From a phage, in sequence record NC_101838.1: a stretch of DNA of 64,000 bases, one strand, 5' to 3'. The notes below the pieces were generated by a model. It searched no databases, was not told the origin of the DNA, and was given only the letters and a program-made list of their open reading frames with translations. The position numbers and the translations under genes are program-made. The number at the start of each line of letters is the position of its first letter. Positions within the stretch are counted from its first letter, which is position 1. Below, piece after piece: positions 1 through 64,000 of the stretch.

Positions 1-6
1 CTTAAG

Positions 7-252
7 ATGACTGAAGTAGTTGCTCGCGCAGGACAGAAAGTACGTTGTGTTGAAGTAGGTTTTGGTGGCAAAGGGTGTCAAAACTTGACTCAAGGTAAGG
101 AATACGCTGTTATTTCTGGTGGTGGCGACGAAAGTATTGTGTTCGAGGGCCACATCCTGGATGCTGAAAACTTTGAAATCTTTGACGACGATGGGGATCC
201 AATCACCTGCCTGCTGGACGGGAATTGGGGAACTTTCGAAGTGATTGGCTAA
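7..252 (+). CDS. hypothetical protein (81 aa)
   Basis: Six-frame ORF, first of a co-directional plus-strand array; no recognisable motif. Confidence 0.45.
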   Translation: MTEVVARAGQKVRCVEVGFGGKGCQNLTQGKEYAVISGGGDESIVFEGHILDAENFEIFDDDGDPITCLLDGNWGTFEVIG

Positions 253-335
253 CAAATACCTATTGTAATTTGCAGAAGGGGATGCTAAAATAGTGTCTCC
301 TTCTATGTTGTTCAAATAAAATCGGAGATTCCATA

Positions 336-701
336 ATGGAACAAATGAACGATCAAGCGTCGGTTGCGATGAACGAGCAAGAACAACCTCAAGAATTTTT
401 CTTAGGGTTAAGTAAAGATCAAGTGTCTCTTCTACTAGTGCTTTCTTCTTTCATGGGAAGACTTCAGGAGCTCACACAACAACCAGAGGCTGAACAATTA
501 TTTCAAGCTCTGCGTGAAGAAGAAAAATATCGTCGTTTGGACTATGCCTTAGGTTGGGTAGCTCAACAACGAGATATGCTGATGGCCCTCTCTGGGACCA
601 CAAGTTTTGCAATGGGGCTGTTGGCTCAAGTTCAGGACAAATTAATTCAAGCAGGGTTTGCACACACGGCAAACACTAACGAAGAACAAGGAGACAAATA
701 A
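336..701 (+). CDS. hypothetical protein (121 aa), Gln/Glu-rich
   Basis: ORF whose stop overlaps the next start (TAATG), suggesting translational coupling. Confidence 0.5.
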   Translation: MEQMNDQASVAMNEQEQPQEFFLGLSKDQVSLLLVLSSFMGRLQELTQQPEAEQLFQALREEEKYRRLDYALGWVAQQRDMLMALSGTTSFAMGLLAQVQDKLIQAGFAHTANTNEEQGDK

Positions 702-1927
702 TGAGCGTTATTCAACAATTCGCTAACCCGATGAATCCGCGTGAAACTGTTTTACTGGCTCACGGCATGATTAAACGTGTCAGCATCAAGCCTATCAAAG
801 GTGCTGATCCTACAACAGGTATTAAAACCACTGTGTGGCAAGGTAAGAAAATTGAATCCAGCCACACCATCTCTTTACTGATTTCTGAACTGGATTCCTC
901 TGATAACCTGCTTCAAGGTGGTGAAGAAGTTTGGATCAGCATGGGTGATAAGCTGCTTAAACCTGGTCATCAAGACTCTGTCTCTGTTAAAATTGATGAC
1001 AAGTGGGAAACCGTAACGCCGGGATGGATCGTAAATATCCCTTTGAAGGCAAACGAGCATAACGGTAAGACCTATTACAAAGGCTCACTGGCTAAGATGG
1101 TCAAGCTGGGTGCAGGAGAGGCTCCAGCAGCGACTCAGCAGCAAAAACAGCAACAAGGTGCACAATCACAAGGCCAGAAGCAGAAACCTCAGCAGAATGC
1201 CAATCAGGACGTTTTACGCATCTATGGCGATGTGACTCAGATTGTTGGCAACGTGGTTACTGTTAATGACCACAAGATTGGCGAAGGTGCTATGGTTGTA
1301 ACTGATGAGCAGCTTAAAGACCTGGTGGTAGGTGGTCGTGTTGCAGCCATTGTTGACAAAGACACCGGAAACATTATCAGTGGTTTCAAAGCCTATCCCC
1401 CTAAGGCAGAGAACGGCACTCAAGGCTCCGGTGGCAAGCGTAAATCCTCTTACGACCCTATCGGTGTGGAAACGGGGCATAGCATCAATGCGTTGCAGAT
1501 CATCCTGGATCGCGGGTTTAAGGTAGACGACCCACTGGGCGTGGCTAAAACACTGCACGTAGTCACCATTGAGCTTAAGAAAGAGTATGCTCAAGCCACC
1601 AACCGAACTGAAGATGAAGTAGGTGCCAGTGTCGGTAATGCGGTGTTGAACGCTTGTCGCCGTATTGACAAGAAAACGAAAGTTGATGATTTTGCAGCGG
1701 CAATTACTGCAGAAGCAAAAGATGTCTTGACTAATCTGGCTGAACCGTTGTACGATTGGATCAAGAACGGTGCTGGGTCAACTGACTATCAAGAACCCCA
1801 GGCTGCCAAACAGGAAGCAGCTCCACAGCAAAACACTGTAGACGCTCCTCCTGTAAATGATGAGGAAGATGACCCAATGGATCAGAATCCAGCACAGTAC
1901 ACCTTTGATGATGACATCCCTTTTTAA
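701..1927 (+). CDS. putative ssDNA-binding / SSB-interactome protein with canonical SSB C-terminal tail (408 aa)
   Basis: C-terminus ...PMDQNPAQYTFDDDIPF matches the E. coli SSB acidic tip (DDDIPF); Gln-rich linker (QQQKQQQGAQSQGQKQKPQQ) between two domains; N-terminal region not recognisably the canonical SSB OB-fold. Confidence 0.6.
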   Translation: MSVIQQFANPMNPRETVLLAHGMIKRVSIKPIKGADPTTGIKTTVWQGKKIESSHTISLLISELDSSDNLLQGGEEVWISMGDKLLKPGHQDSVSVKIDDKWETVTPGWIVNIPLKANEHNGKTYYKGSLAKMVKLGAGEAPAATQQQKQQQGAQSQGQKQKPQQNANQDVLRIYGDVTQIVGNVVTVNDHKIGEGAMVVTDEQLKDLVVGGRVAAIVDKDTGNIISGFKAYPPKAENGTQGSGGKRKSSYDPIGVETGHSINALQIILDRGFKVDDPLGVAKTLHVVTIELKKEYAQATNRTEDEVGASVGNAVLNACRRIDKKTKVDDFAAAITAEAKDVLTNLAEPLYDWIKNGAGSTDYQEPQAAKQEAAPQQNTVDAPPVNDEEDDPMDQNPAQYTFDDDIPF

Positions 1928-1942
1928 CATCTAGTTAACATA

Positions 1943-1970
1943 GCCCTGCCCGAAAGGGTGGGGCATTTTT
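1943..1970 (+). terminator. putative intrinsic terminator
   Basis: Imperfect GC hairpin (gccctgcccgaaagggtggggc) followed by cattttt just after the stop at 1927. Confidence 0.4.
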
Positions 1971-1989
1971 GTATAAGGAGATCTGAAAA

Positions 1990-2406
1990 ATGACATTAGA
2001 AGATATCATTGTTAAGCCTGAGAACTATGACCAATACAACCTGTCAACTCAATCTGTAGACCTTGGATGCGCCACGGTCAGTGCGTGGCTGGTTAACGGA
2101 AAAGAGCTGGATAAATGCTTAGAAGCTCACATGTCTATTAACAAGTTTCTGGATGAAAATACTCACTGGCTTGAGGGTGCAGGCGTATATGCTTCATGGT
2201 TGGATAGTATGGGATTCGACTACCAATCTGAAGAGGGGTGGTGGAGCTATTTAGCTATCTGTCCAGAGACGCTACAATGCTTCATGAAATATTCTGAAGA
2301 TTTGGAGTACCGGGCGGTGGTTGATAGTGCTATTGCCCGTTATAGCCGTAAACCTTTTTCCCACGACATTAAAACTGTGGAAGAATTTGTTGAAGTTTTC
2401 TGTTGA
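1990..2406 (+). CDS. hypothetical protein (138 aa)
   Basis: ORF preceded by aaggag SD-like motif; no recognisable domain. Confidence 0.5.
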   Translation: MTLEDIIVKPENYDQYNLSTQSVDLGCATVSAWLVNGKELDKCLEAHMSINKFLDENTHWLEGAGVYASWLDSMGFDYQSEEGWWSYLAICPETLQCFMKYSEDLEYRAVVDSAIARYSRKPFSHDIKTVEEFVEVFC

Positions 2407-2502
2407 CACAGATTGAAAGGTGTGCAATTATAACTTCATAGAACGGGAGGACGTGATGAACGAAGAAAACTGGGATGTATAACTAACAGGAGGCCACTGC
2501 CC

Positions 2503-2700
2503 ATGATTTATCGAATCCGTGTAAGAGAAGATGCACCAGGCTGTTACTTTGACTGGCGTGGGTGGTGGTTTATCCACCCAATGGATGGACTCACAGATAG
2601 AATGCTGGATGCTGCCCTTTACACAGATACCGACATAGAATATAATCTCTATCTGAAGGACGGTATAGATAACGGCCTGTTTGAAGCAATTCCTGTGTAA
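2503..2700 (+). CDS. hypothetical protein (65 aa)
   Basis: Short ORF preceded by aggagg SD-like motif. Confidence 0.4.
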   Translation: MIYRIRVREDAPGCYFDWRGWWFIHPMDGLTDRMLDAALYTDTDIEYNLYLKDGIDNGLFEAIPV

Positions 2701-2768
2701 GAGACTGTGATAGCTATGTTTTATGATCTTCCTGTAGCGCCACCACCTGTTGAACCAGGAGAACTAAG

Positions 2769-3194
2769 ATGATCTATGAAATGCCAAAACTGATTCGTGA
2801 CGATGCCCAAAACGCTCACACCATTATTATGGGCAAACGCATGGATATTATTTGTCATAAAGATTTCTGGGAAGGAAGTTACTTCACAGAGTATTTTGGT
2901 AAACTGGACAATGGTCTGCTGATCCAGTTCTACACCGATGCGGAAAACAACATTCCCTGGGAGTTCGAAACTGAAGATGTCCATAAACTTTTCACCTTCC
3001 TCGGTATTAAGGTTAAGGCCAAGTTTGAAGAAGGTGAGTGCGACGATTGTGGATTTTATGAGGTAACAGATTTCTACCTTCCTAGCGGTAAGAACCTTTA
3101 CTATGAAAGCCACTTCGGTAACTCCAATATGCCACAGTGCTGGACTGAGTTTTTTGAAATTGCGGAAGAGGAGCTGGCTTACCGTGATTATTGA
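2769..3194 (+). CDS. hypothetical protein (141 aa)
   Basis: ORF preceded by caggag; stop overlaps the probable GTG start of the next gene. Confidence 0.5.
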   Translation: MIYEMPKLIRDDAQNAHTIIMGKRMDIICHKDFWEGSYFTEYFGKLDNGLLIQFYTDAENNIPWEFETEDVHKLFTFLGIKVKAKFEEGECDDCGFYEVTDFYLPSGKNLYYESHFGNSNMPQCWTEFFEIAEEELAYRDY

Positions 3195-3642
3195 TACTGT
3201 AGAGGGAGATTTAATCTCCCTTTTTAAGAGCGGTGCTGGTCACCTGATCCACGGTTGTAACTGCTTCCACACAATGGGCAAGGGTATAGCAAAACAGATT
3301 GCCCGTGAGTTTCCTCAAGCACTGTCAGCCGACAAAGAGACTAGATACGGTTGCCTAAGTAAACTGGGTGCGTTCTCCCGATGGGAGCACTTATCTCCGG
3401 TAGGTATTGTCTACGGAATCAATCTATATACCCAGTTCTACCCAGGACCTAATGCTGAGTATTTCTCAATCCTGAAAGGCTTTGAGCTAGTCAATGAAGT
3501 ATTCAGCGGATCGACTTTACCATTCTACATCCCTAAGATCGGGTGCGGCATAGGCGGTTTGAAGTGGGAACACGTAGAGGACGTTATTAACCTTGCCACT
3601 TTCGACATAGATATTGTCGTGGTGGAGTACAAAAAGTGTTGA
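3184..3642 (+). CDS. macrodomain protein, TARG1/OARD1-like (O-acyl-ADP-ribose deacylase / ADP-ribosyl hydrolase family)
   Basis: Motifs GAGHLIHGCNCFHTMGKGIAKQI and IPKIGCGIGGLKWEHV resemble the TARG1/C6orf130 macrodomain signature as recalled (AHCISEDCRMGAGIA ... MPRIGCGLDRLQWENV). Probable GTG start at 3184 with gaagaggag upstream; the track ORF starts at an upstream ATG (3103) inside the previous gene. Confidence 0.6.
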   Translation: MIIDTVEGDLISLFKSGAGHLIHGCNCFHTMGKGIAKQIAREFPQALSADKETRYGCLSKLGAFSRWEHLSPVGIVYGINLYTQFYPGPNAEYFSILKGFELVNEVFSGSTLPFYIPKIGCGIGGLKWEHVEDVINLATFDIDIVVVEYKKC

Positions 3643-3667
3643 CGACCATCTTCTGAGGTGATATAGT
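3639..3667 (+). promoter_or_regulatory. sigma70-like promoter (TTGACG-17-TATAGT)
   Basis: -35/-10 hexamers with 17-bp spacer downstream of the macrodomain gene. Confidence 0.4.
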
Positions 3668-3893
3668 TTCCACGACAACTAAGAGAGGAGAGCACTGTGG
3701 AGACTAAAATCTTAATTCTTGCTGTGGTAGATACAACCGAAGGAGCTATATTCGAATCTGCAGGAGGGTATTTCTACCTACCATACGGAAAAAGAACTTC
3801 CGAGCCAGGTAAAGATTCAATCCTCAAAGTGTTCCCGTGTGCTTTCTGGCTGGAGATTTTGGTATAAGATTGCAGAGGATTTGGGAGAGAATT

Positions 3894-4088
3894 ATGAGAA
3901 ACAAGAAAGAACTTTACTCCGGTGAGTGGATCAACGATCAACAGGTGGGAGAGGTAACCTGCTTCCGATGTTTTACCAGGTACAATCTTAAAACTGCACC
4001 AAAAAGTGTTCCAAAGACTGACGGTTACTACATAAAAGAACCTCATTGCCCAAAATGTAAATGCCGATTGTACTGGAGCAATCTGTAA
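3894..4088 (+). CDS. small zinc-ribbon protein (about 64 aa)
   Basis: CxxC ... CPKCKC cysteine pairs; internal ATG of track ORF 3837..4088 chosen as start. Confidence 0.4.
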   Translation: MRNKKELYSGEWINDQQVGEVTCFRCFTRYNLKTAPKSVPKTDGYYIKEPHCPKCKCRLYWSNL

Positions 4089-4092
4089 GAGG

Positions 4093-4120
4093 TTGACATC
4101 TGAAAACTGCAGTGTATAAT
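4093..4120 (+). promoter_or_regulatory. sigma70-like promoter (TTGACA-16-TATAAT)
   Basis: Consensus hexamers upstream of the ORF at 4152. Confidence 0.55.
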
Positions 4121-4151
4121 ATACGCATAAACTAACAGAGGGTGATGTATT

Positions 4152-4343
4152 ATGGTAATTTTTAACCGGGATGGTATCATAGTTAGACAGCACCCGTTCC
4201 TTGAATACTATCAAATTGAGCAATGGTGCTACGGGGATTGCAGTCACTCCTATGGGCAAAGTTGGGGATATCGTACAGTTTTTGAATCCACAGACCTTGA
4301 CAAAGTAAAACAGAAAGTTTTAGAACTTCTTAACAACAAGTGA
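4152..4343 (+). CDS. hypothetical protein (63 aa)
   Basis: ORF downstream of a consensus promoter. Confidence 0.45.
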   Translation: MVIFNRDGIIVRQHPFLEYYQIEQWCYGDCSHSYGQSWGYRTVFESTDLDKVKQKVLELLNNK

Positions 4344-4353
4344 GTATCGTGCC

Positions 4354-4686
4354 ATGGTAACATTGGAAAGACGTAAAGCTATTGCCGCCACACTGGCAGA
4401 CATCTTTTGGGATTGTAATTTAAAATCTACCCGAAATTGTGGTGCATCTGTAGATGTATTATTCCCACGGCCTACTATTGTTGCAATGGGCAACCTGCTC
4501 GATGTGGTATATGGAGCATGGGACAAGGAAGGTGGATTCTATATCTGGCAACCTGACTACGGGACTTGGAAAGAGGTTAGTGGTTCTTCGGACTTCACTC
4601 CTGCAGTGGCTAAAATGGATGGCTGGAAAATCTATGTCGGTAACGACATGGAACTGAAAGGCGAAATTGTTTACTGGTTACCTTAA
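4354..4686 (+). CDS. hypothetical protein (110 aa)
   Basis: ORF in co-directional array. Confidence 0.5.
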   Translation: MVTLERRKAIAATLADIFWDCNLKSTRNCGASVDVLFPRPTIVAMGNLLDVVYGAWDKEGGFYIWQPDYGTWKEVSGSSDFTPAVAKMDGWKIYVGNDMELKGEIVYWLP

Positions 4687-4707
4687 GAAAGTCCAGGAGA
4701 TAAAGTT

Positions 4708-4953
4708 ATGAACAAAGGGTGGACATTTGTAGACGGCGTTAAAAACATGCCTCTAGGAAAGTATATTGTAGCCATGGCAGATGAGAATGGCAAGGTTGAT
4801 TTCGGAGTTTGCGAGGTTGTTCTTGCAGGATCTGGTGACTATGCTCACAAAACTGGGATAATTAACGGTCATTTCTACTTTGATTACAACCCTGTTGTGG
4901 CGTATATGGCTATGCCAGAGTTCGAGCTCCCAAAGGAAGGTGCAGATGTTTAA
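4708..4953 (+). CDS. hypothetical protein (81 aa)
   Basis: ORF preceded by ccaggag SD-like motif. Confidence 0.5.
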   Translation: MNKGWTFVDGVKNMPLGKYIVAMADENGKVDFGVCEVVLAGSGDYAHKTGIINGHFYFDYNPVVAYMAMPEFELPKEGADV

Positions 4954-5143
4954 GCTTAAATCTGCATGGAACATCGCTGTGGGGGACGAGATCCGTATCC
5001 CAGGTGGAAAGACCATTATGAAAATATCTCGTATCGAGTACGAAGGTGATCGTGTATTTCATATCTTTGCAGAAGATGGTCGAGAAATTTATATACAGGC
5101 AGGCTCTCACATCTATATTCGTAAGAAAGGGGAGGACAAATGA
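4946..5143 (+). CDS. hypothetical protein (65 aa)
   Basis: Internal ATG of track ORF 4880..5143, overlapping the upstream stop; aaggaagg SD-like motif. Confidence 0.45.
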   Translation: MFKLKSAWNIAVGDEIRIPGGKTIMKISRIEYEGDRVFHIFAEDGREIYIQAGSHIYIRKKGEDK

Positions 5144-5469
5144 CAGAGATCATCATTTCAACTGCAGGGTATGTATTCCTGACAATCATTGCGCTGGCTA
5201 TTCTGGTGGCGGTGTATGGATTTGTTATCCTTCCTATCCTTGAGACATTTAGTTTGTGTCGGTGTTGGAGAAAAGCTTACGGTCCACAACCATGGAAGGA
5301 CTGGCCCCACCTGGTGCGCTTAGCGTTCTCTTATGCTTACGATCACTCCAGTAGTGCATGCATAACCGGATACCACGCCCACAACTGGAGCTGGGAAGGG
5401 TTGAGGAAATGGAATGTTACAAAGACCATACCTCTGCGCATGTACAAACCTAAAAACAAAGACAACTGA
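5140..5469 (+). CDS. hypothetical membrane protein (109 aa)
   Basis: N-terminal hydrophobic helix (TAGYVFLTIIALAILVAVYGFVILPIL); aaaggggagg SD-like motif; start overlaps upstream stop. Confidence 0.5.
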   Translation: MTEIIISTAGYVFLTIIALAILVAVYGFVILPILETFSLCRCWRKAYGPQPWKDWPHLVRLAFSYAYDHSSSACITGYHAHNWSWEGLRKWNVTKTIPLRMYKPKNKDN

Positions 5470-5499
5470 TACTTGAAAATTCCTGGCATATCAAGTATA

Positions 5500-5960
5500 A
5501 GGGGGATTTCTAAAATGGATTTCCTCCTTTTGATATTTCACCGGGCTGGATATTTTAAAATTCTTAGAAAATCAGAAAATGGATCGAAAACTAAAATGGA
5601 TTTTTCAGAGTAGGCGCGACAAGCTGAATAACTCATCCTATCGTTTGCACCATATTCCAGGCCACCATTATAGATTTCCCACACATGCTAACCTCCCTCT
5701 ACTAGAACTTCCTCCACTTACCCTTGACCTTCTATGGTAACAATCTAACCGCTATCTTGAAGTTGCGGTGCAGCTTTCCAGGTACTCGATCTACTTTTCA
5801 TTTCAGGGCTTGGATTTTCTGAAAATTTTTCTCGATAAATTTCTCAGTACTCGATCTGTTTTTCGTTTTCTGAATCGGATTTTCTGGAAATCGTTCCGGC
5901 TCTCAACCTGAAATTTTTGGGGACGAAATCGATTTTTCGTTTTCAGAAATGGATTTTTAA
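5500..5960. repeat. iteron-like degenerate direct repeats (core GGATTTT) in ORF-free region
   Basis: At least 8 copies of (A)TGGATTTT(C)-like motifs and two copies of CAGTACTCGATCT about 65 bp apart. Confidence 0.6.
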
Positions 5961-6066
5961 AATTTCTATATGGGAATATTTTAGTGGATACTATTTTATA
6001 GTAAATTGTTACGGAGGGTAATTAGCGTGCTAATTAAATTTATTAAATGCGAGGAGTTCTCATTTA

Positions 6067-6285
6067 GAATCTTGAATGATAATCATTCTCGTTTGCAGAA
6101 TAACGGGCAGGCCCGGTGATTGTCTCCCGGCCCCTGTTGCCCCGGCTTGTTATTATAGTATCACACAGGACAAAGAAAGCAAGGATTTTTTGCATAAATT
6201 TTTAAATGATAATGATAACCGTTCTCATTTTATGCAGCGCTCATCCCTGGTGGTTGTCTCCCCCGTCACCGGTGCCTGCCGTCCT
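6067..6285. repeat. two copies of an approximately 75-bp direct repeat
   Basis: aatgataat..tctc.ttt..gcag...ggtgattgtctccc seen at about 6067-6140 and again at about 6208-6285. Confidence 0.5.
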
Positions 6286-6482
6286 TTCGATAGGTATATT
6301 GTGCCACCTGTCGGGGCCGCTGTCAACACTTTTCAAAAAATTTTTCTAACCTGATGCGCTAACCGCTGCAACCTGGCGGGGCCAGCCTGGCAGGACCTAA
6401 CTGACCAGGTGGGAGAGGGTGAAATCTTGCAAACCTGGTAGGCCCATGCTGTAGGGTAAACAATTGAAGAGGAGGTACAAAA

Positions 6483-6620
6483 ATGAAAGGTAATGCTACT
6501 CACCTGGGAAATGTAGTGATTAATGATACAGAAGCGCGGGAACATAAAGAAGAGTACGAAAAAATGGTGGTTAACCTGGCGGGGGGGCGGCAGGTGGATT
6601 CTATCATAAAAATAATTTAA
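6483..6620 (+). CDS. small hypothetical protein (45 aa)
   Basis: Short ORF with strong SD (gaagaggagg) 7 nt upstream of ATG; below the track length cutoff. Confidence 0.3.
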   Translation: MKGNATHLGNVVINDTEAREHKEEYEKMVVNLAGGRQVDSIIKII

Positions 6621-6628
6621 AATAATCG

Positions 6629-6656
6629 TTGACAACAAGGTTAATCATGGTATTAT
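6629..6656 (+). promoter_or_regulatory. sigma70-like promoter (TTGACA-16-TATTAT)
   Basis: Consensus-like hexamers upstream of the ORF at 6707. Confidence 0.5.
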
Positions 6657-6706
6657 TACCCTACAAGGTGAACAACACCGCACTAACCAGTAAAGAGGAT
6701 AAATTT

Positions 6707-6904
6707 ATGAACGCATACGGGATCAAAGTACGTCGCAACACTCGCCAGGTGGTCACCGATCAAATGGTTTGCCAGGTGGACGTAACCATCAACAACGGGC
6801 AAGGCCTTTATAAATTCCGTCGCGGTCAGAGCTATACCCGGCAACAGCTTAATCGTTGCGCCCTGACAAAAGGACAGATCAACCACTGGTTTAATAAAAA
6901 ATAA
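6707..6904 (+). CDS. hypothetical protein (65 aa)
   Basis: Internal ATG with aaagaggataaa SD-like leader, downstream of promoter. Confidence 0.45.
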   Translation: MNAYGIKVRRNTRQVVTDQMVCQVDVTINNGQGLYKFRRGQSYTRQQLNRCALTKGQINHWFNKK

Positions 6905-6968
6905 GTATTGACATATAGTCCGACACCAAATACACTAAAAGCACAAAAGACACTAAGAGGATAAAATC

Positions 6969-7367
6969 ATGAAAACCACTACCTTTAATTTTGATAATGC
7001 GGACTTTTCTTTTTCTGATGTCAAGAACTGCCGCCGTGATCGTGGATTTTACAAGGCTTATAATCTGGTGGGCCTGGACGATGACAATAATTTGCACGAA
7101 GTAGCTGAGATCCGGTATTATGCCGCCGTCAGCGGGAACACTCACTACTGCGTGTTTTGGATTCACGACAACAAGAACAATAAGTACGGTTATACTGGCG
7201 GCAAGGCGAGCGGTCACGGTTACGATAAAGCTAACGCAGCACTTGAGAGCGCATTAAATGCTATGGGGATCACTGCCGACGGCTGGATCTACGAAGAAGA
7301 GTTTTTGTCGGCACTTGCTGACCACCTGGGCTATAAAAAACACATTGTAACATGCGCCCACGAATAA
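6969..7367 (+). CDS. hypothetical protein (132 aa)
   Basis: ORF with ctaagaggataaaatc leader. Confidence 0.55.
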   Translation: MKTTTFNFDNADFSFSDVKNCRRDRGFYKAYNLVGLDDDNNLHEVAEIRYYAAVSGNTHYCVFWIHDNKNNKYGYTGGKASGHGYDKANAALESALNAMGITADGWIYEEEFLSALADHLGYKKHIVTCAHE

Positions 7368-7449
7368 AAATCATTGACACGCTGCAAAATTTAAGTAAAC
7401 TAGACACAAAAGGCGGGAATGTTTCCCGCCAGCACAAAGGAAAAAGATC

Positions 7450-7845
7450 ATGAATAAGAACGTACGCCGCATCATGAACGAACTGGCAAACGATGAAAAA
7501 ATTATTGATATGCATTTGGTCAACATTTGCCGCCGTTGTGTAACATATAACAACCGCGCCGCAAAAGCGCGTGAGATGAACGCAAAAGGCACCTTAAAGC
7601 CCTTTCAGGTGGTTGTAAAATCTATAACTAGCGCAGCAGGCCAGGCGCAGGACCACAACAACGAGAGCGCTAATATTGATCCGTCTTACGTAATGAAACG
7701 GATCCGGACTTGCAAGAATAAAGAGCAGGTATATAACGTCATAGATTGGCTGGACTCCCTGGGCGATGTGGTTTACAATAGGTTTTCTGCAGCTATCGAG
7801 ATCCAGCTTGACAGATTGGACGGGAAAGTACTAAAAACTTATTGA
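7450..7845 (+). CDS. hypothetical protein (131 aa)
   Basis: ORF preceded by a leader hairpin (ggcgggaatgtttcccgcc) and aaaggaaaaag SD-like motif. Confidence 0.55.
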   Translation: MNKNVRRIMNELANDEKIIDMHLVNICRRCVTYNNRAAKAREMNAKGTLKPFQVVVKSITSAAGQAQDHNNESANIDPSYVMKRIRTCKNKEQVYNVIDWLDSLGDVVYNRFSAAIEIQLDRLDGKVLKTY

Positions 7846-7846
7846 G

Positions 7847-7892
7847 TTTATTTTTAGATGGCCTTGACACCAGGGCCATCAATAAAGTAAAC
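7847..7892 (+). promoter_or_regulatory. repeated intergenic cassette: promoter -35 embedded in a stem-loop (copy 1)
   Basis: gtttatttttagatggccTTGACAccagggccatcaataaagtaaac; inverted repeat gatggcc/ggccatc encloses TTGACA. Confidence 0.5.
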
Positions 7893-7925
7893 TAACCACA
7901 GTTGAGCGGAAAAGGAGGCTTAAAG

Positions 7926-8045
7926 ATGAGCACTACACGCCAGCACACAAAGGTAACCATCATCGTTTGCATCATTGGGTACATCCTGGCGCAAATGTTG
8001 ATGGGTAGCGCCAACGGTGTCGCAAAATTTTTCTTAAACTTTTAA
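7926..8045 (+). CDS. small hydrophobic peptide (39 aa)
   Basis: Strong SD (aaaaggagg) before ATG; hydrophobic core IIVCIIGYILAQMLMG; below track cutoff. Confidence 0.35.
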   Translation: MSTTRQHTKVTIIVCIIGYILAQMLMGSANGVAKFFLNF

Positions 8046-8073
8046 TTGACAAGCTAACTTAAATCGATATAAT
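8046..8073 (+). promoter_or_regulatory. sigma70-like promoter (TTGACA-16-TATAAT)
   Basis: Perfect consensus hexamers upstream of the ORF at 8125. Confidence 0.6.
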
Positions 8074-8124
8074 AAGCACATAAACGGGAAAACTTCCCAG
8101 AACACACAAAAGGAGAAAAACACC

Positions 8125-8466
8125 ATGACTACTATGACCGCCTCAGAAAAAGCTATGCAGATCGCTGAACTGAAAAAACAGATCGCAGACCTTGAGAATA
8201 AGATCGATAACTTTGAAATCGACGAGGACAAGTACGACGAAAACTATGATGAATGGTTAGACGAGATCTACGGCGAAATTATGATCGGAAACATTTCTTT
8301 TCTTCCGTCGCGTATCCTCAAGGAGCTAGATCCTATCGCTTACCGCTGCGGATTTAGCGACTACATCGACAGCCTGGATATTGAGGACGATGAAGAATAC
8401 CAGGAATTACAGACAGAGTTAGAAGAAGCAAAAGAAGAGCTTGCGGAGCTGGAAGAAAACGAGTAA
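8125..8466 (+). CDS. hypothetical acidic coiled-coil protein (113 aa)
   Basis: ORF with aaaaggagaaaaac leader; highly acidic, heptad-like N-terminus. Confidence 0.55.
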   Translation: MTTMTASEKAMQIAELKKQIADLENKIDNFEIDEDKYDENYDEWLDEIYGEIMIGNISFLPSRILKELDPIAYRCGFSDYIDSLDIEDDEEYQELQTELEEAKEELAELEENE

Positions 8467-8513
8467 GCTTATTTTTAGATGGCCTTGACACCAGGGCCAT
8501 CAATAAAGTAAAC
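8467..8513 (+). promoter_or_regulatory. repeated intergenic cassette: promoter -35 embedded in a stem-loop (copy 2)
   Basis: Identical to the 7847 copy over about 45 nt. Confidence 0.5.
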
Positions 8514-8555
8514 TTTATACTGTTAACACTGAACTAATGCATAGGAGTTAAAACC

Positions 8556-8801
8556 ATGGCAGCACTAATCACCAAATATTATGCCCCTACCAACACCAAA
8601 AGCGCCCGTATCATGGTAAAAGGCTTCGGACGTAAAAAGGTGTACACCTGGGATTATGCCTTAGACATGGAAGACAACTACACCAACGCAATGACCGATT
8701 TTATTAATGAACTAAATAAGCAGATCTTGACAAGTTATAAAGTGACCGATATTGCTTATATAGGTGAAGGCGGGATCTGTTTTGTAGGCATTGTGAAATA
8801 G
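8556..8801 (+). CDS. hypothetical protein (81 aa)
   Basis: ORF preceded by taggagttaaaacc. Confidence 0.55.
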   Translation: MAALITKYYAPTNTKSARIMVKGFGRKKVYTWDYALDMEDNYTNAMTDFINELNKQILTSYKVTDIAYIGEGGICFVGIVK

Positions 8802-17466: not shown

Positions 17467-17527
17467 TATTGTGTCAAGTATTCCGATTGTGTCACCATTG
17501 TGTCTAAAGTGTCATATTGTGTCAGAC
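17467..17527. repeat. five tandem TTGTGTC(A) iterons
   Basis: tattgtgtcaag, gattgtgtcacc, cattgtgtctaa, agtgtcat, tattgtgtcagac at 12-17 bp spacing. Confidence 0.55.
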
Positions 17528-18099
17528 AAGTTTTTCTCCTCTTTGTCAAGTGCTGCATGAAAAATTTACAAACTGGTATGGTAGCATTTTTGCGGACCTG
17601 TTTACATTCAGGAGTGTATGTATAATCCTTGTTGTGTGGGCGTTTATACGTCTGGACGGTCAGAAGTCTGCAGGTTAATATCTAATCTATTGGCTGCTAA
17701 CTATATCCCACACAAATGATAAGAAATATAATTGTTATATGCGTAAACTGTAACTCATGTTATCAATCCCTGTATGGATCGCCAGTGGTGCGCATAATGG
17801 GTATTATGTTAAATTGCCCGTAATGATAAAGGTTCTCACAATGATAGGTATTCTCATTCACCCTCACAAAATAGATTGCAAATGTTGTGCCACTGTGTGA
17901 ACGGCCTCACCTATTAATTTGCCTCACTGCCTCGATATTTGAGAATTATTATAAGAATGAGAAGTATTCCCATTCCGTCCGCCTGGCAGCACTCCTGTAG
18001 GTCCTGCAAGGACTCTAGCTTTCAGCTAGACCCTTCGGGCCTCCCTGTAGGTCAGGTCAAAATCGGGGTAGAATTGGGCCTATTCAGATATTTCTGGCT

Positions 18100-18335
18100 G
18101 ACTCTTCAGGTCTGTGTGGGAAAAGCCAACCTCTCCGGCGGGGCAGGGGGATATCTGCGGGAAAATTGCAGGTCAATTAAAAAATTTACGTGGTATATGA
18201 AGCGCTCTTCAGGTAAGGCATGTATTATGGGATGAAACCCTCTTCAGGCAATGATATTTGTGGGTGTGATATTTGCTGGAAAGCCAGATATGACGGGACT
18301 CCCGGCGGGGCAGGGGTGGTACAGACAGGGAAAAT
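18100..18335. repeat. composite direct repeats (CTCTTCAGG ... CCGGCGGGGCAGGGG ... GGGAAAAT)
   Basis: Unit at 18100-18166 repeated at 18238-18335; extra CTCTTCAGG copies at about 18203 and 18654. Confidence 0.55.
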
Positions 18336-19014
18336 ATGAAGGATGTGGTTGGGTAGATTGATCAGACAGGTAGAGTATGGAATATGTTACAAGTATGTTA
18401 AATATGGAGGTTGAATATCTGTAGGATTTGTGTGTAAAATCAAAGACTTAAGTGGTGTTGTGGTATTTTCTATAAATAATTCAAGTTTAATAGGCAATAT
18501 TTGTCTCTATCCGCTTTGTGTGGTAAACAGATTCAGATTAGATTGGTTTACAAGTGTATACATAATATACAAATTAAAGATACAAGAAACCCCCCCTCCC
18601 CCCTTCGGCTACCATTCACCTTTTCCTCTGACTGGTACTTAAACACTTATTCAGACTCTTCAGGTTATCACCCATATATCATATGGCAGTGACTGGTGTC
18701 CTCCGGCCCCTCTTTCGTCACCCGTCCGCTTCGCCATGCTAATGCCATAGCTAATGGTTCGGTTGTTCACCCTGTTCACTCAGGTGTATCTCTATACCCC
18801 TTCAAACCGAAGAGAACAGAAAACCCGAATTACTCGGTAAAAGAAAAGAGAAGAACTTAATTTTATCAGGATAGGCAAGAATGTCAAGGTATGACTGCTC
18901 ACTAAACAAGCAAACAGTCATGTGTGGGAGGTAAGTGATTGTGGTGGTAGGAAATTTAGTTGAAAGATGTGTTATAGGTGCTTCCAGCACTTTAGCCGGG
19001 CAGCTAATTGTGTG

Positions 19015-19230
19015 TCAGTCCAGCGGTTCATCCTCTACTTCACTGAAATCAATGTTCATGGTCTCTTCCCAACCATCGATCTCAGCACAAGAGTGGAGTT
19101 CTTTAGGGTTTACTCCCAAAGCCTCAGCAACAGAGTCTATATTTAACACCTCTGGCAGGTATGATTCATCGAATTCAAGGTAAATCAGGCCACGAGTGTT
19201 GTCAGCTCCACCAAATATCTCTATCTTCAT
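19015..19230 (-). CDS. hypothetical acidic protein (71 aa)
   Basis: Last ORF of the minus-strand block; acidic. Confidence 0.5.
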   Translation of the reverse strand: MKIEIFGGADNTRGLIYLEFDESYLPEVLNIDSVAEALGVNPKELHSCAEIDGWEETMNIDFSEVEDEPLD

Positions 19231-19351
19231 AAAATCTCCTCTGGGAATGAAAGTGTGAACAGGGTTTTATACGTTCTAATGCACAGGAATTATACACGTT
19301 TGCCTCTTCAGGCCATGCTTTAGCATGAGGAACCTGTGTGGGCTCGGTGCT

Positions 19352-19564
19352 TCATAGTCTACCACCTCTGAACTCTTCGTGCTCAGGCATAATAGAGAAC
19401 CAGATATCTACGATGTCTTCCCACGTTAGGTCATCAGCCTCAGGATCTACCTGGAGCGAAGATGGAGAATCTTCAGAATCTAAGTTTTCCTCTTTCACTG
19501 GCTCAGCCAAGGGACATATAGTCACTCCTTTGGATGTCTCTTCAGATGCATGTGTGTTTATCAT
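19352..19564 (-). CDS. hypothetical acidic protein (70 aa)
   Basis: ORF in minus-strand array. Confidence 0.4.
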   Translation of the reverse strand: MINTHASEETSKGVTICPLAEPVKEENLDSEDSPSSLQVDPEADDLTWEDIVDIWFSIMPEHEEFRGGRL

Positions 19565-19888
19565 GTTCCACCCGTGAGTATTCCGGCAACAGCCGCTATG
19601 GACGTAATGATCATCAGGATCACCACTAAAACTTCGGACAATGTTCTCATTGTGTACTCCATATTCTACAAACTATGTGTGGATACTATCACTGGATCGG
19701 TAATGTGTCAACAGTCGGTAATGTGTCAACAGAAACGCCGCGAGGGTTTGGTTAAAATCCGAGCGTATGGTGATTTGGGTCAAAACGGACGTGCGTTCTC
19801 GCTACGCTCGAAATATGGAGTTGTTTGTAGGGAGCTCTTAAACGCTCTGTAATGAGATTAACTGCCCAAGGTATGCAATCGTGCACCA

Positions 19889-19918
19889 GATAAAGAAAAG
19901 GACGCCACAGAGCGTCCT
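19889..19918 (-). terminator. putative intrinsic terminator (minus strand)
   Basis: Hairpin aggacgc-cacag-agcgtcct with an adjacent A-run on the plus strand (T-run on minus). Confidence 0.45.
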
Positions 19919-19942
19919 AGGTGTCTTAAATTTGATATTTTG

Positions 19943-20254
19943 CTATACCCACGAGGGCTTATCAAGGTTGGAGTAGCTGAAAGGTGTCAAAAGGTGACTG
20001 TCAAAATCTCTCAAACTATCCAAATCTTTTTCCTCGTCCTGACACCATCTGTGCCTACATTTGTTGTTGTAGTGCATGGAATGCATAGCGTTCTGCAACT
20101 TAACAGGCACAAGTGATTCAGGAGTAGATAGTATTGTTGGGTATGCCAGAACCACCTCAAACAGTGGAAACACATCGAAACTAAAGTCTACCTCTGCAGA
20201 GGTTGATGGCATGTAGGAGTATTTAGCCGCCTTTGTAGACATAATCCACCTCAC
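19943..20254 (-). CDS. hypothetical protein (103 aa)
   Basis: ORF in minus-strand array. Confidence 0.45.
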   Translation of the reverse strand: MRWIMSTKAAKYSYMPSTSAEVDFSFDVFPLFEVVLAYPTILSTPESLVPVKLQNAMHSMHYNNKCRHRWCQDEEKDLDSLRDFDSHLLTPFSYSNLDKPSWV

Positions 20255-20583
20255 ACAGGTTTGATAATACCTTCACCGAATAGCTCTTCGTATCTAATCT
20301 TGTCCGGATCCCACTCCTGGATAATTTCGAAGACAATATCCAACCCAGGGACAATCACTTCTCCAGTGTCAAGCTTAGCAAGAACAAAACCGGAAGGTTG
20401 AATGGTTTCCCAGTTACGGCGATCAGAATAAAATACTTCGAAAATATCACCAACCTCAATCCGTTTCTGTTGCTCAAGATGCTCAAGGTTCTCTTTCATA
20501 CGGATGCAGCGTATTTTTCGTGCAGGCCATAGACCACCTGCATCACGTTCATTCAATTCTTTTACAGTGATCGGTATACCCAT
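20251..20583 (-). CDS. hypothetical protein (110 aa)
   Basis: ORF; start overlaps downstream gene stop. Confidence 0.55.
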   Translation of the reverse strand: MGIPITVKELNERDAGGLWPARKIRCIRMKENLEHLEQQKRIEVGDIFEVFYSDRRNWETIQPSGFVLAKLDTGEVIVPGLDIVFEIIQEWDPDKIRYEELFGEGIIKPV

Positions 20584-20604
20584 CTCAAATCTCCTTCATA
20601 GATA

Positions 20605-20630
20605 GTAAAAAGAGGGGCCCAAGCCCCTCT
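20605..20630 (-). terminator. intrinsic terminator (minus strand)
   Basis: Hairpin agaggggc-ccaa-gcccctct preceded on the plus strand by aaaaa (T-run after hairpin on minus). Confidence 0.6.
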
Positions 20631-20638
20631 ATTTGTCA

Positions 20639-20944
20639 TTATTCTACAGAGCGTTTGAACAGAATGTCTGCCTCGGACATGTGCTCAACCTCTTCTTCGA
20701 TTTTAGCTCGACGTTTTTCAGCCTCATAGCGAATATCGAACTCGGTAGCCACCAGAGATTTGATGAATTTAGGAGAATACAGGTGATCCTGCTTCTCAAC
20801 GAGAATGATATCCTTAATGGCATCTTTCAGATCTTTAATCTGAAGTTGGAGTTCCACCAGTTCTTCGATTGTCTTGCGAAGGCGATCACGCTCTGCAGTG
20901 TCAGAAGGAAGAGAGGTGAACAGTTCAACTTTAGATTTAGCCAT
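20639..20944 (-). CDS. hypothetical coiled-coil protein (101 aa)
   Basis: Charged, heptad-like sequence. Confidence 0.55.
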   Translation of the reverse strand: MAKSKVELFTSLPSDTAERDRLRKTIEELVELQLQIKDLKDAIKDIILVEKQDHLYSPKFIKSLVATEFDIRYEAEKRRAKIEEEVEHMSEADILFKRSVE

Positions 20945-20972
20945 AGTAAGAGTCTCCTTATGTTGTTTTAAA

Positions 20973-21224
20973 TTAACGTTCTACAAAAATACCGTTCAGT
21001 TCAATAACCAGGAATTTCTGGTCTTCACTGTCGTCTCGTGCCAGCACCTCACAGACGTATCGGTCATCTCCATCATCATCGCAGTCAAATACAAGACTGA
21101 GGACTTTATCATGATAAACCTTCGCCACTACCGCCTCGTAAGTATTGCCGATTGTGAATCCAAGATAATCTCCGATGCATTTGACAACAACATGGTCGCC
21201 AGCATTCAAGTCAATCTTCGTCAT
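20973..21224 (-). CDS. hypothetical acidic protein (about 83 aa)
   Basis: Internal ATG of track ORF 20973..21290 with aaggag SD upstream; Asp-rich (CDDDGDD). Confidence 0.45.
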   Translation of the reverse strand: MTKIDLNAGDHVVVKCIGDYLGFTIGNTYEAVVAKVYHDKVLSLVFDCDDDGDDRYVCEVLARDDSEDQKFLVIELNGIFVER

Positions 21225-21379
21225 TACTGCGCTCCTTGGGTAATAATACTGTATGTAAAACTTTAACCAGAGATGTGAATAACGCCCCAAAACACACCGA
21301 TAGCGCTAAAACAGACAAGGCCATCATTAAAGCTTCAGTAAAATCAGTCACTCCTCACCTCTTGTTAGTCACTATACTG

Positions 21380-21643
21380 TCATTTATCCTTGCCGTCAAG
21401 AACTTTTTTAAATCTTTCAGGGATATCGCCTGTTCTTAGATAGCTCATGACCTCACAAGGTTCCCACTTGAATTTCTTACAAAGCAGGGCGGCTGAGATT
21501 GTTTCATTGCGAAAAGAAAGGATATTAATATCCCATTCTGAGAACCCCAACTTCCGAAGGGTAGCTACAGAAATCCTCACCGCAACCCAGCAGCAAAAAC
21601 ATGCAACAAACGCCACTGCTATAACCCACATCAGGATGTTCAT
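21380..21643 (-). CDS. hypothetical membrane protein (87 aa)
   Basis: N-terminal transmembrane helix (ILMWVIAVAFVACFCCWVAV). Confidence 0.5.
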   Translation of the reverse strand: MNILMWVIAVAFVACFCCWVAVRISVATLRKLGFSEWDINILSFRNETISAALLCKKFKWEPCEVMSYLRTGDIPERFKKVLDGKDK

Positions 21644-21732
21644 ACAAGCACCTCACTGAAATACAAGACACAGTGTTAAGGTTACAGACCAGCAAATAAT
21701 TAACAGTGCCGTTGCAACCTTGGCAAGATTTA

Positions 21733-22020
21733 TCATAGTGCCTCTAAGATTTCATATCCTTCGGGTCGGAATACAAGCCACTCCGTGGCTCCGTTTGGTC
21801 GATACGCTTTATACAGAACAACCTGATCTCGGCACATGCACATAGCTACATAGTTTTCATCCACACCTGCAGCCTGCATTGCAGCTTCTTCTCCGGCAAC
21901 TGCTTTGCTTACAACCTCCTTAGTAGGCAGGTGTGCGATCAGCTCGTCACCATCATTAATTCCAAAATGGCTGAGTTCTCCATTGGTATCTTTAATCTTA
22001 ATCTTAACCAGATCTTTCAT
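21733..22020 (-). CDS. small acidic protein, MK-start/[YV]E[IV] C-terminus family (95 aa)
   Basis: Shares N-terminal MK..I.I and C-terminal EGYEILEAL pattern with neighbouring paralogs. Confidence 0.55.
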   Translation of the reverse strand: MKDLVKIKIKDTNGELSHFGINDGDELIAHLPTKEVVSKAVAGEEAAMQAAGVDENYVAMCMCRDQVVLYKAYRPNGATEWLVFRPEGYEILEAL

Positions 22021-22349
22021 TAGTCTTCCTCCAGGTTCAAAGGCCCTAAGATTTCATATGCCAGATTAGAAGTTACCAGAGGGTCTTCTGCATCTTTAGT
22101 ATTATACCACCCGTGAATAACCAGAGTCCCACTCTGTTTCATATCTAACTGGAACTGTTCTGCAGTTTCCTCATCCATCTCTAAGATCTCCATAAGGTAC
22201 TTGATGTTAGGAAGGTATGCAGCTGTTACAGTTCCCTCTACCAGACCTTCGGGCCAACCTACATCCGGATGACAAGTAGGAACCAGGTTGGTCAGCTTAA
22301 TGGTGTACGCTTTTTCTGCACGAGCCTTCAGTAACTGGTCAATCTTCAT
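22020..22349 (-). CDS. small acidic protein, paralog family (109 aa)
   Basis: MKIDQ... start, ...AYEILGPL end; stop/start overlap with neighbours. Confidence 0.55.
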   Translation of the reverse strand: MKIDQLLKARAEKAYTIKLTNLVPTCHPDVGWPEGLVEGTVTAAYLPNIKYLMEILEMDEETAEQFQLDMKQSGTLVIHGWYNTKDAEDPLVTSNLAYEILGPLNLEED

Positions 22350-22699
22350 TATTCGTCCTCCTCTTCGGTGCCTGCTTCCAGTAATAAGTTAAGAATATCT
22401 TCTGCACAAGGCTCATAGAACTCTTGGCCTTCATTATCGATGATTTTGTAGTCATCTCCGCGAATAATCAGAGGATCACTCTCAAAATTATCGAGACCTT
22501 TAACAACGACAACACGATCGATTGCCATCATTGTAAGAACTTTATCGACATCTTCCTCTGCTACACCATACTGCAGCAGAATGTCTTTGGTAGGAGGAAC
22601 AGCATCCACCACAACACCGTTACCAAAACCTTCCGGTAAGTTAGCTAAAATATCTTCCGGAACCACACTAACATCAAAACCAGTAATTTCTACTTTCAT
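22349..22699 (-). CDS. small acidic protein, paralog family (116 aa)
   Basis: MKVEITGFDV... start; very acidic C-terminus. Confidence 0.55.
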   Translation of the reverse strand: MKVEITGFDVSVVPEDILANLPEGFGNGVVVDAVPPTKDILLQYGVAEEDVDKVLTMMAIDRVVVVKGLDNFESDPLIIRGDDYKIIDNEGQEFYEPCAEDILNLLLEAGTEEEDE

Positions 22700-22960
22700 T
22701 TACAGCACCTCTTCGTCAACTACTTCATAAAAATGGCCTGGGATTGCAATAGCGTTCTCACCTTCACCTACAAACACAGTTCCGTCAAGAATCAACATCA
22801 TAAGAGTTTCTGGAATATCCTCTTCCTGAACGTTGCCAAAACCTTTAATCAGCTCGTAGGTTGGAAGATTTACCTCTAAGATGTCACCATCTTTAGAGCG
22901 GAAATCAACACCATCCTGAATCTCTGCCATTTCAAGGTTTTTCAGTTTAATCTTCATCAA
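22700..22960 (-). CDS. small acidic protein, paralog family (86 aa)
   Basis: MMKIKLKNLE... start, ...FYEVVDEEVL end. Confidence 0.55.
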   Translation of the reverse strand: MMKIKLKNLEMAEIQDGVDFRSKDGDILEVNLPTYELIKGFGNVQEEDIPETLMMLILDGTVFVGEGENAIAIPGHFYEVVDEEVL

Positions 22961-23036
22961 TCAGTCTCCCGTCTTGTTAAGATGAAGGTATTATTTCACA
23001 CAGGGTTGGCGTTGTCAACACCTGTGTGCAAGAAAA

Positions 23037-23432
23037 TTACTGAAACAGTGCGGATAAATTACCTTCTGGTGGGAACTTATCTGCCAAAAACGGTGTTAGC
23101 ACAGTAGCCTTCTGAAGATCTGGGGTCCACTCGTTGTTCAGAACATCCCAGTAGTACGCAATGTTGCTGTGTGGGTGCCGCATTACGAACTTTTTCCCTT
23201 CGTAGTCATCTGAAACCTCTACAGAAGAAATAACAACAGAATCTTCAAGGGTTTCTTCATAGAAAGATCCACCTTCAAATTTCCAACGAGATGCAAGAGC
23301 TCCTGCCTTGAACGCTGCAGATAACGGACTGTCGGCAAGAACATACATTTCTTGCACTCTGTCGCTGCGATCTTTGCTTCTTACGTTGTATACAGTATCT
23401 GAGCTATACTCAACACGGTATAGGCTTACCAT
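23037..23432 (-). CDS. hypothetical protein, paralog of 25239..25637 (131 aa)
   Basis: Shared ...V(M/I)xHP(H/D)S...YW(D/N)...WTP... pattern with the ORF at 25239. Confidence 0.55.
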   Translation of the reverse strand: MVSLYRVEYSSDTVYNVRSKDRSDRVQEMYVLADSPLSAAFKAGALASRWKFEGGSFYEETLEDSVVISSVEVSDDYEGKKFVMRHPHSNIAYYWDVLNNEWTPDLQKATVLTPFLADKFPPEGNLSALFQ

Positions 23433-23764
23433 TACCGCACCTCCTCAATAACTTCCACATCTGAGCCCACCACAAATGCAAAAGGACAGGTTTCATGAAA
23501 GACATCCGGATCGCCGCCAAGCTTGCTAACAATCTCTCCACCACTAATAAACACAAGCTCACCGATATTCATCAGATTGCTGAAATAGTACCCATAATGA
23601 TTAAAGAATGCAGCAGGGTCAGGTAGACTAGTAGCCTCAAGCACTACATCAGTTGAGGTTACTTTCTTATCATAACCTCTCGCCTTTTGAGATGCAAGAT
23701 CTGCAGAATCCTCAGGCGACCGGAGATGCACAGGAATTGTTTCACCAATAAAGCGTACTTTCAT
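23432..23764 (-). CDS. small acidic protein, MKV-start family (about 110 aa)
   Basis: Internal ATG (MKVRFIGE...) of the track ORF; ends ...GSDVEVIEEVR. Confidence 0.5.
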   Translation of the reverse strand: MKVRFIGETIPVHLRSPEDSADLASQKARGYDKKVTSTDVVLEATSLPDPAAFFNHYGYYFSNLMNIGELVFISGGEIVSKLGGDPDVFHETCPFAFVVGSDVEVIEEVR

Positions 23765-23768
23765 ATTA

Positions 23769-24032
23769 TCACCCAACAACCATAGCTTCAAAAGGGGTCA
23801 TGAACGAATAAACGGCATCATCATCTGCTTCAGGGAATGCTCCCAAAGACTTCATGTCTGAGCCCTTGACAAATACAAGGTTTTGATCAAAAGCTTCTTG
23901 AGGATCAATCCGATACATATTTCGTAGAATATCGCCTACCTCCTCATCAAGAGGTGAGTATGCTGTGCACGTTTTTCCGATCAAGCTTTGAGAATCAGGG
24001 TATCCACCTGAAGTTTTAAAATAAACAATCAT
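23769..24032 (-). CDS. small acidic protein, related family (87 aa)
   Basis: ...LVFVKGSDMKSLGAF... core resembles VKGxDLxAAGA of the paralogs. Confidence 0.5.
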   Translation of the reverse strand: MIVYFKTSGGYPDSQSLIGKTCTAYSPLDEEVGDILRNMYRIDPQEAFDQNLVFVKGSDMKSLGAFPEADDDAVYSFMTPFEAMVVG

Positions 24033-24123
24033 ATAGTATCACCTCTGGTAAGAGATTGGGATTCCTTTCCCACAAATAATTACAAACCTTCCTTATCGAG
24101 GAAGTATGCTAATCCAAGCAGGA

Positions 24124-24393
24124 TTATTCCTCTACAATCTCATACACATCCGGAGTTACAATCAACTCTTCTCCGTTACCCGGTGCAACAAACACCACCA
24201 TGCCTTCAGGTGTGTGCTTTTTAGCCATCTCGATAACATCTTCTCGCAGAGCTGGCTCCATCAGATCAAAACCTTCACCCAGGGCATCACGAACCACCTT
24301 CATATAGTCAACTGGTTGTGCTTCGACAATCATACCTTCAACCAGTCCACAGTTTTTGTCTGCCAGCTCAGTTTTGAATAATTTAATTTTCAT
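24124..24393 (-). CDS. small acidic protein, paralog family (89 aa)
   Basis: MKIKLFKTEL... start, ...PDVYEIVEE end. Confidence 0.55.
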   Translation of the reverse strand: MKIKLFKTELADKNCGLVEGMIVEAQPVDYMKVVRDALGEGFDLMEPALREDVIEMAKKHTPEGMVVFVAPGNGEELIVTPDVYEIVEE

Positions 24394-24530
24394 TTAGAGG
24401 TCTCCTCAATTATTTGATATTAATAGCCGTAACCTAACACATTAACTACAACTGCGATTGCAAACATAATTTCAAAGCATGCAATCTCTACATTTGGGAC
24501 TAATTTCTTGATCACACCCATTGTAGCACC

Positions 24531-24848
24531 TCATTCTCTAAAGTCAATCTTTACTTTGCCTTTCCCCTTACCTTTCTTTCCACCGCATTTAGCCAGTTGA
24601 CGTGCTGCAACATCTACCATACGGTCAGTTGCCTCGTAAGCATCACTGCCTTTAGCTTTGGCAATAACTTCTTTTCCAGAATTGTCAAAAATGAACGCCA
24701 TAACTTCCTGGTGATCATTTTCAACTTTTACACTCACACGTGCATAGTTGGCAGAGGGATGCAAACGCTCCAGCTTAGACATTTTGTGGGAAATGAAAGA
24801 CACCATACCTTCAGTGATTTCTACGTTGCCAGTGATTTCAATTTGCAT
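24531..24848 (-). CDS. hpf: ribosome hibernation promoting factor / RaiA (YfiA) family protein
   Basis: MQIEITGNVEITEGM...KLERL...VSVKVE...AKAKGSDAYEATDRMVDVAARQLAK aligns by eye with recalled E. coli HPF (MQLNITGNNVEITEAL...KLEQY...VVLKVEK...ASAEGQDMYAAIDGLIDKLARQLTKH); Lys/Gly-rich tail. Confidence 0.75.
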   Translation of the reverse strand: MQIEITGNVEITEGMVSFISHKMSKLERLHPSANYARVSVKVENDHQEVMAFIFDNSGKEVIAKAKGSDAYEATDRMVDVAARQLAKCGGKKGKGKGKVKIDFRE

Positions 24849-24930
24849 AACGTGTTCCTTTTAAAGAAGAGGGAACCAAACCCTCTTTGAAAACAATGAT
24901 ACTAAATCTGAAGCGTTGTGTCAACAGTTT

Positions 24931-25221
24931 TTACAGATTGTTGTCGATAGTTTTTAAAATATCCACAGCAAGATCTGCCATTTTTCGAACATACTCTGCA
25001 AACTCAACAGGATCCTTGATCAAAGAATTCACAGGGTCGTACCCTAGAGCGTTCAAAATGGCTGCAGCATCTACAACCTTCTCATCATTTGCGAAGATCT
25101 CTCCATCAAACTTGTAGGTCCATTTTGAGTCAATCTTGGCAGGGAATGATTGGTCAACGCTTGTTACACCATCCTTTTTAAACGCTCCGGTGTTATCAGT
25201 GTCTAGAACTAAATCCATCAT
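24931..25221 (-). CDS. hypothetical protein (96 aa)
   Basis: ORF in minus-strand array. Confidence 0.5.
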   Translation of the reverse strand: MMDLVLDTDNTGAFKKDGVTSVDQSFPAKIDSKWTYKFDGEIFANDEKVVDAAAILNALGYDPVNSLIKDPVEFAEYVRKMADLAVDILKTIDNNL

Positions 25222-25238
25222 GTTAGTACCTCACCGTT

Positions 25239-25637
25239 TCAGTTTAGCTTTTCTTCAACAACCCCATAGCTCGGGACAGAGTCAAGAGCTTTCTGGTTTA
25301 AAAGTGGTGTAGCAGAATCTGCAAACGGTGTCCAAGTTTTTGTTCTGGCATTCCAGTAATGCTTCACTCTGGAATCTGGATGCACTATAACAAAAACTTT
25401 TTCACTTGTCAACACATTAATTTCTTCTACACCCTTGCTGATAATTTCTCCGTCATAGCCACCAGTCTGGTATCCTTCGTACCAGGTTCTTGCATATGCA
25501 TAGCCAGCCTGCCAGCATGCAGCCTCCTCCGAGGTGGAGACTACGTAGAAGTCTTTCTCAAATTCTGGGATACGCCCTTGCTTTACGCTCCAAGCTCCGC
25601 GAATTTTCATTGTAACTTTGAACAGTTTATTTTTCAC
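25239..25637 (-). CDS. hypothetical protein, paralog of 23037..23432 (132 aa)
   Basis: Shared VIVHPDSRVKHYWNARTKTWTP pattern. Confidence 0.55.
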   Translation of the reverse strand: MKNKLFKVTMKIRGAWSVKQGRIPEFEKDFYVVSTSEEAACWQAGYAYARTWYEGYQTGGYDGEIISKGVEEINVLTSEKVFVIVHPDSRVKHYWNARTKTWTPFADSATPLLNQKALDSVPSYGVVEEKLN

Positions 25638-25649
25638 AACGGTTACCCA

Positions 25650-25904
25650 TCACAGCTCTACAATCTCTGCATCTGACCCTGCCCCAAAGGCATAATAGGA
25701 TTCTTCCCCGAAATAATATTCCGGTGCACCAGCAGCGATCAGGTCTGATCCCAAGATAAACACCACGTTGTGGCCTACATAACTGTGATGTTGCCGCACA
25801 GGATCATCCCACGGCAACCCTTCAAAGTATACCGCAGGAACGACCTTTCCCTTCAGGAAGGATTGTCCCAAGTAGACGTTAGAATCAAGAATTTTAACCT
25901 TCAT
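25650..25904 (-). CDS. small acidic protein, MKVK-start family (84 aa)
   Basis: MKVKILDSNVYLGQ...GKVVPA...GSDLIAAGA...AEIVEL. Confidence 0.55.
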   Translation of the reverse strand: MKVKILDSNVYLGQSFLKGKVVPAVYFEGLPWDDPVRQHHSYVGHNVVFILGSDLIAAGAPEYYFGEESYYAFGAGSDAEIVEL

Positions 25905-26121
25905 TCTCGTCCTCCACTATCTCTACATCCTCACCAAGGGCAAAGTTGTAGGTCCACTGGCTGTCAAAGCAGTCCTGAGATGCACCAGCGGAAATAAGAT
26001 CTGCACCTTTTATTTTTAAAAGGTCAGGATAATCTTCGTTAGGGATAGCGGTAAACACTTTCCCCACTAAGGGCTCCTGACCAATATAGAAGCTTGAATC
26101 TAAAACTTTAACTTTCATCAA
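25894..26121 (-). CDS. small acidic protein, MKVK-start family (75 aa)
   Basis: MMKVKVLDSSFYIGQ...GKVFTA...KGADLISAGA...VEIVED; tandem to the previous paralog. Confidence 0.55.
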   Translation of the reverse strand: MMKVKVLDSSFYIGQEPLVGKVFTAIPNEDYPDLLKIKGADLISAGASQDCFDSQWTYNFALGEDVEIVEDENEG

Positions 26122-26405
26122 CGGTCTCCCTCAGGCGGTTGTGGGACGTAAACACTGTTACGAATATCGTCAGCAGTGTAGTAATAAGTGGTTCCAACCC
26201 TATCTCGGGCTGCAATGTACTCTGCTATACCAATAAGTGCCATTGATTTGGTGGCGTATCTTCCCCACTCGTTAGCTCCCCAGTAGAATTTAGACCAGTA
26301 GGGAATAATACCGAACAAATATACCTTTTGACGAACTTCCCAGTAAGTGCCTTTTCCGACAAGTTTAAACTCTACTTCACTACTGTTAATCTTTTTCATT
26401 ATCAA
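26118..26405 (-). CDS. hypothetical protein (95 aa)
   Basis: ORF; Trp/Tyr-rich. Confidence 0.5.
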   Translation of the reverse strand: MIMKKINSSEVEFKLVGKGTYWEVRQKVYLFGIIPYWSKFYWGANEWGRYATKSMALIGIAEYIAARDRVGTTYYYTADDIRNSVYVPQPPEGDR

Positions 26406-26698
26406 TCTCCCTCTACCGTGGTCGGATTGTCAGTAAGAAATTGAGCATTGGCTGGAGGCACGCCTGACATTTTCCACACAACCATAAGTTTGTAACCAGG
26501 AACTCTATTAAGTGCAGATCGAGTAGAGTTTGTGCACGTATACTTTCGCTTTCCAAACCCGTTCTCCATCATAATCCAGTACCCAGTATCTTTGTCACCA
26601 GGTATCGGTAGACCACCTTCATCAACCCACTGAATGGACCACGGCACGATGGCTACAGCTTTATATTTAAACTTTTTAAACCACTCAAAAAGTTTCAT
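26402..26698 (-). CDS. hypothetical protein (98 aa)
   Basis: ORF; overlapping start/stop with neighbours. Confidence 0.5.
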   Translation of the reverse strand: MKLFEWFKKFKYKAVAIVPWSIQWVDEGGLPIPGDKDTGYWIMMENGFGKRKYTCTNSTRSALNRVPGYKLMVVWKMSGVPPANAQFLTDNPTTVEGD

Positions 26699-26793
26699 AA
26701 TTCAGCCTCGCATAGACATAATCACTATAAACAGGCAAACAATGAATCCGAATGCCACGCCACCCATAAACGTTAATATTGATGCAATCATAG

Positions 26794-26991
26794 TCAATCA
26801 GCCTCGCTTGGCAACTCTTCTACCTTAACATGCCGAAAAGTGTTACCGTAATGGTTGATCCATGACATCAGCTCGCTTTCTTGCTCTTCCTCTGGGATGA
26901 ACTCTCGAATGCTGACAAGTTTTAAGAAAACCCAATCACAATCTGCACCCATTCTACCAGACAGGCAATAGTGCTTCATAAAACCTCCCAC
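26794..26991 (-). CDS. hypothetical protein (65 aa)
   Basis: ORF in array. Confidence 0.45.
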   Translation of the reverse strand: MGGFMKHYCLSGRMGADCDWVFLKLVSIREFIPEEEQESELMSWINHYGNTFRHVKVEELPSEAD

Positions 26992-26996
26992 CTGGT

Positions 26997-27191
26997 TTAG
27001 AATATTGCTTCTTCCATTGCACCTGAGAGCAACAAAGAGGTGATCTGGCTAACATTCATCTCAGACTCTACTTCCTCCCCTTTGAAAGGTTCGCGGCAGA
27101 ATAGGACTGTTTCAGGACTTTTACTTCGAACAATATAATACAAATCATTCAATGTGTTGTAGTAATAAGTGTTAAAACGTAAGTTTTTCAT
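26997..27191 (-). CDS. hypothetical protein (64 aa)
   Basis: ORF in array. Confidence 0.45.
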   Translation of the reverse strand: MKNLRFNTYYYNTLNDLYYIVRSKSPETVLFCREPFKGEEVESEMNVSQITSLLLSGAMEEAIF

Positions 27192-27475
27192 TTTCTAGTC
27201 CCCTTCTTAGATTTTTGTGTAGAAACGCTTTCTGCAATACGAGACAAACGTTCTTCTGAAGCCTTGCCTATTCCAGGTTTTTTGAGTGGGTTATCTTTAT
27301 GACCACACTCCAATTGGATATTGGATACCTCTCCAACCTTGTAAGTCAATTCTAGCAAAAGGTTGTCGTCCTTGTCAAATGTTCTTACGATAAATTTTTT
27401 ATCGTTCTCCTGAACTTCGTATCGGGTACCCGCAGTATACAGCATGGTGCCATCCGCATAGGATATCCAGATCAT
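27188..27475 (-). CDS. hypothetical protein (95 aa)
   Basis: ORF in array. Confidence 0.5.
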   Translation of the reverse strand: MIWISYADGTMLYTAGTRYEVQENDKKFIVRTFDKDDNLLLELTYKVGEVSNIQLECGHKDNPLKKPGIGKASEERLSRIAESVSTQKSKKGTRK

Positions 27476-27819
27476 TGAACCTCCTTCTGCTGCAACAGCA
27501 TTAACTCTTTGTTGGAGATTTTTACTGCTGTTTTTATTGTTCCATCTTCACGAAACCACGACCAGAACTCTACAGTGTCCCCACTGTCAAGCAAAGCATA
27601 CCCGTGGTAGAAGTCTTTGTCCTTAGACAGTTTCTCATCTATGTCTGCATCGACACATTCGTGATCCATAGCATTTTGCCTGAATGCATCGGTTATACCA
27701 ATGCACGCCTTGCTCTCAAGACTGGTATATCCGATATCTTTTAATTCAGTTTCCCAAGTCCAGTACCCTATAAAAGCTAAAACAGCTACCCACATTAATA
27801 ACGTTTTAATCTTTGGCAT
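27472..27819 (-). CDS. hypothetical membrane-anchored protein (115 aa)
   Basis: N-terminal hydrophobic segment LLMWVAVLAFIGYW. Confidence 0.5.
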   Translation of the reverse strand: MPKIKTLLMWVAVLAFIGYWTWETELKDIGYTSLESKACIGITDAFRQNAMDHECVDADIDEKLSKDKDFYHGYALLDSGDTVEFWSWFREDGTIKTAVKISNKELMLLQQKEVQ

Positions 27820-27881
27820 TCTCTCTACCTCTTTCTTAGTTTATTTCACTATGGCACATCCTTTGTGCCATATCTCAACCA

Positions 27882-28343
27882 CTACTTAAATAGTAGTCCA
27901 AAATAGTGCAAAATTAACAGAAGTTGAACTACACCTAGTGCAACGGCGAGTATGTTAATCTTAGAATCGAAAAACTTCTTAACTTTTACTCTAAAAGGTT
28001 CCTTAATGTCCTTTACGATCCTATTTATAGATGATTTCATATCCCTGATTACCATCCTAAACATTAGAGACGGATCTTCCTTCTCTGTAATAGAATCGAA
28101 AACATACTCTCTTCGGTCATAAGGGCCTCCAGATCTGCGTATTAACCTCTCCACAGAGACCTCGTACGACACACCTGTAACGTAATCATCTATGATAAGT
28201 AGTGACGGGTCTTTATCGTCCAAGGGTATTAAAGTTATCTTTCCAGATTTTGTTAAAATTTCTCCTTTTTCAAGCAAGGTGTACCAATGCTCTCTACCAA
28301 GATTGTTGAGGCACGTTTTTACATATTTAACAAACATCGTCAC
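27882..28343 (-). CDS. hypothetical protein with C-terminal transmembrane helix (153 aa)
   Basis: C-terminal hydrophobic segment ILAVALGVVQLLLILHYFGLLF. Confidence 0.5.
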   Translation of the reverse strand: MTMFVKYVKTCLNNLGREHWYTLLEKGEILTKSGKITLIPLDDKDPSLLIIDDYVTGVSYEVSVERLIRRSGGPYDRREYVFDSITEKEDPSLMFRMVIRDMKSSINRIVKDIKEPFRVKVKKFFDSKINILAVALGVVQLLLILHYFGLLFK

Positions 28344-28525
28344 CCCTCATCGCACGTCTGATATAACCACTCTATGAAATCTTGATACCATTCGCCCTCT
28401 GAGCGCTCCGTAGGCCAATAATCTTCACCCTCTCGTGCATTAAAATCTGAGTATTCAACTTTCCACTCCTTTACCAGCTCGTGGAGAAGGTTTTCAGCCT
28501 GCTCTAAAGATTTATTTTTTGCCAT
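28340..28525 (-). CDS. hypothetical protein (about 61 aa)
   Basis: ATG with aaaaaggagacagca SD chosen over the track's upstream start. Confidence 0.45.
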   Translation of the reverse strand: MAKNKSLEQAENLLHELVKEWKVEYSDFNAREGEDYWPTERSEGEWYQDFIEWLYQTCDEG

Positions 28526-28744
28526 TGCTGTCTCCTTTTTCAAGATAGTTATACATCAGAACTGCACCACCTAAGATGGCTACCAGTAACAATATCCCAG
28601 ATAGCATCTCAATAAACATGGCTTGAAACACTGGAAGGTCTCCCTAAATTAACGCACCATTTTAAATACATGCTCTTTTCCCATAAAGGTGCCTGGCTAA
28701 GATCTGCGTAGAACGCAATCTCTTTAAGAACAGTATAGATAGTT

Positions 28745-29062
28745 TTAGGTGCGGTCTCCATCCCTACTCTCCTTCCTGATATTCTTGTAGTAATCAACTA
28801 GGCACATTATTACGATGAAGATAACAACAGGCCAAAAAGGTGCAGCAGTGATGATGGTGATAAAATCATCAAACTTCACCCTTCGTCTGGACACGATGCA
28901 TACACCTGTCAAGAATACCGCTGTTATAACGGACATTACCAGGTAACCTATTAGCACAACATTTATACTCATTGGTCCTCCCCTTTGTAGGTTAAATTGT
29001 ATACTACAAATGGTCGCTGAGGGTGTCAAGAAAATTATCCCGTTCTTTCTCAGAGTTTTCAT
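28745..29062 (-). CDS. hypothetical membrane protein (105 aa)
   Basis: Two hydrophobic segments. Confidence 0.45.
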   Translation of the reverse strand: MKTLRKNGIIFLTPSATICSIQFNLQRGGPMSINVVLIGYLVMSVITAVFLTGVCIVSRRRVKFDDFITIITAAPFWPVVIFIVIMCLVDYYKNIRKESRDGDRT

Positions 29063-29537
29063 GTGTGTAGCTGAAAAACATATCGAGAATAACCTTATTG
29101 ATATATTCCAGCTCCTCTGTGTTCAGATGCTTAGCAGGATCTACAATGACATCCCAAATATCATACAGACCACACTCATGATACCCATAACGCCACTCAA
29201 TTGTCAAGCTGAGCGGCAAATCTTTACCTTCACAAACAACCTTCCATCTACATATGTTGGTATCTGGTCGTACCTGTGCACGGTAAACCTGCACAAAATC
29301 CAATTTGAATTTGAGGTACTCGTCATACAATTTAAGCACAAAGCTCTCGATTTGTGGAGACACTTTTGCAGCAAACTGTGCGTATTTGTACTTGCACTGG
29401 ATGATCTTTCTGCGTTTTGCAGTTAAATTTTTTGCCGCCAGTTGTTCTTCAGTGTATCTCCACCTACGATCAACAAACGCAACAGGGTCTTTGTCCCCAT
29501 AGAGGTCTTCCCAGTTAATCAGAAGCATACCTGTCAC
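29004..29537 (-). CDS. hypothetical protein (177 aa)
   Basis: ORF in array. Confidence 0.5.
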   Translation of the reverse strand: MTGMLLINWEDLYGDKDPVAFVDRRWRYTEEQLAAKNLTAKRRKIIQCKYKYAQFAAKVSPQIESFVLKLYDEYLKFKLDFVQVYRAQVRPDTNICRWKVVCEGKDLPLSLTIEWRYGYHECGLYDIWDVIVDPAKHLNTEELEYINKVILDMFFSYTHENSEKERDNFLDTLSDHL

Positions 29538-29767
29538 TCCTCCACAACTTCAAGGCCTTTACCGCCTCGCTCTGGCAGATTACTTAAAGATAGGTAATAC
29601 ATATAATCAGGAGAGATCCTGCCAGACTCTGCACCTGCAGCTAGTAAATCCTTCCCTTTAACCAGGACAACATTCTCGTTTGCAGATAGCCGTTTTGCTT
29701 CCACAATTTTACCAACACAGTCAACCAAGGAAGGGTACCCTAAATCTGTAAGAAATTTAACTTTCAT
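29534..29767 (-). CDS. small acidic protein, MKVK-start family (77 aa)
   Basis: MKVKFLTDLGY...VGKIVEA...KGKDLLAAGA...LEVVEE. Confidence 0.55.
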   Translation of the reverse strand: MKVKFLTDLGYPSLVDCVGKIVEAKRLSANENVVLVKGKDLLAAGAESGRISPDYMYYLSLSNLPERGGKGLEVVEE

Positions 29768-29804
29768 GCTACCTCCTACCTACCGTCCCTGGTAAGATAA
29801 ATTA

Positions 29805-30203
29805 TTACTGAACAGAGCGCGGTGCTGGGAAGGATAACTCTTCTAAAGAGAAGATTTCATTTCCTACCACCCAAGTTGCTGGGTCATCTGGATCAACAGG
29901 TTGGATAATCATTACCTCATCCGCCTCGCACACACGTTTCCCACCCATAGTAGCGTCAGCCACTAACATACGCGGCTCTTCAGAAATGCACAGGTAGCCA
30001 CCTCGGCCCACTGTTCCTTCCACGGGATCCTGCCCTTTGACCACAATGAATACCTTCTCTCCTGTGGAGATATTACTTTTCACACTAACAGTTTGACCAA
30101 CTTTAGATGTACCGATCTTGGTGGCTTCAAACATTAAATCCCGAATTACTGTTGCATAGTTGCCGGACACTTTCTTACCTTCTTTAGTAATCTCAATCTT
30201 CAT
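29805..30203 (-). CDS. hypothetical protein, MKIEIT-start (132 aa)
   Basis: MKIEITKEGKK... start shared with other family members. Confidence 0.55.
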   Translation of the reverse strand: MKIEITKEGKKVSGNYATVIRDLMFEATKIGTSKVGQTVSVKSNISTGEKVFIVVKGQDPVEGTVGRGGYLCISEEPRMLVADATMGGKRVCEADEVMIIQPVDPDDPATWVVGNEIFSLEELSFPAPRSVQ

Positions 30204-30472
30204 AATCTAGGCTCCTTAAATGAATCTATGTAATCAATTAAATCCCAAGCATCCCTATGACCTGTCAGAGGGTATACTTCTCCAAGAGGGATCATAGCAA
30301 TAAGTCTATCAAAAACCCAATCTGGACGCAACATTTTATGGTGATACTCCCACTCACCTTCTACAGACTTTTTCTGAGTGATCAGGATCTCTGTGTAGTG
30401 TTTCGCCTGTCTTGAGTAGATTGAGAATGACTTGTACATAAATGGCCCCCTCTTGTTGAAAACAAAATACAC
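30200..30472 (-). CDS. hypothetical protein (90 aa)
   Basis: ORF in array. Confidence 0.5.
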   Translation of the reverse strand: MYFVFNKRGPFMYKSFSIYSRQAKHYTEILITQKKSVEGEWEYHHKMLRPDWVFDRLIAMIPLGEVYPLTGHRDAWDLIDYIDSFKEPRL

Positions 30473-30474
30473 TA

Positions 30475-30759
30475 CTACCAGGTCACTGTCAAGTAGGCAA
30501 CTGTGTTATTTTTCTCCGGAGAGATGCCAACAACATCCACCTGCAGACCTCCTGCCCTCAAATCCCCAACAATGTGTGGGAAGTAGTCTGAGAGGTGTGA
30601 TGGGAGATTTATCGAAAATCCACATCCCAGAAAGCCTGCTAACGCTTTATTTTGTATCTCCCCAACAATCGCATCATAAATAGAGTTAAGCTCGTCAGGA
30701 AGCGTTACAGGACGTTTTAGCGCTAACTGGTGTAATTTGTCCTTAGCACTCATTTTCAT
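30475..30759 (-). CDS. hypothetical protein (about 94 aa)
   Basis: Internal ATG overlapping the methyltransferase stop (ATGA); the track ORF extends further upstream. Confidence 0.45.
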   Translation of the reverse strand: MKMSAKDKLHQLALKRPVTLPDELNSIYDAIVGEIQNKALAGFLGCGFSINLPSHLSDYFPHIVGDLRAGGLQVDVVGISPEKNNTVAYLTVTW

Positions 30760-31289
30760 TTCAGGTCTACCTCTGGTGGTGCCAACCACATAAATGGCGG
30801 CAAGTCTAGACGGTTTTTCTTGTCCCATACAAAATATGCATATGCCTGCCCATCCGTTCTACCATTAGATTGGAATGACGGACGCTTAGATATTGTGATC
30901 ACAGTGGTAGGTGCATTATCAAGCCACCATTCAAATCTGGCCTTGCTTTCCAGAAAATTAAGACGCAAAAGCATAATAACTACGTCGGCATCTTTCAACG
31001 CCTTGTCCACAAACTCACGAGCCAGGCTGTACGGCGGGTTGGTGATAATACAGTCAACATGGTTGTATTCTGTATTCAGATAGTCAACACCTTCTTGGAT
31101 TTCTCCCCATGCAGATCCTAACGGCATACGGGAGTAGAACACACCTGAGGCACTATTCCTGCAAGGCTCTAAGTAGGTCCAGTCTTCTGGGAACGGAATA
31201 AGGTCATACAGCCCTTCTGCACACCACTCCGGTGTCACATACTCATCGTAGGCGTTACGTTGTTCATCAGGTTTTCTAGCACAAGTCAT
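30756..31289 (-). CDS. putative DNA N6-adenine methyltransferase (small phage Dam-like)
   Basis: Motif IV CIITNPPYS (NPPY); about 177 aa, the size of small phage Dam-like enzymes. Confidence 0.6.
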   Translation of the reverse strand: MTCARKPDEQRNAYDEYVTPEWCAEGLYDLIPFPEDWTYLEPCRNSASGVFYSRMPLGSAWGEIQEGVDYLNTEYNHVDCIITNPPYSLAREFVDKALKDADVVIMLLRLNFLESKARFEWWLDNAPTTVITISKRPSFQSNGRTDGQAYAYFVWDKKNRLDLPPFMWLAPPEVDLK

Positions 31290-31302
31290 GCAAATCTCCA
31301 GA

Positions 31303-31329
31303 TCATAAAAGCCCTCCGAAGAGGGCTTT
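31303..31329 (-). terminator. intrinsic terminator (minus strand)
   Basis: Hairpin aaagccctc-cgaa-gagggcttt with a T-run on the minus strand (plus-strand cataaaa). Confidence 0.6.
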
Positions 31330-31340
31330 AGAATTAATGT

Positions 31341-32390
31341 TTAAGCTTCTTCGACAATTCCTGCACCCAGGATTTTTTCATTGAGCTCTTTTGCTGTTTT
31401 AATAATATTGTCCACCAGACGCTTGCGAGTCTTATCTTTCACCTTAACCTCTTCACCTCCGTTCAGAGTAGTCTTCAATTGAGACAGAATATCCTGAAGT
31501 TCAACGACAGAGAATCTCTGCAGATCTTCTGAAGTAATCTCACTCAGGGCAATTCTGACGGTCTCGCCACTTTCCATCTGCAGATTCAGGAACACAGTGT
31601 GAACATCACCTTTCGAACCACCCGCTTTTGCAGATTCAACAGCATGAACTAACTCATCTAAAGATGTGCACTGGTGAATCTCCGGAAGACCTGCTTCACC
31701 TAACACGCCTTCTTCATCACCTTTTGCCAGAAGCTTTTTCGGTTTTTGTCCGTTCTGGATGCGTTGTATGTTGCCTTCATCCAGAATAATAGCTCCAGTG
31801 CGTGCTGCCAGCTCTTCTCCGTCCAACCACACTTCGCCACCAGCTGTGATGGATGCGATCTCATCTTCTGTCAGCACCCCACCGTAGTATTTTTCGATCA
31901 GGCGTTCAAAACGTTTTTTCCAGTAGCTGACCTGAGTATTCATGTTCACACCGTTACCATAAGTGCCACCTTGATAGTAGTGGAACATAAACTCTGTGTC
32001 CGGAGCCACAGTACGTTCTTTACAACCAAGCCATAAGATTGTTCCAGCAGAGCAGCACATCCCTTCAGCATGTGCAACAACGCTTGCCTGAGACTCTCGG
32101 AATGCCTGCAGATAAGCCATTGCAATGTGCACGCAACCCCCAGGGCTATTGATGATCACCCGAATGCTCTCTTCCGGCTGAGCCATACGGATCGTCTGCA
32201 GACGAGACATATGATCTTGTAAGTCTTCCAAATCGTCGATATAAAGAACGTGGTCAACAACAGGTGTTGGGTAGCTGTATGTTTCCATGATACCGCCCGG
32301 CATACCAAACATTTTATTACTCATAGGTTCGAAACCGTTCTGTTTTTCTTTCATGCCGTGTACCATGGTTCTGCGAGGTGTTAAATTCAT
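31341..32390 (-). CDS. ClpP/SppA-like serine protease with C-terminal extension (349 aa)
   Basis: INSPGGCVHIAMAYL and GMCCSAGTILWLG resemble ClpP-family oxyanion and active-site serine regions; the C-terminal 150 aa is charged and alpha-helical-looking. Confidence 0.6.
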   Translation of the reverse strand: MNLTPRRTMVHGMKEKQNGFEPMSNKMFGMPGGIMETYSYPTPVVDHVLYIDDLEDLQDHMSRLQTIRMAQPEESIRVIINSPGGCVHIAMAYLQAFRESQASVVAHAEGMCCSAGTILWLGCKERTVAPDTEFMFHYYQGGTYGNGVNMNTQVSYWKKRFERLIEKYYGGVLTEDEIASITAGGEVWLDGEELAARTGAIILDEGNIQRIQNGQKPKKLLAKGDEEGVLGEAGLPEIHQCTSLDELVHAVESAKAGGSKGDVHTVFLNLQMESGETVRIALSEITSEDLQRFSVVELQDILSQLKTTLNGGEEVKVKDKTRKRLVDNIIKTAKELNEKILGAGIVEEA

Positions 32391-32450
32391 GAGAAATCCT
32401 TAATATTGGAAGTTGAAAGCTATTTATTTAAACCTGATTCACATTTACCT

Positions 32451-32762
32451 TTATTTAGCAATCACTATGGAATACTTACGATTGTCAGAAGCATCACAAC
32501 TCAATGATTGCCAGTCTACCACATACCACGTATCATTGTCAACAATTACTTTATCGCCTGTTCTGTAGCAAGTGCTGCTTTCAATAATTCGAGACTCGAT
32601 AAAGAATCTGTGTCGGCGCTCACGTAGCAACGCTAAGTTAATTATATTACCACCGCTGTCCTTGGTCCACACATTCTTGGATCCCTTATTTGCCAAAATT
32701 GTCTCGCCGTTATAGACAAACAGGCAGTATATTTTATTCAGTTTCTCTTGTATTGTAGCCAT
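32451..32762 (-). CDS. hypothetical protein (about 103 aa)
   Basis: Internal ATG with agaagga SD; the track's upstream start would overlap phoH. Confidence 0.45.
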   Translation of the reverse strand: MATIQEKLNKIYCLFVYNGETILANKGSKNVWTKDSGGNIINLALLRERRHRFFIESRIIESSTCYRTGDKVIVDNDTWYVVDWQSLSCDASDNRKYSIVIAK

Positions 32763-32863
32763 ACTGTCCTTCTCTCTGTTTTGTCCGATAATAATATCTA
32801 AAGCTTGCCTATTTGTCAACAACTGTTTTAGATATTTAAGGGTGGAATAACCACCCTTCTGTA

Positions 32864-33652
32864 TTACTCGGAAACAGGGGTCCAAATATGATTTGCACGA
32901 TCCTCAATAAGATTGAGTGCGATTTGACGACCCAACCCGGAACGAACGACATCGTCTGGACTATCAAAGCTGATCATTCCAACCTCAGGATCTGGATGAC
33001 GAGTAAAGAAATCCGTCACCCATGCAAGGCCAGATTTACCAGGGATGTCACGTTGGCTATTATCACCCATAATTACAAGGGTGGCTTGATCAGAGATCCT
33101 TGTGATAATTGACAACATTTCTTCAGGGTTAGTTTGCTGTGCCTCGTCAATCAGGACAAAGCATCGCTCATCGAAACTACGACCACGAATGCTTTCAACT
33201 TCACAAATCTCGATACGACTGTTCTGACCGTCTCCCAGCATTGCGGCAAAAGCACCTTTGCCAACACGACGACAAATCGTGTCCATCATGCTTCGAAGAT
33301 AGGGCCACAGTTTCTGCATTGCATTTCCGGGTTTAAATCCTGAAGTCTTTCCTGTCTGGACGTAAGGACGTGCAACAATGATCTTATCAATCTCGTTCTT
33401 ACGCAGAAGATCACCTGCATATGCAGATGCCATAAATGTCTTACCGGATCCAAACACACCGTTTACAATAATAATCTTACGTGACCCTAGATAATCAAGA
33501 TACTTTTGCTGCTTCTTATTCATTGGTCGGAGAGCTGGAGCGGTGTGCTCTCTTTCGTCAGCAAATTTCTCAGCAGCCTTACGCAGGCGATCAGATTTGC
33601 GAGCCTCTCTAGCTTCATCACGCATGCGTTTTGTTTCTTTAGCTCGACCCAT
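32864..33652 (-). CDS. phoH: PhoH-like ATPase
   Basis: Walker A GVFGSGKTF, Walker B LIDEAQ, typical PhoH length (262 aa). Confidence 0.85.
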   Translation of the reverse strand: MGRAKETKRMRDEAREARKSDRLRKAAEKFADEREHTAPALRPMNKKQQKYLDYLGSRKIIIVNGVFGSGKTFMASAYAGDLLRKNEIDKIIVARPYVQTGKTSGFKPGNAMQKLWPYLRSMMDTICRRVGKGAFAAMLGDGQNSRIEICEVESIRGRSFDERCFVLIDEAQQTNPEEMLSIITRISDQATLVIMGDNSQRDIPGKSGLAWVTDFFTRHPDPEVGMISFDSPDDVVRSGLGRQIALNLIEDRANHIWTPVSE

Positions 33653-33690
33653 GTTGGGACTCCTTTCAGATTGAGATGTGCCAAGTACTT

Positions 33691-34041
33691 TTACTGCAAC
33701 AGTTTTTCAATAGCCGCTTCCATGCTGCTTGCAACAGCCTGAACTCGGATATTCATCTCTTCTTGGTGGATCAGCTCCTTAAGCTCTTTAATGGTAAATT
33801 CTTTAGAGAAACCTTCCACCATAATCTTGTGCAAGGCTTCTTGCGTGTCTACTTGCAAGAACTTTTCCAGTTTGTTGGCAGAGGCTTCTAAATCAGCCCG
33901 AATACGAGGGTCATCTGTGCGATTCAGCATTAGGCGTAAGCCATCAAGATTAGTAGAAATAGCATCTGCATGTTGAGTAACTAACCGTGGCAAAATGAGA
34001 TCTACAAACTTATTAGCCAAATCGATACGTTCTTGTGTCAC
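33691..34041 (-). CDS. hypothetical protein (116 aa)
   Basis: ORF; probable GTG start overlapping the stop of a tiny upstream ORF. Confidence 0.5.
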   Translation of the reverse strand: MTQERIDLANKFVDLILPRLVTQHADAISTNLDGLRLMLNRTDDPRIRADLEASANKLEKFLQVDTQEALHKIMVEGFSKEFTIKELKELIHQEEMNIRVQAVASSMEAAIEKLLQ

Positions 34042-34151
34042 TGTTGCACCCCCTCTTCATCTTCATGATGTTTCTTTTCACGCTTGTGTTTTTTCTTAAG
34101 CTCAAGCGCAATCTCTTTCTTGTACGCCTTCTTCAAGGCTTTTTTAGCCAT
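34038..34151 (-). CDS. small basic peptide (37 aa)
   Basis: ggaggtgccaa SD before ATG; MAKKALKKAYKKEIALELKKKHKREKKHHEDEEGVQQ; below track cutoff. Confidence 0.3.
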   Translation of the reverse strand: MAKKALKKAYKKEIALELKKKHKREKKHHEDEEGVQQ

Positions 34152-34213
34152 TTGGCACCTCCTCTGCTTTCATTACGACAATTATAACCGACTTAACAAA
34201 GCTTTGTCAACGA

Positions 34214-34687
34214 TTAGTCAACCTGAACCCAACCATCTGCTACCTTTTTAAACATTCTTTGGTTATCACTGCCTCTAAAGGGTTTTTTGGTGGGGTTATC
34301 TTTTTCGTACTTACCGTCCATAATGTAATCAACACTATCTTTAATGTAATCGGGGACTTCTTCAAACAAATACCCTGTGTACACCCAGATAGTTTTTGTG
34401 TTGCCGAAGTGTTCACGGATAGCGCGAATGATCGAGTACATACCATCAATATTGTAAGGCGCTAAAGGTTCGCCACCGCATAATGTAACGCCAGTAATGT
34501 GTTTCGGCTTTATAGAGTGAAGTATACTCTCAATAGTGTCATTTGTTAACGGTTCCCCTTTAGCTGGTGACCAAACACTTTTGTTTTGGCAACCGACGCA
34601 GTGATGTGGGCAACCAGAACAGAACACCGTTGTCCTAATGCCTGGGCCGTCAACCATGCTACACTCTATAATATTAACAACATTCAT
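34214..34687 (-). CDS. nrdG: anaerobic ribonucleotide reductase activating protein (radical SAM)
   Basis: Radical-SAM CxxxCxxC motif (CSGCPHHCVGC) plus a second Cys cluster; about 157 aa; located next to nrdD. Confidence 0.85.
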   Translation of the reverse strand: MNVVNIIECSMVDGPGIRTTVFCSGCPHHCVGCQNKSVWSPAKGEPLTNDTIESILHSIKPKHITGVTLCGGEPLAPYNIDGMYSIIRAIREHFGNTKTIWVYTGYLFEEVPDYIKDSVDYIMDGKYEKDNPTKKPFRGSDNQRMFKKVADGWVQVD

Positions 34688-34920
34688 TCCTTATCCTCTT
34701 TTAGGTAAGGATATTCAGGCCCACAATAAGCTCTATCCAAGAAAACAGCTTCTTCCCCTCTGGAATCAGTAGATCTATAATACCCATCACCATGGTAACT
34801 AACGAACCAGTGGCACCCATCATCGCTTTCTACTGTTGTGGCTCTGTCCGAATGAAAGATAATTTCGTAATCCTTACCGAATGTAAACCATCTGTTAGCT
34901 TTTACACAGACACCTATCAT
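34684..34920 (-). CDS. hypothetical protein (78 aa)
   Basis: ORF between the endonuclease-like gene and nrdG; stop overlaps nrdG start. Confidence 0.5.
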   Translation of the reverse strand: MIGVCVKANRWFTFGKDYEIIFHSDRATTVESDDGCHWFVSYHGDGYYRSTDSRGEEAVFLDRAYCGPEYPYLKEDKE

Positions 34921-35071
34921 AAGGAACCTCTCTTCTGTGATGTGCTTCTATTCAAGATAAACCTATAAAAGTCCATTTGATGAAGCCGTATAACTTTTTA
35001 TACTTACGCTTCAGTGCTAACAATTTTATCTTGATTTTCTTGATAGATTTCCGCATTTCGACCCCTTATGC

Positions 35072-35188
35072 TTATAAGTACTCCGCATCGCATTCAGGGC
35101 AATGCCAAATAAAATCGTCCAGTGCCTTGCACCAACGAAGATTGCAACGACAACCACACTTGCAAATTTTATAAATACCTGATGACAT
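35072..35188 (-). CDS. small zinc-ribbon peptide (38 aa)
   Basis: ggaggtgcagt SD before ATG; CKCGCRC...CPEC cysteine pairs; below track cutoff. Confidence 0.3.
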   Translation of the reverse strand: MSSGIYKICKCGCRCNLRWCKALDDFIWHCPECDAEYL

Positions 35189-35240
35189 ACTGCACCTCCT
35201 TAGTTAATAGCATGTTTAAGATATGCATATCTTTCTACAA

Positions 35241-36173
35241 TCATTTACCACAAATCTTCTTGTATACCTCTTCTACCGTGTCAAACACTTCAGGCCTGTA
35301 GTAGAAAAACTCAGTGCTACCGTCAAATTTTACAGGAAAGTTTATTTTATACTTGCTCAAGGCCTTATGCACAGATTTTTCTAAATCTACCATGTTTTGA
35401 GTTGATCCGCTCCATGTTTTTACTACGTGAAGAGTGTGGACACCTGCGCCAGATTTACGAGCACTGTTAAGCACCTCATTTTTCCTCCTGTGCATTTTAA
35501 CGCATACACCGATTTTCATAAGTGTTGGCACTTCTAAGTCATCAACCATAATGTAGAGTTTACCGTACTCATGAGATAAGAATCCATTTTGTGCGCATTT
35601 ACAGCAGCCACGACCACTTTTTAGGTTATTAGGTTTAGCAGACCACTTATACCCACAAATTTTGCACCTACATTGCACTTTTGTGTTATCATTGGCAATT
35701 TTCTCTAATATTTCTATGTCTGGGTTGGCTTTGTGGATAATTGCAGCGTGCTCCTTATGGGTTAACGCTTGACTTTGCCCACGTCTTAAGTCATAGCACT
35801 CTGGGCAGCCGTTTCTTTGGTATAAGTGGTTTTCAGGGTATTGTTCAAACACACCGTGTTCAGGGCAAACAATTTTTACAGGCGTTCTCATGTTCGCATA
35901 TTTGACTAATGAGTAATCGTACTTGTCCCCATGAACAGCCATAGCCTCTTTTATGAACTCTTCAGTGTTCTTTTTCGCTGACCCACCACACCTTGGACAA
36001 CCATGATTCTTGAAAGCATGTGCCACAGGGGTTTGCCAGAACTCACCGTGCTCAGGACAAATTATACACACAGGTGTCTTGTTGTTTTTATACTCCACTT
36101 TGAAGTAATCATATTTGTCACCATGTATAGTCTGAGCTTTTTCTATAAACTCTTCGGTTGTTAGTCTTCTCAT
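35241..36173 (-). CDS. T5orf172 (GIY-YIG-like) domain protein with three N-terminal zinc-ribbon repeats; homing-endonuclease-like
   Basis: Three repeats of FIEKA..IHGDKYDY..V.Y.N..TPV.I.CPEHG.F.Q.P..H...GCP.C; C-terminal KIGVCVKMHRRKNEV...DGSTEFF matches the T5orf172 domain pattern. Confidence 0.6.
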   Translation of the reverse strand: MRRLTTEEFIEKAQTIHGDKYDYFKVEYKNNKTPVCIICPEHGEFWQTPVAHAFKNHGCPRCGGSAKKNTEEFIKEAMAVHGDKYDYSLVKYANMRTPVKIVCPEHGVFEQYPENHLYQRNGCPECYDLRRGQSQALTHKEHAAIIHKANPDIEILEKIANDNTKVQCRCKICGYKWSAKPNNLKSGRGCCKCAQNGFLSHEYGKLYIMVDDLEVPTLMKIGVCVKMHRRKNEVLNSARKSGAGVHTLHVVKTWSGSTQNMVDLEKSVHKALSKYKINFPVKFDGSTEFFYYRPEVFDTVEEVYKKICGK

Positions 36174-36244
36174 TACCAGACCAGACCCTTCCGCTATTCA
36201 CTTTATATTGCATACTATAGAAAAGAGGAATAGAAGTCAATAAA

Positions 36245-36277
36245 AACAAAAAAAAAAATGAGAGCATCCTTGCTCTC
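36245..36277 (-). terminator. intrinsic terminator (minus strand)
   Basis: Hairpin gagagca-tcct-tgctctc next to an A-run of about 12 (T-run on minus) just downstream of the nrdD stop. Confidence 0.65.
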
Positions 36278-36288
36278 CACCTCTTTCC

Positions 36289-37512
36289 TTATTTACTCAA
36301 CGGACAACAGTCTACATTCCCAACATGTTTAACACGTTCGATAACCTCTGCTTGTTTACCTGTGTTATACGGCCTACTGTTCGGGCTGGAGAGATAGCCA
36401 GACACTCTTCGGATCACTGAGATATATTGTTCATCGTGGCATCCGCACGCAGGGCAGCAGAACCCTTTAGCTGTTGCACTGAACTCACCAGAGAAACCAC
36501 ACTTGAGACATTTATCCACAGGTTGGTTAATACCAAAATACATAATGTGTTTATACCCGAAGTCAACAAGAGCCTCTAAAGCATCAAGGTTGTTTTTCAG
36601 GTTAGGTGTCTCTACGTATCCGATGTTGCCACCGGAGGAGATCATAGCAAAACCTTCCTCATACTCCCACTTATCAAAAGGAGAGCTATTGATCCATACT
36701 GGCTGATGGAAACTGTTGGTGAGATATTCATGCTCGTGCTTTAACACTTCTGGATATTCACGATCCAGACAGGTTGCAGCTTTATAGCATAGACTCTCAG
36801 AAGGAGTGCCGTACAAGCTAAATGCTAGTCTACTTTCCTTCTTGTATCGCTCACAAGCATCTCTCATGTGCTGAAGGATTCCAAGAGCTAAAGCCTTGTC
36901 ACCTTCTCTGCCCAAAATCTGACAGGTTTCATACACACCAATGTACCCAATGCTGATGGAAGCGTACCCGTCATAGAAGAGTTTATCAATACTTTCTTCA
37001 GGATCCAGGCGAGCAAGAGCGCCTTCACACCACATGATGGGGTTCTGCCCTGCCTTTGTTCCTTTTAGACGGTTAACCCTTACAAGGTGAGCCTCGTATG
37101 CAAGATCCAAGTATTCGTCAAGAACTGCAAAGAAATCAACACCTTCCGTCTTAGCTTTTGCCGCAATCATTGGCAGGTTAAGGCTAACAACGCCTAAGTT
37201 AAATCTGCCAAGGTATTTCTCCTCGCCTGTTTCCAAGTCATTGTATTTGCTAAGAAAACTCCGGCAACCCATGCTCGTTACTTTGCCATCTGTCGAGCCT
37301 GTCACTTTTCTATTTAGTGGTACAGATACGAAGTCAGGATAGATACGTTCTGCACAGCATTCCAGAGCTAATCGTTTCAAATCATAGTTAGGATCTCCAG
37401 GGTTCATGTTGACACCCTCTTCTAGGAAGAACAGCACTTTAGGGAACACAGGTGTGATCCGTTCTTCACCAAGACCCATTTTGTGGACTTTCAAGTAATT
37501 TTTGGTAATCAT
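36289..37512 (-). CDS. nrdD: anaerobic ribonucleotide reductase NrdD, C-terminal part (candidate exon 2)
   Basis: Glycyl-radical motif RRVSGYLSS near the C-terminus; zinc ribbon CLKCGF...CCPACGC; GRFNLGVVSLNLPMIA resembles a conserved NrdD segment; no convincing SD before the first ATG. Confidence 0.8.
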   Translation of the reverse strand: MITKNYLKVHKMGLGEERITPVFPKVLFFLEEGVNMNPGDPNYDLKRLALECCAERIYPDFVSVPLNRKVTGSTDGKVTSMGCRSFLSKYNDLETGEEKYLGRFNLGVVSLNLPMIAAKAKTEGVDFFAVLDEYLDLAYEAHLVRVNRLKGTKAGQNPIMWCEGALARLDPEESIDKLFYDGYASISIGYIGVYETCQILGREGDKALALGILQHMRDACERYKKESRLAFSLYGTPSESLCYKAATCLDREYPEVLKHEHEYLTNSFHQPVWINSSPFDKWEYEEGFAMISSGGNIGYVETPNLKNNLDALEALVDFGYKHIMYFGINQPVDKCLKCGFSGEFSATAKGFCCPACGCHDEQYISVIRRVSGYLSSPNSRPYNTGKQAEVIERVKHVGNVDCCPLSK

Positions 37513-37605
37513 TCTACCAAAGACCGAGGTATCCAGTCCTAAACTTAATGTGATGAATGGAGTCTGCTGTCTCCTCCCTGTGTTTCCACAGGGCCAGACT
37601 ATCTC

Positions 37606-38139
37606 TTACTCTACTTCAATAAGATAATAACCCTTTATTGTGAGATGCTTACCTTCGGCATTTCCTTCGATAGCCCTATGAACGTTACCTACGTTCAAAT
37701 TTAAGGCTTTTGCACAGGCATAGAGTGAAGGATATTCACCCACCAAGGTTTTCCCTTTGTATGCCTGCACTTTCCTATAGCACTTACCTGGACAAAGTCC
37801 TGTTCGGAAAGCATGTCTCTTATTATCTTCCGGCAAAACCCACTCTAGGTTAGACGGATGATCATTCAATGTATTGCCATCTTTATGATTCACTTCCCAG
37901 TTTTCAGGGTCTTCTGGGACATCCGGCAAACAATACAAGGCAACAATCCTTGAGGTTTGGATTCGAATCTTTTTACCTTTGTGGTTGAAAGAGTACATAT
38001 AACGGCGTTTAACATGCTTGTTACCTTTTCCATAACCTCCCCACAATATTGGGTGTAGCATTCCACGTTTCCCGTATACGTTTCCAACCTCATCAATCAC
38101 ATAGTTTGATTCTTCACCATTAAGAATGATCTTTTTCAT
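37606..38139 (-). CDS. HNH homing endonuclease
   Basis: HNH motif EVNHKDGNTLNDHPSNLEWVLPEDNKRHA; own SD (ggagagg); sits between the two nrdD parts. Confidence 0.8.
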   Translation of the reverse strand: MKKIILNGEESNYVIDEVGNVYGKRGMLHPILWGGYGKGNKHVKRRYMYSFNHKGKKIRIQTSRIVALYCLPDVPEDPENWEVNHKDGNTLNDHPSNLEWVLPEDNKRHAFRTGLCPGKCYRKVQAYKGKTLVGEYPSLYACAKALNLNVGNVHRAIEGNAEGKHLTIKGYYLIEVE

Positions 38140-38360
38140 AGAGCCTCTCCATTTCGAAGTTAGTATTTCAACTAACCCCTACACTACTTGGTTCAGAAAT
38201 GTTTGTCAAGCATCTCTGCCTTTCGTTAGTCGTTACAACCGTTCCAACTCCTGTAAGAACTAGTCACGGGATTGGCATAGCTTTCGCCTTAGCGTTCCCC
38301 GTTAGCCGGATTTACCGACCCCTCTTATGAGGTTAGGAGAGTTTTACAACGGCCAGTTTG

Positions 38361-39224
38361 TTAACCGTTGACAGAAGTTAACGTATTGATTTGATAGAGC
38401 AAAGTCTGCATGCTGTCAAATACGTCTTTATCTGTCATTTGCATTGCAACAGTCTCAGCATCTGGCAACCAATGTTCCTGGCAAAATTTAAGGTTCTTCT
38501 CATAGGTCGCTTCAGCATACTGTGCCAGATAATGATCAATATGGCTCATAGTCTGACCCCCATATTGAGCACTAGCTACTGCACTAGAGATTTGGCTAAG
38601 GATTGTTGTTGCAACCCCTATTGACTTAGGCTTACTGACATGGGCGTTACCAATGTTGAATCCGTTTTCCAACATATCTGGATAATTTACCAAACAACAG
38701 TTTGTTAACGGACTGATCAAGTAGTCAAGATCATGCACATGGATGAAGCCTCTATTGTGCTCTTCTGAGACACGGTCTGGCAGGATCTGTGTTGATGCAA
38801 GGTGTTTGCTAAGAATGCCTGCAAGCAGGTCACGATGAGTGTGTACATGATTGGTAGGCTTATTTGCGTTTTCTTTTGTAAATTCATCACAAGTGCGATC
38901 CAAGAAGCCACTAATATCTGCAAGCAGTTTTCCACCTGCCTCTCTGTTATTATCTCTTGTCTGCCTATACTGGATGTATTCTCTGGCTGCACATTTTAAA
39001 CCCATATCCATAAGAGCGTCTTCAACAAGGATATGGATATTTTTTACAGAGATCGTGCACTGGTCGGTTGGTAGATTGTTAGCAACAACTTCATTAACCG
39101 CGCAGGCGATCCGGTAAGCTTCTTCTTCAGTATGTCCAGACTCAAGTAAGGCGGACTCTGCCGCCTTGATCACCTTAATTCCGTTATAGACCTCTTCTCT
39201 ACCGTCCCGTTTTACAACTTTCAC
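38361..39224 (-). CDS. nrdD: anaerobic ribonucleotide reductase NrdD, N-terminal part (candidate exon 1)
   Basis: ATP-cone-like N-terminus (MKVVKRDGREEVYNGIKV), GFIHVHDLDY motif typical of class III RNR; ORF stops after ...LTSVNG, 848 nt upstream of the C-terminal part. Confidence 0.8.
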   Translation of the reverse strand: MKVVKRDGREEVYNGIKVIKAAESALLESGHTEEEAYRIACAVNEVVANNLPTDQCTISVKNIHILVEDALMDMGLKCAAREYIQYRQTRDNNREAGGKLLADISGFLDRTCDEFTKENANKPTNHVHTHRDLLAGILSKHLASTQILPDRVSEEHNRGFIHVHDLDYLISPLTNCCLVNYPDMLENGFNIGNAHVSKPKSIGVATTILSQISSAVASAQYGGQTMSHIDHYLAQYAEATYEKNLKFCQEHWLPDAETVAMQMTDKDVFDSMQTLLYQINTLTSVNG

Positions 39225-39499
39225 TTTTTCTCTCCAAAACCATTCTTAACAAAAGAGATGAAATCGTCGGCACCGCCTATATGGACACTTTCAAGATTAC
39301 TTTCTAAGAAGATCTGCGGCAACGTTCTGGGTACGATTGGACTGCACTTCTCAATAAGCTCTTCTTTTGTGTAACCCTCGCCAAGTGTCTTATATACAAA
39401 AGGCAGACCTTTACTGACTGCAAATTCTTTTGCTCTTACACAATGTGGGCAGTTATCTTTACCGTAAATAATAAAGAAAAAAGATTTTTCACAGCTCAT
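39221..39499 (-). CDS. nrdC: glutaredoxin/thioredoxin-like protein (T4 NrdC-like)
   Basis: YGKDNCPHC active-site motif and C-terminal HIGGADDF; 92 aa; immediately downstream of nrdB. Confidence 0.7.
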   Translation of the reverse strand: MSCEKSFFFIIYGKDNCPHCVRAKEFAVSKGLPFVYKTLGEGYTKEELIEKCSPIVPRTLPQIFLESNLESVHIGGADDFISFVKNGFGEKK

Positions 39500-39502
39500 G
39501 TA

Positions 39503-40591
39503 TTAAAACTCCCAAATTTCTTCTTCAGCGTCATTAACAGTTGTGTTGACGCGGTAGTCAGTGTTCGACATTTCTTGGTTCGCCGTCTGTTGCAATGAAG
39601 GTTTCATCCACACCTGCATAAACGGTAGAGGGTCCTTTGTTGGCGGCACAAAGTCTTTGTCGATGCCGTAGTAATCATAAATCGGTGAGCAGTTATAGTC
39701 AACCCATTCTTTAAGCAACGGTGAGTTAAGACCTATAATCGCTCTTCCTTCGCTGAAAATATAGTCACTCCAACCGTACTCTTTGGTTCGTACTTCATCA
39801 AGAATCTCTTTTAACTCCCCCTTTATCTCAAGGAAGCTTTTCTCCCATGCGGGATCGTTAAGCAAGATATCAATGATGGCAAAATCACCTTTCGAATGTA
39901 GCATTTCGTCAAGCATGATTTTTTGAACAAGCTGCGCCACCTGAACAAAAATACCCTGTTCAGCTACTGCGAAAGTGCATGCAAAACTTGCAATAAACTC
40001 AATACTTTCCAGGGCTAAAAGTGCAAAAAGCGCTCTAAGAATGCATTTCCGCACAATATCTTCTTCAACACTAGAAGGATCCAGGCGGTATTTTGCACCA
40101 ATAACCTCAAGCTCTTGCATGTATTTGACAATAACGCCGGATCTGCTCAGAACGTTTTGGTTTTCCTGAATCTCTTCTATAATCTCACGGGCATTGGGGA
40201 GGCATTGTCTAACAATCTCTGAGTAAGTTAGTGCGTGAAGAACTTCAATCTCTGACTGTTTCATCAATAGAGTGAAAAGCTCACTATTAGTGATGAATGG
40301 TGAAAAGAGGCAGATGATCGATCTTGCCGCAACGCTATCAGCCTCCCATTGCCACATCAAGGTCTGCACCATCACGTCATAAGTTGACTTTGAGCATGTT
40401 ACAAAATCTGAAATAGATTGCGACAAATCCACTTCATCCTCTGCCCAATCTTGCTCTTTTTGTTTTTTGTATAGTTCAAACAGTTGTGGATATTTTTTGT
40501 TGATAGAGTCGTACATACCCATTTGCTGTCCCAGAAACAGCGGATAGTCACCAGTTTTATGAGCGGTGTTCTCAGCATTAAATACAGCCAT
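39503..40591 (-). CDS. nrdB: ribonucleotide reductase class Ia beta subunit
   Basis: Di-iron ligand ExxH-like motifs (EIEVLHA, DEMLHSK); acidic C-terminus ...EEEIWEF; adjacent to nrdA. Confidence 0.85.
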   Translation of the reverse strand: MAVFNAENTAHKTGDYPLFLGQQMGMYDSINKKYPQLFELYKKQKEQDWAEDEVDLSQSISDFVTCSKSTYDVMVQTLMWQWEADSVAARSIICLFSPFITNSELFTLLMKQSEIEVLHALTYSEIVRQCLPNAREIIEEIQENQNVLSRSGVIVKYMQELEVIGAKYRLDPSSVEEDIVRKCILRALFALLALESIEFIASFACTFAVAEQGIFVQVAQLVQKIMLDEMLHSKGDFAIIDILLNDPAWEKSFLEIKGELKEILDEVRTKEYGWSDYIFSEGRAIIGLNSPLLKEWVDYNCSPIYDYYGIDKDFVPPTKDPLPFMQVWMKPSLQQTANQEMSNTDYRVNTTVNDAEEEIWEF

Positions 40592-40602
40592 TATTCTAAC
40601 CT

Positions 40603-40626
40603 CTAAAATGGGGCCGAAGCCCCTTT
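40603..40626 (-). terminator. putative terminator / processing hairpin (minus strand)
   Basis: Hairpin ggggc-cgaa-gcccc flanked by A/T runs between nrdA and nrdB. Confidence 0.5.
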
Positions 40627-40630
40627 AAAA

Positions 40631-42946
40631 TTATAGTGCACAACTTTCGCAATACTGATCTTCAACTGAACTATCTGCATTCAAAGGATAGTTCTTTCTG
40701 GTTTCATCTTCAGCCTGTTTCTTGGCATGAAGTTCCTCTGCCAAGGAGTCGCCAGCACCAACCCTAGAGTTTAAATAATACCATGTCTTCATTCCGAATT
40801 TAGTGGCACGGATAAGGTACCCTAGCTGCTCCTTCATTGAAATTTTACCATCTTTCAACTTGGTGTAGTCTATGTACAAATCCGCGCTGATTGCCTGACC
40901 TGTGAATTTTTGAATCACAGCATACATATCGATCATGTCGTTAGTATCAACGTCCCAAGCCGAAGTGTAATACTCTTTCAACTCATCATAGTCAGGAACG
41001 ATAAACAGCACCTGCCCTTGTGGCGACTTTTTAAAGATAATGTGCTCACGGACAGGATAAACCCCGTTAGTGGTGTTTGTTGCCAGCGAAGAGCTTTCAT
41101 TAGGCATATATGCTTCAAGAACGCTATTACGTAGCCCACCATTCTCAATGATTTCTTTACGTAACCCTTCCCAATCCTGTTTAAGAGAAGGATCTTTCAC
41201 CACGCTATCGACCTCTTTGTTATAGGTGTCGATTGGTAACCAACCTTCTGGATATTTTGTTTTATGCATCCACTCGCAGACACCACGCTCTTTTGCCAAC
41301 CGTAAACTTGCCTTATGCAAGCTGTAGCTGTGAAGTTCTGCAAGATCGTGAACGAGCTGTTTACTTTCAGGAGACCCGTAAGTAACCTTGTGGCTGGCAA
41401 TAAAATGTGCAACATTGGTAAGGCCAACCCCGATGGATCTGCGTTTTTTAACTGTGCTTTCCATATTTTCATACGGATATGTCATGATTTCCATAACATT
41501 GTCAATCATAAGCACCGTATAGTATGCAACATCCTCATACTCCTCTGGAGTAACCCTCCCAGCTACAAGAGATGACAGGAAGCACAATGCAACCTCTCCA
41601 TCATCAGCATCGTACTTGAAGATATTACGCATATCTGAATAGCCTTTTGTCGGGAGGGCTATTTCTGCACACAGGTTGCTTGAATAGATCACATCTTTAA
41701 AAGGTGTATGTCTATTCATCTCATCTGTCCAGTATACGTACAGCCTTCCCACCTCAGTGCGCTGCGTGATCAGTTCAACAGCAAGATCTCTAGCTCGGAT
41801 CCATGTTTTAGGAATACTGTCATCTTTAGCAATACGATCAACCTCTGCATCAAACTCCTCCATAGACATGGTGAAGATACCCTCATGCAGTTGAGGCGCG
41901 TGCTTATAAGAAACAAGCATCCAATCTAAATTCTTAGCCACACGGTTGATAAACGACCTATTAATACCGATGGAGTAGTCCATGGTGTTGATTCTTTTTG
42001 AAGCAACAGTCATAGGGTTTCTCAAACGGATTAGCTCATCAATCTGCGGGTCCAGTGCAAGGAATGATACTGTTGCAGAACCACCACGTGATTGTTGTCT
42101 GTTCTCCTTAACCCCAGCATCAATACCTCGATAATATGGAATCTTACCCATATGTTTAATAGTGTTACCACGAACACCATCGCCTGCAGATCTTGAGGAT
42201 AAGTAGTAGCCGATACCTGCTTGGTTAACCGTCATTGTGTACGCAACTTCACGTGCCACACCAATAGATTTTGCTGTATCGTCAGCTTTTATTACACAAC
42301 AAGATGCATACCCTGTCTTACCTGTGCGCAGCCCGTTTAAGTACGGTGTTGGGGCATTGATCTTTAAGTCGGACAGATAAGTGTATAATTTTACAACATC
42401 GTTGATACGACGTTCTTTCGGCATATTCTTCATGACAGCCATTGCTATCCCCATAAACATCATCTGGGGAGATTCAAACAAGGTGTCTTTAAGAGTATCC
42501 TTGATCCCGTATTTGTCGCGAAACTGTTTAAGGACTGCATAGCCATAACCGAGATCTTTACTGTGGTCAATAACAGCGTCTAAAGTGTTTAGCTCGGTAA
42601 AGCTATAACCCATATCCTCCCAATAACCTTTCTCAACCATGTCATTGTAAAATGATGGTAAGGAAGGGATCTTTGTAAACCCTCCAAAAGCCTCTTTATA
42701 GATCTGACCAATAAGAACACGACCAGCCATACGGGAATGTGCTTCGTCTTTACGGCTAACACAAGAGTCTATAATAGCTTGGTTAACTTCTTTGGTTGTA
42801 CATCCATCATACAACCGCTTGTAGGCATCCAGTGCAATATGTGACCAATTGCCGTTACCATCGTCACCGAAAATAGCTGCCTTATTTAAACGTTCTGGAT
42901 CGAATGCCACTTCACATCCGTTGCTTTTAATTACCTTGGTGATCAA
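40631..42946 (-). CDS. nrdA: ribonucleotide reductase class Ia alpha subunit
   Basis: 771 aa; N-terminal ATP-cone-like VIKSNG; active-site SNLCAEI; C-terminal CESCAL Cys pair. Confidence 0.9.
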   Translation of the reverse strand: MITKVIKSNGCEVAFDPERLNKAAIFGDDGNGNWSHIALDAYKRLYDGCTTKEVNQAIIDSCVSRKDEAHSRMAGRVLIGQIYKEAFGGFTKIPSLPSFYNDMVEKGYWEDMGYSFTELNTLDAVIDHSKDLGYGYAVLKQFRDKYGIKDTLKDTLFESPQMMFMGIAMAVMKNMPKERRINDVVKLYTYLSDLKINAPTPYLNGLRTGKTGYASCCVIKADDTAKSIGVAREVAYTMTVNQAGIGYYLSSRSAGDGVRGNTIKHMGKIPYYRGIDAGVKENRQQSRGGSATVSFLALDPQIDELIRLRNPMTVASKRINTMDYSIGINRSFINRVAKNLDWMLVSYKHAPQLHEGIFTMSMEEFDAEVDRIAKDDSIPKTWIRARDLAVELITQRTEVGRLYVYWTDEMNRHTPFKDVIYSSNLCAEIALPTKGYSDMRNIFKYDADDGEVALCFLSSLVAGRVTPEEYEDVAYYTVLMIDNVMEIMTYPYENMESTVKKRRSIGVGLTNVAHFIASHKVTYGSPESKQLVHDLAELHSYSLHKASLRLAKERGVCEWMHKTKYPEGWLPIDTYNKEVDSVVKDPSLKQDWEGLRKEIIENGGLRNSVLEAYMPNESSSLATNTTNGVYPVREHIIFKKSPQGQVLFIVPDYDELKEYYTSAWDVDTNDMIDMYAVIQKFTGQAISADLYIDYTKLKDGKISMKEQLGYLIRATKFGMKTWYYLNSRVGAGDSLAEELHAKKQAEDETRKNYPLNADSSVEDQYCESCAL

Positions 42947-43173
42947 TTTGCTTCCTCCACTTCACTAACGTATTTATCAAGGCAGGTATCAGTATCTTGC
43001 TGGATAAAAGTATCCTCTTCTACAGAGATATTTATAATTTTACCTGTATACTCGTCATAATAGACATCATCATACATTTTAATATCGTTTGTCAGGCCAT
43101 TGAACCAAAGCCAACCAACATACTCTGCCCGACTTGCAAAACCAAGATCCTTCCACTTGGAGTTATGACTCAT
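42943..43173 (-). CDS. hypothetical protein (about 76 aa)
   Basis: Internal ATG (MSHNSKW...) with aggtgg SD; avoids overlap with the upstream gene. Confidence 0.45.
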   Translation of the reverse strand: MSHNSKWKDLGFASRAEYVGWLWFNGLTNDIKMYDDVYYDEYTGKIINISVEEDTFIQQDTDTCLDKYVSEVEEAN

Positions 43174-43183
43174 CTTCACCACC

Positions 43184-43684
43184 TTAGCTTTCAATACCGA
43201 ATAATTTTTCCAGGCGATGCAGATCTTCAAAATTGAAAGGTTCATCAACAATATGAATATCTTCAGCCTTTTCAGATTGTTTTGTATACTTTCTTACATT
43301 AACACGATCCTCTACAGGGATATCATACGGGAGATTTTGAACAAGCATTGCCTCACCAGGTGCTTTATCTACATCTAAAATATCTACACCGTTATACATT
43401 TGTGGGTATCTAAAGTCTGCACGCATGACACCAGCAAATACATCTGCCTTTCGATAATGTGTTGGCTTATTTTTGCATCGAACGTTTTTTCCACGAAGAA
43501 CATCAATACTTTTTAAATCAAACCCTACGGCAAAGAGTGCAGCTCGGAGACCGTTTCGTGTGCGAACGTTAAACCCGGGGACGGTAGATAGAAAATCTAA
43601 AGTAACTGAAATAAATGTCTTTTTAGGAATCATAACATTACTCATATCTGTCTCCATTTCTGGCTCACCAACAAAGTGAGCCAT
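43184..43684 (-). CDS. hypothetical protein (166 aa)
   Basis: ORF between thyX and nrdA; not recognisably DHFR. Confidence 0.5.
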   Translation of the reverse strand: MAHFVGEPEMETDMSNVMIPKKTFISVTLDFLSTVPGFNVRTRNGLRAALFAVGFDLKSIDVLRGKNVRCKNKPTHYRKADVFAGVMRADFRYPQMYNGVDILDVDKAPGEAMLVQNLPYDIPVEDRVNVRKYTKQSEKAEDIHIVDEPFNFEDLHRLEKLFGIES

Positions 43685-43743
43685 TATTATAGATTATCTA
43701 ATACTATTAGTCAACACAAAAGTTACCTATCGCTGTGATAGGA

Positions 43744-44727
43744 TTAACCTTTCACGAAGTGGTTATTAAGCAGTTGTCTGTGCTGAACCCACCCACAAAA
43801 GTTGGCAGACCAGAATTTACCATCACGGTCTTGATGGGTTACACCTTCCTGCCAAGTACTGATGTCTTGTGTGATTTCACATGAAGACAGGTAGTAGTTT
43901 AAACGTTCCATTGCGTTATCGTGATCCATAGGTGTTGCCTGGTGCTCGTAAGGGCTTGCATGAATACGATCCCCACCAATCAATTTTTTAGCCACACTAT
44001 CTGCCTTTTCAAACGTGCTGTCAATATTTCGATAAGATACTTGTGCACAGCAACTAGCACTGATAGACAGAGCTTCTTTAGTATCGAGAATGCAGAGCTT
44101 TCCTTCTGTGTCACGTACAGCGTAGTTAAACTCTCCGTCCAAATAAACGTGCTCTACATATGGGGTGTGCCATTGACCCGGTTTAAGGATTTCAGGAGTG
44201 CTATTCTCAAGAGCCTCCCACATACAATTAGCTAACATCTGAATCGTAGGATCCGCATCGTGCCAGCAACGGAGGTGGAAAAAATTATTCCACTCGGTGC
44301 TTGTTACAACTGTTTTCATGCGCTGGAACGGCTCCACTAAGCGGTTACATACTTGCTTATGGTAACCAGCAAGGGCGAACTTCTCTGCATGCCAAGCGGC
44401 GTTTTTTGCAGCTTCTTTCCAAAACTCTTCAGGAGTTAGCTCCATGTCAGTGTACTCTACACGGATCTTTTGATCGTGTTCCCCACCATCTTCCATTCCT
44501 CGCTTATTTACACCGAAGCGAACTGGCATTGCCGGATTCTCCACAATCTGTTGCAGCATCTTGCCGACAGGTACTGCACGGGAAGACATGGCGTTTCGGC
44601 TGAACACTCGGTGCGTCATAAGCTCTGAGTGAATAATTCGAGGATACTCTAGTTCAAAAGTGGTGATACGCTTACCTTTCTCGGAAATGCTGTCAGCAAT
44701 AATCTTTGCAGTGCACAGTTTTAGCAT
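43744..44727 (-). CDS. thyX: flavin-dependent thymidylate synthase
   Basis: ThyX-like motif THRVFSRNAMSSR (RHR...S signature with R to T change in first position); 327 aa; nucleotide-metabolism context. Confidence 0.75.
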   Translation of the reverse strand: MLKLCTAKIIADSISEKGKRITTFELEYPRIIHSELMTHRVFSRNAMSSRAVPVGKMLQQIVENPAMPVRFGVNKRGMEDGGEHDQKIRVEYTDMELTPEEFWKEAAKNAAWHAEKFALAGYHKQVCNRLVEPFQRMKTVVTSTEWNNFFHLRCWHDADPTIQMLANCMWEALENSTPEILKPGQWHTPYVEHVYLDGEFNYAVRDTEGKLCILDTKEALSISASCCAQVSYRNIDSTFEKADSVAKKLIGGDRIHASPYEHQATPMDHDNAMERLNYYLSSCEITQDISTWQEGVTHQDRDGKFWSANFCGWVQHRQLLNNHFVKG

Positions 44728-44927
44728 TATTTAGCTCTCCTTGTTTTAATTTTGGAAATTTCGTCTGGGTTTATGTTGGCCTTAAATGCAAGGTATCTGT
44801 TGAACATGTCAGAGCACATATCTTGGGTGATCCTAGAGGCATACACTAGCTTACCTCCTAGATCATACACCTCTAGCCAGTCACCGTATCTGACTACAGG
44901 ATCGCCACCTTTAGAACATCTGCCCAT
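44727..44927 (-). CDS. hypothetical protein (66 aa)
   Basis: Small ORF; start overlaps thyX stop. Confidence 0.45.
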   Translation of the reverse strand: MGRCSKGGDPVVRYGDWLEVYDLGGKLVYASRITQDMCSDMFNRYLAFKANINPDEISKIKTRRAK

Positions 44928-44928
44928 T

Positions 44929-45522
44929 TCAAATACCTTCTAAAAATTTTCCTATTTTATACCAGCTATTAGCGGTATAGTCAACACTGACCTTTAACTC
45001 CTCGAATTGCTCATAAGGCGTATCTTTTAGGATTTTAATAACTTCAGGTCGTGAAGCGAATTGGTTCAGGTATTCATGCCTGTCGTCAATTATAACATCT
45101 ACAGCCACATTCCCTTTGAAATGTATGGCGTAGAAGCCGTGGCCCTGGGTGTGATCGTCCAGATCCATAAAATCACTGGTCCAACGCTTTAAGAACCTTG
45201 ATTTAGATGCAAGGTGACCTTTCTTGCATACCGAGATAAATGCAAGCTTGTGACCACGAGCCACCAAATCTTTCATAACCTCAATAGCCCCCTCTTCAGG
45301 CTTAAGGAAGTCGTAGAGGAACGGATCACTCCAGAAATCAAAAGGTCCTATGATGTTTTCTTTGGGACGATCAGGCCAATACTTTGACAGATCGTAATAC
45401 ATTAGCCCATTAGAAGGTTTAGCTACTGTCTTACTGGCTGGACCATACAAACGCTCCAACCACTCCCACCATGCTGTTCCTGAATCTACCAGTGTCAGAT
45501 CTACATCAATTCCGATTAACAT
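44929..45522 (-). CDS. HAD-superfamily phosphatase (putative 5'-nucleotidase)
   Basis: HAD motif I IGIDVDLTLVD (DxDxT) at the N-terminus. Confidence 0.6.
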   Translation of the reverse strand: MLIGIDVDLTLVDSGTAWWEWLERLYGPASKTVAKPSNGLMYYDLSKYWPDRPKENIIGPFDFWSDPFLYDFLKPEEGAIEVMKDLVARGHKLAFISVCKKGHLASKSRFLKRWTSDFMDLDDHTQGHGFYAIHFKGNVAVDVIIDDRHEYLNQFASRPEVIKILKDTPYEQFEELKVSVDYTANSWYKIGKFLEGI

Positions 45523-46130
45523 TCTTCTTGGGCCTCTTTAGCATCAATATACTTGCACACAATCTCCGATGCACACTCCCAAGGTGCACCTTCAGGGTTT
45601 ACAACATCAAACTCAACCCCTTTTATTCCGTTCTTTTCCAGACTTAGATAGGTTCTGGAATCATTTCCCCAGTCATATCCTACACGGTGAATACGGAACA
45701 ACAACAGATCTCCACCTGTGCTGTATGCGTACTCGCTAAGGCATGCCAGTTCCTCTTTGAATCCACCATCGGAGTAAACAATAACCCCTTTACTTTCAGG
45801 AAAATCTTTCTTCAAAGATGCGACTGCGGCTTTACCGAAAGCATCTTCACCAAAGATAGGTTTAATCAGATTTTCACTACAATGGATCATCCATTCTCGC
45901 GGAGAAACATGCTTGCCGTCTATCATTAAGAAAGGGCAAGGCTCTTCTTTGTAGTGGCGGTCATAAAGTGCATTCCAGAGTTGAGGAGTTACACCAGCTG
46001 CCTTAATTGCCACGCTGAAGAGCATTTCCTTAACCTCGCGGTGGTGTGAGTTAGGAATAGCTTCCAACAAGAGATCTGCAATGTGATCCTTACCACTGCT
46101 GGGCGGGGCGTTAAGAACAATAATATCCAT
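45516..46130 (-). CDS. putative deoxynucleoside monophosphate kinase
   Basis: P-loop LNAPPSSGKDHIA resembles T4 gp1 dNMP kinase N-terminus; 204 aa. Confidence 0.55.
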   Translation of the reverse strand: MDIIVLNAPPSSGKDHIADLLLEAIPNSHHREVKEMLFSVAIKAAGVTPQLWNALYDRHYKEEPCPFLMIDGKHVSPREWMIHCSENLIKPIFGEDAFGKAAVASLKKDFPESKGVIVYSDGGFKEELACLSEYAYSTGGDLLLFRIHRVGYDWGNDSRTYLSLEKNGIKGVEFDVVNPEGAPWECASEIVCKYIDAKEAQEEC

Positions 46131-46333
46131 TAAAAACCTCCGTGGTATTCTTCAACTGCATCAATAATACTTTTACACTTATCTACCAGCTCGTTAGCCA
46201 CTACAGCATCGTCTTCCCAAACAGCCTCCTCAATCTGATCAAGCAATGATCGCATCTTACTCATCATTTCTGGGATAAAGTTTTCTGAAAAGCTGTCTGG
46301 AATTGTTAACTCTAGTGTCATTTCGGTCTCCAA
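46130..46333 (-). CDS. hypothetical acidic protein (67 aa)
   Basis: ORF in array. Confidence 0.45.
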   Translation of the reverse strand: METEMTLELTIPDSFSENFIPEMMSKMRSLLDQIEEAVWEDDAVVANELVDKCKSIIDAVEEYHGGF

Positions 46334-46348
46334 TCATACTATACGTTA

Positions 46349-46807
46349 TTAGAAGTTTGTTTTTACACGTCCCTTTTCATCAACCTCGTTGTTAGCTAAA
46401 AGCGTTACAAAGTCTGTGAAACGAACATGAAGAACCCTTTTCTTATCAAGGTATCCTAAAGCCACCCCTGAGAAATTTAGCATCAAAGGGGCTAAAGAAG
46501 CTCTGGCACTGAAATGCTGTTGTTCTACCCTTCCAACACCCTTAGTGTAGGATGGGTTAAGATTGTAAGTTCTGAATCCCAGTTTTGTTGGAGCTTTAGA
46601 ATTAAAAACGACTTTATAGCGTTTCTTACTCAACTTATGTTCCAGGATAAGCATTCCCTTATCACCTTTGATAAGTTGAAAATCTGTAAAGTGCTCTTTT
46701 AAGACGAAAGGTAGTGCCAGTCCCATCGCCTGTCCTCTTTGTACCGCTGTCTCACCAAAAGCTTTTGCATCAGTAAGTTCTTTGGTCAAGTCTATGCTTT
46801 TGATCAT
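46349..46807 (-). CDS. hypothetical protein (152 aa)
   Basis: ORF; overlaps the 3' end of the upstream methyltransferase ORF. Confidence 0.5.
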   Translation of the reverse strand: MIKSIDLTKELTDAKAFGETAVQRGQAMGLALPFVLKEHFTDFQLIKGDKGMLILEHKLSKKRYKVVFNSKAPTKLGFRTYNLNPSYTKGVGRVEQQHFSARASLAPLMLNFSGVALGYLDKKRVLHVRFTDFVTLLANNEVDEKGRVKTNF

Positions 46808-47618
46808 ACCTGGTCTCCAAAATGTATTGTAGTTCTTTCTTACCTATACTCTTCATTCCAGCAGTCTTACCTGCTTCTTCTTGAAAAGAAGAATAGCATT
46901 CAGCAAACACTCTGTCAACACCGTCAACTAAAGATTTTATGAAATATGTAGATTCTTCAGATTTTGGGTCATCCTCCCCCAATACTTTTCCAGCATTATA
47001 CCCAACACGTCTTACACAGAAGTCGTAGTCATCTGGTGTGCTAAAAGAAAATAACTTATTCTCTCCAATCTCTACAGGATCCCTATTGCACGCCTTTTTC
47101 TCCCAAATTTGGAAAACACATGGCACGTCATAAGGTTTGCCATTAAGTAAAAACGAGTTCTTAGGGCACCTTTCGCTGTAGACAAGGTGCATCGACATGT
47201 CCAATTTGTTTGCAAAAAATATTTTTTCAAATGTCCGTGGCAAGATGAAGGCTATAGCCCCTCCAAGCTCTAGCAATGATGCACAATGGTTAAAGAATTT
47301 GCAAGCTAAGGATGAATTCTTGCCAAATGGTGGGTTACCTATGAAGACATCTGCCTTGGGATGCACCTCTAAGAAGTTTGCCTGAATGCACGGTGTTGGT
47401 CCTTCAAATTCAGGATCTGGTACTAAATCGTACGACAGTATCTCTGAAAATAGTTTTGAAAAAGAACCCCTTCCAGCAGAAGGCTCAACGTATGCACAAT
47501 TCCCATACCTATCTTTTACTTTACCAACAAGATATTCTGCATACTCAGGGTTTGTGTAATATTTGTCGTTGGACTCTTTCTTGCTCAAAGTGCCTCCAAA
47601 AGGAAAAGGGAGGCGCAA
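46770..47618 (-). CDS. DNA N6-adenine methyltransferase (gamma-type motif order)
   Basis: AdoMet motif I VEPSAGRGSF followed by motif IV GNPPFG. Confidence 0.7.
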   Translation of the reverse strand: MRLPFPFGGTLSKKESNDKYYTNPEYAEYLVGKVKDRYGNCAYVEPSAGRGSFSKLFSEILSYDLVPDPEFEGPTPCIQANFLEVHPKADVFIGNPPFGKNSSLACKFFNHCASLLELGGAIAFILPRTFEKIFFANKLDMSMHLVYSERCPKNSFLLNGKPYDVPCVFQIWEKKACNRDPVEIGENKLFSFSTPDDYDFCVRRVGYNAGKVLGEDDPKSEESTYFIKSLVDGVDRVFAECYSSFQEEAGKTAGMKSIGKKELQYILETRYDQKHRLDQRTY

Positions 47619-47625
47619 GCCTCCC
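47598..47625 (-). terminator. intrinsic terminator (minus strand)
   Basis: Hairpin gggaggc-gcaa-gcctccc with an adjacent T-rich run on the minus strand. Confidence 0.55.
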
Positions 47626-47633
47626 TATAGTTG

Positions 47634-48617
47634 TTAGATTATCTGAATCAGGGTGTTTTTCATTTCTTCTCTGGTGCGGATGTTGTTACGGTCACGAACA
47701 ACAGATCCACAACCTTCGCAGCGGTATGTTTTAAATGCACTCAGTTGAGTATACGCCAAAGCTTCTTCCTCGTGAAGGTGTTCTCCACCACAGCGTGGAC
47801 AACGAACTTTTGGCTCCTCGTCTTGATAGTACAATGACATGTTTGGGTGCTGCTTAGCAAACGGGCGAGCCAGCAAATACAGGCCTTCCAGAGACAAGAT
47901 ATCACCAACATTGTACTCCCGCATCTGTTTAAACGCCTCAAGGTCACCGTGAACACACTTGATCCACATTTCAAATGTGTGGTCAATCAGTTTCTGTCGG
48001 GCAAGTTGGAAGTATTTGCATGCATACTCCAAAGTGTTTGCATTCAAACGGAATGCCTTCTTGATCATTTTAAGGGTGTCAACCTCTTTGTAGGGGCTTG
48101 TTGGAGGCAACCCGTGAAATGCAAATCGTTGGTTGGCCCACCCACAGTCAAAACCTGAATTGTGGGCTACTGCGACATCACATTTATCCAGATAATACCA
48201 CAAATCCTGAATCAATTCGAGATCATTGTGAATATCCTCATCCCACATTTTGTAATCGGGAAGAGCGCAGTCAACCACACTAGGACTGTCTAACCACTTA
48301 CCTGCGAAAGTTAGCATGTAGGGCATAATTTCAATACCGCAGGTTTGAATGTTGGTCTTATAGTGCCCAAAGAACCAGCCGTTTGTTGGAGATGTCTCTG
48401 TATCATACACCCAAACTTTAGCACCTTTGTGCTCTTCAAGGAAGCGCTCCGTTGCTTCTCCTACAATCTCTGACATATTCTCCTGTGCACGTTTAAGCTG
48501 TAGTCGGATCCAGCTCTCACGTGACTCACGGCCTAAAAATTCACGAGCAATTTGTCTATTAGTGTATCCCTGTTGCTTTAGTGTTAAAATTTGCTCAAGA
48601 GTTAACTTTGTCATCAT
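47634..48617 (-). CDS. DnaQ-like 3'-5' exonuclease with C-terminal zinc ribbon
   Basis: Exo I VWVYDTETSP (DxE), Exo II VAHNSGFD, Exo III-like YNVGD; C-terminal CPRCGG...CEGCG. Confidence 0.7.
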   Translation of the reverse strand: MMTKLTLEQILTLKQQGYTNRQIAREFLGRESRESWIRLQLKRAQENMSEIVGEATERFLEEHKGAKVWVYDTETSPTNGWFFGHYKTNIQTCGIEIMPYMLTFAGKWLDSPSVVDCALPDYKMWDEDIHNDLELIQDLWYYLDKCDVAVAHNSGFDCGWANQRFAFHGLPPTSPYKEVDTLKMIKKAFRLNANTLEYACKYFQLARQKLIDHTFEMWIKCVHGDLEAFKQMREYNVGDILSLEGLYLLARPFAKQHPNMSLYYQDEEPKVRCPRCGGEHLHEEEALAYTQLSAFKTYRCEGCGSVVRDRNNIRTREEMKNTLIQII

Positions 48618-48629
48618 CGTTAAGATTCC

Positions 48630-48851
48630 TTAGTAAAACTGAAGAATGTCTTTTAAAGCGAAGTCACGATATTCGCCCTTGTCTACATCGAAGGCACGCA
48701 TCAACCACTGCTCTTCTTTATGATACTCTGTAGAGCCAAACCATAAATTAGGCTCAGTAACGCAGCGATCTGCAACAACACCTTTCCAGTTACGGTATTT
48801 CATCCTGATCAGGACTGAGTCGCAAGGATTGAATACCTTTTTCATCCCCAT
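48630..48851 (-). CDS. hypothetical protein (73 aa)
   Basis: ORF in array. Confidence 0.45.
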   Translation of the reverse strand: MGMKKVFNPCDSVLIRMKYRNWKGVVADRCVTEPNLWFGSTEYHKEEQWLMRAFDVDKGEYRDFALKDILQFY

Positions 48852-49395
48852 AGAAATCTCTCTCCTCAGTTTTCTTTATAAACTCTTGCATGTAGAACTC
48901 AATAGCCTCATGCTTGGTGCACTCTGGATTAATGACAATATTGAGATCTGATTCTGCTCGTGCAATGATCGTAGCTTTAGAGCATCTCCTCAAGAACTTT
49001 GTCATATCATCTCTGTAGTTTTTGTGGAGCGGGAAGTCGCTGTAGTCTTTCTCCAAATAGTCAGCCATCCGGCGCAACGCCTCTGATAAACTGCAATCTG
49101 TATACTCGTTACAGTATTTCATCCAGTATTTAAGCACATACCCCTCAAAGGTATTAGTGCACTGAGACAAAACACCCCTGCAACGACCAGTCAGATGATC
49201 ATGATCTAAACAAGGCTTACGAAGTGGCTCGCACAAGATCGGATCAAGACCATCCTGCTCCTCTGACAATTCTTTTCGAAAGTTGGCTATGTCCTTAGAA
49301 TCTTTTAACCACCCGTTATGAACGGGGGCTTTGACAGCTTTCTTTCTTATTTTACGCTTTGCGATAATCCCTCCAGATGCGCCCTGCCTATCCAA
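48790..49395 (-). CDS. endonuclease VII-like Holliday junction resolvase
   Basis: CEPLRKPCLDHDHLTGRCRGVLSQCTN matches the Endo VII C..C..DHDH.TG..RG.L...CN signature. Confidence 0.7.
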   Translation of the reverse strand: MDRQGASGGIIAKRKIRKKAVKAPVHNGWLKDSKDIANFRKELSEEQDGLDPILCEPLRKPCLDHDHLTGRCRGVLSQCTNTFEGYVLKYWMKYCNEYTDCSLSEALRRMADYLEKDYSDFPLHKNYRDDMTKFLRRCSKATIIARAESDLNIVINPECTKHEAIEFYMQEFIKKTEERDFYGDEKGIQSLRLSPDQDEIP

Positions 49396-49976
49396 TAAGC
49401 ATCTGCGAGATCGGCCTTACCTTGTACCAAATTGATCCCATCTAGGAACCCAGGTTCAGATACTTCGCAGGCCTTAACCATCAACTTTTTATCCATCGTA
49501 ACAGGTTTCTTCACAGTATGCTCTTTACCTGTCTTTTTGTCAAGCTTTTTCTTCTCCTCGAAAGCAAGTTCCTCAGGAAGATGACCACGAGCAAACTTTT
49601 TGGCAGTTGTTGGTGTCACTGTGTGGACCTTAAACAGGCCGTCATTTTCACAATCAGCTAAGGCATCCCAAAGCATAACTTCAAGACCGTAAAACAACCC
49701 AGCCAGTTCACGTGTGGCATCCCCGCGTGATCCAAAGGAAAGCCCTTCCATAACTACAGTGTCAACGCCGTGCGTGTGGATATAATATCTGACCTGTTTG
49801 CAGATCCAGTCAATACGCTCAGCAGCTGTTGCAAAAGAAACCGTCCCTGGTTTCTTCTCTTTTGCAGATGAGCTTTGAGTTCGTAACACAACCTTATGAA
49901 CAGGCTTTCCATCGTCCCATACAACGCAAGCTGTGTGTGTCAACGACTGGTCTATGGATAATAGACGCTCTCTCAT
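49347..49976 (-). CDS. RuvC-like Holliday junction resolvase
   Basis: LLSIDQSLTHTACVVW (RuvC motif I-like), VVMEGLSFG, DLADAYWIG acidic-residue positions consistent with the RuvC fold. Confidence 0.6.
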   Translation of the reverse strand: MRERLLSIDQSLTHTACVVWDDGKPVHKVVLRTQSSSAKEKKPGTVSFATAAERIDWICKQVRYYIHTHGVDTVVMEGLSFGSRGDATRELAGLFYGLEVMLWDALADCENDGLFKVHTVTPTTAKKFARGHLPEELAFEEKKKLDKKTGKEHTVKKPVTMDKKLMVKACEVSEPGFLDGINLVQGKADLADAYWIGRAHLEGLSQSVK

Positions 49977-50308
49977 GCTTCCTCATCCTCCTCTCCTTCA
50001 TCAGGAGCATAAGCCTTATCTTTGAACAATACGAGAGAGCAAAGCTTAACATCTGTTTCCACACTGGTGAACATGCATAACCGCTCGCCCTCAATCAGCT
50101 CACAATCCTCTTTTAAAACAGCAGACCATACACGGTCATCTGCGTAATCATCCGTGTACAGGATGTATGAAATGGTGTCATCTTCATACAACCGCCACAT
50201 ACCTGTGGCAACAACGAATGTATTTTTTGTTTTAAGTGTCCCTGTTGTGTGATCATCCTCAAAAACAGCTTCCATAATTGCGTTATCTACAGAATTTTTA
50301 GTCATCAA
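49973..50308 (-). CDS. hypothetical protein (111 aa)
   Basis: ORF; overlapping start/stop with neighbours. Confidence 0.5.
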   Translation of the reverse strand: MMTKNSVDNAIMEAVFEDDHTTGTLKTKNTFVVATGMWRLYEDDTISYILYTDDYADDRVWSAVLKEDCELIEGERLCMFTSVETDVKLCSLVLFKDKAYAPDEGEEDEEA

Positions 50309-51444
50309 ATTGCTCCAACATTTCTAAGAACGTTAACAAGTTTTGTTTGATCATTGAATGTTCGCTTCATATACAAACAGTCAAAAATTATACTCATCCA
50401 TTGACCTACGGAGATTCTACGATCAATACCATTGAAGTCAGTATACTTAACAACACCTTTCGGGAACCACTTCTTGTACTGATCAATAATAGCCACCCAC
50501 ATCTCCTTTGGAGTGCTGCACTGAGACAGTAGGTAGAATGCTGAGGCATCTCCGAACTTACCCTTACCGATAAGTCCTTGATACGGCTTGATATTGTCAG
50601 CAGAGTCACCACACAGCATTTGGTATCCGAAGAACAGCATTCCGTAACCACCAACCTCTCCATTAGGCTTCATGAAGATGTTTCCCATACCGTTATCGAT
50701 CAGCATAGGGGTTTCCCTTACAAAATCTCCCTTATCGTTTCGCATGGGATCGAACACAAGCCCCGGTAGTGTTCTTTGGTCCTTATCAATAGAGATAATA
50801 AACTTGTTGAACTTACCTGTTTTTTGGTAGTGGTTCCAACCTTCAAATTGCTGGATAGCTAACCAGTCGTCAGCCTCGATACCGTTGATCACTTGAGCAT
50901 TATACTGCTTTTGGAGATACTGTCTTGCATCTCCAAGCAGCAGTGGTCGAAGAGTATTGTTACGGTTGGCTTTGTATCTTTCCGGCATGGGAAGATCTAG
51001 TCTGAAATTACCTGTGCCTCCAAGTACCCCCACGCACCGATCTTCCGGAATACCGAGATAATTAAGGACTGCATTAGCTTTACACTTAATTGTGTGCAAG
51101 CAGTTCTCTACAGGATCAGGGGTTTGGATATCCAAGACATCGAAATCTTCTCGTGTCCACGGAATAAACTCCTTGCCAGCCTTTTTACATGCAGCTTCAC
51201 GGTTGGTATTCTCAGCTTTTAACCAACCACCAACGGTGTTCTTCTGCCGCCCCCAGAACTCTGTTCGTGTTTTAAACATCTTCTTACGTCCGGAGGCTTT
51301 GTGTGTTACCTCAATTGTCCTTTTTTCACAACTTGCTGCAGCTTGATATGCAACCTGATCGAAGTCATAATAAACTATAGCGTCAGGTTCAAGAAGATCA
51401 GCCAGACAATCTATGGACTCAATAAGTGGATATTCTCTACTCAA
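50305..51444 (-). CDS. 5'-3' exonuclease / flap endonuclease (RNase H-like, FEN family)
   Basis: IEADDWLA and GDSADNIKP match the EADD and GD.SDNIPG motifs of Pol I-type 5' nucleases. Confidence 0.7.
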   Translation of the reverse strand: MSREYPLIESIDCLADLLEPDAIVYYDFDQVAYQAAASCEKRTIEVTHKASGRKKMFKTRTEFWGRQKNTVGGWLKAENTNREAACKKAGKEFIPWTREDFDVLDIQTPDPVENCLHTIKCKANAVLNYLGIPEDRCVGVLGGTGNFRLDLPMPERYKANRNNTLRPLLLGDARQYLQKQYNAQVINGIEADDWLAIQQFEGWNHYQKTGKFNKFIISIDKDQRTLPGLVFDPMRNDKGDFVRETPMLIDNGMGNIFMKPNGEVGGYGMLFFGYQMLCGDSADNIKPYQGLIGKGKFGDASAFYLLSQCSTPKEMWVAIIDQYKKWFPKGVVKYTDFNGIDRRISVGQWMSIIFDCLYMKRTFNDQTKLVNVLRNVGAI

Positions 51445-51745
51445 AGACCCTCCTGTTAGTTATTCTGCAAGATGGTTGGATGCTGTAATGGAAGGCATCA
51501 TCACTCTCTGCAATAAGTGACTCAACATCCCAATACTTTTCAAAAAGGAACGGATTAGACCCCCAGTGGTGGGTTATTTTCATCAAGGAGTCTGGTATCA
51601 TATAACCACAGATCTTAATTACATCGCCAGGTTGAATTGTGTTTTCATGAAGGTTGCTTGCCTTCTTCAGAATCATACCTTTATGATTCTCGTTTGCATA
51701 CAACTGGACAATATCTTTATCTTCAACAATAAAAATTTTAAGCAT
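51437..51745 (-). CDS. hypothetical protein (102 aa)
   Basis: ORF in array. Confidence 0.5.
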   Translation of the reverse strand: MLKIFIVEDKDIVQLYANENHKGMILKKASNLHENTIQPGDVIKICGYMIPDSLMKITHHWGSNPFLFEKYWDVESLIAESDDAFHYSIQPSCRITNRRVFE

Positions 51746-51804
51746 ATCTAGTTCTCCTAGTTTATAGATATCTTACCGATAATATCAGATTAATAACACT
51801 TTTG

Positions 51805-52098
51805 TCAAGACTCTTTAGTCTTTCTTGGAGAGCTTTTTGTTGATCTTTTCCTTTTGTGGTAGATTCCAAGTGCAGCGTTTTCTTGGGCGCACGTTTTAAC
51901 AGTTCTCAGACAAGAACTTTCAGCTTTAGGCAGGTTTAACTCCCACCAACCAAGCCAGTAAAGTTCTGATTCAGACAACTGCTCAGATTCAGCCTTCCGA
52001 TACAAGGCTTGCATACCTCTGATGATATCGTCCAGAGGTGTATCGAATACAAAAGCTGTCTTATCGAATTTCTCTTTTACAGGTTTCTTAGCCATCAA
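51805..52098 (-). CDS. hypothetical protein (97 aa)
   Basis: ORF; basic C-terminus. Confidence 0.5.
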   Translation of the reverse strand: MMAKKPVKEKFDKTAFVFDTPLDDIIRGMQALYRKAESEQLSESELYWLGWWELNLPKAESSCLRTVKTCAQENAALGIYHKRKRSTKSSPRKTKES

Positions 52099-52552
52099 GG
52101 TAACCCTCTATCCACGAAAAGTCAGTCTTCCACTCTGGAACTTTACTAAGCTCACGCCACTCTGCAAAGCAGTCTCGGTAATACGCCTCTGCCATACCTT
52201 TGGTGATCTTATTCACCTTAGCCAACTGATTAACTGCCTGAGCATACTTTCCACGAATATTTGCTAACCCAGGATGCACCGATGTGTGACAATCTGGGCA
52301 CAACGCTATCAGTCCGACAAGCCGGATCACTCCCTCTTCGAAAGTGTAAAGTTCATGACACTCCACTGGATGTTTGCTGCCTTTACCGCCGCACACCTCA
52401 CAGGTGTAGTTGGCTTCTCTATAGCACTTCTTGCGGATCTTATCCCACTCACTCTTCTTTACAGCGTTTCGGAGGTTATTATACCAAGCTGTTTCTGGGA
52501 TCAGTTGCACAATAAGCCTGCGTTCAGACTTCATTAAACGTCCGTCTTCCAC
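52088..52552 (-). CDS. putative HNH/zinc-finger nuclease-like protein (154 aa)
   Basis: Cys/His clusters CEVCGG...HPVECHEL and CPDCHTSVH resemble an HNH-type zinc finger. Confidence 0.45.
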   Translation of the reverse strand: MEDGRLMKSERRLIVQLIPETAWYNNLRNAVKKSEWDKIRKKCYREANYTCEVCGGKGSKHPVECHELYTFEEGVIRLVGLIALCPDCHTSVHPGLANIRGKYAQAVNQLAKVNKITKGMAEAYYRDCFAEWRELSKVPEWKTDFSWIEGYLDG

Positions 52553-52561
52553 GTATCCTCC

Positions 52562-52768
52562 TCATTCAAAGAAATGGGTGCGAGGGCAGGAACCTGCCTC
52601 TCCTTGTTTCACAAGTTCGTAGAGCTCACCTTGGCTTGTCTCATAAAGGCAAATACGTTTACCATTGTCCCGATATACATCGACAAGATACGCTGTTTCA
52701 CCTGCAAACACTACACCACAGGCCAGACATGCCGCCATGAACAAAATTGCCAACAGAAAATCTTTCAT
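52562..52768 (-). CDS. small exported/membrane-anchored protein next to the endolysin (68 aa)
   Basis: N-terminal hydrophobic segment LLAILFMAACLACGVVFAG; possible lysis accessory protein. Confidence 0.4.
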   Translation of the reverse strand: MKDFLLAILFMAACLACGVVFAGETAYLVDVYRDNGKRICLYETSQGELYELVKQGEAGSCPRTHFFE

Positions 52769-52831
52769 GGTTAAACCCTCTCAAACATTTTATGAGGTGA
52801 CAATACCACGTCCGTGTGGTTATGTCAATGA

Positions 52832-53302
52832 TCAATCCAGGGCAACACCGCCTGCCTTTTTAAACACCTCGATCAACTTCTCGATCTTCTGTTCATGCTG
52901 ACCATATCCAGCGCCGGGTAACGAAGCCCAGCGGGAACGGCATTTGCGGATAGCTTCGTGGATACGCCCTTCGTCAATGTCGGCGAGAGCCTTGCACTCA
53001 CGGATCAGTTGCAACGCAATCTTGTCCTGACTGGCAGGGCCAAAATCTGGTAATCCTAACTGTTTCATGTAGTGTTTAGCAAACTTCTCCAAAACCTGGT
53101 AACGACCAGCAGCGGAGGAGGTAAGTTTAGCATTTAGCTTAACGTAAACACCTGGATGCTTGCTGTAATCGCTGAACAGCTTGCCGCCGACTATGACATC
53201 GTACCCCCGATCCTTGGTAGGTTGTCTACCATTATCTGTTCCTTCCGAATATGCGATCATATCCAAGAAAGCTTTTCGTTGAACATTTTTATCAAGTTTC
53301 AT
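52832..53302 (-). CDS. endolysin, lambda R-like lytic transglycosylase
   Basis: Near-colinear match by eye to recalled lambda R (QRKAFLDMIAYSEGTDNGRQ...GYDVIVGG...AAGRYQ...WASLPGAGYGQ). Confidence 0.85.
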   Translation of the reverse strand: MKLDKNVQRKAFLDMIAYSEGTDNGRQPTKDRGYDVIVGGKLFSDYSKHPGVYVKLNAKLTSSAAGRYQVLEKFAKHYMKQLGLPDFGPASQDKIALQLIRECKALADIDEGRIHEAIRKCRSRWASLPGAGYGQHEQKIEKLIEVFKKAGGVALD

Positions 53303-53426
53303 TTTTCATACTCTCCAGTTTGCTCATAACTAACCCGATCAACAACACTGCATAGTGTGGTTATGTAGGTGCCAATTGAAAAACCATCATTCAATTGGCT
53401 ACCGTTACCTACTAAACCATCCTACA

Positions 53427-54710
53427 TCATTCCAGAACCTCCCAAGTGTCTGGGTTAACATTTCGGACGCAGATACCGACAGGGAATTGGTAGTTGTTGT
53501 CTTCTGTCCTTGCTTGATATTTGAAGGTGACAAACTTGCCGATCATTTCCTGCATCCTGTCATAGCTACGCTCCTCGTGCGTGCCTTTCATCTTCATTTT
53601 AACAACAACACCTTCCTTGTCAACACAGATAAGAACACCTTCATCATTCTTATCTTTCTCAACGTCAATAACTTTCACCTCTGCGTCGTTGAACTTTTTC
53701 CATTTCAATGCTTCAGATGTTCGCTGACCATACTCATATTTACCGCAGAAGTTACGCATAATGGTACCTTCATATCCTTCAGACATAAATATACCAACAG
53801 ACTCTTCGCACCGATCAACCGTATATGCAAGCTCTGCATCAACAACCTTAATATGATCAAGCATCAAAGAAGTAATAGCACCGTTTGCCTCCATAAGATC
53901 CTTACAGCGACCAGACTCTGTTTCAGGATCCCACCACACCTTATCGCTAGGGATATCGAAAATATGATACTCTAGGTCGTAGCTGCAGTACCCACCGTAA
54001 CGCAAATCATCACGAACAGGCTCAACATCGACAGGAATATCTACCTTGTTGAAGTTTTTGTATGTTGATAAGCCTGCCTTAATTGCTGCATGACGGCGTT
54101 TTTTATCTGCCTCATAGTCTTTATCGATCTCGGCCTGAATCTCTTCCTGTGTGCGCCACCGTTTAGCAAGAGACACTATTTTCTGCAAAGGAAGACCATG
54201 AATGTATAGTTCCCCATCAAGTTGTTTAATCCCAGTGGTAGAATGGAAAGAACGAAGTTGCTCTAAAAGCTTTCCTTGAATAGGGTAGGACTTATTACCA
54301 CGGGAAATAAATTTAGGCTCACCATTTTGGAAAACAACAAGCAGACGAAGGCCATCTAACTTACGCAAGATCCAGCAAGGTAATTTAAGTGCCTTGCCAC
54401 GCTTCAGGTAGTCATGCACCAGCATGGGTAAAAGATCAACACCCTGCTCGCAATCTTCCATGTTTTCAACATACCCCAGACGGACTTGTTTTTCCCACTT
54501 GCTGATAGCCTCAAGCTCGGCCTGTTGCTCAGCTGTAGTCTCGTTGGCACGACCTACGTTCTTAGGTGTGCATACCGTCTCTTTGTACTGCAGTTTACCA
54601 TCAAGCTTGCCAAACTCTACGATAACCTTATCACCATCCGTGAATACTTTCCACTGTTGGTAGCTGCCATCTTTATTCAGTGCGTACAGTGTTGTTTTGA
54701 TCTGATGCAT
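53427..54710 (-). CDS. ATP-dependent DNA ligase
   Basis: Nucleotidyltransferase motif I ILRKLDGLR (KxDG), motif IV EGYEGTIMR, motif V KWKK; 427 aa. Confidence 0.75.
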   Translation of the reverse strand: MHQIKTTLYALNKDGSYQQWKVFTDGDKVIVEFGKLDGKLQYKETVCTPKNVGRANETTAEQQAELEAISKWEKQVRLGYVENMEDCEQGVDLLPMLVHDYLKRGKALKLPCWILRKLDGLRLLVVFQNGEPKFISRGNKSYPIQGKLLEQLRSFHSTTGIKQLDGELYIHGLPLQKIVSLAKRWRTQEEIQAEIDKDYEADKKRRHAAIKAGLSTYKNFNKVDIPVDVEPVRDDLRYGGYCSYDLEYHIFDIPSDKVWWDPETESGRCKDLMEANGAITSLMLDHIKVVDAELAYTVDRCEESVGIFMSEGYEGTIMRNFCGKYEYGQRTSEALKWKKFNDAEVKVIDVEKDKNDEGVLICVDKEGVVVKMKMKGTHEERSYDRMQEMIGKFVTFKYQARTEDNNYQFPVGICVRNVNPDTWEVLE

Positions 54711-54979
54711 TACTCGGCCTCTTCCTTAAAAATTTTAAACATCTCTTCTTTACTCATTACCAACCAGTCTCCCATAAAGTCAACTAGCCAATCTCCCTGG
54801 TACAAGACAAGGTTACCAAAAGGCTCGACAAGCTCACACATGCGACGAAGATCTCTGGTCCGAACAGGTGACGATGTAAACACACCTGTATCAATCCACC
54901 GTTGCAGATCAGATACTGATGAAGAGCTTCCGTCAAACTGATGTGCTTCTACAGGTTTAGCAAGATTAAATAACGGCAT
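54710..54979 (-). CDS. hypothetical protein (89 aa)
   Basis: ORF; start codon overlaps ligase start region. Confidence 0.5.
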   Translation of the reverse strand: MPLFNLAKPVEAHQFDGSSSSVSDLQRWIDTGVFTSSPVRTRDLRRMCELVEPFGNLVLYQGDWLVDFMGDWLVMSKEEMFKIFKEEAE

Positions 54980-55274
54980 TGCAGTCCTCCTTCTGTAGTA
55001 GGTCTTTTATAGGATAAACAAGTAAGTGTGGGTCGTAATAACGTATAGTCCTATTCTGCCACACTATGAACTTTATTACAACCAAATTTACAATATCTTT
55101 ATCACCATGTAGCCCAACACACACATTTGTCCATATTTTGTGGTTGAAGACCTTGCTATCGATGTAGATTTTAGTGTCAAACTTATCTTCCATTCTACCT
55201 ATAAGTTTGATCAGCTCCTTCATCTGGTCGCCAAACACAGCATCTTTTTCAAGATCTCTGGAATGCTTGTACAT
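54966..55274 (-). CDS. hypothetical protein (102 aa)
   Basis: ORF in array. Confidence 0.5.
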   Translation of the reverse strand: MYKHSRDLEKDAVFGDQMKELIKLIGRMEDKFDTKIYIDSKVFNHKIWTNVCVGLHGDKDIVNLVVIKFIVWQNRTIRYYDPHLLVYPIKDLLQKEDCNAVI

Positions 55275-55302
55275 AACTAACTACCTCACTGCATACTTTC
55301 CA

Positions 55303-55330
55303 TAATAAGTAAAGCCGGGTAATCCCGGCT
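55303..55330 (-). terminator. putative terminator (minus strand)
   Basis: Hairpin agccggg-taat-cccggct with a T-rich tract on the minus strand. Confidence 0.45.
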
Positions 55331-55336
55331 ATGTTG

Positions 55337-56050
55337 TTAAATATACTCTGTTACATCCTTGAAGCTCGAAGGCTTCATAATCTTACCTTTACTGTCAAGG
55401 AATATAATAACTTTATTACCGTTGTAGAACTCCTCTTTAGCAACGAAACCTTCGTAGCGACCACCAAAACGACGCTCAAGATCTTCAATCTCTAACTCTA
55501 TGAGCAATTCAGTAGACATATCTGCACTGGCACCGTGAGAATATCGTAGATGGTTGATCCGTGCAAACTTGCTGTCATTAGATTTGAGAACCTTCCGCAT
55601 CATCCCACACACATCGCCGCGAAGCTGGAACAGCAAAGCTGTTGACAACTCCGCTAAGCGGTAAGCTGACGCTCTTTGCTTGGATGTGTTTTTCGCAGCG
55701 ATCAGTGTATCATAGAACTCACCGATCTTGAACTTAAGACCTCGTGGATTATCAAACAGGTTTGACCACTTTTCGTGATTATCATTAACAAGATAAGCGG
55801 CATAACTTGTGACAACGTGAAGATCGCAGGCCTCTTTTAGCAGGTGATCTCCACCATCACCTTTCTCCAGCTCTTCCAAAACCTCATTGAACTCTTCCTC
55901 AATGAAGCTAAGCTGTAATTCGAATGGTGTGTATGATTTTTTCACTTTAGCTGCCACACGGTTCCAGTTTTCCACCCAGTTGGCAGACCAAAGGTAGTTT
56001 TCAGGCTGAGACAGTTTTTCCAGGTTGTCGATCAGTTTAGTATTCAGCAT
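55337..56050 (-). CDS. hypothetical protein with MazG-like NTP pyrophosphohydrolase-type motif (237 aa)
   Basis: EEEFNEVLEELEKGDGGDHLLKEACDL resembles the MazG EE..E...E...D...ExxD.L signature; C-terminal half unassigned. Confidence 0.4.
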   Translation of the reverse strand: MLNTKLIDNLEKLSQPENYLWSANWVENWNRVAAKVKKSYTPFELQLSFIEEEFNEVLEELEKGDGGDHLLKEACDLHVVTSYAAYLVNDNHEKWSNLFDNPRGLKFKIGEFYDTLIAAKNTSKQRASAYRLAELSTALLFQLRGDVCGMMRKVLKSNDSKFARINHLRYSHGASADMSTELLIELEIEDLERRFGGRYEGFVAKEEFYNGNKVIIFLDSKGKIMKPSSFKDVTEYI

Positions 56051-56063
56051 TAAAGGTCTCCTT

Positions 56064-56825
56064 TTAAAGTTCCATAAAGTTTTCTACAGTTTCAATAAAT
56101 GCTTTATCAGAGAAAGCGTCAACAGCACCGTTAAACCATACAGGGATCCCGCGATCCTCATATTGATAAAGGTCGCTACGTGAAATGCCACTTCCATCTG
56201 CACTCTGCGAGTCATACTTGTTTACAATCAGCAGTTTTGTGCCTTTACAAGTAGCAGGAAACAATTCCCAGTTAAAATTAATAACTGTGTTAGAACAACC
56301 TACTAGGATCACCATATCATTGCTTGTGAGAGATGTCAACAGGTCATACATGTCTGTATACTTAGGAGCAACCTCACCGAAGAACACTACATTGGGCTTA
56401 ACCCAGGTATACTTGCCTGTATCTACCTCCGTGTATCCGATATTTTTAATTACATCATTACCTTCAGCATCTTCGTAGGTGATTTCAGGCAAATACCCGT
56501 GGACATGTAAAATATCTTCATGTTTTACACCAGCACGCTCCAGCAAATCATCTACATTGGTGGTAAGGTTGATCACACGACCAGACCAGCGGGAATACCA
56601 CTCAGCGATCCGAAGATGTGCAAGGTTAGGATCAACACTGCCCAGAGCTACACGACGTGCATTGTAAAAGTCATGCACCTTATAGTAATTCTTGGCAAAG
56701 GTGTGGATGTTGCACACCTCATCGATGCTGAAATTCTCCCACATTGCAGTGCTACCAGATCGGAAAGTGGGAATACCAGATTCAGCGCTCAAACCAGCAC
56801 CGGAGATAATAATCAGTCGTCGCAT
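56064..56825 (-). CDS. Sir2-family (sirtuin-like) NAD-dependent enzyme lacking an obvious zinc ribbon
   Basis: ISGAGLSAESGIPTFRS (Rossmann/NAD motif), TTNVDDL, HVHG (catalytic His), VVFFGE, ILVGCSNTV; no CxxC...CxxC pairs seen. Confidence 0.8.
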   Translation of the reverse strand: MRRLIIISGAGLSAESGIPTFRSGSTAMWENFSIDEVCNIHTFAKNYYKVHDFYNARRVALGSVDPNLAHLRIAEWYSRWSGRVINLTTNVDDLLERAGVKHEDILHVHGYLPEITYEDAEGNDVIKNIGYTEVDTGKYTWVKPNVVFFGEVAPKYTDMYDLLTSLTSNDMVILVGCSNTVINFNWELFPATCKGTKLLIVNKYDSQSADGSGISRSDLYQYEDRGIPVWFNGAVDAFSDKAFIETVENFMEL

Positions 56826-56833
56826 AAGTGTCC

Positions 56834-57184
56834 TCAGTAGATGTTTTGTTTAATCTCTATTCCAAACTTCTTGAATGAGTCAGCAGCAAGCATAAATTTA
56901 CGAGCTGCCGATGGATTAGAAGTATGCACGAAAATAATCACGTTGTCAATAAGTGGTGGCTTTCCGAATACAAGTTTCTCCTCTAGCGCAGAGAAGCAGT
57001 CGTACCCTTCAAGCACTTCACCTAGATCATTGTCAAAATACCACTCAGATACGCGTCTGTAGAGCTTTCTCTTATCATTAAGAAAATCCATAAACTCAGA
57101 AGAATTCTTTAGCCACAGAGCGTCTGGGAGTCCATAATCTGACGGATCTCTAAAATCATCAAGCCACACAATCCACTTCTTCAT
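56834..57184 (-). CDS. hypothetical protein (116 aa)
   Basis: ORF between the RNA ligase and Sir2 genes; overlapping stop/start on both sides. Confidence 0.5.
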   Translation of the reverse strand: MKKWIVWLDDFRDPSDYGLPDALWLKNSSEFMDFLNDKRKLYRRVSEWYFDNDLGEVLEGYDCFSALEEKLVFGKPPLIDNVIIFVHTSNPSAARKFMLAADSFKKFGIEIKQNIY

Positions 57185-58116
57185 TGCATATAGTCCTCGT
57201 TGTGGAAATAGTAGTCCAGTATCTCACGACGCTCCTGCTCTAATAAGCAATTCCACACATCTTCTGTATAGTTGCTACGAATAAATTTTACCATACCGTA
57301 AAACTCTTCGTCAACACGTTTAAAGATATCATCATCCCAAATCTTCCAAGCTTTACCCCTCATTACTGCCTTCCGTGCCAGATAGTATGGAGACTTGATC
57401 TTCAGCTGCAGATCATAAGGGTAGTAAGGCTTACGAATCATATACCCTTCACCTCTTGTTTCTGCAGCTAATTCTTTTGCATAGCTGAACGGAATTTCAC
57501 GCACAGTGTTAGGACGTTTTGCACCAAGGTATTTGGCAATCCCATCTAAAGCTGCTTCTGGTAGCATTATTCCAGAATCATTATATCTGCAACCTATCAA
57601 ATATGCGCCATGGTCTTCTTGAACAATATGCGGATCTGAAGGGTGACAAATTTCAAACATGAATGTCATGTTTTCATTGCCCATAACCTTCTTGATAAGA
57701 TCTAAATTACCACATTGCTCTTGGATGGTTTCCTTTGCAAGGTTACAATATGGAGAATCAAGAGACCCGGTTGTTGAGAACAATAGGTCACCTTTATGAG
57801 ATGATACCACACCAAGGAATCCGTTCTTTTTCTCTACCGCAGTCACAAGCTTATTGTCAGGCAGGTTGGTGGAGTTTTCTCCCAAGTTAAACACTTTTGT
57901 GAAGGGCCATGCCACAACATTTCCTTCATTACCTACAACAATGCCTCGGCACTCCAGTAAACGAGGGGACAAATGCCATAAATTGTTGTAAAATACTTTT
58001 CTAGCATATTTATAGATCTTTAACCCGAGATCTGGGTAATACCTACTGGTTGCAAGACCTTTGTCAACTAGGTCGTCTGCATTAAAATACTTCATTATAT
58101 GTTCCTCATTTGTCAT
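57181..58116 (-). CDS. rnlA: RNA ligase, T4 Rnl1 (RnlA)-like
   Basis: LSPRLLECRGIVV and KVFNLGENSTNLP match recalled T4 Rnl1 segments (LPDALECRGIMF, KFFNLNENP); motif I VEKKNG (KxDG/NG) near residue 97, motif IV EGYMIRK, motif V KIKSP. Confidence 0.7.
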   Translation of the reverse strand: MTNEEHIMKYFNADDLVDKGLATSRYYPDLGLKIYKYARKVFYNNLWHLSPRLLECRGIVVGNEGNVVAWPFTKVFNLGENSTNLPDNKLVTAVEKKNGFLGVVSSHKGDLLFSTTGSLDSPYCNLAKETIQEQCGNLDLIKKVMGNENMTFMFEICHPSDPHIVQEDHGAYLIGCRYNDSGIMLPEAALDGIAKYLGAKRPNTVREIPFSYAKELAAETRGEGYMIRKPYYPYDLQLKIKSPYYLARKAVMRGKAWKIWDDDIFKRVDEEFYGMVKFIRSNYTEDVWNCLLEQERREILDYYFHNEDYMQ

Positions 58117-58159
58117 TTTGTCAGTCTATCCTGCCACACAAATAACTTAGTGTCAACAC

Positions 58160-58188
58160 TTGAAATTAACAAAACAGTTAGGTATACT
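58160..58188 (+). promoter_or_regulatory. sigma70-like promoter (TTGAAA-17-TATACT) in divergent intergenic region
   Basis: Hexamers upstream of the kinase gene; the minus-strand block starts 45 nt to the left. Confidence 0.5.
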
Positions 58189-58216
58189 ACCGTTGAAATT
58201 AAAACGGAGGGTCGCT

Positions 58217-58627
58217 ATGTCTAAAATGCTATATATCGTGCGTGGTCTACCAGGGTCTGGCAAATCAACACTGGCAAATGCGCTATCTTTAGAGGGTCTG
58301 TATCCACATTTTGAGAACGACATGTTCTGGTATGACGATGACGGCAATTACAACTGGGATGCAAGTAAAGTAACACTCGCAGCAAAATGGTGCAAAGATA
58401 ACGTAGAAGATATGATGCGTATGGGATACGACCGTATCGTGGTAAGTAATACGTTTACAAAAGAAAAACATGTGCAGGAATATGTTGACATGGCAATCAC
58501 TCATGGGTATAGTTATACCGTGATCGTGGTTGAAAACCGCCACGGTAATAAAAGCATTCATGATGTTCCAGACAAGGTTGTGGATCGTATGGAACGCCAG
58601 CTTAAAAACTGCATTAAACTTAAATGA
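58217..58627 (+). CDS. P-loop kinase, polynucleotide 5'-kinase-like
   Basis: Walker A LYIVRGLPGSGKSTLA resembles the T4 Pnk kinase N-terminus (GCPGSGKSTWA); ggagg SD; 136 aa. Confidence 0.6.
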   Translation: MSKMLYIVRGLPGSGKSTLANALSLEGLYPHFENDMFWYDDDGNYNWDASKVTLAAKWCKDNVEDMMRMGYDRIVVSNTFTKEKHVQEYVDMAITHGYSYTVIVVENRHGNKSIHDVPDKVVDRMERQLKNCIKLK

Positions 58628-58634
58628 GGAATGT

Positions 58635-59189
58635 ATGAAATACTTTGTAACAAGCGACACACACTTTCTCCACCAGCGGGTCATGGAGTTTGATTCATGT
58701 CAAAAACACAGATCTCAGTATGATCACAATCTTGACAGTATGAATGCGGGAATCATCACCAAGTGGAACTCTGTTGTGTCACCTGCAGACACTGTGTTCC
58801 ACTTGGGAGATATTGCATGCACTAATGATAAGAATATCAACAAATTGCTCCCAGATATTCTAAATATGTTGAACGGACATATTATTCTTGTTCGTGGCAA
58901 CCATGACACAAGGACGACTGTCAAAATTATGAAAGAGTTCGGTCATGAGGTTGTAGATTATTACGAGCTTCGCCACAACAAGAATTTGATCTGTATGAGC
59001 CATTACCAGTTTGCAAAGTGGAACAGAAAGCCTCACGGATCAGTCCAACTGTTCGGTCATGCTCACGGAACCACACAACAGTTGTTTGGCAGGCAGCTTG
59101 ATGTCGGTTGGGATGTGTGGGGGAGACTCTTACCATTAGAAGAGGCATACCGTATTGCAATGAGTTTTGATATTGACAGCAGGGAGTAA
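58635..59189 (+). CDS. calcineurin-like metallophosphoesterase
   Basis: Metallophosphatase motifs SDTHF, GDI, GNHD, GHAH in canonical order; starts 8 nt after the kinase stop. Confidence 0.7.
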   Translation: MKYFVTSDTHFLHQRVMEFDSCQKHRSQYDHNLDSMNAGIITKWNSVVSPADTVFHLGDIACTNDKNINKLLPDILNMLNGHIILVRGNHDTRTTVKIMKEFGHEVVDYYELRHNKNLICMSHYQFAKWNRKPHGSVQLFGHAHGTTQQLFGRQLDVGWDVWGRLLPLEEAYRIAMSFDIDSRE

Positions 59190-59236
59190 TCCCTGCTATT
59201 TTAAAGAAAATTGCCACACAAGGAGAATCAGGAGAT

Positions 59237-59587
59237 ATGAAAGATGGGGATAAGCTGCTATATCTTAAAGTCCCCCTTGAAATACTATCTATGTCAAAAG
59301 TTTTGAATGACACAACTGGGGAGGTTGTTGTTCTTGACTTGTATGACAAGATCGTATACTGCTACCTGCACAACTGGTATAAGCTTGGAGGAAATTCACG
59401 CTTCACACCAAGCACAAGGAAAATTGCAGCAGATGTTGGGATAAAGAAAACAAAAGCAGCAGCGTGCGTTAAAACTTTAGAATGTGCAGGAGTGGTTGAA
59501 ACATCCACACAAGGGAGAGGTAAAAGATGCACATTTTCCAAAGTTTTGCCACCAGAAGAAGTTATTCGGATGTCAACAACTGGTTAG
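59237..59587 (+). CDS. putative winged-helix DNA-binding protein (116 aa)
   Basis: STRKIAADVGIKKTKAAACVKTLECAGVV has helix-turn-helix character; followed by an iteron array. Confidence 0.45.
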   Translation: MKDGDKLLYLKVPLEILSMSKVLNDTTGEVVVLDLYDKIVYCYLHNWYKLGGNSRFTPSTRKIAADVGIKKTKAAACVKTLECAGVVETSTQGRGKRCTFSKVLPPEEVIRMSTTG

Positions 59588-59661
59588 ACCAGTAAAAACT
59601 TAAATATCTGTACTATAAGGATTCGTATGTTTTATGTTCGCCATGGAACGGATACTATTAA

Positions 59662-59725
59662 CTGTCCGTGATACGGACACATCTGCCCGTAATACGGACA
59701 CTAACTGTCCGTGATACGGACACAT
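59662..59725. repeat. three tandem palindromic iterons (GTCCGTnnnACGGAC core), about 21-bp period
   Basis: ctgtccgtgatacggacaca, ctgcccgtaatacggacac, ctgtccgtgatacggacacat; followed by an AT-rich tract and further palindromes to about 59850. Confidence 0.65.
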
Positions 59726-59879
59726 AAAGAATATAACTAAAATAACTAAATAATAAAAAATAAAAGATCTAGTACTTATGGTACTAAGTACATATACTTA
59801 ACTTATGTAGAATATACTAGATCCTAAGTACCATGTTTTAAATTTATTACTTACTATGGGCAGTGTCGGCCCTTCATTG

Positions 59880-60160
59880 GCACTCGCCTACGAGGGGCGA
59901 GATGCCGGGCCTCCTTGGTGCACACAATAACAGAAGTTCATACATGCAGGTCTGTTAACATGTGTGGGAGCGAAGCGATAGCGCAGGCCAAAGGCCGAGC
60001 ACTGATGTGGACCACCGACGAAAGCTTGCCAGCGCCGTAAGGAGTCGGTTGAGAGTCTCCCGCGCGAGCTTGGATGAAGTTTATGTGTGGAAACTGACAA
60101 GAAGGCCCCTAAATCGCTCCACAGCTATATAAACTATACCAGGTAATGCAATCGCACCAG
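59880..60160 (+). ncRNA. candidate structured RNA / GC-rich ORF-free island
   Basis: About 280 nt, conspicuously GC-rich and stem-forming, with no credible ORF; strand not established. Confidence 0.2.
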
Positions 60161-60226
60161 TTTGATAGAAAAGCTCGTTACAAAGCGATACAGTGAGTTT
60201 TTCTATAACTTGAAGAGGAGGCAGCT

Positions 60227-60805
60227 ATGGGTTCACGCAAAGATGACCGTGAAAAGATTGCAAAACGTTATCAGAATGAAGAACAGATGGAGAAAACTTT
60301 CAAGTGGAAGCCCGGTTTCCAGCGTAATCATTCTAACGCTCGTGATCGTAAGCATCCGGATAAGTGGCTAACACCGCCAAATGATGGCATGCAGGTTGGG
60401 GATGAGAAGGAGATGTCGCCTGGAAAAGATGGCAACTACATTCGCACTAAGGACGCTGGTCCAAAGGATGACAGCTATCTTGTAGATAAGGTTCTTGATG
60501 GTATCAATGTAGATGTTGACACTGCACGAAACCTTTTTCTTGGGTGGTATCGCACAGGTTTTTTCGACATCAAGGCTATTCGTCGTGTTTGTGATATTAA
60601 AAAGTCTGCATATGATGACGACTCGTTACATCGCACCCTGAGACAATATTCAGAAAGATATGGTCATCCGGTTATCACTCTTGACGATGTTAACGAAGTG
60701 ATGTATCATGCAGAGGTTGTTGCAGGAAGATTTGGTGATGCATATCTTGATATCCTTTCTGCAAAGGATGAGGTAATGTTAAATAAGATTTACTATGAAC
60801 GCTGA
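60227..60805 (+). CDS. hypothetical protein (192 aa)
   Basis: ORF with gaagaggagg SD 7 nt upstream. Confidence 0.55.
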   Translation: MGSRKDDREKIAKRYQNEEQMEKTFKWKPGFQRNHSNARDRKHPDKWLTPPNDGMQVGDEKEMSPGKDGNYIRTKDAGPKDDSYLVDKVLDGINVDVDTARNLFLGWYRTGFFDIKAIRRVCDIKKSAYDDDSLHRTLRQYSERYGHPVITLDDVNEVMYHAEVVAGRFGDAYLDILSAKDEVMLNKIYYER

Positions 60806-60815
60806 GGAGCGCTTA

Positions 60816-61004
60816 ATGAACAACCCGGTAGCAAAGAACTGTAATAAGTTCAACAAGTCTGCAATTCACACTGACAGGAAAAAGAGCTGGTCTCCTGACA
60901 TTGACGAGGAGCTTGAGAGTTACTTTGAAGACCTGGTCACTAATGCAGATGAGGTTGCGATTAAAGAATACGCAGACAGGAAGTATAAGGCCGGGATCTG
61001 TTGA
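60816..61004 (+). CDS. hypothetical protein (62 aa)
   Basis: Internal ATG with gaggag SD; the track ORF starts 21 nt upstream. Confidence 0.45.
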   Translation: MNNPVAKNCNKFNKSAIHTDRKKSWSPDIDEELESYFEDLVTNADEVAIKEYADRKYKAGIC

Positions 61005-61029
61005 CAAAAATAGTGTTACCTGATAAGAT
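61001..61029 (+). promoter_or_regulatory. sigma70-like promoter (TTGACA-17-TAAGAT)
   Basis: Hexamers upstream of the ORF at 61081. Confidence 0.45.
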
Positions 61030-61080
61030 CTGCAATATGATGTGATGCAATTTTAACTTACGAGGTCTACAGGTAATGCT

Positions 61081-61323
61081 ATGTTTAAGGTTAAGCTCGT
61101 TTTTCGTTCCATGAATGAGGATTATTTAGAAGATGAAGGTGAATTTCGTGCACTGGATGATGCAATAGATTTTGCCAACGACTTAGCTTGTATGAATACG
61201 GGTTATGGGCTATGCTGTTGGGATGGTGGTGTTCAGATCGGTGATAGCAAGATCTTCTACTTCTACCCTGAGCCTGATAACAAACAAATTAAGTATGTTT
61301 TATTTATTTGTGCTTTACAATGA
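61081..61323 (+). CDS. hypothetical acidic protein (80 aa)
   Basis: ORF downstream of promoter. Confidence 0.45.
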   Translation: MFKVKLVFRSMNEDYLEDEGEFRALDDAIDFANDLACMNTGYGLCCWDGGVQIGDSKIFYFYPEPDNKQIKYVLFICALQ

Positions 61324-61379
61324 GGTTGTTTTCGTGTATCATGATGAATATCCAATTTAAAGATGAATTTGATGGCTTT

Positions 61380-61610
61380 ATCTCCGGATGCTTTGAAACA
61401 GGGTTCGGAGAAGGCTGAGTTCCCCTTAGAGGGCTTGATAGTGCACCACACTTAAAATGGTAGGGGCAGCCAGCACATGACGATGTGACCCCAGCCAACC
61501 TGTAATAAGGTCGAGCCAAAGTGCGGTAATGGGCTCTGGTAACCCACTTGTTGGGTCTTGCTGGTCCAGGACGCTGGACAAGTCGCAGGGAATACCACCC
61601 TGCGGCGAAC
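61380..61610 (+). ncRNA. candidate structured RNA / second GC-rich ORF-free island
   Basis: About 230 nt GC-rich segment where only overlapping minus-strand pseudo-ORFs appear; strand not established. Confidence 0.2.
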
Positions 61611-61639
61611 TTGACAATCAGTATTTGCTATGATAAAAT
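61611..61639 (+). promoter_or_regulatory. sigma70-like promoter (TTGACA-17-TAAAAT)
   Basis: Hexamers upstream of the ORF at 61668. Confidence 0.5.
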
Positions 61640-61667
61640 CCACCTATCACGTGATAATGGAGGAAAC

Positions 61668-62006
61668 ATGGCGGATACAACTAAAAAGCGTCGCCGTAGA
61701 GGCAGACCTCTGAAAGAGGAGTCCAACGCCATTCAGCTAGAGAAGAACATCCTTGATATGAAGGAATCTTTTATAGCGATGGTTCCAGAAGCTCACAAAG
61801 TTTTAAGAGAGCTGATGTTGGACCCGAAAACCAAACAAAATATTCGTCAAAGCATTGCAGAGTATGTTCTTGATAAGGCAGACCGAATGCAGGAAGAATA
61901 TGATGAGATGTTTGGTGAAGAGGAAGAGGTGGTAGTAGAAGAGGCTGAAAAACCAGCACCTTTTATGCCATTCACCACAGAAATACAGCCTGTTGGCAAT
62001 AGTTAA
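61668..62006 (+). CDS. hypothetical protein with basic AT-hook-like N-terminus (112 aa)
   Basis: Internal ATG with aatggaggaaac SD; KKRRRRGRPLKEE N-terminus, acidic C-terminus. Confidence 0.5.
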   Translation: MADTTKKRRRRGRPLKEESNAIQLEKNILDMKESFIAMVPEAHKVLRELMLDPKTKQNIRQSIAEYVLDKADRMQEEYDEMFGEEEEVVVEEAEKPAPFMPFTTEIQPVGNS

Positions 62007-62015
62007 AATATTTTC

Positions 62016-62044
62016 TTGACAAACTTTGCTTAACAGTGTAATAT
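62016..62044 (+). promoter_or_regulatory. sigma70-like promoter for the tRNA cluster (TTGACA-17-TAATAT)
   Basis: Consensus hexamers about 60 nt upstream of the first tRNA. Confidence 0.55.
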
Positions 62045-62102
62045 TGTAAACATGGTCTCCCACCTTTTCTGGCGGCTAAGGTGTAAAAGAAAGCCACCCA
62101 GT

Positions 62103-62177
62103 GCCCTGTTAGCTTAGTGGATAAAGCAGCGGCCTTCTAAGCCGTTGACACTGGTTCGAGTCCAGTACGGGGTGCCA
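62103..62177 (+). tRNA. tRNA-Arg (anticodon UCU)
   Basis: Manual cloverleaf fold: 7-bp acceptor, D-arm agtggata, anticodon loop cuUCUaa, T-loop ttcgagt, encoded CCA. Confidence 0.85.
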
Positions 62178-62181
62178 AATT

Positions 62182-62268
62182 GGGGAGTTATCCCGTAGAG
62201 GTAGCGGTGTAGACTGTAAATCTATTGTCATTGCGACTCGGGTGGTTCGACTCCACCACTCCCCACCA
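62182..62268 (+). tRNA. tRNA-Tyr (anticodon GUA)
   Basis: Perfect 7-bp acceptor (ggggagt/actcccc), anticodon loop cuGUAaa, long variable arm, T-loop ttcgact, encoded CCA. Confidence 0.8.
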
Positions 62269-62382
62269 AATTTATATTTTTAGATGCATAAATAATACAG
62301 ATAATGGCATTGATATTTATCGTCGTTTATACTAGTCACTAACTGCTCGAAAATCAGTGTCATTATCAGTATTATTTATAAA

Positions 62383-62473
62383 GGAGGGTAGGGAGCAATG
62401 GTGCTCAAGCGGTCTTGAAAACCGTCCCGTTGAGGATGACTCGATGATGGTTCGATTCCATTACTCTCCGCCA
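62383..62473 (+). tRNA. tRNA-Ser (anticodon UGA)
   Basis: Acceptor ggagggt/actctcc, anticodon loop cuUGAaa, long variable arm, T-loop ttcgatt, encoded CCA. Confidence 0.8.
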
Positions 62474-62571
62474 CATTGTTGACCTTGTAATTAAGCGAAA
62501 GTCGGAAGCAGAACCGGATTATCAAATGTTACAGTCGTCATCGCCGACTAGCAACATGGTCAACATACTGA

Positions 62572-62670
62572 GCTAGGTAAGCCCTTTGGCAAGGGCGAGG
62601 ATTTTTAATCCTGAAAATAGACGAGGTAGTCGTTGAATACATAGGTGGTTCGATTCCATCACCTAGCACC
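62572..62670 (+). ncRNA. aberrant tRNA-like element (about 97 nt) lacking a canonical anticodon arm
   Basis: Good acceptor (gctaggt/acctagc), D-arm and T-arm (ggtgg-ttcgatt-ccatc), but the region between holds two 5-bp/5-nt-loop hairpins instead of a 7-nt anticodon loop. Confidence 0.35.
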
Positions 62671-62675
62671 TTTTT

Positions 62676-62751
62676 GCTGATGTAGCACAATCGGTAGTGC
62701 AATTGATTTGTAATCAATAGGTTGTAGGTTCAAGTCCTGCCATCAGCACCA
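62676..62751 (+). tRNA. tRNA-Thr (anticodon UGU)
   Basis: Acceptor gctgatg/catcagc, anticodon stem attga/tcaat with loop uuUGUaa, encoded CCA. Confidence 0.8.
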
Positions 62752-62752
62752 A

Positions 62753-62827
62753 GGCCCTGTAGCTGGAAGGTTCAAGCAAGCGACTCATAATCGCCAGACG
62801 GTGGTTCAATTCCACCCAGGGCCACCA
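62753..62827 (+). tRNA. tRNA with CAU anticodon (Met or lysidine-Ile)
   Basis: Acceptor ggccctg/cagggcc, anticodon loop cuCAUaa, T-loop ttcaatt, encoded CCA. Confidence 0.75.
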
Positions 62828-62838
62828 AATAGTAAATA

Positions 62839-62915
62839 CTCCGCGTAGCTCAGCTTGGTAGAGCGCCTGATTTGGGATCAGGAGGTCGAGTGTTCGAATC
62901 ACTCCGTGGAGACCA
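62839..62915 (+). tRNA. tRNA-Pro (anticodon UGG)
   Basis: Acceptor ctccgcg/cgtggag, canonical D-arm agctcagcttggtagagc, anticodon loop uuUGGga, T-loop ttcgaat, encoded CCA. Confidence 0.85.
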
Positions 62916-62963
62916 CTTTCAGTTATACTTTAAACATATATATAAACAAAAGGAACCTTTAAA

Positions 62964-63233
62964 ATGTATACACTTAAAATTGTAGAGCGTGTAAATCCAA
63001 CTCATACCGTAGATTTTCGTGACGATTTCAATCCTCTGGCTGTAAATCTTCGAGAGTCATATCATGAACTCAGCTGCGATGCAGTGGTGGTCTTTTTTGA
63101 AGACAACTCTGAAGGGGCGGTAGCTTGTGTTGTTGATAGTGAGCAGAAGTTTTATATTTACAGAGATGTAGATGCATACTTGATGAATGAAAACGCAGTT
63201 ACTGTTAGAATCATCCACCGAGTGCCTCGATAA
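62964..63233 (+). CDS. hypothetical protein (89 aa)
   Basis: ORF after the tRNA cluster; followed by a terminator. Confidence 0.5.
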   Translation: MYTLKIVERVNPTHTVDFRDDFNPLAVNLRESYHELSCDAVVVFFEDNSEGAVACVVDSEQKFYIYRDVDAYLMNENAVTVRIIHRVPR

Positions 63234-63285
63234 GTATTAGTCTCCTTTTAGTTAGTTTCGATCTATTTAGGTTACTCAATTTTAA

Positions 63286-63320
63286 CCCGCCCCGTTAGCT
63301 GTATAGCTGCGGGGTTTTTT
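63286..63320 (+). terminator. intrinsic terminator
   Basis: Hairpin ccccgttagctgtatagctgcgggg followed by ttttttcgttt. Confidence 0.65.
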
Positions 63321-63338
63321 CGTTTCTGGAGCCTTAAA

Positions 63339-63737
63339 ATGATTTCAGGTTTAACATGGCTGAGTAGGTATAGAGGGATCATAAAAGGTTTAGTTTTTGC
63401 AGCGGCTATAGGTACAGCTTATCTTGGGGCCGTGTATTGGTTTAACTCTAAGCTTAATGAAGCCTACCAAGAAGGTGTGTTAGCAACAGAGTTGAAGTGG
63501 GAACGGATCCTTGATCAGCAACAAAAGCAGGCCGACAAAATTAAAATGGGCCACGCAGAGGAGGTTAAAAACCTTGAAAAATCTCTTTCTGATCTACAGG
63601 ATAAATTAAATATAGCTGAGAGGGCAGGTAGAGAAAAGCAGATTATCTACCTCCAATCACCTGAAGGTAAGAAGTCAACACTTCCTGATCAGCTTATAGA
63701 TATTTATAATGAGAGTATCAATCAGGAGGATCGATGA
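63339..63737 (+). CDS. putative i-spanin (Rz-like)
   Basis: N-terminal transmembrane helix (GLVFAAAIGTAYLGAVYWF) then charged coiled-coil region; stop overlaps next start (ATGA). Confidence 0.55.
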   Translation: MISGLTWLSRYRGIIKGLVFAAAIGTAYLGAVYWFNSKLNEAYQEGVLATELKWERILDQQQKQADKIKMGHAEEVKNLEKSLSDLQDKLNIAERAGREKQIIYLQSPEGKKSTLPDQLIDIYNESINQEDR

Positions 63738-64000
63738 GAGTTGCCGCACTGTTTATTGCGTGCTTGTTATTATGTGGGTGTGCAACCAGCGTTGAGAGAG
63801 AATACAAGATTGACCCTCCGGATGTAGGAAGGTTGATTGTTAAACCCCCAGAAGGTGCCATGAAACCACCTGCTAAGGCTATGCCTTTGAAGAAAGGTGC
63901 GCCAGATGCAGTGAATTCTGGCATTATGAGGGATAATAATCTGTCTTGTAGCAATGATAGAGCTAAATTGATCATTTTGCAAGACTATATTAGAACACTG
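63734..64000 (+). CDS. putative o-spanin (Rz1-like lipoprotein), 3' end beyond the window
   Basis: Lipoprotein signal with lipobox-like LLLCGCA, proline-rich mature region; ORF runs off the window end. Confidence 0.5.
   Translation, partial: MRVAALFIACLLLCGCATSVEREYKIDPPDVGRLIVKPPEGAMKPPAKAMPLKKGAPDAVNSGIMRDNNLSCSNDRAKLIILQDYIRTL

Follow-up and report, generated by a model that had tools for sequence, protein, structure and literature searches.

The 64,000-nucleotide stretch of phage DNA analysed in this study (sequence record NC_101838.1, hereafter the window) contains a small complete gene for a homologue of the ribosome hibernation factor HPF, together with promoter-like and ribosome-binding-site-like sequences upstream of it (Table 1). 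A phage-encoded factor of the HPF/RaiA family had been predicted from the letters alone, and the open reading frame lies exactly at the coordinates of this original prediction, which did not state that it is on the minus strand. Its phage origin is borne out by the 4 kb around the gene, which are 99.9% identical to Escherichia phage AlexBoehm (Bas56) of the genus Vequintavirus, the rV5-like myoviruses; the protein is 100% identical to bas56_0150, the 'ribosome hibernation factor' of that phage.

Table 1. Features of the HPF gene and of the region upstream of it, in window coordinates.
Feature	Position	Strand	Remarks
Candidate sigma-70-type promoter, TTGACA-17 nt-TATCAT	24896..24924	minus	11/12 consensus matches
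Small hairpin, AAGAGGG-7 nt-CCCTCTT	24867..24887	minus	at the predicted transcript 5' end
Shine-Dalgarno-like AAGGA	24856-24860	minus	7 nt 5' of the ATG; consensus resemblance only, read from the sequence
HPF homologue CDS, complete	24531..24848	minus	105 aa; ATG start; stop codon 24531-24533
S30AE/HPF core domain, residues 1-87	24588..24848	minus	beta-alpha-beta-beta-beta-alpha fold
Lys/Gly-rich tail CGGKKGKGKGKVKIDFRE, residues 88-105	24534..24587	minus	specific to the phage protein; no HPF/RaiA counterpart

Family assignment, fold and expression context

The protein belongs to the HPF/RaiA family. The search against the S30AE/HPF profile that the original prediction had named as its own check gave a clear match: the PF02482 Ribosomal_S30AE profile was found with an E-value of 1.8e-12 and 48.3 bits, against a gathering score of 23.7, residues 3-88 of the protein being aligned with positions 1-83 of the 88 in the profile. 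The TIGR00741 model for the 'HPF/YfiA family' (NCBIfam) likewise scored 45.9 bits for the phage open reading frame, above its cut-off of 40.9. In a phmmer search of PDB sequences the top matches were the E. coli HPF chains 2rql, 4v8h and 6h4n (E 5e-12 to 2e-11), with residues 1-89 of the phage protein spanning residues 1-89 of E. coli HPF. An alignment with HPF along the whole length of the open reading frame, as had been proposed, is thus obtained for residues 1-89, whereas the last 16-18 residues are without an HPF counterpart.

At the subfamily level, residues 1-87 were 43% identical to E. coli HPF in BLASTP (38/88, E 5e-18), and the identity to E. coli RaiA was only 25%; the E. coli HPF sequence used matches the PDB alignment. 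The score against the equivalog model for short HPF (NF007780 / PRK10470) was 55.8 bits, below the cut-off of 125, and that against the RaiA/YfiA equivalog model (NF007654 / PRK10324) was 17.6 bits, far from the cut-off of 158. Since both the scores and the identities favour HPF, the phage protein is, as judged by its sequence, nearer to HPF than to RaiA, yet an equivalog of neither. The name 'RaiA' that it carries in RefSeq is not supported at the subfamily level by these comparisons, because the identity and the equivalog score for RaiA are low and because its tail is basic, in contrast to the acidic tail of RaiA.

An AF2 model calculated from an alignment of 22 sequences has a mean pLDDT of 83, with values of 87-95 across residues 1-80, whereas the model from the single sequence was poor (pLDDT 52). 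The secondary-structure elements of the former (E2-7, H13-29, E33-43, E46-55, E60-67 and H70-93) follow the order beta-alpha-beta-beta-beta-alpha. In a Foldseek comparison with the PDB, V. cholerae HPF (4hei_A) was the best match, with TM scores of 0.82/0.93 and an rmsd of 1.0 Å, and HPF in the E. coli 100S ribosome (6h4n_x) was superposed with an rmsd of 1.1 Å at an identity of 41%. All 36 PDB matches with E <= 0.001 were chains of HPF, RaiA or pY, or their relatives. The closest cellular type is the short HPF of E. coli (YhbH; PDB 2RQL, 6H4N, 6H58 and 6Y69), which has the same fold. The phage protein differs from it by a one-residue deletion in the beta1-alpha1 loop and a one-residue insertion in the beta3-beta4 loop, and the motifs DMY and AID of E. 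coli HPF appear as DAY and ATD in the phage protein. Unlike E. coli hpf, the phage gene lies outside an rpoN operon context. E. coli RaiA (YfiA, protein Y; PDB 1N3G and 4V8I) is of the same family and fold, and its tail also exceeds that of HPF.

The promoter candidate, which was found by a consensus scan, lies 48-76 nt upstream of the ATG, and PhagePromoter independently predicts the same site in the record of phage Gotham. The sister lineage described below (L003) has an unchanged copy of the block AAACTGTTGACACA around the -35 hexamer, despite the saturation of synonymous sites between the two lineages. Furthermore, the 9-mer CTGTTGACA, allowing at most one mismatch, is over-represented in the window, occurring 41 times against an expectation of 18.7, a count that was reached by 0 of the shuffles. 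Examples of the extended -35 motif CTGTTGACA are found at positions 2400, 19706, 19724, 24919, 55639, 56334 and 60998. The excess fits a phage-specific flavour of the host-type promoter, in which a TG or CTG would be conserved before the -35 hexamer. The hairpin listed in Table 1 has an MFE of -9.9 kcal/mol, with a z-score of only -0.83 relative to shuffled sequences, and is not present in the sister lineage; it is probably incidental.

From about 14.5 to 27.9 kb, a region that includes the HPF gene, the window contains no open reading frame of at least 150 aa. This small-gene stretch corresponds to the block of 88 mainly small open reading frames in phage rV5, for which 33 host-type (sigma-70-type) promoters have been predicted genome-wide (PMC3606486); the rV5 block also includes the HPF gene. 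The gene is probably transcribed by the host sigma-70 RNA polymerase from its own promoter, and the match to the promoter consensus suggests that it is probably expressed early.

Distribution and evolution of the gene

The existence of the gene and its assignment to the family are already known, since many GenBank records annotate the gene and its description has been published together with a first experiment; the original prediction is therefore correct without being new. The protein of phage rV5 (ABI79209) was included among virus-encoded ribosomal proteins by Mizuno et al. (2019, Nat Commun 10:752; PMC6375957). This rV5 homologue, named 'ribosome-associated translation inhibitor RaiA' of Escherichia phage V5 in RefSeq, is the same gene: it is 99% identical to the window protein over 105 residues, lies at the same position and belongs to the same Pfam family, with residue 104 being Gly in rV5 and Arg in the window. 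The hpf gene was also noted, 'as already described', for the rV5-like isolates of a study from 2020. The additions made here are modest: a syntenic copy in a sister lineage with quantified purifying selection, a conserved promoter-like site, the ribosome-face residues that have been kept and lost, the phage-specific Lys/Gly tail and the finding that the name 'RaiA' is unsupported.

By tblastn, 118 phage records carry the protein, 116 of them at an identity of at least 95%. The labels vary among the records ('sigma 54 modulation factor', 'ribosome hibernation promoting factor' and 'RaiA'), and in the records of phages bov and NWU the HPF gene bears the wrong label 'ATP-dependent protease La type I'. 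The records of phages naam, ime, APECc02 and others give the label 'sigma 54 modulation factor' to the neighbouring open reading frame at 24124-24393 (minus strand, 89 aa). This neighbour was considered as a second copy and rejected; because it has no Pfam match and no similarity to the HPF open reading frame, its label is taken as an annotation slip. The gene is also carried by 18 'Campylobacter phage' records (MG0656xx: C15, A12a, C5, C9, A142 and others) with C. jejuni as the host. Among the copies listed the protein is 97-99% identical, and the records match the surrounding coliphage DNA as well; to judge from these matches, they look like rV5-like coliphage genomes with a doubtful host label.

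When 1.84 billion representative proteins were searched exhaustively with phmmer, 22 matches were obtained at E <= 0.001, among which the sole close relative was a phage protein of 103 aa (P0004) with about 65% identity. The best cellular relatives were enterobacterial HPF variants (38-45% identity), and the remaining ones were short and long HPFs (27-40% identity). A word-indexed protein search returned phage copies only, the cellular HPFs being reached by the exhaustive search. One match of the exhaustive search, a repeat protein of 1160 aa (P0006), was discarded as spurious. In the cellular protein P0012 (289 aa), about 190 more residues follow an HPF domain at the N-terminus; we presume that hpf may here have become fused to ptsN, its neighbour in the operon.

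The gene for the close phage relative lies on rV5-like contigs, the longest of about 137 kb, at the corresponding position within a comparable array of small genes, and its downstream neighbours are 50-60% identical to their counterparts in the window. Between the two lineages the proteins are 64-65% identical, with a pS of 0.78, which is saturated, and a pN of 0.25; the corresponding values for core residues 1-87 are 0.77 and 0.22. Within Vequintavirus the pN/pS ratio is 0.04-0.11, calculated from small counts of 5-14 synonymous and 2-4 non-synonymous differences. A locus search of IMG/VR with the phage-only alignment provided just two further loci. Because the copy is syntenic and pS is saturated while pN is low, the gene, on the evidence of these substitution patterns, is one that has been inherited vertically under purifying selection since before the split of the two phage lineages. 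Mizuno et al. proposed a 'relatively recent' transfer (PMC6375957), which is not supported here: the capture was not recent, because the nearest cellular HPF is only about 43-45% identical and the gene is older than the saturated split of the lineages.

In a collection of 50,697 phage records, E. coli HPF has practically no homologues outside the rV5-like phages, one jumbo phage and a few records that are fragments or mislabelled. A 'Salmonella' match in this collection was a bacterial contig with the host hpf rather than a phage. The HPF-like proteins of jumbo phages (Cronobacter phage GAP32, Escherichia phage PBECO4 and Xanthomonas phage XaC1) also have the S30AE fold and a length of about 110 aa; however, they are only about 22% identical to the window protein and fall into phrog_8990, in contrast to phrog_12469 for the latter. 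They are therefore regarded as separate acquisitions, as was likewise concluded by Mizuno et al. (PMC6375957).

Ribosome-facing residues and the C-terminal tail

The ribosome-contact positions were taken from cryo-EM structures of enterobacterial and Pseudomonas HPF and of RaiA (bioRxiv 10.1101/2025.10.07.680626) and mapped onto the alignment (A1). In E. coli numbering, both phage lineages retain K23, K26, Q/R29, E44, D75, R83 and K87, which correspond to K22, K25, R28, E43, D75, R83 and K87 in the window protein, and K91 is kept only in the window lineage. In contrast, K80 (replaced by Val or Thr) and K89 (replaced by Gly or Ser) have been lost in both lineages, each of these positions being Lys in 13 of the 17 cellular homologues. 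Other replaced positions are T53 (Phe or Arg), H55 (Phe) and Y30 (Leu). In the cellular factors R83 contacts m4C1402 and T53 contacts m2G966 (bioRxiv 10.1101/2025.10.07.680626). The identity to E. coli HPF is 8/22 at the contact positions, which is no higher than the 30/72 at the other positions. From this lack of an excess and from the residues lost, it follows that the binding surface has been only partly preserved.

Past K87 the tail comprises 18 residues in the phage protein, compared with eight in HPF (HKDKLKQH) and 26 in RaiA, so that it is ten residues longer than that of HPF. Its net charge is +5 (seven Lys or Arg among the 18 residues), against +2 for HPF and -4 for RaiA. Replacement of the HPF tail by this Lys-rich one accounts for the rise in pI from 6.5 for HPF to 9.0 for the phage protein. 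In the sister lineage the tail has another sequence and is again basic (net charge +3). Residues 91-105 are predicted by AF2 to be disordered (pLDDT < 50), and relative to the sister lineage the tail has evolved faster than the core, with a pN of 0.45 against 0.22. The RaiA tail runs toward the binding site of RMF (bioRxiv 10.1101/2025.10.07.680626); the phage tail is opposite to it in charge and has no sequence similarity to it.

Possible roles on the ribosome

Few phage genes act on the ribosome itself, and the question of whether this gene parks, protects or reactivates ribosomes bears on phages in slow-growing or dormant hosts. Selection clearly maintains the gene, yet the sole published functional test has been negative or inconclusive. 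When the rV5 protein was expressed in E. coli, its peptides were detected in the crude extract and none in the high-salt 70S and 100S fractions, and the 100S ribosomes were unchanged (PMC6375957). The growth phase, a genuine loss of binding and salt washing were offered by the authors as explanations of the absent association (PMC6375957). In the literature searched, no functional work on the phage HPF later than 2019 was found. High-salt washing strips E. coli HPF, RMF and RaiA themselves from ribosomes. The negative association test is therefore weak evidence.

The original prediction suggested that the phage manipulates ribosome dimerization or silences host translation, both of which are reasonable as hypotheses. 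The explanation preferred here, to which a probability of roughly 0.6 is assigned, is that the protein is a short HPF of host origin which has kept the ability to bind vacant ribosomes in the 30S decoding cleft, and that its benefit to the phage lies in control of the pool of idle ribosomes. A short HPF of gammaproteobacterial type would have been captured by the ancestor of the rV5-like coliphages (Vequintavirus and the sister lineage), and the captured hpf would have been retained under purifying selection. We infer that the core, through the retained residues (K22, K25, R28, E43, D75, R83 and K87), may bind in the same way as HPF and RaiA to the cleft between the head and body of the 30S subunit, where it would cover the positions of the mRNA and of the A- and P-site tRNAs, so that vacant host ribosomes would be occupied by the phage protein. 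The basic Lys/Gly tail could provide extra affinity for RNA; alternatively, it may head toward the RMF site, like the RaiA tail, in which case ribosomes would be parked as 70S monomers and not as 100S dimers with RMF and HPF. The benefit would consist of the protection of ribosomes and their fast re-use in hosts that grow slowly or have been shut off.

This explanation is supported by the family, the fold, the retention of key contacts and the strong purifying selection. It is weakened by the negative high-salt test, by the loss of K80 and K89 and the lack of excess conservation at the contact sites, by scores far below the equivalog cut-offs of both HPF and RaiA, and by a proposed early expression that is read from a consensus promoter match only.

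A special case of the preferred explanation, with the opposite physiological sign and a distinctly lower likelihood, is that the protein counteracts hibernation, an idea put forward by Mizuno et al. (PMC6375957). Here it would be a weak, reversible competitor of host HPF, RaiA and RMF that prevents or dissolves 100S dimers, with the purpose of making ribosomes usable for phage mRNAs in starved hosts or in hosts in which defence has induced dormancy. The loss of K80 and K89 and the salt-labile or absent association fit weak binding, the tail extends ten residues beyond that of HPF and the RaiA tail heads for the RMF site, and the induction of RMF has been linked to the dormancy-type defence DRT2. 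However, the small 100S peak was unchanged by expression, a weak objection in that stationary phase was not reported for those cells (PMC6375957). The charges of the tails also speak against it: that of the phage protein is basic and that of RaiA acidic, and because they are opposite, mimicry of RaiA is not evident. If the protein does antagonize hibernation or dormancy, rV5-like phages would be able to translate in nutrient-limited or defence-dormant hosts. More doubtful is a related arrangement, in which a weak-binding HPF mimic would use its extended basic tail to block RMF (or host HPF or RaiA) from locking ribosomes in the 100S or inactive 70S state.

Proteins of the HPF/RaiA family inhibit translation through their occupancy of the tRNA and mRNA sites. 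A factor for the shut-off of host translation, made early and blocking the decoding site of free ribosomes, would accord with this property, with a promoter-like site that the host polymerase could recognize and with the location of the gene within the small-gene block. Such a role is nevertheless unlikely, because a block of the HPF type cannot discriminate between the mRNAs of phage and host. In addition, ribosome profiles were unaffected by expression of the rV5 protein and no loss of 70S stability was reported (PMC6375957). The phage furthermore carries seven tRNA or tRNA-like genes (cluster at 62103-62915), which point to a boosting of translation rather than to a block.

Compared with these roles on the ribosome, of which the binding of vacant ribosomes by a captured short HPF remains the preferred one, exaptation of the fold for a non-ribosomal use is the least probable. 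The protein would then serve, for example, as a sponge for nucleotide immune signals in the manner of Acb4, or as an inhibitor of a host enzyme. The anti-CBASS sponge Acb4 (PF13876) is, like the phage HPF, a small phage protein with a dsRBD/HPF-like fold that is encoded among small genes of unknown function, a frequent setting for anti-defence genes, and its structure is similar to that of V. cholerae HPF 4HEI, the best structural match of the phage HPF as well. The dGTPase inhibitor Gp1.2 of phage T7 is a weak fold match in Foldseek, the contact residues are without preferential conservation and the published test saw no ribosome association (PMC6375957). However, PF13876 was unmatched even at E-values up to 10, no Acb4 structure was found among the top 50 PDB matches, the full-length identity to E. 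coli HPF is 43%, and the most conserved RNA-contact residues have been kept in two lineages whose synonymous sites are saturated. Acb4 is also a tetramer with ligand pockets, neither of which is indicated for the phage HPF. The rV5-like phages are unmentioned in the supplementary files examined for the Acb4 paper, so the Acb4 screen is silent on this gene.

Neighbouring genes

The HPF gene is flanked by two paralogous families of small proteins, and no Pfam match was found in any member of either. The first family has four members, all on the minus strand (23432-23764, 25650-25904, 25894-26118 and 29534-29767), which are related to one another with BLASTP E-values of 1e-3 to 8e-15; many members end in E-I/V-V-E. 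The second is a pair (23037-23432 and 25239-25610; E 2e-9). The families appear to have arisen by duplication, tandem or dispersed, inside the small-gene block. A hydrophobic open reading frame of 33 aa (MGVIKKLVPNVEIACFEIMFAIAVVVNVLGYGY; 24420-24521, minus strand) lies downstream of the HPF gene, 10 nt from its stop codon. In the record of phage AlexBoehm it appears as a hypothetical protein, and no gene is called there in the sister loci L003-L005; a small membrane peptide is a possible product.

Only six tRNAs (Arg, Tyr, Ser, Thr, Met and Pro) were reported in the rV5 genome paper. The seventh tRNA-like element of the present phage is found at 62572-62670 (plus strand, about 99 nt) and is called by ARAGORN as a tRNA of indeterminate type with a four-base anticodon; its match to the Rfam tRNA family scores 35.5 bits, the gathering score being 29. 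Possible identities are a pseudo-tRNA and a tRNA that carries either an intron or a long variable arm.

Follow-up and report, generated by a model that had tools for sequence, protein, structure and literature searches.

A probable mobile group I intron with an HNH endonuclease gene in the nrdD gene of a Vequintavirus

Organization of the nrdD locus

The window, a stretch of 64,000 nt of phage DNA (NC_101838.1), comes from a Vequintavirus (rV5-like coliphage). On its minus strand lie three ORFs, located as the first-pass annotation had reported them: the N-terminal part of nrdD (38361..39224, 287 aa), an HNH endonuclease ORF, and the C-terminal part of nrdD (36289..37512, 407 aa). The N-terminal ORF matches the Pfam ATP-cone domain and positions 1-154 of the Pfam NRDD profile, and the C-terminal ORF matches NRDD positions 180-562 and the glycine-radical domain; positions 155-179 are left uncovered when the two ORFs are taken separately.

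The two parts of nrdD had been described as separated by 848 nt. This is the distance from the stop codon of the first ORF to the ATG of the last; the insert itself is 797 nt (Table 1), the UAA stop codon of ORF 1 being bases 1-3 of the intron and the remaining 54 nt being exon 2. Since these 54 nt (37566..37513) are exonic, the ATG at 37512 codes for a Met within the NrdD chain. The stretch encodes 18 conserved residues, QTPFITLSLGLDTSVFGR. Between the intron and Met 37512 there is no in-frame ATG, GTG or TTG, and the earlier observation that the C-terminal part has no convincing Shine-Dalgarno sequence is borne out at ATG 37512, where none is found.

Removal of the intron joins GGU|CAG, restores the conserved NGQTPF motif and gives a spliced ORF of 712 aa. 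The predicted spliced NrdD aligns with T4 NrdD (1h78; E 2e-167) ungapped across NG|QTPF, and likewise with 9d3x. In the intron-less sister phages naam, rV5 and NHEP1, the site reads GTC AAC GGG CAA ACT, and aligning the exon junction to such uninterrupted homologues, a check suggested in the first pass, shows that the junction matches this site. The exon 1 sequence is contiguous and identical or near-identical in naam and rV5, and the predicted spliced junction is 99.5 % identical to naam over 400 nt in a single contiguous alignment. Presence/absence polymorphism among the sister phages covers exactly the segment 38363..37567. The boundaries are in frame, consistent with group I rules and in agreement with the intron-less sister alleles, with a 1 nt ambiguity from sequence comparison alone that is settled only through the group I rules. 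The last base of exon 1 is U, which in the predicted P1 forms a U·G wobble at the 5′ splice site; this position is U in all interrupted alleles and G in intron-less alleles. At the 3′ junction (...GACAG|CAG), the terminal intron base is G (omega-G).

The segment 38363..37567 is therefore very probably a mobile, IA2-type group I intron within the phage nrdD gene. The in-frame stop at the start of the insert, the group I core and the clean DNA-level indel in sister phages led to the rejection of three other readings: an intein, a group II intron and translational bypass.

A different arrangement, left possible in the first-pass annotation, is that of a free-standing HNH gene lying within nrdD, like mobE of Aeh1, with the two halves translated separately and assembling without splicing. 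The two long ORFs flanking the HNH gene and the missed Rfam gathering score (see below) are consistent with this, and a precedent in a phage reductase gene is cited in PMC7344957. This reading fails because the 18 conserved codons precede the only available start of the second half: there is no start upstream of Met 37512, which has no Shine-Dalgarno sequence, and a C-terminal polypeptide made separately would be 18 residues short, the conserved QTPF being among those missing. The covarying, conserved ribozyme core in the insert and the interruption of nrdD at the same site by an ORF-less 257 nt in 14 phages also argue against it, and it is extremely unlikely that the gene works in this way.

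Table 1. Features of the nrdD locus and predicted elements of its intron (positions in the window)
Feature	Position	Strand	Details
nrdD exon 1	38364..39224	-	GTG start; ATP-cone and N-terminal reductase part; ends ...GUC AAC GGU
P1	38347..38370	-	exon CAACGGU (38364-38370) / internal guide GCCGUUG (38347-38353); 7 bp, U·G at splice site
Probable group I intron (IA2-type)	37567..38363	-	797 nt; presence/absence polymorphism, sub-threshold RF00028, covariation
Intron ends		-	5′ UAACAAACUGG; 3′ ...GGAGACAG; omega-G at 37567
P3 5′ strand	38336..38341	-	CUCUCC; 6/6 pairing with GGAGAG 38145-38150
Two adjacent hairpins between P3 and J3/4-P4	38305..38332	-	CCUCAUAAGAGG, GUCGGUAAAUCCGGC
P4-P5-P6 domain	38237..38302	-	P4 ACGGGG/UCCCGU; P6 GAC/GUU, then P6a
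P7 5′ strand	38227..38231	-	GACUA; pairs with UAGUC 37597-37601; pseudoknot with P3
P7.1, GUA and P7.2	38156..38220	-	P7.1 38190-38220; P7.2 38156-38182; IA2 signature helices
P3 3′ strand	38145..38150	-	GGAGAG; doubles as Shine-Dalgarno of the HNH gene
P8	38138-38143 / 37609-37614	-	CUCUAU / GUAGAG; loop holds the HNH gene
HNH homing-endonuclease gene, I-HmuI-like	37606..38139	-	177 aa; in P8 loop
P7 3′ strand, P9 hairpin and 3′ tail	37567..37601	-	P7 3′ strand 37597-37601; tail to omega-G 37567
P9 hairpin	37576-37593	-	CCCUGUG-GAAA-CACAGGG; compensatory change in ORF-less type
nrdD exon 2	36289..37566	-	starts CAG ACU CCA UUC (Q-T-P-F); carries glycine-radical domain

Predicted structure of the intron

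The predicted fold has the helices expected of a group I ribozyme. P1 is AAACGGU/GCCGUUU in the ORF-less type of the intron, which is a compensatory change, and a candidate P10 is weak, with CUG (38354-38356) able to form only 3 bp with the CAG of exon 2. In relatives, P3 shows compensatory CUCUGC/GCAGGG or GCAGAG. Within the window, a GCAGAG in P7.1 was also considered as the partner of the P3 5′ strand and rejected, as it pairs at only 5/6 positions, whereas the GGAGAG that follows P7.2 and GAAAU pairs at 6/6 and lies at the position seen in all relatives. P5 contains a GCUAAG...CUAUGC motif resembling the 11 nt tetraloop receptor, and there is also a GAAA loop; P6a has one U·U mismatch.

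Subgroup IA2 is recognized by two additional helices, P7.1 and P7.2, which are joined by G-U-A and separate P7 from the P3 3′ strand (PMC3428280), and the window's intron has this arrangement. Between P3 and P4 there is an insert of two hairpins. Its sequence varies among intron variants, and exactly two hairpins are predicted in 19/19 members of the subclass that share it (mean z about -3.1). A literature search returned no name or description for this two-hairpin insertion or for the subclass.

Covariation and covariance-model scores

Between the two types of Vequintavirus intron, P1, P3, P6a and P9 differ by compensatory changes. A core of P3-P9 with the P3/P7 pseudoknot was found, with covariation support, and the core pattern is common to at least 120 viral contigs. 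Because the variable hairpins could not be aligned by MAFFT, pair counting was restricted to the core helices. In an alignment of 15 sequences, paired cells make up 97.3 % of the core, compared with 33-43 % with slid partners, double changes occur in 9 of 22 core pairs, and the observed score was reached by 0 of 500 shuffles; these statistics are somewhat favoured, since P4 and P7 were required by the search pattern, which partly imposes their invariance, and complementarity served to find the P3 5′ strands in the first place. Twenty-one of 23 distinct subclass sequences pair at 6/6 positions in P3, through no fewer than 12 different strand combinations, the assignment having been made by eye in about five of the sequences (FV3, L065, L071 and both copies in L093).

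At gathering thresholds, an Rfam search of the whole window reported tRNAs only, with no group I match. In a permissive search, the group I model (RF00028) gives 27.7 bits for the window's intron, for a gathering score of 50, in an alignment misplaced through the ORF. The ORF-less relative likewise fails at 50 bits, with 29.8 bits (E 1.3e-4) in an alignment that runs end to end from the predicted 5′ splice site; the T4 nrdD intron, as a control, scores 105 bits. Other members of the two-hairpin subclass also score low (27-53 bits), so that the sub-threshold result seems to reflect the limits of the model itself. Most of them fall below the gathering score and are therefore missed by standard annotation; for one phage intron subclass, the Rfam model has a definite gap in its coverage. 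The first-pass annotation had proposed such a covariance-model search, with the absence of an intron core as grounds for rejection; the search did not reach threshold despite the group I core, and that rule, read literally, would have misled.

The low Rfam score, the unusual P3-P4 insert, and the overlap of the endonuclease ribosome-binding site and start codon with core helices could also be signs of decay, the element being a former group I intron that has lost splicing and nrdD a pseudogene. With the aerobic NrdAB also present, the phage could do without nrdD. Against this, every core helix is intact, with compensatory changes, the low score is common to the whole subclass, and the two-hairpin insert is structurally kept in all of its members that were folded. 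In addition, codon differences between the window and the intron-bearing phage EI-SP-GF number 43 synonymous and 2 nonsynonymous in exon 1, and 95 synonymous and 20 nonsynonymous in exon 2, an excess that argues for strong purifying selection on both exons in intron-bearing lineages. Decay of this kind is very unlikely.

Taken together, the boundaries, the restoration of the frame, the conservation and covariation of the structure, and the intron-less and ORF-less relatives support a self-splicing intron in silico. The first-pass preference for RNA splicing over two separate polypeptides is upheld at the same level, by the precise in-frame boundaries, the covarying IA2-type core, the ORF-less version and the purifying selection.

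The HNH endonuclease gene

The 177 aa ORF matches Pfam HNH_3 with 29.3 bits (cut-off 24.8) and belongs with phrog_59. Its protein aligns with I-HmuI (PDB 1u3e; E 2.7e-4) over residues 8-160, nearly the full length, and NHKDGN...N aligns with the HNH motif of I-HmuI, the catalytic motif being intact. The Pfam I-HmuI_NUMOD-like match reaches 18.4 bits (cut-off 27), and the alignment to 1u3e extends to residue 160. The ORF differs from that of FV3 by 16 synonymous and 2 nonsynonymous codons and, judged from these differences, is under purifying selection.

The gene was also said to have its own Shine-Dalgarno sequence, and this is confirmed: GGAGAG lies 5 nt before the AUG, and the AUG is in P8. 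A sigma-70 scan found no promoter within the intron. A TTGACA in the P7.1 loop (38204-38209) was considered as part of an internal endonuclease promoter and rejected, with only a 3/6 match at -10.

Distribution and probable mobility in Vequintavirus

The intron is present in only 42 of about 120 Vequintavirus records. At the same nrdD site, close relatives have no insert, the same 797 nt insert, or a 257 nt version with no ORF; the last of these interrupts nrdD in 14 phages, in which nrdD could work only if the insert is spliced. The ORF-less intron (AlexBoehm, navn, CM1 and others) shares with that of the window the site, the architecture and P7′/P9, and the two are 86 % identical over the first ~140 nt (P1-P7). 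It differs in having no endonuclease gene and in the P7.1, P7.2, P3′ and P8 segment, which cannot be aligned with that of the window. The flanking exon 2 codons are CAA ACC CCU UUU in the ORF-less type and CAG ACU CCA UUC in the window.

Compared with EI-SP-GF, the window's intron is 99.5 % identical, exon 1 is 94.7 % identical and exon 2 is 89.4 % identical, and the tract free of mismatches ends after only about 30 nt in one exon and 41 nt in the other. An intron this much more similar than its exons points to recent homing, and together with the short identical flanks it has the signature that recent endonuclease-driven transfer would be expected to leave in the sequence.

It may instead be that the intron is competent for splicing and active homing has ended, the endonuclease being inactive or otherwise employed, for example as a maturase or in interference with competing phages. 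HNH proteins are functionally diverse, the NUMOD-like match is below the cut-off, and the ORF-less form persists. Set against these are the intact catalytic motif with the nearly full-length I-HmuI alignment, the purifying selection on the ORF, and the similarity of the intron between phages, far above that of the exons, with short identical flanks. An inactive or repurposed endonuclease is unlikely.

Selfish elements of this kind, introns that bear a homing endonuclease gene, are well known from the nucleotide-metabolism genes of phages; the finding is correct and ordinary, and current understanding of group I introns is unaltered by it. A search of the literature for a Vequintavirus nrdD intron returned no paper describing the element in the window. 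In the GenBank records of the BASEL collection, nrdD is already annotated as a joined CDS by independent annotators (annotation method in PMC8594841). In about 40 publicly available Vequintavirus genomes, nrdD is entered as two or three separate genes together with a 'hypothetical protein'; the proper annotation would be one joined CDS, interrupted by an intron that contains a homing endonuclease gene. Because Vequintaviruses are candidates for therapy and biocontrol, accurate gene models are important.

Proposed splicing and homing

By analogy with characterized phage group I introns, a single pre-mRNA would be transcribed from nrdD, and the intron RNA would fold into P1 and the P3-P9 core, with the P3/P7 pseudoknot, P7.1/P7.2 and the two-hairpin insert between P3 and P4. 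Splicing would be catalysed by this RNA. In the first step, free guanosine would attack after the exon-terminal U (38364); in the second, the freed exon end would attack after the terminal G (37567). Ligation of GGU to CAG would give an mRNA for the continuous 712 aa NrdD, with NGQTPF intact.

The activity and target of the 177 aa protein are likewise proposed from its relatives. The putative HNH endonuclease would nick or cut the intron-less nrdD of co-infecting Vequintaviruses near GGG|CAA, and repair from the intron-bearing copy would transfer the intron with about 30-40 nt of each flank.

The P3 3′ strand serves as the ribosome-binding site of the endonuclease gene, whose AUG is in P8, so that any one RNA should be able either to fold as the ribozyme or to be translated into the endonuclease, but not both. 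If such coupling occurs, the P3/P8 overlap would be a built-in switch between splicing and mobility. It is suggested only tentatively that the window's intron combines such a switch with membership of an unnamed two-hairpin subclass of IA2 type that is mostly missed by Rfam.

Comparison with known systems

In the nrdA/mobE region of Aeromonas phage Aeh1, as in the window, a ribonucleotide reductase gene is broken by an HNH gene into two ORFs. Aeh1 has no ribozyme and its halves are translated separately, whereas the window has a conserved group I core, and its second half has no start of its own for the 18 conserved codons.

The DNA polymerase introns of the Bacillus phages SPO1 and SP82, with I-HmuI and I-HmuII, and the related introns of Bastillevirinae are also phage IA-type group I introns. 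Their small (~175 aa) HNH nicking endonucleases are of the same family; in them an HNH motif at the N-terminus is followed by a NUMOD-like C-terminal part, and phrog_59 is the main intron-encoded HNH group of Bastillevirinae (PMC11878797). They differ in host gene, DNA polymerase, and in host phylum, and the similarity of the proteins is distant, as the I-HmuI E value indicates.

The first-pass likeness to the T4 nrdD (sunY) intron, which carries I-TevII, holds for the kind of element: both are mobile introns with a homing endonuclease gene, in the same host gene and the same conserved protein block. Both have an IA2-type core with P7.1/P7.2 and no P2, and their P4, P7 and J8/7 sequences are very similar, the P7 5′ strand (GACUA) being identical. 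It does not hold for the site, the endonuclease family or the position of the ORF. The T4 site (GAGU|AUGAAG) is 31 nt upstream, within the Tyr180 codon rather than at Gly190|Gln191 (T4 numbering); the T4 endonuclease is GIY-YIG, whereas that of the window is HNH; the T4 ORF is downstream of the aligned ribozyme core, that of the window in P8; and the T4 intron does not have the two-hairpin insert. Judged by its site and endonuclease family, the window's intron does not appear to belong to the T4 nrdD intron lineage. Its site is a second, independent intron homing site in the conserved block of NrdD, in keeping with the idea that the codons targeted by mobile introns are invariant and critical for function.

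The interrupted nrdD gene

The first-pass annotation described nrdD as two ORFs with an HNH endonuclease ORF between them, an arrangement confirmed by the ORF coordinates and Pfam domains, as are the 848 nt spacing and the Shine-Dalgarno sequence of the HNH ORF itself (GGAGAG, 5 nt 5′ of the AUG). RNA splicing, the interpretation preferred there, is right, given the junctions, the existence of an ORF-less form and the covarying core; the intron is predicted to splice catalytically. Although the spacing is real, the intron is shorter. Excision of 38363..37567 (797 nt) produces an ORF of 712 aa, which aligns without gaps over the junction to T4 NrdD (1h78; E 2e-167) and to 9d3x (E 7e-162), with ...NTLTSVNG^QTPFITLSLG... 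opposite ...NTLFSSNGQTPFVTITFG... (^, junction). Exon 2 thus accounts for 54 nt of the 848, making the ATG at 37512 an internal methionine codon, and translation of the C-terminal part on its own would yield a polypeptide missing 18 residues, the conserved QTPF among them. The split-gene model of Aeh1 nrdA/mobE, with two separately translated polypeptides, was rejected because it fails on the need for separate starts.

The minus-strand sequence of exon 1 ends ...GUC AAC GGU, followed by UAACAAACUGG..., and ...GGAGACAG is followed by exon-2 CAG ACU CCA UUC. Alignment to intron-less alleles, as had been suggested, gave contiguous matches: a spliced-junction query (200 nt per exon) matched the sister phages naam (99.5 %) and rV5 (98.8 %) over all 400 nt in a single piece. 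In a multiple alignment, three intron-less alleles have GTC AAC GGG CAA ACT and five interrupted alleles have GGT^insert...G^CA(A/G), U being the last exon-1 base only in interrupted alleles. By itself this comparison has a 1 nt ambiguity, because moving both sites one base likewise yields GGG CAG; 38363..37567 was selected by group I rules (U·G closing P1, terminal G). Across the 3′ splice site, the intron tail GGAG pairs with exon-2 CUCC. This 4 bp helix covaries with synonymous exon-2 changes, being GGGG/CCCC in the ORF-less intron type, and may serve to position that splice site or to mask it.

The nrdD start is a GTG that overlaps the glutaredoxin gene stop. NrdD residues 1-91 are the ATP-cone, and alignment to PDB 9d3x begins at residue 1. 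In GenBank records of the BASEL phage collection the CDS starts at Met72 (39011, minus strand), which cuts off the ATP-cone.

Features of the nrdD locus, intron helices and other elements (window coordinates unless a relative is named)
Feature	Coordinates	Strand	Description
nrdD start	39224	minus	GTG
nrdD N-terminal ORF	38361..39224	minus	287 aa; Pfam ATP-cone, NRDD profile positions 1-154
HNH ORF	37606..38139	minus	177 aa; Pfam HNH_3 29.3 bits (cut-off 24.8)
nrdD C-terminal ORF	36289..37512	minus	407 aa; Pfam NRDD positions 180-562, glycine-radical domain
P1			CAACGGU/GCCGUUG
P2			none, as in T4 sunY
P3	38145..38150 (3′ strand)	minus	CUCUCC/GGAGAG
Two hairpins	38305..38332	minus	between P3 and J3/4
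P4			ACGGGG/UCCCGU
P5			receptor-like motif GCUAAG/CUAUGC
P6/P6a			helix present
P7			GACUA/UAGUC
P7.1, P7.2			P7.1, then GUA, then P7.2
P8	38138..38143 (5′ strand)	minus	CUCUAU/GUAGAG; encloses HNH ORF
P9			GAAA loop; terminal G at intron end
Helix over 3′ splice site	37559..37574	minus	4 bp
Terminator-like hairpin	36260-36277		upstream of 310 aa gene
Promoter-like site	36212-36240		upstream of 310 aa gene
T5orf172 gene	35241..36173	minus	310 aa
nrdG	34214..34687
tRNA cluster	62103..62912	plus	six tRNA genes
Second nrdD intron	navn (L009) ~3066-3817; L055 2246-2485		RF00028 70.5 bits

Intron structure and the two-hairpin subclass

The Rfam check that had been proposed gave no match to the group I model over the window at gathering thresholds; with permissive filters the score was 27.7 bits (E 9.5e-5), the alignment being misplaced through the ORF. 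An ORF-less relative scored 29.8 bits (E 1.3e-4), full-length and beginning at the predicted 5′ splice site, and the T4 nrdD intron, as positive control, 105 bits. The helix model was derived from the T4 analogy and from comparison between relatives. Compensatory changes between the two Vequintavirus intron types are present in P1, P3, the second hairpin, P6a and P9, and these types also differ in the helix over the 3′ splice site. Because P7.1 and P7.2 are joined by GUA, the intron is assigned to subgroup IA2 (criterion quoted in PMC3428280).

The core pattern CGGGGAA..CAATCCCG..AACGACTA matches in at least 120 viral contigs, and about 25 distinct sequences among these have the odd architecture of P3-5′, [G/U]AA, two hairpins and UAA-P4 (besides the window, loci L014, L022, L052, L054, L056, L065, L071, L074, L078, L080, L082, L088, L089, L093, L096 and L122). 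The long-range P3 pairing is 6/6 in 21 out of 23 two-hairpin sequences, with at least 12 different sequence pairs, and the insert folds as exactly two hairpins in all 19 sequences tested. In a 15-sequence MAFFT alignment, 97.3 % of cells in P3, P4, P5, P6 and P7 pair, a figure that drops to 33-43 % once the partners are shifted by 1-3 columns; both sides change in 9 out of 22 core pairs (5/6 in P3). The covariation score of 0.428, against 0.10 or less, was reached by 0/500 shuffles, with the caveat that the search pattern partly fixed P4 and P7 and that complementarity had served to locate the P3 5′ strands in the first place.

Subclass members score 27-53 bits with RF00028 (gathering score 50), so standard annotation would miss most of them. 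A Vequintavirus contig with a subclass member also has a second, conventional nrdD intron, which reaches 70.5 bits; therefore the low score reflects architecture, not decay. No name for the two-hairpin P3-J3/4 insertion was found in the literature searched. Only this subclass, under-detected by Rfam, and the endonuclease translation signals overlapping P3 and P8 are considered mildly novel.

The HNH endonuclease and neighbouring genes

The 177 aa protein aligns to I-HmuI (PDB 1u3e) over residues 8-160 (E 2.7e-4), with the NHKDGN...N motif kept, a sub-threshold match to the I-HmuI NUMOD-like Pfam family, and a match to phrog_59 (E 1.5e-26), the main intron-encoded HNH nuclease group of Bastillevirinae (PMC11878797). 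Homologues more than 95 % identical occur only in intron-bearing Vequintaviruses, the next best being ~32 %. The ORF, whose product is predicted to be an active endonuclease, has 16 synonymous and 2 nonsynonymous codon differences between the window and phage FV3. The P3 3′ strand doubles as its Shine-Dalgarno sequence and its AUG lies within the P8 5′ strand, an arrangement resembling the sequestered ribosome-binding sites of T4 intron endonucleases (PMC2988022). The folded ribozyme should therefore block endonuclease translation, and ribosomes should block folding, a proposed coupling of splicing and translation.

Between nrdD and nrdG, in the same intergenic position as T4 mobC, is a gene whose 310 aa product has DUF723/CapR zinc-ribbon repeats besides a T5orf172 domain (phrog_681, 'endonuclease'). 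AlexBoehm lacks it at that place, and WalterGehring has it annotated as 'putative homing endonuclease'. The gene probably encodes a second homing endonuclease of the locus, a free-standing one. A tRNA gene cluster is also present in the window.

Distribution and mobility

About 120 Vequintavirus (rV5-like) coliphage records match the region at 93-98 % identity. Nineteen public records, MG0656xx, are labelled 'Campylobacter phage', host Campylobacter jejuni, with 96-97 % identity to this E. coli Vequintavirus region; that host label looks doubtful. An insert is present at the nrdD site in 42 of the ~120 records, as the 797 nt form in 28 and as a 257 nt form, without any ORF, in 14. As in the longer form, there is an in-frame stop codon at the start of the 257 nt form, so nrdD of those phages works only if the insert leaves the RNA.

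For both forms, BASEL GenBank records give nrdD as a joined CDS of two pieces, with comparative genomics used for setting intron boundaries (PMC8594841); the intron is already implicit in some annotations. No description of a Vequintavirus nrdD intron was found in the literature searched. The rV5 genome paper names introns in the terminase only, and rV5 itself is without the nrdD intron. In some relatives (navn, JEP1, A147 and UViG L055), though not in the window, nrdD exon 2 is itself interrupted by a second group I intron of conventional type (codons KVTSMG^C), which in navn includes a 170 aa ORF.

Compared with EI-SP-GF, there are 43 synonymous and 2 nonsynonymous codon differences in exon 1, and 95 and 20 in exon 2; therefore the interrupted nrdD is under purifying selection. 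The intron is 99.5 % identical (4 differences in 797 nt), exon 1 94.7 % and exon 2 89.4 %, with a mismatch-free tract that takes in ~30 nt of exon 1 and 41 nt of exon 2. This profile, with the patchy distribution, is the pattern that recent homing leaves when co-conversion tracts are short.

Comparison with known systems

The likeness to the T4 nrdD intron that had been noted holds for the ribozyme, but not for the site or the endonuclease. T4 is interrupted at GAGU^AUGAAG, within the Tyr180 codon and 31 nt upstream of the window's site at Gly190^Gln191 (T4 numbering). The T4 endonuclease, I-TevII, is of the GIY-YIG type and outside the aligned core, whereas that of the window is HNH and within P8. 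These are independent insertions of related IA2 ribozymes, both in one conserved block. In kind, the window's endonuclease comes closest to SPO1 I-HmuI, whose nick is in the template strand, 3 nt downstream from its own insertion site (PMC3428280). The element is of a well-known, ordinary kind, a mobile group I intron that carries an HNH homing endonuclease.

What the first reader, a model, noticed from the sequence alone, without database searches (positions are those of the whole stretch)
56064..56825. Zinc-less Sir2-family protein in a virulent phage, flanked by a MazG-like and an RNA-ligase gene
The NAD-binding and catalytic-His motifs of sirtuins are present but the usual four-Cys zinc ribbon is not apparent, an architecture typical of bacterial Sir2 NADase or mono-ADP-ribosyltransferase domains rather than classical deacetylases. 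A phage copy could modify host proteins, manipulate NAD+ pools, or act together with the macrodomain encoded 53 kb away; it sits in a block with RNA-repair genes.
Basis: partly seen in the sequence, partly recalled or inferred. Interest (0 to 1): 0.65.

Follow-up and report, generated by a model that had tools for sequence, protein, structure and literature searches.

The report
Zinc-less phage sirtuin in RNA-repair operon
This is a real, well-conserved sirtuin gene of an rV5-like coliphage that has lost its zinc-binding cysteines and sits inside an RNA-repair gene cluster; both features are already published, but what the enzyme actually does has never been tested.

The parts
56064..56825 (-). 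Zinc-less Sir2-family protein, 253 aa, class III-derived. Key codons: Y54 56664-56666, R57 56655-56657, T89 56559-56561, N90 56556-56558, D92 56550-56552, catalytic H109 56499-56501.
   Evidence: Pfam SIR2 6.9e-28; PHROG 2162 1.5e-108; CobB and SIRT5 are the best PDB hits; no Cys in residues 110-147; AF2 pLDDT 89.9; dN/dS 0.10.
56834..57184 (-). cREC (cyclic-phosphate-processing receiver-like) protein, 116 aa. It lies between the RNA ligase and the sirtuin, with an 8-bp gap to Sir2 and a 4-bp overlap with the ligase.
   Evidence: Pfam cREC_REC PF20274 9.1e-14, above cutoff; PHROG 1479 6e-33; gene spacing; predicted role from PMC7824862 and PMC9503650.
57181..58116 (-). Rnl1-type (T4 RnlA-like) ATP-dependent RNA ligase, first gene of the unit.
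   Evidence: Pfam RNA_lig_T4_1 1e-14; PHROG 562 2.7e-65; annotated as RNA ligase in relatives.
55337..56050 (-). MazG-like nucleotide pyrophosphohydrolase candidate, 237 aa, 13 bp downstream of Sir2.
   Evidence: PHROG 671 'nucleotide pyrophosphohydrolase' 5.7e-22; no Pfam or PDB sequence hit; called a MazG superfamily pyrophosphatase in PMC9503650.
55313..55330 (-). GC-rich terminator-like hairpin just after the MazG-like gene; probable 3' end of the four-gene unit.
   Evidence: Consensus scan: 7-bp stem with 6 GC pairs. This is a pattern match only.
58217..58627 (+). P-loop nucleotide or polynucleotide kinase-like protein, 136 aa, divergently transcribed.
   Evidence: Pfam AAA_33 1.6e-10; PHROG 2071 and PHROG 505 'polynucleotide kinase' 7e-10; annotated as polynucleotide kinase in phage CarlMeissner.
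58635..59189 (+). Calcineurin-like metallophosphoesterase, 184 aa.
   Evidence: Pfam Metallophos_2 and Metallophos; PHROG 547 1.8e-52; PDB 1xm7 5e-11.
53427..54710 (-). ATP-dependent DNA ligase, same strand. It directly abuts the sirtuin in Mydo-like phages.
   Evidence: Pfam DNA_ligase_A_M and OB_2; PHROG 114 2e-83; adjacency in L023-L031 and L058.
3103..3642 (+). Macrodomain protein, 179 aa. A possible scavenger of ADP-ribose by-products, but not linked to the sirtuin.
   Evidence: Pfam Macro 27.4 bits against cutoff 22; PHROG 335 5.7e-59; PDB relatives are YmdB-like Appr-1''-p processing proteins, ADPr-1''-phosphate phosphatases and OARD1.
62103..62915 (+). Phage tRNA gene cluster (7 ARAGORN calls) about 3 kb beyond the repair block.
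   Evidence: ARAGORN; Rfam tRNA, 6 hits.

Best explanation
The gene encodes a catalytically competent, NAD+-consuming sirtuin that descends from CobB/SIRT5-type (class III) enzymes and has lost its zinc ligands. It works as one component of the phage's RNA end-healing module. The most likely reaction is the one predicted by Iyer et al. 2022, an analogue of KptA/Tpt1. A 2'-phosphate on RNA is left when a cyclic phosphodiesterase (the adjacent cREC is the candidate) opens the 2',3'-cyclic phosphate made by host anticodon nucleases. That phosphate attacks C1'' of NAD+, releasing nicotinamide. [quoted passage not shown] The kinase phosphorylates the 5'-OH, the Rnl1-like ligase seals the break, and cREC, the phosphoesterase or the distant macrodomain clear the ADP-ribose phosphate by-products. 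Shown here: family, fold, intact catalytic residues, zinc loss, purifying selection, tight operonic packing, and recurrence of RNA-end-processing neighbours. Inferred, not shown: the substrate, the chemistry, and the role of each partner.
For: (1) All residues needed for nicotinamide cleavage and 2''-OH activation are invariant across 30 relatives: G9 A10 G11 S16 F21 R22 N90 D92 H109; dN/dS is 0.10. (2) Rnl1, cREC, Sir2 and MazG-like are packed with a 4-bp overlap and gaps of 8 and 13 bp, followed by a hairpin; a kinase and a metallophosphoesterase are transcribed divergently. (3) Three different neighbourhood types recur around the zinc-less sirtuins: the rV5/Mydo/147-kb type with ligase, kinase, phosphoesterase, MazG-like and usually cREC (13 loci); the T5-like type with the RNA-repair HAD_SAK_2 phosphatase (about 29 loci; Pfam 4e-20); and the jumbo-phage type 2H - Sir2 - Nudix - cREC - PIN-PhoH. 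(4) None of the 16 zinc-containing, Q89 viral sirtuin loci has any such neighbour within 5 kb. (5) Zinc loss co-varies with Q-to-T in the TQNID motif: 79 Q+Zn and 36 T+no-Zn against 19 mixed. This suggests a remodelled active site in this lineage. (6) No KptA homologue occurs in any of 110 sirtuin- or cREC-anchored viral loci. The 98 phage records that do carry KptA are Erwinia, Dickeya and Klebsiella jumbo phages and Clostridioides phages, not the Escherichia or Salmonella groups that carry the sirtuin. (7) The Tpt1 two-step mechanism (phosphate attacks NAD+ C1'', then O2'' transesterification; PMC11417386 abstract) parallels the sirtuin mechanism of acyl-oxygen attack on C1' followed by 2'-OH attack through a cyclic intermediate. 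The sirtuin mechanism is established knowledge, and SIRT5 'bicyclic intermediate' structures are among the top fold hits. (8) The same prediction was published independently, naming phage V5 (PMC9503650).
Against: There is no experimental evidence anywhere for this activity. The protein's closest relatives are protein deacylases, and it keeps the FGE loop and the class III Tyr/Arg pair. The clade is strongly acidic (median pI 5.1, net charge about -12) whereas E. coli KptA has pI 9.4; this is weak evidence, because the neighbouring ligases are also acidic. T5-like phages carry the sirtuin but no Rnl1-type ligase (14 Salmonella phage records with the ligase against 287 with the sirtuin), so a strictly post-ligation role cannot be universal. 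In phi92-like phages the repair block is intact but the sirtuin lies about 33 kb away. About 15 zinc-less loci have no repair neighbours, and the neighbours of 18 residual loci (10 of them zinc-less) are mixed in function. R57 is Leu in the jumbo-phage members. The host already encodes KptA. Adjacency in phage genomes is weaker evidence than in bacterial operons.
Confidence: 0.4

Rival explanations
1. It is a protein lysine deacylase (deacetylase or desuccinylase) like its nearest relatives CobB and SIRT5. It removes acyl groups from host or phage proteins during infection, for example reactivating acetyl-CoA synthetase (proposed by Skliros et al. 2016) or the lysine-dependent ligases encoded beside it. 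Under this reading the loss of zinc is a structural simplification with no change of function.
Against: It scores far below every CobB equivalog cut-off (104 against 320; 122.6 against 243). The canonical Q of TQNID is T. The CobB acetyl-lysine tunnel residue P221 is Asn183 here, and Y220 is Ile182. This model does not explain the recurrent embedding among cyclic-phosphate and RNA-end enzymes, nor why only zinc-less members show it. The host already has CobB.
Confidence: 0.3
2. It acts on small molecules rather than macromolecules. It turns NAD+ into ADP-ribose or a phospho- or cyclic ADP-ribose derivative, or consumes such molecules, as part of a phage module that manipulates NAD+/ADP-ribose pools or destroys nucleotide immune signals. 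cREC, 2H, Nudix, HAD and Macro would process the products.
For: In jumbo phages the sirtuin sits between an Acb1-like 2H phosphodiesterase (PF23474 1.6e-16) and a Nudt16-like Nudix, with NAMPT 3 kb away. NAMPT or NAPRTase also recurs near more distant members. cREC and Macro are predicted to process ADP-ribose derivatives (PMC9503650).
Confidence: 0.12
3. It is a SirTM-like mono-ADP-ribosyltransferase that modifies a host protein or nucleic acid for host takeover, and the phage macrodomain reverses or limits the modification.
For: The macrodomain exists in the same genome. Sirtuins can ADP-ribosylate (PMC9503650). Phages commonly use ADP-ribosylation.
Confidence: 0.1

Closest known systems
Phage RNA-repair-associated sirtuin clade, neighbourhood type 2 ('Escherichia phage V5 and Proteus phage Mydo'), Iyer, Burroughs, Anantharaman and Aravind 2022 (PMC9503650)
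   Same: Same phage group and same gene set: sirtuin, T4-like RNA ligase, cREC, nucleotide kinase, MazG-type pyrophosphatase and calcineurin-like phosphoesterase. The window is a member of this described system.
   Different: Nothing substantive. The paper did not report the zinc loss, the Q-to-T covariation, the restriction of repair contexts to zinc-less members, or the caveats found here (acidic pI, T5-like phages without the ligase, unlinked genes in phi92-like phages).
Zinc-less Sir2/CobB of large Vibrio phages (phiSt2, phiGrn1, KVP40), Skliros et al. 2016 (PMC5107563)
   Same: Homologous phage sirtuins (41-50% identity over about 200 residues). They lack zinc ligands, keep the catalytic His and were modelled on E. 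coli CobB. T5 is listed in that paper among the phages that also carry a Sir2/CobB gene.
   Different: The Vibrio phage proteins have FNE and INP tunnel motifs, whereas this protein has FGE and V-I-N. The proposed function there is deacetylation of host Acs, and the RNA-repair context was not considered.
E. coli CobB and human SIRT5 (class III sirtuin deacylases)
   Same: Best sequence and fold match, with the same Rossmann domain plus small-domain layout. GAGxS, FYxxRR (Tyr/Arg pair), NxD, HG and FGE motifs are shared.
   Different: No zinc-binding cysteines; TQNID is TTNVD; CobB Y220-P221 is I182-N183; the GTS motif is GCS; the score is below the CobB equivalog cut-offs; the protein is phage-encoded inside an RNA-repair operon.
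KptA/Tpt1 RNA 2'-phosphotransferase
   Same: The hypothesised reaction, the NAD+ co-substrate, the two-step chemistry through a C1'' adduct and 2''-OH attack, and an association with RNA ligases and cyclic phosphodiesterases.
   Different: An unrelated fold (ADP-ribosyltransferase superfamily) with no sequence similarity. KptA is basic, while this protein is acidic. This would be analogy only, and it is unproven.
Defence-associated Sir2 NADases (ThsA, DSR1/2, Sir2-HerA, KomC, Avs5)
   Same: Sir2 superfamily, NAD+ binding, and conserved Asn and His.

Membership tests
Sir2/sirtuin superfamily (Pfam PF02146) | Profile match above the curated threshold | tested here: met
   98.2 bits against cutoff 24, E 6.9e-28, residues 9-181 cover the whole profile.
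Sir2/sirtuin superfamily (Pfam PF02146) | Rossmann domain plus small domain fold | tested here: met
Sir2/sirtuin superfamily (Pfam PF02146) | Catalytic His plus NAD-pocket Asn and Asp and the GAGxS motif | tested here: met
   H109, N90, D92 and G9-A10-G11 are invariant in 30 relatives and in about 145 representatives.
Class III sirtuin deacylases (CobB/SIRT5) | Closest relatives by sequence and structure | tested here: met
Class III sirtuin deacylases (CobB/SIRT5) | Tyr-x-x-Arg pair that binds acidic acyl groups (SIRT5 Y102/R105) | tested here: met
   Y54 and R57 in FYNARR align to the SIRT5 FYHYRR and CobB FYNARR motifs and are invariant in A1. R57 is Leu in jumbo-phage members.
Class III sirtuin deacylases (CobB/SIRT5) | Cys-based zinc ribbon in the small domain | tested here: not met
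   No Cys in residues 110-147. The only cysteines are C38, C177 and C193. The same holds in all 30 aligned relatives.
Class III sirtuin deacylases (CobB/SIRT5) | Score above the NCBIfam CobB equivalog or subfamily cut-offs | tested here: not met
   122.6 against 243 (NF001753), 104 against 320 (NF040867), 93 against 318 (NF001755).
Class III sirtuin deacylases (CobB/SIRT5) | Acetyl-lysine tunnel residues (CobB F190, V219, Y220, P221) | tested here: inconclusive
   F149 and V181 are kept; Y220 becomes I182 and P221 becomes N183 (residue list from PMC5107563). P221 is variable across the wider viral family and does not track zinc status.
Class III sirtuin deacylases (CobB/SIRT5) | NAD-dependent lysine deacylase activity | not testable with these tools
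   Needs an enzyme assay.
Phage RNA-repair sirtuin system, type 2 (Iyer et al. 2022) | Sirtuin linked to T4-like RNA ligase, cREC, nucleotide kinase, MazG-type pyrophosphatase and calcineurin-like phosphoesterase in an rV5- or Mydo-type phage | tested here: met
   All six genes lie within 55337-59189. The window is 99.9% identical to a Vequintavirus. The same block occurs in L002, L023-L031, L042-L058.
KptA/Tpt1 RNA 2'-phosphotransferase (PF01885) | Homology to the ADP-ribosyltransferase-fold Tpt1 family | tested here: not met
   The only Pfam hit is SIR2. E. coli KptA finds nothing in the sirtuin loci. It can only be an analogue.
KptA/Tpt1 RNA 2'-phosphotransferase (PF01885) | [quoted passage not shown] | not testable with these tools
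   Needs biochemistry or tpt1-delta complementation.
Defence Sir2 NADases (ThsA, DSR, Sir2-HerA, Avs5, KomC) | Match to defence-system Sir2 profiles | tested here: not met
   PADLOC gives only a spurious 13-bit hit at E 0.011.
Defence Sir2 NADases (ThsA, DSR, Sir2-HerA, Avs5, KomC) | Fold closer to NADase sirtuins than to deacylases; fused sensor domains or partner genes | tested here: not met
SirTM (macrodomain-linked ADP-ribosylating sirtuins) | Operonic pairing with a macrodomain gene | tested here: not met
   The macro gene is at 3103-3642 on the plus strand, 52 kb away on the other strand.
SirTM (macrodomain-linked ADP-ribosylating sirtuins) | Closest structural class | tested here: not met

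The most novel reading that the evidence does not exclude
The zinc-less, T89 phage sirtuins are a neofunctionalised branch of class III sirtuins in which the acyl-lysine nucleophile has been replaced by a phosphate monoester on RNA. That would make them the first sirtuins acting on nucleic acid, a non-homologous analogue of Tpt1/KptA, with loss of the zinc ribbon cysteines and the Q-to-T change as sequence markers of the switch. The hypothesis itself is published; a demonstration would be new.
Probability: 0.35. Interest if true: 0.8.

Novelty: already known. Interest (0 to 1): 0.35.

Why it matters
About a thousand sequenced phages carry this enzyme, including T5-like and rV5-like phages used as models and in therapy. 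It is routinely annotated as an NAD-dependent deacetylase with no evidence. If it removes RNA 2'-phosphates, that would be a new sirtuin chemistry and a new arm of phage counter-defence against tRNA-cleaving immunity. If it is a deacylase, it would be a phage tool for rewriting host protein acylation. Either outcome would correct or validate a widespread annotation. The competing predictions can be separated with a few standard assays.

Tried and rejected
(1) PADLOC scan for defence Sir2 models: no real hit, so the ThsA/DSR-like reading was rejected.
(2) In-situ displacement test, asking whether KptA occupies the sirtuin's slot in other phages. E. coli KptA found no homologue in 110 sirtuin- or cREC-anchored viral loci. 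The KptA neighbourhoods of three jumbo phages contain only proteins with no Pfam domain. Inconclusive.
(3) cREC-anchored search. Distant cREC loci (L094-L112) carry neither the sirtuin nor KptA, so cREC does not require either partner.
(4) Sequence comparison of the ligase, kinase, cREC and MazG-like proteins with PDB: nothing useful except the phosphoesterase (1xm7).
(5) The idea that Y54/R57 bind the RNA phosphate was weakened. R57 is Leu in the jumbo-phage members, and in SIRT5 this pair binds the distal carboxylate rather than the reacting atom (the second point is my own knowledge).
(6) The idea that P221-to-Asn marks loss of peptide binding. That position is variable across the family and does not track zinc status, so it was dropped as a marker.
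(7) Batch Pfam scan of 149 neighbours from 18 residual loci: mixed functions and no repair enrichment.
(8) Literature searches for experimental work on T5, rV5 or other phage sirtuins: none found.
The second structure prediction and the third fold search were not used.

Full report
**What is there.** The ORF at 56064-56825 on the minus strand encodes 253 aa. It matches Pfam SIR2 over the whole profile (E 6.9e-28, 98.2 bits against a cutoff of 24) and PHROG 2162 'Sir2' at 1.5e-108. The surrounding 3.2 kb is 99.9% identical to Escherichia phage vB_EcoM_SophiaRose and 97-99.8% identical to many other Vequintavirus (rV5-like) genomes. In those records the gene is already annotated as a 'Sir2-like protein' or 'sirtuin domain NAD-dependent deacetylase'. 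The gene has a GAGGA ribosome-binding site, and dN/dS is 0.10 against a 90%-identical orthologue. It is a real gene under selection.

**The observation.** All sirtuin NAD-pocket and catalytic motifs are present: GAGLS 9-13, TFR 20-22, FYNARR 53-58, TTNVD 88-92, HVHG 107-110, FGE 149-151 and VGCS 175-178. His109, Asn90 and Asp92 are invariant in 30 relatives at 47-93% identity. The protein has three cysteines (C38, C177, C193). None lies in residues 110-147, where sirtuins carry the C-x-x-C...C-x-x-C zinc ribbon, and none of the 30 relatives has a cysteine there. AlphaFold2 (pLDDT 89.9, pTM 0.88) still places a confident three-stranded sheet at that position (strands 110-118, 124-128, 142-146). 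The module is therefore kept, but without metal ligands. The MazG-like gene (55337-56050) is the direct downstream neighbour. The macrodomain protein exists at 3103-3642 on the plus strand.

**Which kind of sirtuin.** The requested comparisons do not support this.
- phmmer against PDB ranks E. coli CobB (3e-21) and human SIRT5 (6e-21) first.
- Foldseek's top 50 hits are all deacylase sirtuins: CobB, Sir2-Af1/2, SIRT5, SIRT2 and Sir2Tm.
- No PADLOC defence Sir2 model matches.
- The class III Tyr/Arg pair is retained: Y54/R57 align to the SIRT5 and CobB FY..RR motif.

The protein is nonetheless not an ordinary CobB. It scores far below every NCBIfam CobB cut-off. The canonical Gln of TQNID is Thr89. 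The CobB tunnel residues Y220 and P221 are Ile182 and Asn183 (residue names from PMC5107563).

**Family structure.** An exhaustive search of 1.84 billion representatives found 5,496 relatives at E<=1e-3. Among the top 150 or so, the zinc ribbon and the Gln/Thr position co-vary: 79 have Gln and at least three ribbon cysteines, 36 have Thr and at most two, and 19 are mixed (Fisher p 2e-15, not corrected for phylogeny). The zinc-less state is thus a derived feature of one lineage within a largely viral sirtuin family, and it comes with a change in the NAD pocket. In GenBank phages the protein has homologues in 975 records, mainly Escherichia, Salmonella, Klebsiella and Vibrio phages.

**Genomic context.** In the window, Rnl1-like ligase, cREC, Sir2 and MazG-like are packed with a 4-bp overlap and gaps of 8 and 13 bp. 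A GC-rich hairpin follows at 55313-55330. A P-loop kinase (58217-58627) and a calcineurin-like phosphoesterase (58635-59189) are transcribed divergently. An ATP-dependent DNA ligase lies further downstream, and a tRNA cluster starts at 62103.

I anchored on the sirtuin in 80 IMG/VR loci and searched their ORFs with iterated HMMs of the neighbours.
- Thirteen rV5-, Mydo- and 147-kb-type loci keep most or all of the ligase, kinase, phosphoesterase, MazG-like and DNA ligase genes within 3.5 kb; eight of them also have cREC.
- About 29 T5-like loci place a HAD_SAK_2 'Swiss-army-knife RNA repair' phosphatase directly downstream. L003 has the genome size of T5 itself (Pfam 4e-20).
- Three jumbo-phage loci show NAMPT ... 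2H (Acb1-like) - Sir2 - ORF - Nudix (Nudt16-like) - cREC - PIN-PhoH.
- None of the 16 zinc-containing, Q89 viral loci has any of these neighbours.

The link is not universal. In phi92-like phages the repair block is intact but the sirtuin lies about 33 kb away in the same contigs. About 15 zinc-less loci have no repair neighbours. A batch Pfam scan of 149 neighbours from 18 residual loci showed only mixed functions.

**Prior literature.** Skliros et al. 2016 (PMC5107563) had already reported that the Sir2/CobB of Vibrio phages phiSt2, phiGrn1 and KVP40 lacks zinc ligands. They listed T5, SPC35, GAP32, My1 and JD001 as phages that also carry a Sir2/CobB gene, and proposed that the enzyme deacetylates host acetyl-CoA synthetase. 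Iyer et al. 2021 (PMC7824862) defined cREC as a predicted cyclic-phosphate-processing enzyme linked to RNA ligases. Iyer et al. [quoted passage not shown] They predicted that this sirtuin clade removes RNA 2'-phosphates with NAD+, analogously to KptA/Tpt1. I found no experimental test of any of these ideas.

**Mechanism.** The Tpt1-like model is favoured at about 0.4. Host anticodon nucleases leave a 2',3'-cyclic phosphate and a 5'-OH. A cyclic phosphodiesterase (cREC is the candidate) opens the cyclic phosphate to a 2'-phosphate. The kinase and the Rnl1-like ligase heal and seal the break. [quoted passage not shown] The two-step Tpt1 chemistry (PMC11417386) closely parallels the sirtuin mechanism, which is established knowledge. 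In support, KptA is absent from all 110 sirtuin- or cREC-anchored loci, and in GenBank phages it is confined to other groups (98 records, mostly Erwinia, Dickeya and Klebsiella jumbo phages and Clostridioides phages).

**Evidence against the Tpt1-like model.**
- The clade is strongly acidic (median pI 5.1, net charge -12) whereas KptA has pI 9.4. This is weak evidence, because the adjacent ligases are also acidic.
- T5-like carriers lack an Rnl1-type ligase: the ligase is in 14 Salmonella phage records and the sirtuin in 287.
- The genes are unlinked in phi92-like phages.
- R57 is Leu in the jumbo-phage members.
- The E. coli host already has kptA.
- The nearest relatives are all protein deacylases.

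**Rival explanations.** A conventional deacylase role (about 0.3) therefore remains a serious rival. A small-molecule NAD+/ADP-ribose role (about 0.12) and a SirTM-like ADP-ribosyltransferase role (about 0.1) are less likely.

**Verdict.** It is wrong on class, because the protein is CobB/SIRT5-derived, not ThsA-, DSR- or SirTM-like. The feature is already known, both as an annotated gene and as a published computational prediction. What this analysis adds is modest:
- a non-redundant structural ranking of the protein among sirtuin classes;
- the covariation of zinc loss with Q-to-T;
- the restriction of RNA-repair contexts to zinc-less members;
- several caveats for the Tpt1-like model.

The biochemical function is still open and is readily testable.

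Noticed in passing
window 62572-62670 and 62383-62473: The tRNA cluster contains an unusually long (97-99 nt) tRNA-like gene. ARAGORN cannot assign it (it calls a 4-base anticodon), Rfam scores it only 35.5 bits, and phage CarlMeissner annotates the equivalent as tRNA-Lys. ARAGORN also calls a tRNA-Ser(tga) at 62383-62473 that Rfam does not report at gathering threshold and that is not annotated in the relative.
   Followed up: partly
phage collection records MG065653, MG065654, MG065666, MG065676, MG065692 and others: Eighteen to 25 records named 'Campylobacter phage' are 96-100% identical to E. coli vequintaviruses or T5-like phages across this region. This looks like host mis-assignment or contamination in those deposits.
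   Followed up: no
L060 5366-13802 (IMG/VR jumbo phage contig, 366 kb); also L064, L066: A conserved jumbo-phage cluster: NAMPT ... Acb1-like 2H phosphodiesterase - zinc-less sirtuin - unknown 122-aa ORF - Nudt16-like Nudix - cREC - PIN-PhoH. The 2H protein matches the anti-CBASS Acb1 family better than the generic 2H family, which hints at a nucleotide-signal or ADP-ribose-processing role.
   Followed up: partly
L033-L035 versus L090-L092 (the same phi92-like contigs, about 149 kb): These phages keep the cREC-ligase-kinase-phosphoesterase-MazG-like-DNA ligase block, but their sirtuin lies about 33 kb away, next to DUF7275/DUF7277 proteins.
   Followed up: partly
L003 11651-12481 (T5-sized contig) and other T5-like loci: Two tandem DUF7415 proteins always follow the sirtuin-HAD_SAK_2 pair in T5-like phages. 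NrdD and PhoH lie upstream.
   Followed up: no
window about 20000 and about 58100: The GC skew changes sign at about 20 kb and about 58 kb, matching switches in gene orientation. The 58117-58216 gap is a divergent intergenic region between the ligase operon and the kinase/phosphoesterase genes.
   Followed up: no
window 58160-58627 and 58530-59189: The mechanical ORF starts (TTG at 58160 and at 58530) are probably too far upstream. Relatives annotate ATG starts that correspond to 58217 and 58635.
   Followed up: partly
alignment A1 columns 51-82 (between residues 50 and 51 of the window protein): T5-like and phi92-like members carry a 20-30-residue insertion in the helical small domain that the rV5- and Mydo-like members lack. 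rV5-like and some T5-like members instead have an insertion of about 12 residues near 203-216, which is modelled with low confidence.
   Followed up: no
window 38th codon of the sirtuin (C38); representatives: Cys38, in a conserved E-V-C motif, is invariant in the phage clade and present in about 80% of both zinc-containing and zinc-less relatives, whereas CobB has Ala at that position. Its role is unknown.
   Followed up: no

Follow-up and report, generated by a model that had tools for sequence, protein, structure and literature searches.

A predicted heal-and-seal RNA repair module of Rnl1-type ligase, stand-alone kinase and metallophosphoesterase in a Vequintavirus genome

In this study, we asked what task might be shared by an Rnl1-like RNA ligase and by the P-loop kinase and calcineurin-type phosphoesterase that are encoded next to it on the opposite strand of a phage genome. 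The stretch of DNA analysed (64,000 nucleotides of NC_101838.1, referred to here as the window) comes from a Vequintavirus (rV5-like) Escherichia coli phage and is 99.6% identical to phages nimi and Bas48. An initial annotation had proposed an RNA repair module at this place, and the sequence comparisons described below lead us to the view, which we hold with a probability of roughly 0.65, that ligase, kinase and metallophosphoesterase (MPE) make up the conserved core of a pathway by which phages heal and seal broken RNA. As a computational prediction, the heal-and-seal idea is already known and is not new: Iyer, Burroughs & Aravind (2022, Viruses 14:1977, PMC9503650) have described the phage V5 neighbourhood and predicted that it is an NAD-linked system of RNA repair. 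The V5/Proteus phage Mydo type of these authors (section 3.7.3, Fig. 5f; PMC9503650) has an identical gene set, namely a T4-like tRNA ligase, cREC, sirtuin, kinase, MazG pyrophosphatase and calcineurin-like phosphoesterase, in the same phage genus, and the role predicted for it, the clean-up and ligation of 2',3'-cyclic-phosphate RNA ends, is also alike. The window holds the gene content of their type 2 sirtuin-centred NAD-utilising neighbourhood, all six genes lying inside 55337-59189. However, that account is centred on the sirtuin, lists the kinase as a 'nucleotide kinase' and calls the phosphoesterase 'occasional' (PMC9503650), whereas in the 60 loci sampled here it is the ligase-kinase-MPE trio that appears as the widespread core, with cREC, sirtuin and MazG as restricted accessories. 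The Bas48 record annotates an 'RNA ligase' and a 'polynucleotide kinase', and a literature search covering phage RNA repair as anti-defence, Vequintavirinae and anticodon nucleases, the sirtuin in relation to Tpt1 and cREC, and the rV5 ligase found no experimental work on the module.

Table 1. Genes and other features of the locus, with positions counted from the first nucleotide of the window
Feature	Position	Strand	Basis and remarks
MazG-like nucleotide pyrophosphohydrolase, 237 aa	55337..56050	-	phrog_671
Sirtuin (class III, CobB/SIRT5-like), 253 aa	56064..56825	-	PF02146, phrog_2162
cREC (cyclic-phosphate-processing receiver-like) protein, 116 aa	56834..57184	-	PF20274, phrog_1479
Rnl1-family ATP-dependent RNA ligase, 'short' type	57181..58116	-	PF09511, phrog_562
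Intergenic region between divergent transcription blocks	58117..58216		Consensus matches, GC skew
Stand-alone P-loop kinase, polynucleotide-kinase clade ('mini-Pnk'), 136 aa	58217..58627	+	AAA_33, fold
Binuclear metallophosphoesterase (MPE), aq_1665-like clade, 184 aa	58635..59189	+	Metallophos_2, Metallophos; proposed 3'-end healing
tRNA cluster, context only	62103..62915	+	ARAGORN, Rfam; annotated in Bas48

The three open reading frames lie where the initial annotation had placed them (Table 1). The gap between the kinase and MPE genes, given there as 8 nt, is in fact a 7 nt spacer (GGAATGT) between the kinase TGA at 58625-58627 and the MPE ATG at 58635, and the GAGGA Shine-Dalgarno sequence of the MPE gene overlaps the kinase stop codon. 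The divergent arrangement is real, but it coincides with a border in the genome between a long minus-strand block and a plus-strand block: at about 58 kb, where ligase and kinase diverge, the GC skew reverses its sign, and the annotated genes of Bas48 are all on the minus strand left of this point and all on the plus strand right of it. Divergent transcription is also peculiar to Vequintavirus, the three genes being adjacent and co-directional elsewhere. A sigma-70-like TTGAAA-17-TATACT match at 58160-58188 on the plus strand is followed by a GGAGGG Shine-Dalgarno sequence and the ATG at 58217, all of these being consensus matches only. A bidirectional promoter specific to the module was rejected, since transcription changes direction here on the scale of the whole genome and promoter-like matches show no enrichment, with 18 counted where 13.5 +/- 3.7 would be expected. 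Taking the three genes together as a module was justified, but ending it at 57181 was not, since the cREC, sirtuin and MazG-like genes continue past the ligase in a tightly packed series on the same strand. Here the cREC start overlaps the ligase stop (ATGA), the sirtuin gene begins 8 nt past the cREC stop and the MazG-like gene 13 nt past the sirtuin stop.

The ligase is a clear Rnl1 family member. It matches the full RNA_lig_T4_1 model (PF09511, positions 1-227) with 55.4 bits against a gathering cut-off of 28.3 (1e-14) and phrog_562 at 3e-65, and its family profile matches T4 Rnl1 (2c5u) at 9e-13, with residues 48-236 aligned to T4 residues 51-249; a direct sequence search of the PDB gave no significant match. 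The adenylyltransferase motifs are present on alignment. Motif I, which contains the adenylylation lysine, is K96-K-N-G99 (T4 K99-x-D-G102), and the equivalents of other T4 residues are R57 (R54), K74/F76 (K75/F77), E155 (E159), E223-G224 (E227-G228), K239/K241 (K240/K242) and Y245 (Y246). Nucleotidyltransferase motifs I, III, IV and V and the equivalents of the Rnl1-specific residues Arg54, Lys75 and Phe77 are thus all kept, and K96-K-N-G99, E155, E223-G224, K239/K241, R57 and K74/F76 are invariant across 35 family members; only T4 Lys119 is not kept, an invariant Ser114 taking its place. The C-terminal region differs, comprising about 65 residues against about 120 in T4 Rnl1 and giving no credible alignment; the profile match stops at T4 residue 249, and the T4-type C-terminal domain (residues ~255-374) is absent. 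Since the match to the T4 RnlA equivalog model TIGR02308 reaches only 38.4 bits where its cut-off is 242, this mismatch means that the protein belongs to the Rnl1 family and is not an orthologue of T4 RnlA. The C-terminal domain of T4 Rnl1 is thought to confer tRNA specificity, and in its absence the substrate of the phage ligase need not be tRNA. The protein is predicted to be adenylylated by ATP and to seal 3'-OH/5'-PO4 RNA ends. Its reading frame encodes 311 aa; a second ATG at 58095 has GAGGA 7 nt upstream, the family consensus begins with MKF at that residue, and this ATG is probably the true start, giving a protein of 304 aa. The short form of Rnl1 occurs in phages of Escherichia, Klebsiella, Pseudomonas, Vibrio, Acinetobacter and Streptomyces.

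The kinase matches AAA_33 (42.7 against a cut-off of 27), and comparison of its structure model placed polynucleotide and tRNA kinases nearest, not nucleoside or dNMP kinases; its best profile matches are of the same kind. A direct sequence search of the PDB gave no significant match and BLASTP against T4 Pnk aligned the P-loop only, whereas hhalign with the family alignment gave a match over the full kinase domain. The P-loop GxxxxGK(S/T) is present as G10-x4-G15-K16-S17, an invariant Asp35 aligns within one residue of T4 Asp34/35 (the general base; Cth Asp38), and the invariant E106-N-R108-H-G aligns with T4 K-R122-NSK-R126-G, which holds the lid arginines Arg122 and Arg126. In the T4 and Cth enzymes, the phosphate 3' of the terminal nucleoside is bound by an Arg located three residues beyond the catalytic Asp (T4 Arg38, Cth Arg41). 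No Arg is found at this position in the phage kinase, where the residue is aromatic (Trp38 in the window, Phe in the consensus 'EADMFF'), so acceptor binding must differ, and a polynucleotide substrate is what we infer. A HAD 3'-phosphatase (DxDxT) was not found in the Pfam search, and the hhalign match spans T4 residues 1-141 only; the 136-aa protein is a kinase only and not a bifunctional Pnkp of the T4 type. We predict that it is a polynucleotide 5'-kinase acting on 5'-OH RNA ends.

The calcineurin-type identity of the phosphoesterase was borne out by matches to Metallophos_2 (28.3 against a cut-off of 27) and Metallophos (27.8 against 21.5). Its binuclear metal site is complete (D8/H10, G58-D59, G88-N89-H90-D91, H123 and G141-H142-x-H144), and these residues are invariant in 45 homologues; the motifs DxH, GD, GNH(D/E), H and GHxH are a feature of the superfamily and not of the clade. 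The protein is not of the generic Ser/Thr-phosphatase type. Neither is it in the style of bacterial Pnkp, as the initial annotation had supposed: the clade signatures GDxxDRG/GNHE are missing and the closest fold is not lambda phosphatase or CthPnkp. Its nearest characterised structural neighbours are instead LpxH, MJ0936, YfcE, a Pseudomonas putida MPE and Mre11, that is, small-molecule or generic phosphodiesterases and nucleases. In both sequence and fold the MPE resembles, over the whole domain, Aquifex aeolicus aq_1665 (PDB 1XM7; phrog_547), a cellular protein from structural genomics with no assigned activity or pathway, and this likeness therefore says nothing about function. A literature search found no functional paper on aq_1665 (COG4186). 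We propose the aq_1665-type MPE as the predicted 3'-end healing enzyme of the module.

The argument for a common pathway comes from gene linkage across phages. The loci compared extend to at most 20 kb and are in some cases incomplete, so that the counts are affected. Among 60 dereplicated IMG/VR viral loci anchored on the ligase, the kinase lies within 10 kb in 56 (93%) and within 300 bp in 36, and the MPE within 10 kb in 53 (88%) and within 300 bp in 33. Both genes are on the strand of the ligase except in the Vequintavirus locus. Of 64 loci anchored on the kinase, 44 have an MPE gene and 36 an RNA ligase gene (Rnl1-type 18, Rnl2-type 21); 33 loci have both partners, 17 neither, 11 the MPE only and three the ligase only, and the presence of MPE and ligase is associated (Fisher p = 9e-6). 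Linkage is looser from the MPE side, where 31 of 57 loci have an RNA ligase and 11 of 57 the kinase within 10 kb. In 12 loci a single reading frame encodes kinase and ligase as a fusion with the kinase N-terminal; two of these frames are truncated where the contig ends, and the others are 421-432 aa long. One further locus seemed to have a kinase-MPE fusion, but domain analysis showed that it does not. The trio is back to back in the order MPE-Rnl-kinase in Phapecoctavirus ukendt, its members are near one another in Pakpunavirus PaoP5, and in a freshwater phage overlapping kinase and MPE genes are followed by an Rnl2-type ligase. The association of the three genes is far beyond chance. The claim that a split kinase and phosphatase beside the ligase make up an RNA repair module is favoured by this linkage in many phage lineages and by the fusions, and together with the Rnl2-type pairing these give the heal-and-seal role good inferential support.

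According to this model, the P-loop, Asp35 and Arg108 of the mini-Pnk would move the gamma-phosphate of an NTP to a 5'-OH, while the MPE would open a 2',3'-cyclic phosphate and then take off the resulting phosphate to leave a 3'-OH. The short Rnl1-type ligase, adenylylated at Lys96, would then activate the 5'-phosphate and seal the break. The substrates are most likely, on present comparisons, tRNAs cut by host defence nucleases, which the module is predicted to mend. T4 Pnkp and Rnl1 mend tRNA-Lys that PrrC has cut, and the 2',3'-cyclic phosphodiesterase/phosphatase of Clostridium thermocellum Pnkp is a domain of the MPE superfamily (PMC2190708, PMC3592404). A wider reading is more tentative, and we would put it at somewhat under even odds: that the aq_1665-type MPE is an uncharacterised RNA 3'-healing class which forms with the mini-Pnk a portable two-gene cassette for Rnl1- and Rnl2-type ligases, and that tRNA repair of this kind is widespread among phages and separate from the T4 Pnkp, bacterial Pnkp, HD-Pnk and Trl1 pathways. 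In Vequintavirus this reading would add the zinc-less sirtuin and cREC as a means of NAD-dependent 2'-phosphate removal, a non-orthologous replacement of Tpt1/KptA.

The kinase and MPE could also act without sharing a pathway with the ligase, the MPE as a small-molecule phosphodiesterase of host immune cyclic nucleotides, 2',3'-cNMPs or nucleotide-pool compounds and the kinase on some small molecule, all being neighbours as early host-takeover genes. The closest characterised folds of the MPE (LpxH, MJ0936, YfcE) would suit this, as would the name given to the kinase by Iyer et al. (PMC9503650). Of the loci anchored on the MPE, about half lack an RNA ligase within 10 kb and four-fifths lack the kinase; distant MPE homologues occur in phages beside HNH or ThyX genes without ligase or kinase, and 17 of the 64 kinase-anchored loci have neither partner nearby. 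We nevertheless consider it unlikely, because co-occurrence on the ligase side is high, mostly at less than 300 bp, on the same strand and in lineages that differ in gene order; moreover, kinase-ligase fusions occur, the kinase stop codon is 7 nt from the MPE start or overlaps it in distant phages, and NMP and small-molecule kinases come far below polynucleotide and tRNA kinases in the fold comparison of the kinase.

A slightly poorer prospect is that kinase and MPE clean 5'-OH/3'-phosphate or otherwise damaged DNA ends, for instance after attack by host nucleases or in replication, on behalf of the nearby ATP-dependent DNA ligase or of a DNA/RNA-hybrid ligase. T4 Pnkp also acts on DNA. A DNA ligase gene lies at 53427-54710, 2.5 kb from the RNA ligase, and one is found within 10 kb in 30 of the 60 ligase-anchored loci; furthermore, the MPE is weakly similar to PdeM, a 'ligase-associated DNA damage response endonuclease' (TIGR04123, 1.6e-4, far under the cut-off). 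However, the tight adjacency is to Rnl1- and Rnl2-type ligases, a DNA ligase being within 300 bp in one locus of the 60, the fusions join the kinase to Rnl1 and never to a DNA ligase, the ligase matches the T4 Rnl1 profile, and cREC has been reported in RNA-repair and ADPr contexts only (PMC9503650). Least probable by far is that the ligase is mainly a tail-fibre attachment catalyst with irrelevant neighbours. The sole point in its favour is the label 'RNA ligase and tail fiber protein attachment catalyst' taken from T4 gp63 and carried by many records and by phrog_562 (category 'tail'), but this was transferred through homology to the nucleotidyltransferase domain, and the C-terminal part of the ligase does not match gp63. 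In addition, the gene lies among nucleic-acid enzymes and not tail genes, and its conserved partners are enzymes of the end-healing type.

The cREC, sirtuin and MazG genes may form an accessory NAD-dependent branch, which is much less certain than the core. Within the 60 ligase-anchored loci, cREC was found in seven, the sirtuin in nine and MazG in 10. The cREC protein matches PF20274 at 9e-14 and phrog_1479 at 6e-33 and has acidic, Thr and Lys residues of the receiver type (D9 D10, D51/D53, T88/S89 and K96); a role in cyclic-phosphate processing has been predicted for it (PMC7824862, PMC9503650). The sirtuin matches PF02146 at 7e-28, phrog_2162 at 1.5e-108 and E. coli CobB (1s5p) at 3e-21, and keeps the GAGxS and HG motifs, the latter with the catalytic His, while the alignment shows none of the zinc-ribbon cysteines. 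In the Vequintavirus branch as predicted by Iyer et al. (2022), who propose the sirtuin as a KptA/Tpt1 analogue (PMC9503650), cREC would open the cyclic phosphate to a 2'-PO4, which the sirtuin would strip in an NAD-dependent manner as KptA/Tpt1 does. We regard the predicted replacement of Tpt1 by the sirtuin as doubtful. The MazG-like protein matches phrog_671 at 6e-22 and had no match in the Pfam search; an orthologue is encoded near the ligase in phage ukendt, and MazG is listed in the phage V5 neighbourhood (PMC9503650).

Compared with T4 Pnkp (PseT) and Rnl1 (gp63), the module has no HAD phosphatase, its kinase stands alone, and 3' healing is assigned, as we propose, to a separate metallophosphoesterase; the ligase lacks the C-terminal domain and has Ser in place of Lys119, and cREC, sirtuin and MazG are extra. 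Bacterial Pnkp systems (C. thermocellum Pnkp/Hen1; Capnocytophaga Pnkp1/Rnl/Hen1) are among the closest known. With fungal and plant Trl1 and Tpt1 the module has in common a ligase of Pfam family PF09511 and a kinase partner of the Pnk clade, sometimes fused, although the ligase profile gave no match to Trl1 structures at E < 1. Trl1 is a ligase-kinase-CPD protein, and Tpt1 then removes the 2'-phosphate in an NAD-dependent reaction. The phage fusions have the opposite order, with the kinase N-terminal to the ligase, and the module has neither a 2H cyclic phosphodiesterase nor Tpt1/KptA; the sirtuin-as-Tpt1 prediction would make the Vequintavirus version Trl1/Tpt1-like (PMC9503650).

Should the pathway work as we suggest, it would provide a function for the large family of ~130-aa 'predicted kinases' (more than 7,900 clusters were matched in one search), for the short Rnl1 form across the six host genera listed above and for an MPE clade whose only solved structure, 1XM7, dates from 2004. 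It would also bear on which therapeutic phages (rV5-like, phi92-like, Pakpunavirus) escape anticodon-nuclease defences, and the sirtuin and cREC branch, if true, would be new NAD-dependent RNA-processing chemistry. Repair of tRNA would then be a common means of counter-defence in phages far outside the T4-like group, next to the replacement tRNAs that phages encode. About 3 kb downstream of the module the window itself carries a cluster of tRNA genes (Arg-TCT, Tyr-GTA, Ser-TGA, an atypical Lys-like tRNA, Thr-TGT, Met/Ile-CAT and Pro-TGG), which may represent a complementary strategy of tRNA replacement.

In this analysis, we assign a probability of roughly two in three to the reading that the Rnl1-family RNA ligase, the 136-aa P-loop kinase (mini-Pnk) and the 184-aa metallophosphoesterase (MPE) of this phage form the core of an RNA-repair system. 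According to this reading, the mini-Pnk would phosphorylate the 5'-OH, the MPE, which is of the aq_1665 type, would convert the cyclic phosphate to a 3'-OH, and the short Rnl1 would seal the break via a Lys96-AMP intermediate. The core resembles T4 Pnkp plus Rnl1 and bacterial Pnkp in function but differs from them in family membership. The 4 kb around the module are 99.6% identical to Escherichia phages nimi (MN850626) and CarlMeissner/Bas48 (MZ501054), which places the window in Vequintavirus, among the rV5-like E. coli myoviruses, and share at least 90% identity with all but one of 119 matching records, the majority of them named Escherichia phages. Eighteen unannotated 'Campylobacter phage' records (including MG065658, MG065661 and MG065682) are about 97% identical to the E. 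coli Vequintavirus region, and C. jejuni is given as host in 16 of the records matching this region; the 'Campylobacter phage' records look like mislabelled or contaminant rV5-like genomes.

The module is already known as a prediction, since both the neighbourhood in phage V5 and its reading as RNA repair are in print and BASEL genomes carry matching annotations for the genes; Bas48 labels the three core genes 'RNA ligase', 'polynucleotide kinase' and 'putative phosphoresterase'. The neighbourhood has been described by Iyer, Burroughs and Aravind (Viruses 2022, section 3.7.3, Fig. 5f; PMC9503650), who proposed a novel NAD-utilising RNA-repair system with the sirtuin acting like KptA/Tpt1, and the cREC domain was defined in a 2021 jumbo-phage paper by the same authors. 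Literature searches found no experimental test of the module, which makes a good experimental target and will not surprise specialists.

The three ORFs lie exactly where the initial annotation had placed them, their domain calls all score above the Pfam curated thresholds, and they match PHROG families strongly. The ATG at 58095 is a likelier start of the ligase than position 58116, because the ribosome-binding site is better there and the family consensus starts at this position. The kinase and MPE genes are indeed adjacent; however, the spacer is 7 nt and not 8 nt as had been stated, and a Shine-Dalgarno sequence overlaps the kinase stop. The divergent arrangement of ligase and kinase was borne out as well, and its site coincides with a genome-scale change of transcription direction: the GC skew changes sign at ~58 kb, at the divergence point, and the annotated genes of Bas48 are all on the minus strand to its left and all on the plus strand to its right. 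Consensus matches to sigma-70-like sites occur in the 100-bp ligase/kinase spacer, with no enrichment over shuffles. Along the window, the skew is positive to ~20 kb, turns negative between 20 and 58 kb and is positive beyond 58 kb, and gene orientation tracks it in the part checked (53.4–62 kb); from this agreement, the divergence point (~58100) seems to mark one of the window's two large strand-switch boundaries, the other lying at ~20000.

Positions of the module genes and their neighbours in the window, and of kinase-ligase fusions in comparison loci
Feature	Position	Strand	Remarks
Rnl1-family ligase	57181-58116	-	ORF; Pfam above curated threshold; PHROG 3e-65
Kinase	58217-58627	+	ORF; Pfam above curated threshold; PHROG 1e-57
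Phosphoesterase (MPE)	58635-59189	+	ORF; Pfam above curated threshold; PHROG 2e-51
cREC			directly past ligase; start overlaps ligase stop (ATGA); PF20274 9e-14
Sirtuin	56064-56825	-	8 nt past cREC stop; CobB/SIRT5-like, 3e-21 to 1s5p
MazG-like pyrophosphohydrolase			13 nt past sirtuin stop
ATP-dependent DNA ligase			2.5 kb from RNA ligase, on its far side from kinase
Phage tRNA cluster			seven tRNAs; 3 kb to right of module
Atypical tRNA	62572-62670	+	97-99 nt; inside phage tRNA cluster
Kinase-ligase fusions, uncultivated phages	L044:9560-10825		also L046, L050-L052, L055, L057, L058, L060, L062-L064

The ligase is 26% identical to T4 Rnl1 over 182 residues (BLASTP, 9e-10), and a profile of 35 family members matched T4 Rnl1 (2c5u, 9e-13) and no other PDB entry. 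In agreement with the initial call of an Rnl1-like ligase, adenylyltransferase motifs are present: in the family alignment with T4 Rnl1 added, the catalytic elements are all conserved and invariant in the family, namely Arg57 (T4 Arg54), Lys74/Phe76 (Lys75/Phe77), motif I Lys96-x-Asn-Gly99 with the adenylylation site (Lys99-x-Asp-Gly102), Glu155 (Glu159), Glu223-Gly224 (Glu227-Gly228), Lys239/Lys241 (Lys240/Lys242) and Tyr245 (Tyr246). However, the phage family has an invariant Ser at the position of T4 Lys119, the C-domain of T4 Rnl1 comprises ~120 residues whereas the C-terminal region of the ligase has ~65 and does not match it, and the T4 RnlA equivalog model of NCBIfam gives 38 bits, its cut-off being 242. 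Judged by its sequence, the ligase belongs to the Rnl1 family as a distinct short type and is not a T4 RnlA orthologue; relatives occur in about 1,700 protein clusters and in 817 phage records.

The kinase had been read as Pnk-like, and its profile matches are in line with this, being to polynucleotide kinases: a fungal protein of this type (3e-6), T4 Pnk (7e-5), Pnkp1 (8e-5) and CthPnk of C. thermocellum (1e-3), with an hhalign probability of 96.3% to T4 Pnk over the whole domain. It belongs to a very large set of stand-alone ~130-aa proteins (>7,900 clusters matched), has a confident AlphaFold model (pLDDT 92), and among its invariant residues are the P-loop, Asp35, Asn78-Thr79 and Glu106-Asn-Arg108-His. 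T4 and Cth Pnk carry an Arg three residues past the catalytic Asp, whereas this family has an aromatic residue there, so that acceptor recognition differs; by membership, the kinase is in the Pnk clade but without one substrate-binding Arg.

The description of the phosphatase as 'bacterial-Pnkp style' is true for the superfamily only. The binuclear-metal ligands are all invariant (D8-x-H10, G58-D59, G88-N89-H90-D91, H123, G141-H142-x-H144) and the structure model is confident (pLDDT 93.7); however, the GDxxDRG and GNHE signatures of the Pnkp/lambda clade are not present in the MPE, and in the fold comparison the C. thermocellum Pnkp phosphatase domain scored 6.9 and ranked 47, compared with 8.8 for lambda phosphatase. 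That the MPE is not Pnkp-like is new here: it falls outside the Pnkp/lambda clade and is a member of an uncharacterised clade named after Aquifex aeolicus aq_1665 (PDB 1XM7). If it heals RNA 3' ends, its recruitment would be independent of bacterial Pnkp. Many MPE homologues have a conserved C-terminal D-H-H motif ~10-15 residues past the last strand, which is missing from the Vequintavirus MPE and its closest relatives. The closest non-Vequintavirus relative (63% identity; L178 9968-10549, from a 117.8-kb IMG/VR contig) has MazG-like and DNA-ligase genes nearby and neither kinase nor RNA ligase within 10 kb; therefore the MPE can be retained apart from its partners.

Gene linkage was assessed in IMG/VR loci collected with each of the three proteins as anchor and dereplicated at 90% identity, with ORFs called and scored with HMMs from our own alignments; the samples are the 80 best matches and hence non-random, and the loci span at most ~20 kb, some being incomplete. 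Around the ligase (n=60), a kinase lies within 10 kb in 56/60 loci and within 300 bp in 36/60, and an MPE in 53/60 and 33/60, respectively, with partners on the same strand throughout, the Vequintavirus locus being the sole exception. A role of the ligase in tail-fibre attachment is considered hardly credible. Within 10 kb, DNA ligase was found in 30/60 of these loci (1/60 within 300 bp); that the module heals DNA ends is, in our view, very improbable. Kinase-anchored loci (n=64) carry an MPE within 10 kb in 44 cases and within 300 bp in 24, always on the same strand, and the presence of MPE and ligase is associated (both 33, neither 17, MPE only 11, ligase only 3; Fisher p = 9e-6). It is improbable that MPE and kinase have unrelated small-molecule functions. 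Linkage is looser in the MPE-anchored loci (n=57), with any RNA ligase within 10 kb in 31 and a kinase in 11, ten of these 11 also having a ligase (p = 0.002), and distant MPE homologues occur in phage contexts without kinase or ligase.

New here is that ligase, mini-Pnk and MPE make up the core that is widespread, with the sirtuin branch as accessory: cREC (a cyclic-phosphate-processing receiver-like protein), sirtuin and MazG lie within 10 kb of the ligase in only 7, 9 and 10 of the 60 loci. In the window, the module extends beyond the three genes of the initial annotation to cREC, sirtuin and the MazG-like gene. The GAGxS and catalytic HG motifs are conserved in the sirtuin, and alignment to E. 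coli CobB revealed no zinc-ribbon cysteines at those positions. It is rather doubtful that the Vequintavirus-specific cREC, sirtuin and MazG provide an alternative 2'-phosphate route or process an ADP-ribose by-product.

The core itself varies. An RNA ligase lies within 10 kb in 36 of the 64 kinase-anchored loci, Rnl1-type in 18 and Rnl2-type in 21. The kinase-MPE pair travels with Rnl2-type ligases as well, which is also new; in a freshwater phage, kinase and MPE genes overlap and an Rnl2-type ligase follows 1.8 kb downstream of the MPE. A further new finding is the existence of kinase-ligase fusions, single ORFs with the kinase N-terminal, at 12 loci (one confirmed by translation); ten are complete (421-432 aa) and two, L057 and L064, end at the contig edge. 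The three dereplicated representatives of the fusions (L044, L050, L060) have no aq_1665-type MPE within 10 kb. Phapecoctavirus ukendt carries its genes in the order cREC ... MPE-Rnl-kinase, back to back on a single strand and close to DNA ligase and MazG, and in the Pakpunavirus PaoP5 MPE, Rnl and kinase lie inside 3 kb. In PaoP5, at 4896-8148, the ligase-kinase pair is directly followed by genes for ribose-phosphate pyrophosphokinase and nicotinamide phosphoribosyltransferase (NAD salvage), in a region with no sirtuin and no cREC; this arrangement is another physical link of the RNA-repair core to NAD metabolism.

The atypical tRNA in the cluster to the right of the module is annotated as tRNA-Lys (AAA) in Bas48; ARAGORN reports it as 'tRNA-???' with a 4-base anticodon, and Rfam tRNA gives only 35.5 bits. 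It folds into a cloverleaf in which UUU could be exposed on the anticodon arm, with an extra ~30-nt stem-loop at the variable region (MFE -34.2 kcal/mol, z = -3.7). Lys-type tRNAs do not usually have a long extra arm, and the classic PrrC target is tRNA-Lys(UUU).
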